The notes: a model not told the origin generated them from the letters alone. DNA of 31,902 nucleotides from a virus (IMGVR_UViG_2925939204_000002); one strand, 5' to 3'. Shown: positions 1-31,902, numbered from the stretch's first letter. Numbers and translations: made by a program.

Positions 1-903
1 TTATGAAAGCATAGACCGTTTACCCTCCCTGGGTACGACGGAACAGGGGTCCTGATGGATAATTACATCCGATCCCGGAAAACGCCGTAAAATAGCCTGC
101 TCTACCTGATCCGCCACCATATGTGCCTGAACCAAAGGCAGAGAGTCTTCCATTTCCAAATGAATCTGAATAAAGCGGGTCGGCCCTGACTGCCGCGTGC
201 GAAGATCGTGAGCGCCGCTAACACCCGGCCAGGAAGTCACGATATCAATAATTTCTTGCCGTTCCTCATCAGGCAATGCGCGATCCAGTAATGACTGTAC
301 CGCCTCATATCCCATGCGTAACGCGCTATATAAAATATAGATGCCGATTCCCAATGCAAACAGAGCATCGGCGCGATGCCAGCCGTACCAGGACAACCCC
401 AGCGCCAGCAGAATTGCGCCGTTCATCATAACATCAGACTGGTAATGTAGCATATCAGCCCGCACCGCCTGGCTTTGCGTCCGGCGCACCACCCAACGCT
501 GAAACGAGACAAGGATAATCGTACAAATTAGCGCCACAATTGTCACGATAACCCCGACGCCTGGATCTGTCATCGGTGTTGGAGATATCAGATGTTGAAT
601 ACCCGTCAAAAACAGGAATAGTGCCGAACCGGAGATAAACATACTTTGCGCCAGCGCCGCGAGGGACTCTGCTTTACCGTGACCAAACGAGTGATTATCG
701 TCGGCAGGTTGCAGGGAATATCGCACCACCAGTAAATTCGTCAACGACGCGCCGATATCCACCAGCGAATCCACCAGCGCGGCGAGAATACTCACCGACC
801 CGGTATACCACCATGCAAAAATTTTAATCAGCAATAGCAACGAAGCCATCGCCGTCGCAGCAATCGCCGCCCGACTGACCAGCCGTCCATAAGATTGATT
901 CAT
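1..903 (-). CDS. fieF: Cation diffusion facilitator ferrous-iron/zinc efflux transporter FieF (YiiP); chromosomal flank
   Basis: ORF 1..921 translation from [17 protein letters not shown]... matches enterobacterial FieF as I recall it; multiple TM helices and the [14 protein letters not shown] motif; ATG at 903-901 gives about 300 aa. Confidence 0.9.
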
Positions 904-984
904 AAATACTCCCGCTATCAACTGACGCTAGTATAACGGAAGCAAATCATCTGCAATGCATTAAGCAGCAGGCAAATTGAGGAT

Positions 985-1011
985 AAAAAAAACCCCCACA
1001 TCATGTGGGGG
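985..1011 (-). terminator. Rho-independent terminator read on minus strand
   Basis: Perfect 8-bp stem cccccaca/tgtggggg (993-1000 and 1004-1011) with 3-nt loop, followed on the minus strand by a run of 8 U (plus-strand A-run 985-992). Confidence 0.6.
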
Positions 1012-1104
1012 AAGACAGGGATGGTGAAGAAATCCAGGCAGTAACACAATGGAATAAAAGGATTTATTCTAATCTTCGTCTACATTTTGACTACACTTCG
1101 ACAG

Positions 1105-1128
1105 AAAAAAGCCGGGCTTCTGCCCGGT
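1105..1128 (-). terminator. Rho-independent terminator downstream of the lipoprotein gene
   Basis: Stem gccgggc/gcccgg with loop ttct at 1111-1127, followed on the minus strand by 6 U; about 20 nt after the lipoprotein stop. Confidence 0.55.
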
Positions 1129-1156
1129 CTCTTCAAACATTTGCCTAAAACTTAAC

Positions 1157-1540
1157 CTATTGATCAGGGCCGCACTTCTTCGTATATTCGGCCATGTTTA
1201 CCTGTCCTGGGTCTGAATACAGTTGCTTGTTAAATACAGAGTAAGTTACCCCTTTTGAGAAGAACCCCTTCGACTTCATCGACAATTCCATTTCAAAAGG
1301 TGCAAAACCAGCATACGCACCAAACGCATTTTTGGCGTTTACCTGCCCGCAGACGTAACCGACAACAGCACCATCAGCAGCTTCGTCTTTCTGAACAAAA
1401 CGTACATACCTGAATTTCGCGCTATCAGGATCGCGCATACTTGAAGCAACTTCTTTCTGCCCCAACTCAACCGCTTTATCAGCACCGGGCTTACATCCAA
1501 CAAGGCTAAACAGCGCAAGTACCATGATTAACTTTTTCAT
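1157..1540 (-). CDS. Putative lipoprotein of unknown function, 127 aa (possible prophage moron)
   Basis: Internal ATG at 1540-1538 of ORF 1157..1783 gives MKKLIMVLALFSLVGC: signal peptide plus lipobox LVGC; purine-rich tract upstream; codon usage more AT-rich than neighbouring phage genes. The longer 208-aa form overlaps ogr and is rejected. Confidence 0.6.
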   Translation of the reverse strand: MKKLIMVLALFSLVGCKPGADKAVELGQKEVASSMRDPDSAKFRYVRFVQKDEAADGAVVGYVCGQVNAKNAFGAYAGFAPFEMELSMKSKGFFSKGVTYSVFNKQLYSDPGQVNMAEYTKKCGPDQ

Positions 1541-1603
1541 ATCCCTACCTTTTAAGCACCACTGTGAAAGTTGAAAAATAATATCAGGGGTAACAGGTAT
1601 AAG

Positions 1604-1632
1604 AAACCCGCCATGTAGGCGGGTTATTTTTA
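1604..1632. terminator. Hairpin terminator at the 3' end of ogr, possibly bidirectional
   Basis: aacccgcc-atgtag-ggcgggtt stem-loop (1604-1625) followed by atttttac on plus strand and by a weaker U tract on minus strand; overlaps the ogr stop codon. Confidence 0.45.
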
Positions 1633-1872
1633 CAGTGCCAGCGATAGCTGATCTTCGCCGTGGTGACTTCGTGGAAAAGCTTCTTGTGGCACCATCGCGC
1701 CGGGCGCTGGCTGGGTCTGGTTTAATGAACCGTCTATTTCCGTCATGCTGGTGAAACAGTACCCGCATAACATGTTTTGACACTGGTGATAGCTGCGCCG
1801 TACAAGCAAACTCAGCTCAACGCTGGTTCTGGTTTTTGCTATAGCACGGCAGCGAGGACAGCGCATTGCCAT
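1630..1872 (-). CDS. ogr: Ogr/Delta-family zinc-finger late transcription activator
   Basis: 80-aa product with CPRC ... HQCQNMLC Cys4 arrangement as in P2 Ogr; strong RBS aaggagg 6 nt upstream of ATG at 1872; sits downstream of D as in P2. Confidence 0.8.
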   Translation of the reverse strand: MAMRCPRCRAIAKTRTSVELSLLVRRSYHQCQNMLCGYCFTSMTEIDGSLNQTQPAPGAMVPQEAFPRSHHGEDQLSLAL

Positions 1873-1920
1873 ACGCGGGCCTCCTTTCAGGACTGGTTAA
1901 TATCAACGCAAGTATAACGC

Positions 1921-3039
1921 TTAAGACGTTGAATCGTCACTCTCCGCTGTCCAGTCGTCGATTTTTACTTCCAGTTCCAGCGACGTGGTAAACCCTCCCC
2001 CGCCAACATCGTGAACGCACCGTGTTATCGTCCAGCTTCCACTGTCGATCGTGGACTTAAACCCATAAACACTGGCTGGCTGTTCCGGGTACAAATCCGC
2101 GCGCCCACGCGCCAGGGTGATGCTGAACGTAGCCGCCCCGCGCTGCAACTCCCGCCACTTAGCCGCTGCGGCACGCTTTGCCGCCTTTTCCGTCTTGAAG
2201 GTTTTACGGATAACAAAAACGTTGCCTTCGGCCCCGGCCAGATAATCCCCTTCTTTTTTGCTTGATGCGGGTTCTTTCTTTTTGGCCTGGCTGGTTCGTC
2301 GCCTGCGGGTGGTTTTCTTCACGGTAGTGGATGGTTTCTTGCCAAAGTTGAGATCAAGCCAGTATGCAGTTACGCCCGTGTACGCGTCGCGGTCAGCTAC
2401 GTTAAACCGATGTTTATCACCGCTTGACCGGACTATCTCGATCACCGGCAGCGGCTTGCCGCTCTGCGTTACTCCCTTGCCCGGCGTGATAAACAGAAGC
2501 ATACCGTTTTTAATGGTTGCCACCGCGCCCAGCATTTCGGCCATGCGCGTTAAGAAGCTGATATCTGATTCACTCGTCTGATCGGCGTGATCTATCTCAA
2601 TCTTCGCCAGTTCTTCGCTGACGCCCGCACGCAGATCGTAACGGCTGGCAATGCTGGCAACCACATCCCCCACGGTAATATCGTGCCAGCTATATTCCCT
2701 CTTCACGTTAAAGGTATCGCGGAAATCTGCGCTTCTGGCACTGATCGTTAGCTGGTCAGGCGGGCCAGAGTGTCCGATCTCGTCAACCGTATACACGCCC
2801 TTAAAAACCAATGGATCATTATCCCAGCCCAGCGCCACCGATATCTTTGCGCCGCGTGATGGTAAGGCTACCTGCCCGTCTGCATCATCCAGAGTCAGAT
2901 CCAGCGTGTCCGCTTCAAAGCCCCGGTTATCTGTCAGGGAAAGGGAGATCAGCCGGTTATCCAGCGCCGTAAGCTGCTTACCTTCAATCTCAATACTGAA
3001 CGCCGGGCGCGGCGAATATCGGTTTTCTGTCGTGTCCAT
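1921..3039 (-). CDS. Phage late control / tail protein D (P2 gpD family)
   Basis: 372-aa product, N-terminus MDTTENRYSPRPAFSIEIEGKQLTALDNRL typical of gpD; position next to ogr. Confidence 0.85.
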   Translation of the reverse strand: MDTTENRYSPRPAFSIEIEGKQLTALDNRLISLSLTDNRGFEADTLDLTLDDADGQVALPSRGAKISVALGWDNDPLVFKGVYTVDEIGHSGPPDQLTISARSADFRDTFNVKREYSWHDITVGDVVASIASRYDLRAGVSEELAKIEIDHADQTSESDISFLTRMAEMLGAVATIKNGMLLFITPGKGVTQSGKPLPVIEIVRSSGDKHRFNVADRDAYTGVTAYWLDLNFGKKPSTTVKKTTRRRRTSQAKKKEPASSKKEGDYLAGAEGNVFVIRKTFKTEKAAKRAAAAKWRELQRGAATFSITLARGRADLYPEQPASVYGFKSTIDSGSWTITRCVHDVGGGGFTTSLELEVKIDDWTAESDDSTS

Positions 3040-3106
3040 ATCAACCCCTTCATCATGATGGGGTACATCGTCGCCACGCGCGCGCGCATGAACAACGCCC
3101 CGTCAT

Positions 3107-3124
3107 TGTTGCAGGTTGCTGACA
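3107..3124. promoter_or_regulatory. Candidate Ogr-binding dyad (TGT-N12-ACA) of a late promoter between D and FI
   Basis: tgt tgcaggttgctg aca is an exact TGT-N12-ACA; centre about 3115, roughly 55 bp from the expected FI start site and symmetrically placed relative to D. Confidence 0.45.
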
Positions 3125-3196
3125 ACCCTTATCCATCGCATCGGCCCGCCATTGCCGCAATGATATTCGCAGTCATTAAACTGGCGAGGCAAATAC

Positions 3197-4390
3197 ATGG
3201 CCACTAACTACCATCACGGTGTAACCGTCACGGAAACCACCGACCTTAGCACGATGATCACCGACATTGATTCGGCGGTGATCGGCGTTGTCTGCACCGC
3301 TGATGATGCGGACGAAACAGCGTTCCCGCTGGATACCCCTGTACTGATTACCCGCGTGGCTAACATGCTGGGCAAGGCAGGTAAAACCGGCACCCTGTTT
3401 ACCACCCTGAAAGCGATTTCAGACCAGACCAGCCCGCAAACCATTGTGATCCGCGTTGCTGATGCTGCAAATATCGAACCGCCAGAAGGCGGCACCGCAC
3501 AGACCCAGGATCAACTGGTTATTGGCGGCACCGATGCAAACGGGCGCTTTACCGGCATGTACGCGCTGCTGTCTGCCGAAATGCGCGTAGGTGTGCGCCC
3601 GCGTGTACTGGCTGTTCCAGGGCTTGATACGGAAGCGGTAGCCGCACAACTCGGCGTCATTGCCGAAAAGCTGCGCGCGTTTGCTTACGTGGCAGCGAAC
3701 GGTTGCAACACAATCGCCGAAGTGAAGGAATACCGCGAGCAATTCTCCCAGCGTGAAATGATGGTTATCTGGCCTAATTTCATCTGCTACGACACCAACG
3801 CCGGGGCTAATGCCACCGTGCCCGTGGGTGCCCATGCTGTTGGGATGCGAGCCAAAATCGACGCAACGCAGGGCTGGCATAAAACCATTTCCAACGTGCC
3901 CGTTAATAACGTGCTGGGGATGGATCGGGATATCTATTTCACGTTGCAGGGCACCGATACCGACGCCGACGAACTGAACGCAGCAGGCGTTACCACGCTG
4001 ATCAAGCAGGACGGCTACCGCATCTGGGGATCGCGTACCTGCGACGCGGAAACGTATATCTTCGAAAGCTATACCCGAACCGCGCAGATAGTTGCGGATA
4101 CCGTCGCCGAAGCCCATTTCGCCTATGTTGATAAACCGCTTACCCCGTCGCTGGTAAAGGACATTGTGGACGGCATCAATAAGAAGCTGACCTCATACGT
4201 GACGGCTGGCAAGCTGCTGGGCGCCCGCTGCTGGTATGACCCGGAACCGAATACCTCGGAAACCCTGCGCAATGGTCAACTGACCATTAAGTACAACTAC
4301 ACCCCTGTTCCACCGCTGGAAAATCTCAGCCTGGTACAGGAGTTCACCGACGAATATTTCGCTACGTTTTCCAGCGCAGTGAATAACTAA
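3197..4390 (+). CDS. Contractile tail sheath protein (P2 gpFI family)
   Basis: 397-aa product, size and N-terminus MATNYHHGVTVTETTDLS consistent with gpFI; followed by tube gene. Confidence 0.9.
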   Translation: MATNYHHGVTVTETTDLSTMITDIDSAVIGVVCTADDADETAFPLDTPVLITRVANMLGKAGKTGTLFTTLKAISDQTSPQTIVIRVADAANIEPPEGGTAQTQDQLVIGGTDANGRFTGMYALLSAEMRVGVRPRVLAVPGLDTEAVAAQLGVIAEKLRAFAYVAANGCNTIAEVKEYREQFSQREMMVIWPNFICYDTNAGANATVPVGAHAVGMRAKIDATQGWHKTISNVPVNNVLGMDRDIYFTLQGTDTDADELNAAGVTTLIKQDGYRIWGSRTCDAETYIFESYTRTAQIVADTVAEAHFAYVDKPLTPSLVKDIVDGINKKLTSYVTAGKLLGARCWYDPEPNTSETLRNGQLTIKYNYTPVPPLENLSLVQEFTDEYFATFSSAVNN

Positions 4391-4402
4391 CCGGGGGCGC
4401 TT

Positions 4403-4918
4403 ATGGCACTGCCTAAGAAACTCAAATATTTCAATATGTTCTTTGACGGGGATAACTACTTCGGCATGGTGCCGGAAATCACCCCCGCCAAACTCACCAA
4501 AAAAACCGAAGACTACCAGGCGGGTGGTATGCCAGGTTCGGTTGCGGTGGATCTTGGCTTCGACGCTGGCGCCCTGGATATGGATATCACGCTTGGCGGT
4601 CTGGATGCCGGATTGCTGAAAAAATGGGGCGTTACCACTGCGGACGGGATGCAAACACGTTTTGCTGGCTCCTATCAGGACGACGCAACCGGCGACGCTG
4701 TACCGTGCGAAATCCAGACGCGTGGCCGCTTCACTGAACTGGATCCCGGTTCGGCAAAAGTCGGGGATGACACTTCGCATAAGTACACCCTGAAAAACAC
4801 CTATTACAAGCTGACCATCAACGGCGAAGAGATTATCGAAGTTGATGTGCTCAACATGATCTACAAAGTTGCCGGTGTGGATGTGCTGGAAAAACACCGC
4901 GCTAACATCGGCCTATAA
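4403..4918 (+). CDS. Tail tube protein (P2 gpFII family)
   Basis: 171-aa product MALPKKLKYFNMFFDGDNYFG, size and position match gpFII. Confidence 0.9.
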   Translation: MALPKKLKYFNMFFDGDNYFGMVPEITPAKLTKKTEDYQAGGMPGSVAVDLGFDAGALDMDITLGGLDAGLLKKWGVTTADGMQTRFAGSYQDDATGDAVPCEIQTRGRFTELDPGSAKVGDDTSHKYTLKNTYYKLTINGEEIIEVDVLNMIYKVAGVDVLEKHRANIGL

Positions 4919-4932
4919 GGAAACCCGGCACC

Positions 4933-5268
4933 ATGAGCAAAACCAAAGAAAACACCGTTATTCTTACCGCCCCTATTACGCGCGGTAAGACCAAAATCAC
5001 CGAAGTGGCGATCACTTCCATGCTTAAACAGGCTGGATCACTGCGCGGCTTAAAAGCCTATGACGTGCTGACTTCCAACTATGACGCGCTGGTTATTCTG
5101 CTGCCCCGCGTTACCGCTCCGGCACTAACCGCCGATGAGATTGCCCGTATGGATACCTGGGATTTTTGCCAGCTAGCCAACGCGGTGGTTGATTTTTTGC
5201 AACCCTCTTCGGATCTGACCGCGACGGATACGGGCAACGAATCATCCGATGCCCCTGCGAACGCATAG
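4933..5268 (+). CDS. Tail assembly chaperone gpE (in-frame product)
   Basis: 111-aa ORF directly upstream of the tape measure gene; contains a slippery heptamer. Confidence 0.75.
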   Translation: MSKTKENTVILTAPITRGKTKITEVAITSMLKQAGSLRGLKAYDVLTSNYDALVILLPRVTAPALTADEIARMDTWDFCQLANAVVDFLQPSSDLTATDTGNESSDAPANA

Positions 5269-5393
5269 AAGACCTGATGGCAGATATCGCCGTCATATTC
5301 CACTGGCGGCCGGTAGAGATGGACGCCATGACGGTACAGGAAATACTGTTATGGCGTGATCAGGCGGCTGCGCGCAGTGGTGGAGATCACTAA
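4933..5393 (+). CDS. Tail assembly chaperone gpE+E' made by programmed -1 frameshift
   Basis: The -1 frame after the slippery site stays open to TAA at 5391-5393, immediately before the T start; expected from the conserved E/E' (lambda G/GT-like) arrangement. Confidence 0.6.
5193..5199 (+). promoter_or_regulatory. Slippery heptamer TTTTTTG for the gpE/E' -1 ribosomal frameshift
   Basis: T TTT TTG in the E reading frame at 5193-5199; the -1 frame is open from here to 5393. Confidence 0.55.
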
Positions 5394-8321
5394 ATGGCAG
5401 ACCGCAATTTAAATATCAGGGTGGCATTCAGCGCCCTGAATAATATGTCCCGCCCTGTCAACGCGGCGCGCCAGAGTGCCGCCGCGTTGGCGTCTCAAAT
5501 CAACCAGACTAAAACCAGCATTAAAGGGCTTGAGCGTCAGGCAACCAGCTTTGACCGCCTCACCGCAGCCAATAAAAAAACCACCGAACAACTGGCCCAG
5601 GCGAAAGAACAGGCCCGGCAAATGGCGGCGGCTTATGGCCCGTTACGCCAGCGCAGCGCCGAACAAGTTGCCGCCCTCAATCAGCAACGTGCAGCCATTC
5701 GCCAGTTAACCCAGCAGCAGAAAGGCGAGCAGACGCAGCTTAACCAGTTGCGGGCCAGCTTCTACAGCGAAGGCATTGCGATCAGCAGCGCCAGCCGGGC
5801 GACGGAACAGATCAACCAGCGCACCGCGCAATACAACCGCCAGCTTGCTGAACAGCAACGACGGCTTGACGCTGTTAACCAGGCGCAGGCCCGTTACAGC
5901 CGCGCCAAAGAAACCGGCGAAAAGATGATGAGCGGGGGAATGAAAACCGCCGCAGTAGGGGCGGCAACACTCGTACCTGTCGCCGCTGCGGTGAAATCCT
6001 ACAGCAGCCTCGAAGACGCGATGAAGGGCGTAGCCAAACAGGTAAATGGCTTACGTGACGACAGCGGCAACCGCACCCCGCAGTATGAAGAAATGCAGCG
6101 GGCGATCATGGATGCCAGCGAAAAGCTGCCAATGGCTAACGGTGCTGTTGACTATGCCGCCCTGGTCGAAGGCGGCGCGCGTATGGGCGTCGCAAACAGC
6201 GATGATCCCTGGCAAAAGCAAAAAGCCGATCTGCTGTCTTTTGCCAGCATGGCGGCAAAAGCTTCGGTAGCCTTTGAACTGCCCGCCGATCAGCTTTCTG
6301 AAAGCCTGGGGAAAATTGCCGGGCTGTATAAAATCCCCACCCAGAATATTGAACAGTTAGGCGACGCCATAAACTACCTGGACGATAACGCGAAGTCGAA
6401 AGGCTCCGATATTATCGACGTACTCCAGCGCGTTGGTGGGCTTGCCAGCCAACTGGATTACAAGCAAGCCGCCGCGCTAGGTTCCACCTTTCTGACGCTC
6501 GGCACCCCTGCCGAAGTTGCCGCCAGCGCCACCAATGCAATGGTGCGCGAACTCTCAATCGCTACGGTTCAGGGCAAAAACTTTATGCAGGGTCTGGACG
6601 CCCTCGGCCTCAGCGCCGAAAAAGTTCAGAAGAGCATGTCAGTGGACGCGATGGGCACAATCATTTCAGTGCTGGAAGCGTCCAAAAAACTGGCCCCGGA
6701 TCAGCAGGTAGCCAACCTTACCCAGATTTTTGGCAAAGAGTTCGGCGATGATGCGCAGAAACTTGCCAACAACCTGCCCGAACTACGCCGCCAGATAGAA
6801 CTGACGCAGGGCGCAGCCGCTAAAGGTTCCATGAATAGGGAGTCTGATATCAATAAAGCTTCCCTTTCTGCTCAATGGCAACTGACAAAAACCGGCGCGG
6901 TTAACGCATTCAGTTCAGCAGGTGAAACCCTTCGCGATCCGCTGATGGATATCATGCTTACCGTCAGTAAGGTGGTTGGCAGCGTCCGCCGCTGGGTGGA
7001 GGCAAACCCAGCGCTGGTTGGTTCAATCATGAAAGTCACCGCAGCCATAGGCGCTTTGCTGGTTGTCATGGGTGGCCTGATGCTGTCCATCGGCGCAGTA
7101 CTTGGCCCAATGGCACTTGTTCGCCTCAGCTTCACCTCGCTGGCCGGGGAAGGAGGAATAGCGCGTCTGACTGGCGGAGTAATGCGCCTGGGTGGTGCGT
7201 TCCAGTGGCTTGCTGGCTCGCCTATGCAGGCATTGTTAAGCGCCGGTCGCATGGTATTCGGCCCGCTTATCACGCTACTGGCTGGCATTTCTGCGCCCGT
7301 CTGGGGGCTGATTGCTCTCTTTGCTGCGGTAGCAGTGGCCGTAATTAAATTCTGGCAACCGATTAAGGCATTTTTCAGCGGCTTCTTTACCGGTCTGATG
7401 GCTGGCCTTCAACCAATAACGCAGTCGTTTAACGCCGTATTCGCACCACTGGCCCCGATTTTTAACAGTATCGGCAACGCGATCAGCGGCGTCTGGGAAT
7501 GGTTTACCAAACTACTGGAGCCGATCCAGTTTTCCAGTGAAGCGCTGGCATCCTGCACCAGTGCAGGGGAAACCTTCGGTAAGGTGGTTGGGGCCACAAT
7601 CAGCGCGCTGACGCTTCCCATTCAGGCCGTAGCCAAAGGGCTGGGCTGGATTCTGGAAAAGCTGGGCGCCATTCCCGACGCAGCGAAAGCAGCGCAGCAG
7701 GTTGCGCAGCAAATGACGCCGGAAGCGGTAAACAATCTGGCAGACCGGGTTAACGCCTTTTCCGGTGACGTGCAGGCAGTCGCGAAGGAAAGCAAAAAAG
7801 CCGAAGAGAAAAAGAAAACCGATGAGCAGAAGAAACAGGACAACCTGATTAACTCGCTCAAAGGCCCGGCCAACATCGTGCCGAAGATGAGCAACAGCCT
7901 GGACAAGATCGCCACCAATACCACGGAGAAGAAAGACGGCCCCGGCGAAATTGTCTTCAAGAATAAGCAGCCCTATATCCCGATCCGTGGCGGATATTCG
8001 GAACCGCTTAAGCAGGCGCAGCGCCAGCTACCATCCCTTACCGATTGGGTGACGCAGCAGGCCGGATCGCTGATCGCTTCCGTTACGCCTTGGCAGGTTG
8101 AGAAGCCCGCCGCACGGATGCCTGTTTCGGCGTCTCCGTCTGCGGCTTCCGTCGCTGCGCTGATGCCTGCTCCGGGTGGCGATGTATATAACCTTAACTT
8201 CGACTTTAGCGGCCAGAAACTGGATGAAGAAACCATTATCAGGCGCGTGCGCGAAGAACTTGCGTTAGCGAAGCAACAGGCCGACCGGCGCAAGCGCTCC
8301 CAACTGACCGATCACGTCTAA
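5394..8321 (+). CDS. Tail tape measure protein (P2 gpT family)
   Basis: 975-aa product with coiled-coil N-terminal third, hydrophobic Gly/Ala-rich central segments and charged C-terminus; follows E/E'. Confidence 0.9.
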   Translation: MADRNLNIRVAFSALNNMSRPVNAARQSAAALASQINQTKTSIKGLERQATSFDRLTAANKKTTEQLAQAKEQARQMAAAYGPLRQRSAEQVAALNQQRAAIRQLTQQQKGEQTQLNQLRASFYSEGIAISSASRATEQINQRTAQYNRQLAEQQRRLDAVNQAQARYSRAKETGEKMMSGGMKTAAVGAATLVPVAAAVKSYSSLEDAMKGVAKQVNGLRDDSGNRTPQYEEMQRAIMDASEKLPMANGAVDYAALVEGGARMGVANSDDPWQKQKADLLSFASMAAKASVAFELPADQLSESLGKIAGLYKIPTQNIEQLGDAINYLDDNAKSKGSDIIDVLQRVGGLASQLDYKQAAALGSTFLTLGTPAEVAASATNAMVRELSIATVQGKNFMQGLDALGLSAEKVQKSMSVDAMGTIISVLEASKKLAPDQQVANLTQIFGKEFGDDAQKLANNLPELRRQIELTQGAAAKGSMNRESDINKASLSAQWQLTKTGAVNAFSSAGETLRDPLMDIMLTVSKVVGSVRRWVEANPALVGSIMKVTAAIGALLVVMGGLMLSIGAVLGPMALVRLSFTSLAGEGGIARLTGGVMRLGGAFQWLAGSPMQALLSAGRMVFGPLITLLAGISAPVWGLIALFAAVAVAVIKFWQPIKAFFSGFFTGLMAGLQPITQSFNAVFAPLAPIFNSIGNAISGVWEWFTKLLEPIQFSSEALASCTSAGETFGKVVGATISALTLPIQAVAKGLGWILEKLGAIPDAAKAAQQVAQQMTPEAVNNLADRVNAFSGDVQAVAKESKKAEEKKKTDEQKKQDNLINSLKGPANIVPKMSNSLDKIATNTTEKKDGPGEIVFKNKQPYIPIRGGYSEPLKQAQRQLPSLTDWVTQQAGSLIASVTPWQVEKPAARMPVSASPSAASVAALMPAPGGDVYNLNFDFSGQKLDEETIIRRVREELALAKQQADRRKRSQLTDHV

Positions 8322-8330
8322 GGCAATATC

Positions 8331-8780
8331 ATGATGATGATTCTGGGGATGTTCCCCTTTTCACTGCAAACCACACCTTACCAGAGTGCGAATAAAACCA
8401 ACTCCTGGCGGCACGTCAAAAACGATCGCGTGGGGAAATCCCCGCGCTATCAGTTCATCGGCGCAGATGAAGAACCGTTCGTACTCAGCGGCACGCTGTA
8501 CCCCGAAATAAGCGGCGGTGATGTGTCGCTTGTCATGCTGGAAACTATGGCTTTTTCCGGGCGCCCGTGGCCCCTGATAGAAGGCACGGGCAGGATCTAC
8601 GGCATGTATGTAATTGAGCAGATCACGCAAAACCGGACGGAGTTTTTTAAGGACGGGAAGGCAAAGAAAATTGATTTCACGCTCAACCTGAAACGGGTAA
8701 GCGAGGACATACGGGAAAAGCTGGCTGAAACCACTACCGACGATCTCTTCTCTCTGGTGAAAACCAACCTTTCGATATAA
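8331..8780 (+). CDS. Tail protein U (P2 gpU family)
   Basis: 149-aa product immediately after T; N-terminus MMMILGMFPF. Confidence 0.8.
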   Translation: MMMILGMFPFSLQTTPYQSANKTNSWRHVKNDRVGKSPRYQFIGADEEPFVLSGTLYPEISGGDVSLVMLETMAFSGRPWPLIEGTGRIYGMYVIEQITQNRTEFFKDGKAKKIDFTLNLKRVSEDIREKLAETTTDDLFSLVKTNLSI

Positions 8781-8784
8781 GAAA

Positions 8785-8811
8785 AGCGGGCCATTGCCCG
8801 CTTCGTCTTCC
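8785..8811 (+). terminator. Candidate terminator of the tail operon
   Basis: agcgggc-catt-gcccgct hairpin starting 5 nt after the U stop, followed by a U/C-rich tract. Confidence 0.45.
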
Positions 8812-8832
8812 GTAATACACAACCATAACTGA

Positions 8833-8889
8833 CCGTGCTACAGCACCGTTAAAAGTGACCGTACTCGATACACACGGCCAGCACGGTTA
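8833..8889. repeat. Copy A of a ~57-bp structured intergenic repeat
   Basis: 42 of 48 core positions identical to 15461-15508, plus cgtgct upstream; contains 12-bp palindrome gtgct-ac-agcac and conserved tcgatacacacggccagcacggtta; abuts the invertase stop. Confidence 0.5.
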
Positions 8890-9468
8890 TAACCGGCCAT
8901 GCGTGCCGGAATTCTTATCTCTGGTCGCTGGGAATTTTTTGTAAAGCGTAGATATCCCAACATCATAAATTATGGCAACCCTCCGGCGCGATTCCCCTGC
9001 CGCTATTAACCTACCCGCCTGCGCCCATTGTTCTGGTGTTAGTTTTGGACGTCTACCGCCGATCCTTCCCTGCGCGCGAGCGGCCACCAGTCCTGCACGC
9101 GTACGCTCGACAATCAATTCTCTCTCCATCTCTGCCAGTGCTCCCATAACATGAAAAAAGAAACGCCCCATTGGTGTTGAGGTATCAATACTGTCCGTCA
9201 GGCTGCGGAAGTTCACGGAACGTTGCTTTAGTTCCTCCACCAGAATGACCAAGTTCCGCATACTCCGCCCAAGACGATCCAGCTTCCAGACAACAAGCGT
9301 ATCTTCTGGAGAAAGGCGCTTTAGTAATTTTTTAAGCCCTGGCCTTTCCGCTGTTCTCCCGCTCATTTTATCTTCAAAAATTAGCTCACATCCTGACCGC
9401 TCAAGCGCATCACGTTGCAAAGCCGTGTTCTGGTCATTTGTTGATACGCGCACATATCCAATAAGCAT
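8887..9468 (-). CDS. Site-specific DNA invertase, Hin/Gin/Pin/Cin-family serine recombinase
   Basis: 193-aa product MLIGYVRVSTNDQNT...VVWKLDRLGRSMRNL...SPMGRFFFHVMGALAEMERELI, near-identical in motif content to Gin/Pin; catalytic Ser in the YVRVST context; C-terminal HTH. Confidence 0.9.
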   Translation of the reverse strand: MLIGYVRVSTNDQNTALQRDALERSGCELIFEDKMSGRTAERPGLKKLLKRLSPEDTLVVWKLDRLGRSMRNLVILVEELKQRSVNFRSLTDSIDTSTPMGRFFFHVMGALAEMERELIVERTRAGLVAARAQGRIGGRRPKLTPEQWAQAGRLIAAGESRRRVAIIYDVGISTLYKKFPATRDKNSGTHGRL

Positions 9469-9522
9469 GGTTTTTCATTCCTTTAAAACGATAAATCATG
9501 CCATTCGGCTAATAATTATGCA

Positions 9523-9548
9523 TTTTCAAAAACGTTCGTTTCGAACTG
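9523..9548. promoter_or_regulatory. Candidate invertase crossover site (hix/gix-like) immediately upstream of the invertase gene
   Basis: ttttcaaaaacg tt cgtttcgaactg: A-rich half-sites aaacg/cgttt around a 2-bp centre, resembling the GAAAACC-NN-GGTTTT core of hix/gix; positioned as gixR/hixR are relative to their recombinase genes. Confidence 0.3.
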
Positions 9549-9641
9549 GGGGGGGAGTGACGGGCTGTGAAGGGCGATGTTGCTCTGATGGAAAATTCCG
9601 GGTCTTGCTGATGCGTGTCGATACAGCAAAACCCGTATGGC

Positions 9642-9875
9642 TTACTCCTCTGGATAATGAGTAGGCGCATTATACTGACTGACGTACTCGTTAAGCTCCG
9701 GCGGGTATGTCACTTTTGCTGTATCTCGCTCTACGTTGAATGTATCCGCTCCCCAGATAACACACTCCCTCAAAAATGCCTCCACCTCTGGCGAGACTTC
9801 AACCGCATCATCAGGTCGCTCTTGTTCAGAAACATAAAAACCAACGGTCGTTGGGCTGAAATAGATATTCTCCAT
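9642..9875 (-). CDS. Tail fibre assembly (Tfa) chaperone-like protein, short form, probably truncated
   Basis: 77-aa product MENIYFSPTTVGFYVSEQERPDDAVEVSPEVEAFL resembles the conserved N-terminal domain of Tfa proteins, but the usual C-terminal domain is absent; lies between tail fibre H and the invertase. Confidence 0.5.
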   Translation of the reverse strand: MENIYFSPTTVGFYVSEQERPDDAVEVSPEVEAFLRECVIWGADTFNVERDTAKVTYPPELNEYVSQYNAPTHYPEE

Positions 9876-9877
9876 AT

Positions 9878-11134
9878 TTAGTATCCTATTGCTTCAAAAT
9901 GCAGTGTCGGTGTTTCGCCGAGATTGGGTGTCGTATACGCCACAGTGAATCGCGTTCTTGATACGTCAGTGCCAGAATCAGTATCGCGATGCGTTGCCAG
10001 TGATTTTCCGGCCATTGTTGCCTGGGTCGAATAGCTGTAACTCGCTAGTGTTGCCAGCGTTGCTATTTGTGCATTTGGGAATTGTCTGGGGAAATTAACC
10101 CTGTAGTAATGGGTGTAGTACGTCACCCCACCGAGCACCTGCGCGCTGAAGTTACCAACTGGTGTCAGTGTCACAGTGCCAGCCTGTCGAATCATACCAT
10201 TTGGGAGAATATCCCAGGCAGTTTGTCCGTTTCGCGACATACCAAATGCGGACATGTCCGGGAGTTGATTATTACCGGTTCCCACGTCCCTTTTTGCCGC
10301 TTCTCCCAATTGAAGGTTTTGTAGAAAAACAGAAACGTTTTCTATGTCTGAACCATTTGCCGATTTATCCATCTTTCCAGCGAGTGAATTTGTTACGGTG
10401 GTAGCAAAGTTAGGATCATTACCCAAAGCCGCAGCAAGTTCATTCAGCGTATCCAGCGCTTCAGGCGAAGAGCCAACCAAAGCAGCAATAGCAGCCTGAA
10501 CGAAAGCTGTATTTGCAATTTGAGTAGAACTATCTTTGCCTTCCGCCGTTGGCGCAGTCGGCCTGCCAGTAAGAGCGGGACTTTCTTTTGGTGCGTATTG
10601 TTTATGCGGATCAGCCGCAGCTACATGCGCTGCCATTTTCTGATCAACATAGCTTTTCACCTGGATGATCTGATCATCAACATACTGTCGGGTTGCCAGA
10701 ACTACCGAAGGGTCAATTTTCAGCGTTACGGCAGCGGTGCTGCTGACAATCAGGATCATGCGTACAACCTGTACGCGCCCGCTTCCCTCCTGTAACTGCG
10801 GCTTATACGTTTCCGCACAGTTGGCTACGGCAATCATATCGCCGTCTTTATCGAATAAACCGATTTCACGGATCCACCACCCGCCCTCGTCTTCAGGTAT
10901 CACCTGCTCGGCAATAATCTGGTTGGCGTTATTCGGGTCAATGCTCAGACTATTAAGCGGCTTGCGGCGCAGCTCATGAACCAGCGCCGTTTGTGCCGGG
11001 TTCGGCGTCGGCAACACGCCGTTACCATCGCCTACAGCCATCTGGGTGATTTCAACCTGCGCACCCAATGCCGTGGCATTTGCCAGTTTCGCCGCGCCCA
11101 CATTGGTTAGCACGGCATAATATTTAGTCGCCAC
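9878..11134 (-). CDS. Tail fibre protein (P2 gpH family), about 418 aa from GTG start
   Basis: N-terminal region ATKYYAVLTNVGAAKLANATALGAQVEITQMAVGDGNG...SGRVQVVRMILIVSS matches the conserved gpH N-terminal domain; GTG at 11134-11132 overlaps the gpI stop. Confidence 0.85.
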   Translation of the reverse strand: MATKYYAVLTNVGAAKLANATALGAQVEITQMAVGDGNGVLPTPNPAQTALVHELRRKPLNSLSIDPNNANQIIAEQVIPEDEGGWWIREIGLFDKDGDMIAVANCAETYKPQLQEGSGRVQVVRMILIVSSTAAVTLKIDPSVVLATRQYVDDQIIQVKSYVDQKMAAHVAAADPHKQYAPKESPALTGRPTAPTAEGKDSSTQIANTAFVQAAIAALVGSSPEALDTLNELAAALGNDPNFATTVTNSLAGKMDKSANGSDIENVSVFLQNLQLGEAAKRDVGTGNNQLPDMSAFGMSRNGQTAWDILPNGMIRQAGTVTLTPVGNFSAQVLGGVTYYTHYYRVNFPRQFPNAQIATLATLASYSYSTQATMAGKSLATHRDTDSGTDVSRTRFTVAYTTPNLGETPTLHFEAIGY

Positions 11135-11738
11135 TTGCGATCTCCACGGTGTCAATTAAATGGATTGCCGCCCCGGTGTAATCATCACCGCCCACGGCTA
11201 TGGTTTCAGGAAAATACGGGTACACGGTTAGCGTATCGCCGGAATAACTGCCCGCGCCGATATACAGATCGCCGGTTGTTTGCAGGTGAAGAGACATTCC
11301 CAGCATATGACGGCTGCACGGCTTCACATCGGCGATCAGGCGTTCAAGTTCCTGATAGGTTTCTTCACTAATGCCCTGGTCTTCCACGCCAATATCCAGC
11401 GTGAAGGTGCCCGGTGCGGTGTCGATGTTCCACCACTCGTTAACCCGGATGAAGAAGCCGAACGGCTCCACAACCCGGCGCATGGCGCCCGTTGTACCCT
11501 TGTACTTATGCAGGTAAAACGCATCGGCCACTGCCTTTCGTTTTGTGTTTATCGGCCAGGCCTCATCCCAGCGATCAACGGAGAAGGCCCACGCCAGATA
11601 GGGCAACAGATCAGCCCGACACGTCCACGGGTTCCACAACTGGCGCAGCGGCACGGGCACTTCACCCAACGACGCACAGACGCGCGCGGCGACGCGCTCC
11701 ATTCGGCTGGCGCTGGGTGGTAACAGGTCATTACTCAT
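11124..11738 (-). CDS. Baseplate/tail protein I (P2 gpI family)
   Basis: MSNDLLPPSASRMERVAARV N-terminus; ATG at 11738 overlaps the J stop (ATGAGTAA arrangement). Confidence 0.85.
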   Translation of the reverse strand: MSNDLLPPSASRMERVAARVCASLGEVPVPLRQLWNPWTCRADLLPYLAWAFSVDRWDEAWPINTKRKAVADAFYLHKYKGTTGAMRRVVEPFGFFIRVNEWWNIDTAPGTFTLDIGVEDQGISEETYQELERLIADVKPCSRHMLGMSLHLQTTGDLYIGAGSYSGDTLTVYPYFPETIAVGGDDYTGAAIHLIDTVEIASGD

Positions 11739-12642
11739 CGTAACCACCCACCGTTATGGTGTATTCGGTGCAGTGCGATGCCTGGTAGTCACTCAGCACA
11801 ATATCCGCAACAGGCCGCGCCAGTTCCACGCGCTGGACGCCTTCGACGTGCAGGGCGGCGTAGATAGCTGAAAGACGGATATCGCGCCCTAAGCGATTCT
11901 GCGCGGCAATATACGCCTGTAACTGCTGTTCCGATGCCTGCCGGACGGGTTCAGCTTCCGGCCCCGGATAGATGTAAAGCGTTGCATCAATCTGATACGG
12001 CACGATCTCCGCAGACTGCACCGTTACCCTGTCGGCCACCGGGCGCACTTCTTCATCGTTCAGGGCAGCAGCGACCACGGAAAGCAGATCATCGCTGGCC
12101 GTTCCGTCACCTTCGCGCGACAGCACCGAAATGGTGACGCAGGCAGGCGTAGGACTCACCGCCGAAATATCAGCTACGCGCCCGTCTGCTGAACGCCCCC
12201 AAAATTCATACGCCGCAGTTGGCCCGGCCACGCTCAGACCTTCAAAAGCCTGCTGGGTACGCGTGCGTAAATCTGGGTCTGACTCCATCACGGCTTCAAT
12301 TGGCGGTGTAACGCTGTCGTCTTCTTCCTGAATGGTCAGACGTTCAACGTTGAAATTGACCGCCAGATTATCCAGATCGCTATCCGTGGAATAAGCCAGC
12401 ATCACCGCGCGGGCTGCTTCATTCACCCGCTGGCGCAACAGCAATTCGCGATAGCAATTCTCTTCCAGCAGCATGGTGATCGGCTCCGATTCAAGCTCAA
12501 GCGTGCGGGCGATCTCTTCCTGCTCGTCTTCCGGGTACATCGCAATAAATGCCGCCTTGCGCTGCGCGAAAAGCGTTTCGAAGTCCAGCGGTTCAACCAC
12601 CACGGGCGGCGGTAGCTGCGATAAATCGATCGTGCCGCTCAT
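11731..12642 (-). CDS. Baseplate assembly protein J (P2 gpJ family)
   Basis: 303-aa product, size and position between W and I. Confidence 0.9.
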   Translation of the reverse strand: MSGTIDLSQLPPPVVVEPLDFETLFAQRKAAFIAMYPEDEQEEIARTLELESEPITMLLEENCYRELLLRQRVNEAARAVMLAYSTDSDLDNLAVNFNVERLTIQEEDDSVTPPIEAVMESDPDLRTRTQQAFEGLSVAGPTAAYEFWGRSADGRVADISAVSPTPACVTISVLSREGDGTASDDLLSVVAAALNDEEVRPVADRVTVQSAEIVPYQIDATLYIYPGPEAEPVRQASEQQLQAYIAAQNRLGRDIRLSAIYAALHVEGVQRVELARPVADIVLSDYQASHCTEYTITVGGYDE

Positions 12643-13001
12643 GCCTGGCCCCTCAATGTAATATCAGCGTTAAATGGCGTCTGATTGTCGGTGCGATTGG
12701 CCTGGATAGTGGCAACCAGCCGACCGGCACCCGGCGCGCTCAGGGTGATACTGGTCAGAGAGATCCGCGGTTCCCATAAATACAGGGCGCTGTAGATGGC
12801 AGACATAACGCGCAGCTTCGTTATGGCGTTATCGACCGGCTGATCTATCAGGTTGAAAAGCTGCGAACCGTAAGCGCGGCGCATTACACGGGAACCGATC
12901 GGCGTTAACAGAATATCGCCGATAGACTGCGCTATATGCTCGTTGTCGGTGATGGCATGGCCTGAACTGGCATTCATGCCGCTGTAACGGACTGTACTCA
13001 T
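12639..13001 (-). CDS. Baseplate protein W (gp25-like)
   Basis: 120-aa product between V and J, translationally coupled. Confidence 0.85.
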   Translation of the reverse strand: MSTVRYSGMNASSGHAITDNEHIAQSIGDILLTPIGSRVMRRAYGSQLFNLIDQPVDNAITKLRVMSAIYSALYLWEPRISLTSITLSAPGAGRLVATIQANRTDNQTPFNADITLRGQA

Positions 13002-13627
13002 ACCGGGCCACCTGTATTACTACCACCGGACTGGACGCCGCTATGTTTGTGAGAATGGACAACGACACCATTAGACGAAAGCGATCCGCCTGAATGGGTA
13101 ATATTGCCCTTCATTTCCCCGCCCTTTTGCACTTCCAGCGTGGCGGTGATCAGCTTGTTGGTGCAGACCACTTCCGGCGTGTCCAGGGTAACGCGCGTAT
13201 CTGCCTTGACCGTTACCACCGGCACGGTGGCGGTAATGGATTCCGACGCGGTGACGCTTGCCGTTTTTACCCCGCTGACAACCAGCGCGCTGGCCTCCGG
13301 GTCATATGAAATACGGGCGCCATCCGGGTGCAGGATCACGCAGGTGGTAGCGCCAGCATCTGGCGGCGGTGCGTCTTTGCTGTAAAGGCTTCCGGCAATG
13401 AATGCCGTCTCCAGCTCACCGCAGGGGCACAAAATATAAACCTGTTCGCCCACTGTCGGCGCCCACCACGTCACGGCTTCACCGGCGCGCGGCACTGCCC
13501 AGCGGATCCAGTCGGTTTTGTTCTCGCCGGTTTCGACGCGTGCAAGATACTTTTCCGTATCCACTTCCAGCACGGTGCCAATGCGGGCGAGATTGCAGAT
13601 AAGGCGATAGAGTTCGTTTAAATTCAT
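12998..13627 (-). CDS. Baseplate spike/assembly protein V (P2 gpV family)
   Basis: 209-aa product MNLNELYRLICNLARIGTV; first gene after the S-V intergenic region. Confidence 0.85.
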   Translation of the reverse strand: MNLNELYRLICNLARIGTVLEVDTEKYLARVETGENKTDWIRWAVPRAGEAVTWWAPTVGEQVYILCPCGELETAFIAGSLYSKDAPPPDAGATTCVILHPDGARISYDPEASALVVSGVKTASVTASESITATVPVVTVKADTRVTLDTPEVVCTNKLITATLEVQKGGEMKGNITHSGGSLSSNGVVVHSHKHSGVQSGGSNTGGPV

Positions 13628-13765
13628 AGTGCTGACTGTTTCCCGTGGTGCCGGTTACGCTGTCCGGCGTCGTTTCCACCCGGTAGCAGGCTTTACGACC
13701 GTTTCGGCTTTTGGGTTATGCAGTCAGTATCAGGAGTCGCGCGCGCGCAAACAACGCGGCGCCCT

Positions 13766-13783
13766 TGTGGCGGGTTGGTGACA
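13766..13783. promoter_or_regulatory. Candidate Ogr-binding dyad of the V-operon late promoter
   Basis: tgt ggcgggttggtg aca is an exact TGT-N12-ACA located between the S stop (13785) and the V start (13627). Confidence 0.45.
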
Positions 13784-13784
13784 A

Positions 13785-14429
13785 TCAAATCTCTTGCATG
13801 AAGGCGACAACAGTATCGACCAGCCAGTCTAAATCCCCCTCGGTCATGCCCAGGAGTTCACGCACCGGGTAGCGTGCACGGGCACCCGGCACCACGTTAT
13901 CGACTTCACCGTACTGGTGAACGCTGGCAATTTCGGCGGTATGCCCCTGAAAGCCAACCACTGCCATGCCGCCCGTACCGTAAGCCTTAAGAAAGCGTGC
14001 GGTGCGCAGCTTGCGGAACATCGGATCCTTTCTGGTGCGGTTTTGCTTTGACTGGTTGAGATTGATTTCAATATAGCGCTGGATATCGCGCTTATAGAAC
14101 GTGCGCAGGGCACCGCGATCAACGTCATAGCCGGTGATTGCGCGGTGCTCACCCCTGCCCGTGGTTCGCCAGTTGCGTAACTCCCTGGCCTCATCATTCC
14201 ATACGAATTTTATCCCGCCCTGGGTGCGCAGAATTTTGCGGCGGCGGGCCTGATAGCTTTCACCGCTGGGGTTCTTCTGGCTGGCGATACGCTTTTGCTG
14301 GCGCTTACGCAGCCCGATCGCAACGTCGCGCGTCAGCTTGCGACGGTGTCCGGGCGAAAGCTGCGCGGCAACGCTGGCTAACCAGTCGTCTAACTGCTGG
14401 AAGAGGGGATCGGTTTGTTGTCCTGCCAT
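13785..14429 (-). CDS. Virion morphogenesis / tail completion protein (gpS-like)
   Basis: 214-aa basic product between R and V, overlapping R by 40 nt; position equivalent to P2 gpS. Confidence 0.7.
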   Translation of the reverse strand: MAGQQTDPLFQQLDDWLASVAAQLSPGHRRKLTRDVAIGLRKRQQKRIASQKNPSGESYQARRRKILRTQGGIKFVWNDEARELRNWRTTGRGEHRAITGYDVDRGALRTFYKRDIQRYIEINLNQSKQNRTRKDPMFRKLRTARFLKAYGTGGMAVVGFQGHTAEIASVHQYGEVDNVVPGARARYPVRELLGMTEGDLDWLVDTVVAFMQEI

Positions 14430-14884
14430 GTTTCGCCGCTGACCTCATCAACAAATACCAGTGACCACGCGCCAATTTCCGGCCCCGGTGCAGGGTCAGC
14501 ACGGTGACGGGTGACGATCTCGCCATCTTCACGGGTGACGATCACCGCTTCATCAGCCTGAATCTGGATCAGTACGTCCATCGTGCTGTTACTCAGAATA
14601 TCGGCTTCGAATGTTATGCCGTTCTGCTGCCTGTCCGGGTTAAACAACAGATCAGGCTGATATAAGCGCGCCCATGCCAGCACCGGCACGCTGATAGTAT
14701 CCAGAGATTCAGGGTAATCCATCACCAGCACTTCCAGCGTATAGCGATACTCAAACGCAGCAGCACGCTGGCCGGTGCTGACCATACGACCTTTTCGCAG
14801 ATAAACCGCCAGATTATCGGGATTTTCGCGCAGCCAGGGCACATGCTGGCTTATCATCTGGCGCAGTAAATCGGGTTTAAGCAT
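14390..14884 (-). CDS. Tail completion protein R (P2 gpR family)
   Basis: MLKPDLLRQMISQHVPWLRENPDNLAVYL ... VPVLAWARLYQPDL resembles P2 gpR; TAATG coupling to the upstream spanin gene. Confidence 0.8.
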   Translation of the reverse strand: MLKPDLLRQMISQHVPWLRENPDNLAVYLRKGRMVSTGQRAAAFEYRYTLEVLVMDYPESLDTISVPVLAWARLYQPDLLFNPDRQQNGITFEADILSNSTMDVLIQIQADEAVIVTREDGEIVTRHRADPAPGPEIGAWSLVFVDEVSGETWQDNKPIPSSSS

Positions 14885-15414
14885 TACTTATTCCCCCCGG
14901 ACTTAACCGCATCATATGCAGCCTCACAGGCTAATCCTCTGGCTCTTGCTTCATCAGCTTCTCTTGCCAGTTCCCCCGCTCGCTCGTCAGCCCGCTTAAA
15001 CAGGTCGGCAAGCAATGCGGCACCGCTGGCTTTTGCCTCGCTTCTGCCGGGAGTTCCGGCACCGCAGGCACGTTCACGGTCTGCCAGTCTTCTGGCGAGT
15101 TCGTCGGCTTTGGCGTGCAGCCCACGAGAAACAGCACTGGCACGATCGGCAGCAGCCTGCACGCCAGCAAGCTGCTGACTGGTTTGTTTTCTGATCGCAT
15201 CAATTTCACCTTGTCGGCGTTGTTCTTCTGTCCTGGCCTCAGCCTGCCTTTGCGCCAGCGCGGTGGCGTCGCGTGCATCACGTTGCGCCCACTTTTCACG
15301 CCAGTGCTGATCTGCATCACCGTAACCGGCGCTGTAACGCCAGTGGCTAAAACCCCATACAGCAGCAGCGGCCAGCACAAGACAAACGATCACTTTCCAG
15401 CGTGACAACCCCAT
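14884..15414 (-). CDS. Rz-like inner-membrane spanin (LysB-like)
   Basis: 176-aa product with N-terminal TM segment (WKVIVCLVLAAAAVWGF) followed by Ala/Arg/Glu-rich coiled coil; contains an embedded lipoprotein ORF in another frame. Confidence 0.75.
   Translation of the reverse strand: MGLSRWKVIVCLVLAAAAVWGFSHWRYSAGYGDADQHWREKWAQRDARDATALAQRQAEARTEEQRRQGEIDAIRKQTSQQLAGVQAAADRASAVSRGLHAKADELARRLADRERACGAGTPGRSEAKASGAALLADLFKRADERAGELAREADEARARGLACEAAYDAVKSGGNK
14931..15200 (-). CDS. Rz1-like outer-membrane lipoprotein spanin (LysC-like), embedded in the Rz-like gene
   Basis: Internal ATG at 15200 gives MRSENKPVSSLLACRLLPIVPVLFLVGC... with lipobox LVGC and Pro-rich mature region; fully nested in the +1 frame of the i-spanin gene. 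Confidence 0.6.
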   Translation of the reverse strand: MRSENKPVSSLLACRLLPIVPVLFLVGCTPKPTNSPEDWQTVNVPAVPELPAEARQKPAVPHCLPTCLSGLTSERGNWQEKLMKQEPED

Positions 15415-15451
15415 ATCTAAACCTCTCGCCAGCTCGCACTGTCATTACCGT

Positions 15452-15509
15452 ACGTGCTGGAGCACTGTCAAAAATGACCGCGCTCGATACGCACGGCCAG
15501 CACGGTTAG
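15452..15509. repeat. Copy B of the ~57-bp structured intergenic repeat
   Basis: Matches 8833-8889 at about 85 percent; contains palindrome gtgct-gg-agcac; lies between the endolysin stop and the spanin start. Confidence 0.5.
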
Positions 15510-15515
15510 ACATGA

Positions 15516-15995
15516 TCACGACTCAGAAACGGAGCGCGTACCGGATAGCTGCGGCAATGGTTGAACATCGACAGGAATATCTTTCGGCCAGCGATATCCA
15601 GATACCCGCGATGTAGAAAACGCACGGATATTCACCGCATCACTCTGATTTCCACCCAGTACCATCAAATCGCCATTTGCCTGCTGACCAACAACAAAGC
15701 CAACATGACCGCCGCCGTCACGGCTGAATACCACCACACAACCATATGCAGGTTTATCCAGCTTCACCCCCCAATTAAGATAAGATGCGGCTGATTCAAA
15801 GCGGCTTGATGTGATACCTGAACGTTCCAGCACTCCCCCAACGTAAGCCGCACACCACGGCGTTTCGTCGTCCTTAATACCGCCTCGTTTTATATCCTTC
15901 CAGAACTGTAAAATTAGCGGGTTATGCTCTGGCCCTTTAATTTCCTTTTCACCAATATATTTACGACCTTCAACAATCCATGATGGTTCTTTCAT
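15516..15995 (-). CDS. Putative endolysin, Cys-His peptidase-like (CHAP / NlpC-P60-like), not the P2 gpK lysozyme type
   Basis: 159-aa product with WCAAYV and GGHVGFVV motifs suggesting a Cys/His catalytic pair; located between holin and spanins. Confidence 0.6.
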   Translation of the reverse strand: MKEPSWIVEGRKYIGEKEIKGPEHNPLILQFWKDIKRGGIKDDETPWCAAYVGGVLERSGITSSRFESAASYLNWGVKLDKPAYGCVVVFSRDGGGHVGFVVGQQANGDLMVLGGNQSDAVNIRAFSTSRVSGYRWPKDIPVDVQPLPQLSGTRSVSES

Positions 15996-16059
15996 GGCTG
16001 CATTCCTCTTTGACAGTGAATAAAACCGCCAACCAGCAAATCATTTCAGGTGATGGGAT

Positions 16060-16389
16060 TTATTCCCCGCCCTTCATTCCGCCGATACGGTTTTCGATAA
16101 ACCCAGTAACTTTGTTGCGGACTTTATCCGCTCCCATAAATCCGATTGAGGCGCCCACGAACGTTACTGCGTTGGACGGAAGCCCCAGATATTCCAGCGA
16201 ACCGGCCACAGCAAGCGTGACAATCCCACATACCAGCGATCCGGTGGCGGTTTTAAGCAAAGACTGCCCATCGTAAAGGCTCATTAGCGCCGAAATACTC
16301 AGCGCCGCACCAGCCGCAAACAGTGTCGGCAGATAAGTAGCGATCCATTTCATTGTTTGTTCGAGTAATCCCGGTGGTGTGTCGTGCAT
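16060..16389 (-). CDS. Class I holin, lambda S-like
   Basis: Internal ATG at 16389 with GGAGG RBS gives 109 aa starting MHDTPPGLLEQTMKW (possible dual start); hydrophobic segments and charged C-terminus; C-terminal half resembles lambda S. Confidence 0.7.
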   Translation of the reverse strand: MHDTPPGLLEQTMKWIATYLPTLFAAGAALSISALMSLYDGQSLLKTATGSLVCGIVTLAVAGSLEYLGLPSNAVTFVGASIGFMGADKVRNKVTGFIENRIGGMKGGE

Positions 16390-16399
16390 ACCCTCCCCC

Positions 16400-16600
16400 T
16401 TAATCCCATAGCTGCACGGTTTCCCGCTGGGCTGGCGGCTGGATCTCTGGCAGGTAGACAATCTGCCCGGCCTGCAACTCAGTGGCGGCGGAAATGCCCT
16501 TATTGGCATCGATCACCGCCTCGGTAACGCCTGCTGTTCTGCCGTAATAGCGCCAGCAAAGCAGGTCGATCGTGTCGTTTTGCTGCGCCTGAACGTTCAT
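16400..16600 (-). CDS. Tail protein X (P2 gpX family)
   Basis: 66-aa product with DTIDLLCWRYYGRTAGVTEAV resembling P2 gpX. Confidence 0.8.
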   Translation of the reverse strand: MNVQAQQNDTIDLLCWRYYGRTAGVTEAVIDANKGISAATELQAGQIVYLPEIQPPAQRETVQLWD

Positions 16601-17088
16601 TACACCAACTCCGCCAGGCCCCGGCTTTCGTCCTGGATATCACGGATTGACCAGCGCACATCCCGCCACAGCGTATCGATCTGCGTGCTCAATGCCGCCG
16701 CGTGGTCTTCGCCTTTACTGGTGGTGTCAATATCGCGGTAGCCTTCAATCAACAGCGCCTTAGTGAGTGAATACACGGCGTTTTTATAGCGCCATACCTT
16801 CACGGAAGTGCCATTCACCGGACTGGCCGGAATTTCTGCCAATGACTCATAGCCCGCATCAATCTGCACCTGGCGCCACAGGAAAAGCTGATCATTAACA
16901 TGGGCCACCGCTTCCACCGTTCGCGACATCAGGCGATCGGTTGTCACCTGCCCATCAAGACGCATCGCGCGGCGTAGTTCAGCCAGCGAAATGACCGGCC
17001 AGAATGGCAGGCTTTCAACCTTCGCGCCGCCATCATCAGGCACTGGATCGGATGGTGGCCGTACTGGCTCAGTGGCTACCAGACTCAT
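16600..17088 (-). CDS. Head completion/stabilisation protein L (P2 gpL family)
   Basis: ATG at 17088 with GGAG RBS gives about 162 aa; position between M and X. Confidence 0.8.
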   Translation of the reverse strand: MSLVATEPVRPPSDPVPDDGGAKVESLPFWPVISLAELRRAMRLDGQVTTDRLMSRTVEAVAHVNDQLFLWRQVQIDAGYESLAEIPASPVNGTSVKVWRYKNAVYSLTKALLIEGYRDIDTTSKGEDHAAALSTQIDTLWRDVRWSIRDIQDESRGLAELV

Positions 17089-17190
17089 GATCTCTACTCC
17101 GTATAAGTCAGGCGGTGGACGGCAGGACGAAGACGCGGCGTTGCCTGTTTTCGCCTGCCGTGCCGCCTGGGTGCGCGGGGGCACGTTCGG

Positions 17191-18039
17191 TTATGACGCC
17201 GCCTTCTGGCGGGCTGTCGTGGTTCTTTTCTTCGCTGCCGGCTTGCTTTTAGCGGCGGGCTTTTTGGTTTCCCGCTTCGCTTTTGGCTGGGCTGGCGGCG
17301 TTGCCGTCTGGGTTTCGGTGTTGTTTGCTTCTGGCTTGCCGTCTGCGCCCTCACCGTCAGCAGGTTGCCCGGACTTCTTAAGCGCACGTTGCAGAAGCTC
17401 AATATCACGGGTTACGCCTGCTTTTTTCGGGTTCAACACTGCCGCCTGGCGCAGGTATTCAACCGCAGCGGTAAGCGATTCAACGTTGTCAGTCAGGCGC
17501 AGCGTATACCCCAGCGCCTTAAGCAGCTTTGAGCGCACCTCATCCGGCATATCTTCGTTCAGGGTTAAGCCCCGTAACGCTTCCAGCAGGTCAGCGGCGA
17601 CCGGCGCAACAGCCGGGTTAGCTTTGAATGCAGCCAGGACGGGATCGCAAATTTCTTCCACCAGTACGGTGGCAGTGGTGCGGCGATACTGATCCGGCAT
17701 CGGCAACTTATGGCGCAAGACATACTGACCAATGCGCAGGGCTTCAGCGATATTTCCGCAGTCACAGCACCAGATCATGACGGTGGTTAACACGTCGTCA
17801 GACTGGCCGGAATCTGCCGTAAGTACGCCTTCGATCCACGGCTGGTAGTCCGGCAGCAGTTCGCGTTTTAAATCCGCTTTAGCCTTCTGGGACTGGACAC
17901 GGCTTAAACGGGCTTTATCCAGTCGCAGGCGGTGAAGCATGGTTTCGTAGGCCGTCATTTCAAGCTGCGACGGCTCACGGCTGGCGTGGCGGCGTTCAGC
18001 CATCACGCGGTTAAAATGTTGTTGAGCAGGTGTCAACAT
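17191..18039 (-). CDS. Terminase small (endonuclease) subunit M (P2 gpM family) with basic low-complexity C-terminal tail
   Basis: 282-aa product between N and L; C-terminus rich in K/P/A/T. Confidence 0.85.
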   Translation of the reverse strand: MLTPAQQHFNRVMAERRHASREPSQLEMTAYETMLHRLRLDKARLSRVQSQKAKADLKRELLPDYQPWIEGVLTADSGQSDDVLTTVMIWCCDCGNIAEALRIGQYVLRHKLPMPDQYRRTTATVLVEEICDPVLAAFKANPAVAPVAADLLEALRGLTLNEDMPDEVRSKLLKALGYTLRLTDNVESLTAAVEYLRQAAVLNPKKAGVTRDIELLQRALKKSGQPADGEGADGKPEANNTETQTATPPAQPKAKRETKKPAAKSKPAAKKRTTTARQKAAS

Positions 18040-18081
18040 GATGCCCCCAAAGCGGCCAGCAGTTAGCTGGCCTGCGCTGAT

Positions 18082-19128
18082 TTATGGTGCCGGTGCTGGT
18101 TCGGCGGCGGTAATGCCTTCGATCAGACAGCCGAAGCCGTAATCTTCAACAACATAGGCATCATTTGACGAACTGTAAGTAGAGACGCGGTTATATTCCG
18201 GCTCTTCCACAATGCGGCGACGGTGCGCACCTTCCTGCCAGTAAATCGACAGGTTTTCCCACGAAGTGATAAACATGCTGCCATCAGGGAAGAAAGGCGC
18301 GATGAACGAAGGCAGGTTGCCGATCGTCTTACGCGATGCGATCAACTGACCGGCCAGCGCTTCGGAGTTCGGGTTATTGGTGCTGACAGCGTTGATGATC
18401 GGGAACGAACGGCTAACCGTCAGGTTACGACCGGTGATCACCACCAGATTGGGCGAATCTTTGTACCACTCGTCCATCAGTGAGTTAACCGCGTCATAAA
18501 CCAGCGAGTCGTAGTTACCGTAATCACCTTTAGCGATCACCTGGTTGGAATCGTCGCGGCTGGTCACGGTGATATCTTTCATTACACGTTGCGGCGCGTT
18601 TGCGCGGTACTGTTGCAGCCAGCCGATGCCACAATCCTGCAAAAGCGGGTTGGCGTTGCGGTCTGACTTATCCGCGTAGCTGGTTCCGTTAAAGCCGATC
18701 ATGATGCGATCAAGCGCGATACGCTGGATGATCTGATTGCTCAGACGCTGCTGGAAATCGGGGAATTTAGCCCAGGCATCAAGCTGCGCATAAGAGGCGA
18801 AAGTATCCGCGTTCACCTTATTACAGGTGTACTTGTTTGAATCCAGCGCCGTGACGGAAACAGGCTGGCGGCGATCGGTGGTGGAATTGTTGGTGCTGGA
18901 GATCGGGCCGCTCACACCCAGACCGATTTTTTCACCGGACTGATCGTTAACGCCGTAGATATTAATCTTCTTCAACATTTCGGAAGACTGCTGCACCTTG
19001 TCTTCAAGCGTCTGCTCAACGCTCGGATCAATGCTGAACGCCTTTGTTACGTGGGACTTATTGATGTGATTCAGTTCAGCTTGTCGCTCAAGATACGCAT
19101 CAAACAATTCACGGGTAGAATTACGCAT
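18082..19128 (-). CDS. Major capsid protein N (P2 gpN family)
   Basis: 348-aa product, size and position between O and M. Confidence 0.9.
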   Translation of the reverse strand: MRNSTRELFDAYLERQAELNHINKSHVTKAFSIDPSVEQTLEDKVQQSSEMLKKINIYGVNDQSGEKIGLGVSGPISSTNNSTTDRRQPVSVTALDSNKYTCNKVNADTFASYAQLDAWAKFPDFQQRLSNQIIQRIALDRIMIGFNGTSYADKSDRNANPLLQDCGIGWLQQYRANAPQRVMKDITVTSRDDSNQVIAKGDYGNYDSLVYDAVNSLMDEWYKDSPNLVVITGRNLTVSRSFPIINAVSTNNPNSEALAGQLIASRKTIGNLPSFIAPFFPDGSMFITSWENLSIYWQEGAHRRRIVEEPEYNRVSTYSSSNDAYVVEDYGFGCLIEGITAAEPAPAP

Positions 19129-19168
19129 AGTTATATTTCCTGTACTGTTCCTTCGTTACTGGCGGCGA

Positions 19169-20014
19169 TCAGCAGTCAGCAAGCTGGGCGTTAGATTTTT
19201 CAGTTGCGCCGGTCGCTTCCGGGCGGCGGTATTTACTGGCGTCCTGGGTAGAAAGCTGCGCTTTCATCTCGTCGAACTCAGAGCGCAACTTATCCACCGC
19301 TTCGGCGGTCTGCTTGTTCTTAAGCTGCCCTGCGCTCAGTTTTTCCATCTTGTCCAGCAATTCACCCTGACTTTCCGCTACCAGTTCAACCGCCTGGCGG
19401 ATATCGCCATTTTCACGATCGAAGTGCTGGCGGGTTCCGGTCAGCATTTCCTTGATACGGGAAAAGAAATTCTTCCCGGTGTCGGACGCTGGCGGCTCTT
19501 CCTGCGCAAATTCGAGGGATGATTCCAGGGTTTCAGTGAAGAAGCATTCAGGTGCGTAGTGACGCGCAGCCAGTGGGTTGGCGCTGGCGTTCTGGGTGCA
19601 AAACTTCATCATTTCGGTGCCCAGGCTCGCCGGGTTATCGGTACAGGCCAGCCCCATAAGGTAGGCTTTTCCGGTGTCGGCAAAGGACGGATGCACCTCA
19701 ATGCTATGGTAGATTTTCTGGCGTTTGCCTTTCAGTTCTACCAGTTCGTCCGTGGCGTCCACCTTCACCAGAAGCGCCAGTTTGCCCTTTAGCGGGCCCT
19801 CGGCAATCTCTTCTGCTTTGGCTTCAACCACGTCACCATACGCGCGGAAATCGCTTGTCGGCGACCAGCCTAAAATGTGCTCCAGATTGACGCGGGCGCC
19901 ATATACCTGGGGATCGTACTGTTCGGCCATTTCGGTGATGTGCTGACGTTCCAGTACTCGACCGTCACAGGTTGCGCCCTCTACTGCGGCGCGGAAAAAA
20001 TTTGTCATTGGCAT
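19169..20014 (-). CDS. Capsid scaffolding protein O (P2 gpO family)
   Basis: Internal ATG at 20014 gives MPMTNFFRAAVEGATCDGRVLERQHITEMAEQYDPQVYGARVNLEH, matching the gpO N-terminus; the longer 440-aa ORF runs into the divergent P gene and is rejected. Confidence 0.85.
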   Translation of the reverse strand: MPMTNFFRAAVEGATCDGRVLERQHITEMAEQYDPQVYGARVNLEHILGWSPTSDFRAYGDVVEAKAEEIAEGPLKGKLALLVKVDATDELVELKGKRQKIYHSIEVHPSFADTGKAYLMGLACTDNPASLGTEMMKFCTQNASANPLAARHYAPECFFTETLESSLEFAQEEPPASDTGKNFFSRIKEMLTGTRQHFDRENGDIRQAVELVAESQGELLDKMEKLSAGQLKNKQTAEAVDKLRSEFDEMKAQLSTQDASKYRRPEATGATEKSNAQLADC

Positions 20015-20103
20015 GGTGACAAAGCTCCGGGTTGGTAAGCGATTGATATTAACCAGTGCCCCAATCATTCCCTTTGCGGCCGGAAGGCGCAAAGCCTTCA
20101 CTT

Positions 20104-20121
20104 TGTCGGACTCAGGCGACA
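20104..20121. promoter_or_regulatory. Candidate Ogr-binding dyad in the divergent O/P late promoter region
   Basis: tgt cggactcaggcg aca is an exact TGT-N12-ACA; spacing fits the O promoter; the P promoter site was not identified. Confidence 0.4.
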
Positions 20122-20167
20122 ACCAGCGGCGATATTGTTGCGCGCGCGAGCGCGATAGCCTGTTGCC

Positions 20168-21880
20168 ATGAATACAGCCGAAGACCTCAGCACAAAAGCC
20201 AAAAGCCTCTACTGGCAGGCGTTTAGCATCACTCAGATTTCTAAGGAAATCGGGGTGAGCATTAACACGATCTACAGTTGGCGCCGCCGCTATGAATGGG
20301 ATAAAGCTACCCCCATGCAGCGGGTGCAGGATCGCACGCACGTTCGTTACCTGCGCCTGGTGGAAAAGGACGACAAAACCCCGAAGGACTTTAAAGAAAT
20401 TGACCTGCTGGCGCGCCAGCTTGACCGCTTTGAACGGCATGAGCGACGCGACCAGGAGAAAGAGAAGAAGGCGAAGACCCCGAAAAACCATTTCACCGAA
20501 GAACAGATAACTCAGCTTCGCGCCCTGATCTTTGATTCGCTATACGAGCATCAAAAACGCTGGTTCAAACAGTGGAACCGGCGTAACCGCTTTATCCTCA
20601 AATCGCGCCAGATTGGTGCCACCTGGTACTTTGCCCGCGAAGCGCTGTTGCGTGCGCTGGAAACCGGAAATAATCAGATATTCCTGTCAGCCAGCCGCGC
20701 CCAGGCGTTCCAGTTCAAGCGGTTCATTCAGAAGCTGGCAAGGGAAATAGGAGTAGAACTTAAGGGCGGTGATGCCATTGAGTTAAGCAACGGTGCGATC
20801 CTGTATTTTCTCGGCACCTCCGCCGCGACGGCCCAGAGCTACACCGGCGATCTGTACCTTGATGAAGCCTTCTGGATCAGTAATTTCATCAAACTGCGCT
20901 CGGTGGCCGCAGGCATGGCGACACAAAAAGGACTGCGCCGCACCTACTTTTCGACGCCTTCCAGTGAAGAACATGAAGCCTATCCCTTCTGGACTGGCGA
21001 TCAGTTCAATGAAAGCCGCCGCCGATCCGATCGGGTGGATATCGACACCAGTTATAAGGCACTGAAAAACGGCAAGCTATGCGGGGATAACATCTGGCGC
21101 CAGATAGTCACGCTGGAAGACGCCATGAAGCTCGGTTTCGATCTGGTTGATATTGATGAAATCCGTAGCGAAAACTCCCTTGACGAATACGCCAACCTGT
21201 ACGGATGTACCTTCGTTAAAGCAGGGGAACGCGCCTTCGACTACAACACAATTTTGGGCTGCGGCGTTGATGGCTACATGCCGGACGCGTGGCCGGACTG
21301 GAACCCGTTTGCACCTCGCCCGCTGGGTAATCGCCCTGTCTGGGTTAGCTATGACCCCAACGGCAGCAGCGGCAAAGGCGACAGCGCCGGGCTGGTTGTG
21401 CTGGCCCCGCCAGCCGTGCCGGGTGGCAAGTTCCGCGCGGTAGAACGCCACCAGTTACGCGGCATGGAGTACGAAGAGCAGGCCAAATTTATTAAAGAGA
21501 TCACCACCCGCTACAACGTGCAGCACATTGCTATCGACGGCACAGGGATCGGCGATGCGGTTTATCAACTGGTGATCAAGTTCTTCCCGCAGGCGGTTAA
21601 ATACAACTATTCACCGGTTCTTAAGCGGTCGATGGTGCTCAAAATGTTGATGGTCATTCGTGCCGGGCGCTTTGAGTTCGACGCCGGAATGATGGATCTC
21701 GCACAGTCGTTTATGACCGTGCGTAAAGTCACCGCAGGCGGCGTTATTACCTACCAGTCCGATCGGGCCCGTGGCAGCAATCACGGCGATCTGGCATGGG
21801 CAACTATGCAGGGCATTTACAACGAACCGATCGGCGCGGAAGTGACCGGCGATAACGGCAGTTTTGTGGAGGAGTTTTAA
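20168..21880 (+). CDS. Terminase large (ATPase) subunit P (P2 gpP family)
   Basis: 570-aa product with N-terminal HTH-like region; divergent from O as in P2. Confidence 0.9.
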   Translation: MNTAEDLSTKAKSLYWQAFSITQISKEIGVSINTIYSWRRRYEWDKATPMQRVQDRTHVRYLRLVEKDDKTPKDFKEIDLLARQLDRFERHERRDQEKEKKAKTPKNHFTEEQITQLRALIFDSLYEHQKRWFKQWNRRNRFILKSRQIGATWYFAREALLRALETGNNQIFLSASRAQAFQFKRFIQKLAREIGVELKGGDAIELSNGAILYFLGTSAATAQSYTGDLYLDEAFWISNFIKLRSVAAGMATQKGLRRTYFSTPSSEEHEAYPFWTGDQFNESRRRSDRVDIDTSYKALKNGKLCGDNIWRQIVTLEDAMKLGFDLVDIDEIRSENSLDEYANLYGCTFVKAGERAFDYNTILGCGVDGYMPDAWPDWNPFAPRPLGNRPVWVSYDPNGSSGKGDSAGLVVLAPPAVPGGKFRAVERHQLRGMEYEEQAKFIKEITTRYNVQHIAIDGTGIGDAVYQLVIKFFPQAVKYNYSPVLKRSMVLKMLMVIRAGRFEFDAGMMDLAQSFMTVRKVTAGGVITYQSDRARGSNHGDLAWATMQGIYNEPIGAEVTGDNGSFVEEF

Positions 21881-22930
21881 TTGAGCGGCAAAAAAAAATT
21901 CAGGGCGCCAACTGCTGCGCCAGCCAGCACGGCCAGCAACGCAGCCACCCCGCTGGAAAGCGTGGAATCTTTCAGCTTTGGCGACCCGATCGCAGTCAAC
22001 GATCGCGCGTCTCTTATGGAGTGCCTCGAATGCCATAACAATGGCCGCTGGTATGAACCACCGATCAGCCCCTACGGGCTGGCGCGCATGTTCGACGTTG
22101 CCGCCTATCACCAGTCACCGCTGATATTTAAACGCAATGTTATCGCCAGTTGCTACATACCGCACCCGCTGTTGACCCGGCAGGAGTTCACCGCCTGGGT
22201 GCAGGATTATTTAATTTTCGGTAACTGTTACATGGAATGCCGCCGCAACCGACTCGGCCAGCCGATCGAGCTGCGGCACAGCCAGGCAAAATATACGCGG
22301 CGCGGCATAGACCCGGCGCAATTCTGGTTTGTTCCGCGCTACGTTGACGATCACGCGTTCGAACCGGGCAGCGTCTGCCAGATCAAGAACCCCAGCCCGC
22401 ACCAGGAGATCTACGGTGCGCCGGAATATCTGGCCGCGCTACAAAGCGCCATGCTGAACGGTGAAGCAACGGTGTTCCGCCGCAACTACTACATTAACGG
22501 CAGTCATGCGGGTGTGATCGTCTACCTCACTGACCCGGTGGCGAATAATAACGATGTGGAAAAGCTTAAGAAGTCGCTGAAAGATGCACGCGGCAACGGT
22601 GCTTTTAAAAACCTGTTTGTCTACGCGGCGGGCGGGAAAAAAGACGGCCTGCAAATTATGCCGTTCAGCCAGGTGGCGGCGAAGGATGAGTTTACCGGCA
22701 TCAAAGACGCCACCCGCGACGACCTGTTAGCCGCGCACCGCGTGCCGCCCGTTCTGATGGGGGTAATGCCGAATAACTCCGGTGGCTTCGGCGACGTAGA
22801 GAAAGCGGCGAAGGTGTTTTCCATCAACGAACTGGCCCCGATACAAGAAAGCCTGAAAGAGTTAAACGACTGGCTGGGGATCGACGTGGTGCGCTTCAAC
22901 CCTTACGCACTGTTGCAGGCAGCAATCTGA
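21881..22930 (+). CDS. Portal protein Q (P2 gpQ family)
   Basis: 349-aa ORF beginning at TTG directly after the P stop; last gene before cos; exact start codon uncertain. Confidence 0.85.
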   Translation: MSGKKKFRAPTAAPASTASNAATPLESVESFSFGDPIAVNDRASLMECLECHNNGRWYEPPISPYGLARMFDVAAYHQSPLIFKRNVIASCYIPHPLLTRQEFTAWVQDYLIFGNCYMECRRNRLGQPIELRHSQAKYTRRGIDPAQFWFVPRYVDDHAFEPGSVCQIKNPSPHQEIYGAPEYLAALQSAMLNGEATVFRRNYYINGSHAGVIVYLTDPVANNNDVEKLKKSLKDARGNGAFKNLFVYAAGGKKDGLQIMPFSQVAAKDEFTGIKDATRDDLLAAHRVPPVLMGVMPNNSGGFGDVEKAAKVFSINELAPIQESLKELNDWLGIDVVRFNPYALLQAAI

Positions 22931-23000
22931 CGCCAGCCCGGACACACCCACCACCACCGCGCAAAGGCCTACACGGCCATAACTGACCACACCGCACGTA

Positions 23001-23038
23001 AGCCCCTCAGCAGCCTGCTGGCAGGGGCTTTTCTTTTT
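23001..23038 (+). terminator. Rho-independent terminator after Q
   Basis: agcccct ... aggggct stem followed by ttttctttttcc. Confidence 0.55.
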
Positions 23039-23140
23039 CCTCAACCCACCACGGCGAACCGAAAACGACGCAGCAGCGAGGCGCAGCGGCGCGAAAATCG
23101 GCGCAGATAATACCGACCCTATCCCACCCCTCAGCGCGCG

Positions 23141-23159
23141 CTCATTCCCCCGCCTCGCC
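23141..23159. other. Candidate cos site (cohesive-end sequence)
   Basis: ctcattcccccgcctcgcc is the reverse complement of GGCGAGGCGGGGGAATGAG, closely resembling the P2 cohesive end as I recall it (GGCGAGGCGGGGAAAGCAC); located just beyond Q as in P2. Confidence 0.5.
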
Positions 23160-23413
23160 CGCACGCAGAAACCCCGCTTTTTTGTGCAAATGTGCAGACC
23201 ACCGGAAGGCCCACCCCGCCTGGTCTGCCCTGAGAAAATCACCATCATAAAATTTGTGCAATTTTGCTCCAATTTGTGCGTTGAATTCTGAACGTCTAAA
23301 GCTCATTTTTTTCTAAGCAAAATGGACGAAAATAAGCCAATCATGTATAGATAACGCCATGAACCGTAATAGTATTTATTGCAACTAACTATGACAATTT
23401 AGAAGGAACCGTT

Positions 23414-24526
23414 ATGGACGTTTATGTTTATGCTGATGAATCTGGACATTCAGGTCGCAATATTTTTGACGAGAGATCACCGACATACTTTCAGGGGGCG
23501 ATAATCTCTCATGGTGACGTTGATCCTATCATTAACGAAGTTGTCCAGCGGCACTGCAAGGCTTTAGGCGTTCCGCGTCTTCACTCAAATGAACACCAAG
23601 AGCATGTTGTTTCAGTAATTTGCTCAGATCTTCTTGATGCACTTGAAAATACCTCTTGGGAATTTTCACTCTGCGTTATTCACAAACCTTATCTCGCACC
23701 AACCAAGTTTGTTGATCTGTTTTTTGATAGTGCTGATAATCCTGGCGTCCCGGTCTTGTGGTACAACACCGAATTATTTAGACATGCTATGTGCTTAGGT
23801 ATGGCAGATATCTTGTCCGATGAAGATAACAAGGCTTTTTGGGATGGTTTCCTGAGCGACGACATGCCAAAAATGCTTCAAGTTGCGGAAATTGCACTTT
23901 CAAGAATTGACCGCATACTAGATCCGCGAATGAAAGAAGTTATGACTGATGGTTTAACTTACGCGATCAGCCACCCTGACGAATTCACCTTAATTTGTAC
24001 CCATGGGAAAAGCGCCTACAAAGGCCAAACGCCTAATATGGTTGCTTTTTCTAGTCTGATGGGGGCTACACATTCTTTCTGTAAAAAGCATTCCTCTTCC
24101 GTAAAAGAATTGATCCATGACAGAAGCGACGAGTTTCGCGGGACGATGAGAGAATATCACCGCATTTTTCATAAAATCGATCATGTAGAGGACGATTTGG
24201 GGGGCCCAATTCTTTTTGAGGAGGCTCAATTCGATTTAGGTAAATTCGATCTTCGAAGTTCAGAAAGTCATCCAGCGCTGCAAGCTGTAGATGTTTTTTT
24301 GTGGATGCTGCAAAGAGACTTGATTACTGATGAAGGAAAAAAAGCTCTAGAACGACTAAAAAAACATCTCAATGATTTCGTGATATCTCCTTCCATGTCT
24401 CAGTTGATTGTAAGGGCACGTACATATCAACTTAACAGTAAACCTCTTTCATCTGAACAGTTCAAAGCGGGAAGAAAATTTTCTGCTCAGTTAGAAGCTA
24501 AACGACAGAAGCGTTTGAGAAGATAA
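23414..24526 (+). CDS. Hypothetical protein, 370 aa, AT-rich moron in the cos-proximal hotspot (P2 old/tin position); candidate defence gene
   Basis: ATG at 23414 with gaagga RBS; AT-rich codon usage; N-terminal YVYADESGHSG motif (reminiscent of DUF3800-type proteins, unverified); no P-loop seen; flanked by terminators. Confidence 0.7.
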   Translation: MDVYVYADESGHSGRNIFDERSPTYFQGAIISHGDVDPIINEVVQRHCKALGVPRLHSNEHQEHVVSVICSDLLDALENTSWEFSLCVIHKPYLAPTKFVDLFFDSADNPGVPVLWYNTELFRHAMCLGMADILSDEDNKAFWDGFLSDDMPKMLQVAEIALSRIDRILDPRMKEVMTDGLTYAISHPDEFTLICTHGKSAYKGQTPNMVAFSSLMGATHSFCKKHSSSVKELIHDRSDEFRGTMREYHRIFHKIDHVEDDLGGPILFEEAQFDLGKFDLRSSESHPALQAVDVFLWMLQRDLITDEGKKALERLKKHLNDFVISPSMSQLIVRARTYQLNSKPLSSEQFKAGRKFSAQLEAKRQKRLRR

Positions 24527-24542
24527 TTAAAACATACCCATA

Positions 24543-24570
24543 AATGGCGCCTCATGGCGCCATTGCTTTT
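24543..24570. terminator. Bidirectional hairpin terminator between the convergent 370-aa gene and gene A
   Basis: aatggcgcc-tcat-ggcgccatt perfect 9-bp stem followed by gctttt. Confidence 0.5.
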
Positions 24571-24576
24571 GGCTAA

Positions 24577-26946
24577 TTATATCTCATTTAATAAATGGCC
24601 CTTAAACGCTGCCTTCATCCTGTTCACAAGGTCGCTTGTCTTTTTCTTCGCTGCCATCACCTGTGACGGCAGCTTATCCAGCCCGGATGCGGCGCGGTTG
24701 CGCGATACCAACCGCCCGTCCTGCACGGTCATAACAAGATCACCGCACGCCACTGACGCACCGGCCATCATCGATCTGACCATTCCGGCGCTTGCATCAA
24801 TCCCACGTAGCGCCAGCAGTTCACTGATCTGCTGCTCTTTGACTGATAGCCCTGCTTCCTCTTCCCATTCCGGTGGCCGCGTTTTCCGCTTGGCGCGTAC
24901 ATCGTCACTTAATCGCTGCGCCAGTTCCCGCTTTTCTTGCCGTGAAAGAGCATCAAAATTCACCGTCTCGCCCACTTCGTGATCGGCATGTTCAAGACCG
25001 TCAGCACCTGTTGCGGGATCCCGCGTACAGTTATTGACAGAACTCCGAGGGGCGGCGCTGCCGCCTGAAAAACCAACGTCAACGGCCACACCGTCAGCGC
25101 TCTGGCGCTTCGGCACGATTTTGTATTTAGTGGTGCGGGTGAAGATCAAAGAGTCATTGCCCGTAATCGGGCAATAGATACCGGTGATTCGCTGGACGTT
25201 ATCGCCGTAGGCGTTGCCGTTTTCAGTGGTTTCATAATTCAGACGGATGCGCAGCTTATCGCGCTCAACCAACGGGCCACCCTGGGCTAATACGTAGTTA
25301 TCCCATTCGCCACCGTTAGCGGCCTGCCGGGCGGTTTCCAGTTCAGGGTGTAACACCAGTTCGCGATCGCCCAGGCGGCGAAGTTCGCGATATACCGTGA
25401 CCGGTGCACCGCCGATCTGCTGAAACTGACGAATAGCCCAGCGCGATGCCCACGCGCTAACGCGGAGTGACATTTCTTTCAGGTCTTCCCCGGTTTCGTC
25501 GTCCTTCTCACCATCCAGCGCGAAGCCGTCGATATTCTTCGAAATGTATTTCGCTATGTAGCCGGTTGCGCTGCCGTGGGCATCATCGATCGGCACAACC
25601 TGAAAGCGGTTTTCCTGCGCTCCCGGTTCGTTGCCGTCTTCTTTCAGGGCATATTTACGGAAGATTTCGCGCGCCTGCTCGACGCATTCCGGGCGCATAA
25701 AAAGAAGTAAATGCCAGTGTGGCGTTGCATCGTGGTGCGGTTCGACCACGCGAAAACCAAAGACGCGGATCCCTTTTCTCTTCCACGCTGCGCGGGTTCT
25801 CGCCCAGACTTTGCAAAGATATTGCTGCGTCTCGCGCGGCGATGCGCCACAGTATTTATTATTGCGGCGCCCGTTATGCTGCATGGAGTGGTAACGGGAA
25901 GGTGCTGTCAGCGTGTAGAAGTCACCGGCCAGCCCTTCCAGCTTCGCCAGATCTTCAAATCCGCGCATTCTCGTCATGAGTTCGCGGCGACGGTTGGCCG
26001 GATTGGCAACACTACCGGCGACTTTATCGATCAGTGAAATGCGTTCGCCCGTGTCCTGGTCTTCCAGTTCCATAGCCTTAAGGTATTCACGGTTAGCCTT
26101 TTTTTGGGCCAACCATTCCGTAAGGCACGGGGCGCTACTGTATGGGAAAGATTTTTTCTGGACGTATCCCGCAGCGATCATCAAATGCTCACGCCACCGG
26201 GCATGGATACGGCGCAGGCGGTTTAACCACCACTGCGGTGACTCAAGGCGAAGAACCGCGCGTAACGCGTCCTCCGCTTCCAGTTCTTCATTGCAATACG
26301 CCGTCCAGCCGGGGATCGGAGTTTTCAGATGCACCGCCAGCGACGCAATACGGCCATAGCCAGAAAGCGCCGCGAACTCAGGATCTCCGGTGCGTGCCAA
26401 TTGGTGATCGGACTCGCGTATAAACTCGCTCGTAAAGATATCGGCAAGCGTATAAGCCAGTCTTTTTAACTCTTTCTTCCCTGCCCAGAGCATACGGAAC
26501 AGCTGATCGCGGATTGGCAGCAGAATGCCGGGCATCACAGTGTCAGGCTGGTAAACACTGTTCACACTATCAATTCGCGTTAATACGTGGCGCTCAAAGG
26601 TATTAACCAGCCAGTGATCTGCCGCTTTGCGGTCTTTCGCGTCCAGTGCATCCAGCTTCGCGGCAAAGTGGCGGCGGATATACTGCGGAAGTGAAGCCAG
26701 ACGGCGACGCAGCAGCTTGCTGCGCTCCGGCTTTTCGTCTTCCGCTACCAGTTCACTGAACGCAATATGCTTACGCGTGCCGTCCGGCGTGAGATAGTCG
26801 AAACCATCCAGCCCCGGCGCTACATCAACGCCAATAGGCTGGTATGGTTTGTTTCCCCCATAAGCGTAAGGGATAGCATTGTCAGTGCTACCCGGATACG
26901 GTGGAGGTGGAGAAGGGGCGCGACGGCCACGGGTTTCCGTGGTCAT
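24577..26946 (-). CDS. Rolling-circle replication initiator A (P2 gpA family, HUH endonuclease)
   Basis: 789-aa product with PHWHLLLF (HUH motif) and TGYIAKYISK (catalytic Tyr region). Confidence 0.9.
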   Translation of the reverse strand: MTTETRGRRAPSPPPPYPGSTDNAIPYAYGGNKPYQPIGVDVAPGLDGFDYLTPDGTRKHIAFSELVAEDEKPERSKLLRRRLASLPQYIRRHFAAKLDALDAKDRKAADHWLVNTFERHVLTRIDSVNSVYQPDTVMPGILLPIRDQLFRMLWAGKKELKRLAYTLADIFTSEFIRESDHQLARTGDPEFAALSGYGRIASLAVHLKTPIPGWTAYCNEELEAEDALRAVLRLESPQWWLNRLRRIHARWREHLMIAAGYVQKKSFPYSSAPCLTEWLAQKKANREYLKAMELEDQDTGERISLIDKVAGSVANPANRRRELMTRMRGFEDLAKLEGLAGDFYTLTAPSRYHSMQHNGRRNNKYCGASPRETQQYLCKVWARTRAAWKRKGIRVFGFRVVEPHHDATPHWHLLLFMRPECVEQAREIFRKYALKEDGNEPGAQENRFQVVPIDDAHGSATGYIAKYISKNIDGFALDGEKDDETGEDLKEMSLRVSAWASRWAIRQFQQIGGAPVTVYRELRRLGDRELVLHPELETARQAANGGEWDNYVLAQGGPLVERDKLRIRLNYETTENGNAYGDNVQRITGIYCPITGNDSLIFTRTTKYKIVPKRQSADGVAVDVGFSGGSAAPRSSVNNCTRDPATGADGLEHADHEVGETVNFDALSRQEKRELAQRLSDDVRAKRKTRPPEWEEEAGLSVKEQQISELLALRGIDASAGMVRSMMAGASVACGDLVMTVQDGRLVSRNRAASGLDKLPSQVMAAKKKTSDLVNRMKAAFKGHLLNEI

Positions 26947-27122
26947 ATTTGAACTACATCCCCTACTTTAACGGCTTTGGCTTCCTCTTCTGATTTCTTC
27001 AGAATTGTGGTTATTGACTCCCTTCCATAAGCTGTTACTTTCGCCTCAACCAACCAATACGGCACAATCTCGCCGCAACTCACGCTTATGATTTCAACGA
27101 TCCAGGCGTCTATAAGATTCAT
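26943..27122 (-). CDS. Small hypothetical protein (59 aa) translationally coupled between dam and A
   Basis: Hand translation MNLIDAWIVEIISVSCGEIVPYWLVEAKVTAYGRESITTILKKSEEEAKAVKVGDVVQI; its ATG overlaps the dam stop and its TGA overlaps the A start codon (ATGA). Below the ORF-track size cut-off. Confidence 0.35.
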   Translation of the reverse strand: MNLIDAWIVEIISVSCGEIVPYWLVEAKVTAYGRESITTILKKSEEEAKAVKVGDVVQI

Positions 27123-28093
27123 TAAAAAGCCTCCTGATCGTCAAACTCGCCCGCCGCAACCATCGCGTTGTAAGTCGCATCACCCATCACGGCGCCACAA
27201 TCAGGGCAACCGCCGCCATAACGCCCGCAGCAGTCGCAGACAGGCAGCACGCCGATCACTTCTTTGGCCTTCTGCCGGTTGTCTTTGTTGGTGCTGACGG
27301 AACGTTGCACGCTGATTTCGTGCATCTTGAAGGGCTGATAAATCGCGCGGGTGGCTTCGGTGTCGCTGTTGGAAATGACGACCTTCACGCCATGCTTACG
27401 GTTAACTTCCAGCAGTGCCTGGACTAACTGGCGGTGGTTGTCTTCCGTGAATGGTTCGGTGTGGTATTGGGTAAAATCGGCTGTTTTGCTTTCAGGCAGG
27501 TAAGGCGGATCGCAGTAAACGAGAACATCGCCACCCGTGACGACCTGTAGAGAACGCTGGAACGGCGCGCAAAGAAATATTGCCTTTGTATCGTTGGCCT
27601 TTTCGGCAAACAGGCATATTTCATTTTCAGGAAAGTAGACGCTCTTATACTTGCCAAACGGCACGTTAAAGCCGGTCTTCCGGCTGTATCGGCATAAGCC
27701 GTTATAGCCGTGGCGATTCAGATACAGGAATTGAGCAGCGCGCATAATGCACGCCATTTCAGCGACATAACGCAACCCACCGCTTTTTACCGTACCCACC
27801 TGCTTATTGAACGCGGCGCGGACTTCGTTGTATCCCTGCGGGCTGTTCTTACTGTTGAACAGTTCGCGGGCCGCATCGATCACTAAGTCCGGGTAACGAG
27901 TGACTTCCCGATACAGGTTAATAAGGTCCGGGTTGATATCAGCCAGCACATAGCGGCGGTATTCAGTCGCCAGAAATACCGATGCTCCGCCTACGAACGG
28001 TTCGATCAGGCAGTCGGCTTTAGGAAGATGCGGCAGCAGGTCAGGGAGGACACGGGTTTTACCCCCTGCCCATTTGATGAACGGGCGGATCAT
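27122..28093 (-). CDS. DNA adenine (N6) methyltransferase, Dam family, with Cys-rich C-terminal extension
   Basis: 323-aa product; FVGGASVF AdoMet-binding region and DPPY catalytic motif; C-terminal CDCCGRYGGGCPDCG cluster. Confidence 0.85.
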   Translation of the reverse strand: MIRPFIKWAGGKTRVLPDLLPHLPKADCLIEPFVGGASVFLATEYRRYVLADINPDLINLYREVTRYPDLVIDAARELFNSKNSPQGYNEVRAAFNKQVGTVKSGGLRYVAEMACIMRAAQFLYLNRHGYNGLCRYSRKTGFNVPFGKYKSVYFPENEICLFAEKANDTKAIFLCAPFQRSLQVVTGGDVLVYCDPPYLPESKTADFTQYHTEPFTEDNHRQLVQALLEVNRKHGVKVVISNSDTEATRAIYQPFKMHEISVQRSVSTNKDNRQKAKEVIGVLPVCDCCGRYGGGCPDCGAVMGDATYNAMVAAGEFDDQEAF

Positions 28094-28094
28094 T

Positions 28095-28307
28095 TTACAG
28101 GACTCCGTAAGGGGAAGATGGAACAGCCGGACGCAGCAACGCCGTGGTAAGGCGCTGGCGCATGTCGTCGATAAAGCAGGAAACAGAGGGATCGTCAGAA
28201 GAAAGGGTTAACTCACCATCGCGGCGGGTTTTAATCGTCAGCCCTTCACGCTCAACAGCAGGTAAGAGAACGTGCAGGATGAAGTTATATTGATCGCGTT
28301 TAGTCAT
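28095..28307 (-). CDS. Hypothetical early protein (70 aa)
   Basis: ORF coupled to the dam start codon; no recognisable motif. Confidence 0.4.
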   Translation of the reverse strand: MTKRDQYNFILHVLLPAVEREGLTIKTRRDGELTLSSDDPSVSCFIDDMRQRLTTALLRPAVPSSPYGVL

Positions 28308-28349
28308 GATTCGAAGCCTCAGAAATTGCCGGGTTTCCCCGGTAATCTG

Positions 28350-28532
28350 TTACTGGTGATCCGCTGATTGGTTAGCTGACTTGATGGCAGGCCAGACAAG
28401 GAGAAGAAGAGCGCCAACGAAGAAGGCGTCGCCAATCACCGAAAGCAGGTAGCTGGTGAAATCCACTGCTACGACCATGAAGGCCAACAGCAGGGCCAGC
28501 GCCGGACGTAGTGAATCCAGCACGTGCAGCAT
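28350..28532 (-). CDS. Small hydrophobic protein (60 aa), predicted two transmembrane segments
   Basis: ALALLLAFMVVAVDF and FFVGALLLLVWPAI hydrophobic stretches; ATG overlaps the stop of the upstream TerB-like gene. Confidence 0.4.
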   Translation of the reverse strand: MLHVLDSLRPALALLLAFMVVAVDFTSYLLSVIGDAFFVGALLLLVWPAIKSANQSADHQ

Positions 28533-28966
28533 CAGAGATAATCCTCAACACGCAGCCCCAGACGGCGCCCGACCTCTTCCAGCACCTTCTGTTCTTCTGG
28601 TTCGATCTGGCCGTCCGCTTCGGCGATAGTCAGCATGTTGACGAAGACTTCTTCGGCTTCTTTCGGATCGTTTTTGATGTCGTCGATTTCGCGCAAAATG
28701 TTCATGCGGCCAACGCGGAAGCCAGCTTCAAGCTGTTCCGTATAGCGGTTGATGGTGGATGTGATCTCATTGCCGAAATGCGCAAGGCGCGGGTTAGAGC
28801 GGATAAGCTGATCCAGCTTGCTGGTTTCTTCTTTTTCGATCTCGCCATCGGCGGCAGATACCAAAAGGCAACCGCCGACAATAGCTTCCATCAGATCGCG
28901 ATTTTCTACTTTCTTAAGTTCAACTTTTGCCGCTGCTACTTTTTTTCCAAACAGTTTATTAAACAT
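28532..28966 (-). CDS. TerB-like domain protein (about 144 aa)
   Basis: Internal ATG at 28966 with AAGGA RBS; duplicated A(A/E)ADG(E/Q)IE(K/P)EE motifs typical of TerB-fold proteins; AT-rich codon usage. Confidence 0.55.
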   Translation of the reverse strand: MFNKLFGKKVAAAKVELKKVENRDLMEAIVGGCLLVSAADGEIEKEETSKLDQLIRSNPRLAHFGNEITSTINRYTEQLEAGFRVGRMNILREIDDIKNDPKEAEEVFVNMLTIAEADGQIEPEEQKVLEEVGRRLGLRVEDYL

Positions 28967-29059
28967 GCTATTTATCCTTTTTAGGATGAGTGAAAGCGCC
29001 ATCACTTAATTAAGTGACGACAGTGAAGACTGTTTTTAATTACTATTTAACTGGCGTTG

Positions 29060-29290
29060 TTAGCCGATTAAATTTCTCAAAGAATTAACAAAGTTAAAAA
29101 GTAATCCTTTGTTTATCTTCTTCATATAAACAAAGGGCTTACTCATTCCCTTAATAAATTGAACCTTGCCAGGCTCAGGTTTAAAGAATTTCCCGTCTGG
29201 TGTTTCCAGCCAGCCGCGTGAGTTTTTGAAGTGTGTAACCTGGCACCCGTGCTTAAGCAGGCTTGCCAGTGATGGGCCTTCATCGTGCAT
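29060..29290 (-). CDS. Hypothetical protein (about 76 aa), AT-rich
   Basis: Start MHDEGPSLASLLKHGCQVTHFKN at ATG 29290, overlapping the stop of the upstream ORF; no recognisable motif. Confidence 0.4.
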   Translation of the reverse strand: MHDEGPSLASLLKHGCQVTHFKNSRGWLETPDGKFFKPEPGKVQFIKGMSKPFVYMKKINKGLLFNFVNSLRNLIG

Positions 29291-29531
29291 TACTGCCCCC
29301 TTGCTTATACATCTGATCAACCGTGCGCATGGCTTCCGCTAAAGCAAAGTCACGCCCGTAATAATCGCCATTACTGGAAATACGATAAGAGTGCTTAAAC
29401 GTAAATGGATTACGCGGGCACTTTTGAATCGTGAAGCCACGATATAAATATGAGTGACGACTTAACTGTATTAATTGCACAGCCACAAAAGCCCCCTCAC
29501 ATTCCCAATTTAAGCAATTCACCATCAACAT
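29280..29531 (-). CDS. Hypothetical protein (83 aa)
   Basis: ORF in operon context, overlapping neighbours at both ends; no recognisable motif. Confidence 0.35.
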   Translation of the reverse strand: MLMVNCLNWECEGAFVAVQLIQLSRHSYLYRGFTIQKCPRNPFTFKHSYRISSNGDYYGRDFALAEAMRTVDQMYKQGGSNAR

Positions 29532-29700
29532 GGCGCGCCACGTCTTTGGTTATTTTCTTAATCAGCTTTTTATCCCTGATAATAAACTCGCCGCTATTGG
29601 TGCGAATCATGAATCCCGTTTGCATATTTTTTAAATGGGTGTCCAGAATATTGTTACATTCACGCACCCGGTTTTCGTGGTTGGCTGTTTTCTGGCTCAT
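29497..29700 (-). CDS. Hypothetical protein (67 aa) directly downstream of cox
   Basis: ATG at 29700 with GAGGT RBS 7 nt upstream; sequence MSQKTANHENRVRECNNILDTHLKN; occupies the P2 orf78 position. Confidence 0.4.
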   Translation of the reverse strand: MSQKTANHENRVRECNNILDTHLKNMQTGFMIRTNSGEFIIRDKKLIKKITKDVARHVDGELLKLGM

Positions 29701-29710
29701 CGCGATAACC

Positions 29711-29992
29711 TCAAAGACCGATCCACAACAACCACGCGTCGCGCTGTTCTCTCGGACGGTTGTAATAGGCGTCACGCATTGCGCGGTTGAACTCAGGAAT
29801 ATAGATCCAGTTCTCAGCGCGGGCGCCCAGGCTTTCCGGGTTCTTCCACGGGATGATCGGCAACTTACCGTCTTCAATCATGCTCTTAACCGTGGCGGGC
29901 TTCTTACCGATCAATTCGGCAAATTTTGGGTATGGAACCGCGTCAACAGCGTGACGCACTTCAATGAACCCCTCTAACTCTTTGTCTGTCAT
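29711..29992 (-). CDS. cox: Cox-like early regulator / excision directionality factor
   Basis: 93-aa product; IPYPKFAELIGKKPATVKSMIEDGKLPII ... WIYIPEFN ... RDAWLLWIGL aligns with P2 Cox; divergent from C. Confidence 0.8.
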   Translation of the reverse strand: MTDKELEGFIEVRHAVDAVPYPKFAELIGKKPATVKSMIEDGKLPIIPWKNPESLGARAENWIYIPEFNRAMRDAYYNRPREQRDAWLLWIGL

Positions 29993-30082
29993 AGAATTAC
30001 CTCTAATTGATTGTTGCCGGGATTTTTTCTCACGCCCCGGCGCGTGTTACCCTTGTAGCTCTCACACTAATAGGGCAAAAAA

Positions 30083-30322
30083 ATGGACGAATTTAAGGGC
30101 GTTTTTCCTCTACCGATTACTGACCTTAAAGGTCTTAAATTCGACGCCAAGACAGGCGAATTACAACTCGATGTAGTGCTTCCGCACCCTGCTGGTGATA
30201 TTCCTCTGCGATTGCAGTTTTCAGCAGGGGTAACACAATCACTTGCATTGAACTTAGCGAGGACACACAAATTTCTGGACGAGCAACTCGAAGGAACACC
30301 AGTGACAAACGTTCTGCAATAA
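30083..30322 (+). CDS. Hypothetical 79-aa ORF inside the cox-C switch region
   Basis: ORF MDEFKGVFPLPITDLKGLKFDAKTGELQLDVVLPHPAGDIPLRLQF; no family recognised; RBS weak, so coding status uncertain. Confidence 0.35.
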   Translation: MDEFKGVFPLPITDLKGLKFDAKTGELQLDVVLPHPAGDIPLRLQFSAGVTQSLALNLARTHKFLDEQLEGTPVTNVLQ

Positions 30323-30552
30323 CCCGCAGAAAGCCACGTTTTTGACTCCCCTTAATCTGGCGGAATCTCATATGTAAGGCTCCGCCCGATTCTTTCTCTC
30401 CCTCATGTTTCATAACCATTTGTGCTAATCTCCGCATTGGCGCTAGGCGCTTATTTCGGCTTATAACTGCCTAAATTGGCGGTTATGAGTCTGGTTCAAT
30501 TGGTTCCGAGTTATGAACCAGTTGAGTGAATGCTAGATCACAAGTCGGAACC

Positions 30553-30852
30553 ATGTCAATGATCGTATCTGAAAAAATAAAGGCGATTCGAACGGCTGAA
30601 GGACTCAGCCAGAATCAATTTTGCAAAATCATGGAGATACCAATTAGCACCTTGAAAAAATTAGAGGGGGGATATAACGAACCTGGCTGGACAACACTGA
30701 TGAAACTCACCCAGCACCCACTATTTGAAAAGTACACGCTTTGGCTAATGACTGATAAGACCGCTCCGCAAGCTGGTCAAATCGCACCGGCTCTCGCACA
30801 CATTGGGCCAGAATCAACGGAATCAGACCTCTCCGAGAAACAAACTGGTTAA
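30553..30852 (+). CDS. Immunity repressor C (P2 C family)
   Basis: 99 aa from ATG 30553: MSMIVSEKIKAIRTAEGLSQNQ ... KYTLWLMTDKTAPQAGQIAPALAHIGP aligns along its length with P2 C; upstream int, divergent from cox. Confidence 0.8.
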   Translation: MSMIVSEKIKAIRTAEGLSQNQFCKIMEIPISTLKKLEGGYNEPGWTTLMKLTQHPLFEKYTLWLMTDKTAPQAGQIAPALAHIGPESTESDLSEKQTG

Positions 30853-30921
30853 CTATCTATAAACACTACATTTTCACCATCTGCTACCAAGATGGAGAAA
30901 TAAACGCCGGAGGGCTTTCTT

Positions 30922-31902
30922 ATGTCGATTAAGAAGCTCGAAGGTGGTCAATATGAAGTGGACGTATGGCCGCGCGGACGTAACGGAAAACGTATCCGCA
31001 GGCGATTTGAGAAGAAACAAGAGGCAGTTCTTTTTGAGCGTTATGTATTAGCCAACGCCGACAAAAAAGAATGGCTGGGCGCGAGCGTTGACCGCCGCAC
31101 CTTAAGCGAGTTGTTAAATACTTGGTGGCTGCTATATGGACAGACTCAGGAAAATGGCGAGATTGAAAAGCGGCATCTGAATAAAACAATCAGGGCGCTT
31201 GGTGATCCAGCCGTTAACCGACTGAACAAGCGAATGATTGCACAGCACCGTAGCCAACGGCTGGAAGACGGTATCAGCGCAGCAACGATCAACCGGGATA
31301 TTTACCGCTTGTCCGGGATGTTCAGCACGTTGATAAAGCTGGAAGAGTTCAGGAAGGAAAACCCCTGTAAGGGTCTGGAACCACTGAAAGAAGCACCGCC
31401 AGCTATGACCTACCTCGCCAAATCAGAGATCAGCAAATTGCTGGATACTCTGACCGGCGACGATCGACGCGTAGCACTGTTATGCCTAAGCACCGGCGCA
31501 CGCTGGGGCGAAGGTAGCACGCTGCGAGGCGAGCAGGTAAATCACGGGCGCGTGACGTTTCTTAAGACCAAAAACGGGAAAAAGCGCACGGTTCCGATAT
31601 CGGAAGAACTGGAGAAAGAGATCAAGACCAGCGACACTGGGCCACTGTTCAAAGTTGACTATGAAAACTTCTGCGAACGGCTCAGACAGGTTAAGCCCGA
31701 TTTACCACGCGGGCAGGCCACGCATGTGCTTCGGCATACATTTGCAAGCTGGTTCATGATGAACGGGGGGAACATTATTGCGTTACAGCAAATTCTGGGG
31801 CACGCCAGCATACAACAGACGATGGTTTATGCTCACCTTGCACCTGATTACCTGCAACACGCAGTAACGTTAAACCCTCTCGGCGGCGGGCTGGCGGTGT
31901 GA
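30922..31902 (+). CDS. int: Tyrosine site-specific integrase (P2 Int family)
   Basis: 326-aa product with catalytic region HVLRHTFASWFMMNGGNIIALQQILGHASIQQTMVYAHL (conserved His/Arg and Tyr); GGAGGG RBS; stop codon is the last triplet of the window. Confidence 0.9.
   Translation: MSIKKLEGGQYEVDVWPRGRNGKRIRRRFEKKQEAVLFERYVLANADKKEWLGASVDRRTLSELLNTWWLLYGQTQENGEIEKRHLNKTIRALGDPAVNRLNKRMIAQHRSQRLEDGISAATINRDIYRLSGMFSTLIKLEEFRKENPCKGLEPLKEAPPAMTYLAKSEISKLLDTLTGDDRRVALLCLSTGARWGEGSTLRGEQVNHGRVTFLKTKNGKKRTVPISEELEKEIKTSDTGPLFKVDYENFCERLRQVKPDLPRGQATHVLRHTFASWFMMNGGNIIALQQILGHASIQQTMVYAHLAPDYLQHAVTLNPLGGGLAV

Follow-up and report, generated by a model that had tools for sequence, protein, structure and literature searches.

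The interval between the divergent genes cox and C at the end of the viral DNA IMGVR_UViG_2925939204_000002 (31,902 nucleotides, analysed as a whole and hereafter called the window) probably carries an autonomous cargo gene of the moron type, ORF79, which was inserted or exchanged in a polymorphic slot between the block of Pc and Cox operator and the start codon of cox. It would be expressed in lysogeny from a promoter of its own and silenced when the early lytic promoter Pe fires, while the compact switch itself would have stayed intact. As far as sequence comparison can tell, what is new here is a moron of a new small-protein family that lies head-on within the early leader of a switch of the P2 type, together with the same placement logic in lambdoid prophages. 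The original prediction, made from the window alone, had described a distance of 560 bp between cox and C (29993-30552) with a plus-strand ORF of 79 amino acids; the borders given for cox, for the start of C, for the ORF and for the gap all hold (Table 1), and the interval is indeed expanded in comparison with P2, where the annotated C-cox gap measures 114 bp.

Table 1. Features at the immunity end of the window, with positions counted from its first nucleotide.
Feature	Position	Strand	Evidence and remarks
cox	29711..29992	minus	Pfam Phage_Cox 2.1e-23; phrog_272 7.9e-39; 48% identity with P2 Cox
Cox-proximal 54 bp	29993..30046		Common to the ORF79 cassette and the unrelated L004 cassette (alignment)
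Inverted repeat GCCGGG-N14-CCCGGC around -35-like hexamer	30016..30041		Sequence and alignment
Putative ORF79 promoter, extended -10 type	30027..30053	plus	TTCTCA-N15-TGtTACCCT
ORF79	30083..30322	plus	79 aa; homologues, dN/dS, codon-position bias, AF2 model
Antisense open frame	30138..30419	minus	94 codons from ATG 30419; kept open, protein unconserved
Terminator-like hairpin over the ORF79 stop codon, then UUUUU	30307..30343	plus	-12.8 kcal/mol, z -4.05
Second hairpin GGCGGA...TCCGCC, then pyrimidine-rich run	30354..30391	plus	-15.1 kcal/mol, z -1.98
Conserved block, inferred cox-side half of the switch	30421..30484		64 bp; in all relatives whatever the C allele or cassette; travels with the cox allele
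C-allele-specific operator region, predicted	30492..30553		Four GAACCA motifs
Pe, early lytic promoter	30530..30559	minus	-35 TTGACA 30559-30554 over C start codon; 18-nt spacer; -10 TAGCAT 30535-30530
C, P2-type immunity repressor	30553..30852	plus	phrog_147 8.7e-38; HTH_3; 45% identity with P2 C
int (integrase), prophage end	30922..31902	plus	Pfam Int_N and Phage_integrase; adjoins cpxP in E. coli AR_0128

Over this region the window shows 100% identity with a prophage adjoining cpxP in E. coli AR_0128 and AR_0118, where RefSeq labels the 79-aa ORF as hypothetical protein, and the end of the window corresponds in sequence to the immunity end of a P2-like prophage. By similarity, the product of cox is identified as a Cox-family excisionase and Pc repressor, and cox as the first conserved early gene. 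The C proteins of P2 and of the window both consist of 99 residues, and because their alignment begins at residue 1 and covers the full length (45% identity), the start at 30553 is considered correct, and not the RefSeq start at 30559, two codons later. The start codon at 30553, which is bypassed in RefSeq, forms part of the -35 element of Pe. As for other alleles, the 106-aa C of the SZQ1/Citrobacter type (L002 3823) is probably over-extended, given a second ATG that follows AAGGAG and lies within the operator repeat. A search of 29600-31000 against Rfam for structured RNA returned no match at E <= 1.

The C/Cox switch of P2 is a textbook example of a compact genetic switch, in which Pe and Pc face each other, C acts on directly repeated operators and Cox represses Pc. 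The window shares with it the orthologous Cox and C proteins, their divergent orientation and the gene order int-C / cox, as well as the Pe -35 hexamer TTGACA over the start codon of C and direct repeats flanking the Pe -10, which in P2 are O1 and O2. The two differ in that Pc of P2 lies 18-37 bp from the ATG of cox, whereas about 430 bp separate the Pc block from cox in the window, and in the spacing of the operator repeats, which is 33 bp in the window and 22 bp in P2. Pe was the sole promoter-like match in a scan of 29900-30650. Its -35 is the reverse complement of ATG-TCA-A at the start of C, and P2, for which Pe is annotated, has the identical hexamer at the identical position on the C start codon; the placement of Pe in the window follows from this sequence orthology.

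The original prediction had placed the operators in a repeat-rich tract just upstream of C (30480-30552), which stands in part. Supportive is the cluster of GAACCA/TGGTTC motifs, of which four fall within 30492-30553 as opposed to 17 across the remaining 31.8 kb or so: the copies at 30492-97 and 30501-06 are inverted, and those at 30515-20 and 30548-53 are direct and lie 33 bp apart on either side of the Pe -10. At the corresponding site other C alleles have direct repeats of their own, two copies of ATGGTAGAGAT at a distance of 33 bp in one case and two of AGTCACT-N7-ATGACC at 31 bp in another, and repeats that vary with the allele at a spacing of 31-33 bp are as expected of allele-specific operators. 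The pair of ATTGGCG motifs (30436 and 30475), which had been counted among the same repeats, more likely belongs to the side of Pc and Cox than to the C operators, because it lies within a block whose conservation follows the cox allele rather than the C allele.

In the insert-free relatives, Enterobacter phage phiT5282H and the E. coli prophage EcPF16, the counterpart of this block directly adjoins the ATG of cox, and it holds the ribosome-binding site and the start codon that serve cox in these phages. We infer that it comprises Pc and the Cox operator as well as the site at which translation of the first early ORF begins. The candidate Pc -10 is TAAATT at 30472-30477 on the plus strand, with TATATT or TAAACT in relatives (conserved TAnAnT), and its distance from the Pe -10 is 52 bp in the window and 49 bp in P2. 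The corresponding -35 is poor and gave no match in a consensus promoter scan; the annotated Pc of P2 has a poor -35, too. Pc is placed by geometry and conservation alone. TATAAC at 30463-68 was rejected as a Pc -10, since relatives show TGTAAC or TACACC at this position and a spacer of 20 bp would be needed. Apart from this candidate Pc, every testable feature assigns the switch to the P2 C/Cox type.

With Pe at the start of C and a presumed Pc/Cox-operator block that abuts cox in insert-free relatives, the functional switch should therefore be an intact, compact, P2-like unit of about 140 bp (approximately 30421-30560), with ORF79 outside. This disagrees with the expectation that the ORF is situated between the two switch promoters, as Pe (30559-30530) and the probable Pc (about 30472-30477) are both found to the right of it. 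ORF79 lies upstream of the presumed Pc and, in antisense orientation, inside the leader of Pe, so that neither switch promoter can express it. Owing to the 430 bp or so with an oppositely oriented gene between the Pc block and cox, the Pe leader would reach a length of roughly 530 nt.

Comparison of related switch regions revealed that the insert varies between phages and that the frame, the stop codon and the coding signature of ORF79 are conserved in its relatives. The slot between the ATG of cox and the conserved block is, as judged by alignment, polymorphic, with four states among phages that share this cox. It is empty in phiT5282H (cox-C gap of 100 bp) and in EcPF16 (192 bp). ORF79 occupies it in five of 5,426 complete E. 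coli genomes, a rarity that makes its practical consequence modest, and also in Citrobacter and in IMG/VR contigs, and it was found together with three different P2-type C alleles. An unrelated 78-aa ORF is present in 21 of the same 5,426 genomes, and a third set of genes fills the slot in the Salmonella phages SEN4 and SEN5, in which the cox-C gap is extended to 884 bp. The 78-aa ORF (WP_032969836.1) is exemplified by a prophage of E. coli 81009 (L004 3294-3720, slot corresponding to window positions 29993-30420) and lies on the same strand as ORF79; as a divergent member of the ORF79 family it was rejected (hhalign probability 0.1%). Its upstream region is homologous to that of ORF79 and comprises the inverted repeat, TGgTATTCT and a similar 5' UTR. 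Because the 78-aa ORF uses this homologous upstream region as well as a partly conserved hairpin, one expression platform appears to carry different cargo. In SEN5 (L015 708-1593) the slot contains SEN5_33, a minus-strand ORF of 158 aa, plus ORFs of 60 and 38 aa, all without family matches; SEN5_33 shows no similarity to Cox and hence is not regarded as its paralogue.

The cassette is equipped with signals of its own. In about 30 E. coli prophages the match to the window stops at 30046, the end of the cox-proximal segment, in which the complement of 30000-30003 provides the present ribosome-binding site of cox, GAGG. The inverted repeat has counterparts in lambdoid copies of the cassette (L006 3932-3956; L026 2933-2957), where GCCTG-N14-CAGGC is found at the aligned position, so that the arms covary; it could be a binding site for a regulator or a hairpin in the antisense early transcript. 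For the putative promoter, the aligned motif reads TTGCCA/TTCCCA-N15-TGgTATCCT in the lambdoid homologues and TGgTATTCT in the L004 cassette, in all cases 29-32 nt before the ATG. Six loci have this extended -10-like motif at a conserved position, and by itself it is unenriched in the window, and both the -10 (TACCCT) and the Shine-Dalgarno sequence (AGGG) of the window are weaker than their lambdoid counterparts. At the other end, none of 200 shuffles folded as well as the terminator-like hairpin at the ORF79 stop codon, which a simple terminator scan had missed on account of an interior loop; lambdoid copies display clean predicted terminators of hairpin and T-run at the same place after the stop. 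The second hairpin is the one partly conserved in the L004 cassette. A promoter-like motif of its own, a gene and a predicted terminator are, taken together, the anatomy of a moron, and of the roles originally proposed for the ORF, that of a lysogeny-expressed moron fits this anatomy best, with expression being a prediction.

ORF79 is a real protein-coding gene under purifying selection and belongs to an uncharacterised family of small proteins, in line with the original prediction of an unknown family; no match was obtained in Pfam, PHROGs, NCBIfam or PADLOC, and none below E 0.1 in a sequence search of the PDB. A search of 5.8 billion proteins retrieved a handful of relatives, one of them 99% identical (Citrobacter) and four of 80 aa with 52-67% identity (Salmonella, Lelliottia and metagenomes), and IMG/VR contributed further copies at 95% and 68% identity. 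No relative was found by tblastn in 50,697 phage records and 72,556 plasmids or by scanning 185,579 species-representative genomes. All relatives keep the frame, the stop codon and the length, apart from one in-frame codon indel. Values of dN/dS (Nei-Gojobori) were 0.09 for the closest lambdoid pair (L013 and L010) and 0.27-0.30 for ORF79 of the window against L006 and L012, and substitutions in ORF79/80 rank by codon position as 3 > 1 > 2. Between the window and the 95% copy (L025) the 13 differences are distributed 3/0/10 over the codon positions, and nine of the 13 are synonymous. About seven distant relatives of 72-96 aa with the pattern strand, KTGEL, strand, RLxFS, helix emerged from a profile search against 1.84 billion representatives.

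The AF2 model of ORF79 (pLDDT 81) consists of three strands and a helix (beta-beta-beta-alpha), and the product of ORF79 is most likely a small soluble protein and probably an intertwined dimer. The predicted fold is weakly similar to the COMM domain, with marginal scores that are nearly equalled by PUR-alpha/Whirly repeats and were obtained with single chains. As the Pfam COMM_domain profile did not match ORF79 at E <= 1, the protein is by sequence not a member of this family, and the resemblance of the modelled fold is a lead. COMMD proteins have an N-terminal helical domain, for which 79 residues leave no room, and form obligate intertwined dimers or rings. Prokaryotic COMMD-like proteins do exist alongside COMMD proteins (PMC13392464).

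Diverged homologues of ORF79 were found not in P2-like phages but in five lambdoid prophage contexts. There the gene is located 250-290 bp from the stop codon of a CI-type repressor gene, convergent with the repressor and opposite to the early-left genes, and the five neighbouring repressors occur with or without an S24 peptidase domain. In the Salmonella locus L006 the 255-bp gap between ORF80 and the repressor contains three OR-type operator sequences, which repeat those at the Cro-side operator, with a minus-strand promoter (TTGATT-17-TAAAGT) among them, and comparable minus-strand promoters are predicted for L010 and L026. In both phage types the gene would accordingly be positioned just downstream of a repressor-controlled lytic promoter and head-on to it, as the predicted promoters indicate. 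L006 further possesses a gene of 148 aa (3323-3769; ECs1072 family, NCBIfam NF033230) with a terminator of its own, immediately upstream of ORF80 on the same strand and likewise antisense to the early-left operon. One distant relative resides in a different P2-like element, in the cargo region between cI and int. Others, with about 30% identity, are conserved chromosomal genes of Celerinatantimonas between a xerD-like recombinase gene and sodB (L018 5001-5219; L019 5001-5222), and because of these chromosomal members the fold family is not restricted to phages.

In the proposed mechanism the cassette supplies the 79-aa gene together with an extended -10 type promoter and a ribosome-binding site before it and a terminator-like hairpin at its end. 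During lysogeny C would keep Pe shut, and the weak promoter of the cassette would transcribe ORF79; upon derepression Pe, or PL in lambdoid prophages, would read head-on through the gene and silence it by collision and antisense RNA. Position alone would thereby make expression specific to lysogeny, and the product would benefit the lysogen without being tuned to a particular repressor. Promoter activity, lysogeny-specific expression, dimerisation and biological role are all deduced here from sequence and models, and an accessory factor expressed in the lysogen is our best guess for the role; against a benefit to the lysogen, itself a guess, speaks the occurrence of the distant relatives as chromosomal genes in non-phage contexts.

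One property falls outside what a cargo gene explains and is statistically supported in the sequence comparisons, namely the openness of the opposite strand. Each phage locus examined has a minus-strand frame, shifted by two relative to the codons of ORF79, that stays open for 87-145 codons; beginning a short distance behind the lytic promoter, it spans the non-homologous 3' flank and three-quarters of ORF79/80. In the window its ATG at 30419 is preceded by GGAG-N9 at the position of the ancestral ribosome-binding site of cox, and this conserved ribosome-binding site and ATG also form the start of SEN5_33 (MVMKHEG...). We consider it unlikely that ORF79 forms one half of a sense/antisense gene pair, in which the early lytic transcript (Pe; PL in lambdoids) would also be translated from the overlapping antisense ORF, 30419..30138, of about 94 aa. 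Translation itself might matter here, by protecting or processing the long antisense leader or by clearing the sense-antisense duplex, or a fast-evolving small basic protein might be made as lytic growth begins. In favour of such a pair, the five non-homologous 3' flanks contain four stops in the antisense frame as opposed to 23 and 12 in the other minus-strand frames, and the frame is open in the flanks for 27-85 codons against a mean of about 15-17 in shuffles (per-locus P 0.009-0.16; Fisher's combined P about 2e-4, on the assumption of independent loci). An ATG after a Shine-Dalgarno-like sequence is found 70-95 nt beyond the stop of ORF79/80 in four of six loci, the frame is not kept open in the chromosomal relatives, and the last 28 codons of ORF79/80 have a dS reduced 2-5 fold. 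However, antisense dN/dS of 1.1-3.9 means that no antisense protein sequence is conserved, its product is predicted not to fold (AF2 pLDDT 45), the depletion of stops within ORF79 is marginal (within-gene codon permutation, P 0.04-0.3), no long antisense ORF is present over the L004 cassette or over the 148-aa neighbour in L006, and the loci behind the antisense-frame statistics are few and partly related. The 100-aa minus-strand ORF 30135..30437 was rejected as a true gene on comparable grounds, with dN/dS of 1.1-3.9 as opposed to 0.1-0.3 for the plus frame and a pLDDT of 45. Shielding of the whole Pe/PL leader from Rho by translation is weakened as well, both by the G-rich leader RNA, a poor substrate for the loading of Rho, and by the L004 cassette and the L006 neighbour, over which antisense ORFs are lacking.

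If ORF79/80 were a two-strand unit across P2-like and lambdoid phages, which we hold to be similarly doubtful, a lysogeny-expressed gene would be combined with an overlapping frame that selection keeps open without conserving its sequence and that is translated from the repressor-controlled early lytic transcript. Such a unit would be a device for carrying an opposed cargo gene directly behind a lytic promoter, or it might instead couple the on or off state of the cargo to the switch. The first 52 codons of ORF79/80 show a dS of 0.8-1.7 across hosts and phage types, as opposed to 0.15-0.45 in the last 28 (window 30238-30322). This drop points either to a 3' third that recombined recently or to a nucleotide-level constraint, and it may be tied to the open antisense frame.

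Still less probable is a role of ORF79 as an extra regulator of lysis and lysogeny, for instance an antirepressor or a modulator of C or Cox, although its supposed position between the switch promoters had led to the prediction of a possible additional regulator. This prediction is weakened by the partners of the gene: at least eight different repressors, of three architectures, are found next to ORF79/80, which does not covary with them, and the C-terminal third of the protein is almost identical throughout. Closely related phages do without it, and its distant relatives in Celerinatantimonas are ordinary chromosomal genes (xerD-like/sodB). Control by LexA was rejected, as no LexA box (CTGT-N8-ACAG, up to one mismatch) was found in 29993-30560. 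SOS-controlled antirepressors of the 186 Tum and Gifsy GfoA type have a LexA box at the promoter and specificity for the cognate repressor, neither of which is seen for ORF79. Since at least eight unrelated repressors are involved, a LexA box is absent and sister phages lack the gene, a dedicated switch regulator is unlikely, and the homologues beside so many repressors argue for portable cargo rather than for a repressor-specific regulator. The reading of the extra DNA as non-coding spacer with a chance open frame, suggested by the shortness of ORF79 and its lack of family annotation, is highly improbable and already refuted by the comparative data, with length, frame and stop kept across six contexts, dN/dS of 0.09-0.30, third-position bias and a confident fold prediction.

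Accessory genes of prophages are known from several settings. Morons of lambdoid phages are units of promoter, gene and terminator which lie as insertions between conserved genes and have their expression in the prophage state, and P2 has the lysogenic-conversion genes old, tin and fun(Z). Accessory and defence genes also stand beside prophage repressors, as lambda rexAB and genes of the BstA-type slot do, co-oriented and co-transcribed with the repressor. With morons ORF79 shares presence/absence polymorphism in otherwise similar phages, promoter-like and terminator-like signals of its own, transfer between unrelated phage types and the lack of a core role in the life cycle. With the rexAB/BstA-type slot it shares the place immediately beside the immunity repressor and a probable expression in the lysogen; unlike those genes, ORF79/80 lies across the operator and promoter from the repressor and is convergent with the lytic promoter, and neither ORF79 nor three homologues nor the other ORFs of the slot matched a defence model in PADLOC. 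Published hotspots of accessory genes in P2-like phages comprise gpA-gpQ, the tail region, int-att and a coarse interval from integrase to primase (PMC9122126; PMC13586616), whereas ORF79 sits in the leader of the early operon, head-on to a repressor-controlled lytic promoter. The C-cox spacers of new immunity classes were described as too variable to align in an earlier review (PMC3448106), and we found no published description of a gene in the Pc-cox slot.

Read as a cargo gene in a slot outside the switch, ORF79 would mark a natural variant of the compact P2 C/Cox switch which tolerates a foreign cassette of 430 bp between its promoters and the first early gene. A slot with at least three cassettes would offer a natural system in which head-on transcription can be set against lysogenic expression of the cargo, and a long antisense leader against early gene expression. 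Because lambdoid prophages carry the protein facing the lytic promoter in the same way, the logic of this cargo seems to depend on its position, and the new family of small proteins, predicted to combine three strands and a helix in a weakly COMM-like arrangement, is a candidate for a lysogen phenotype.

Further variation was observed elsewhere in the window. The window contains an intact ORF of a Dam-type methylase (27122-28093, minus) of 323 aa with a Cys-rich C-terminal tail; its counterpart in E. coli AR_0128 (L001 615-1394) is a RefSeq pseudogene without the C-terminus, and in Citrobacter the 323-aa product is called. The early operon includes genes of the TerB family (28532-29005, minus) and DUF3927 (28350-28532, minus), which are absent in the relatives EcPF16 and 81009, and their position is by this comparison another variable cargo site of the early operon.
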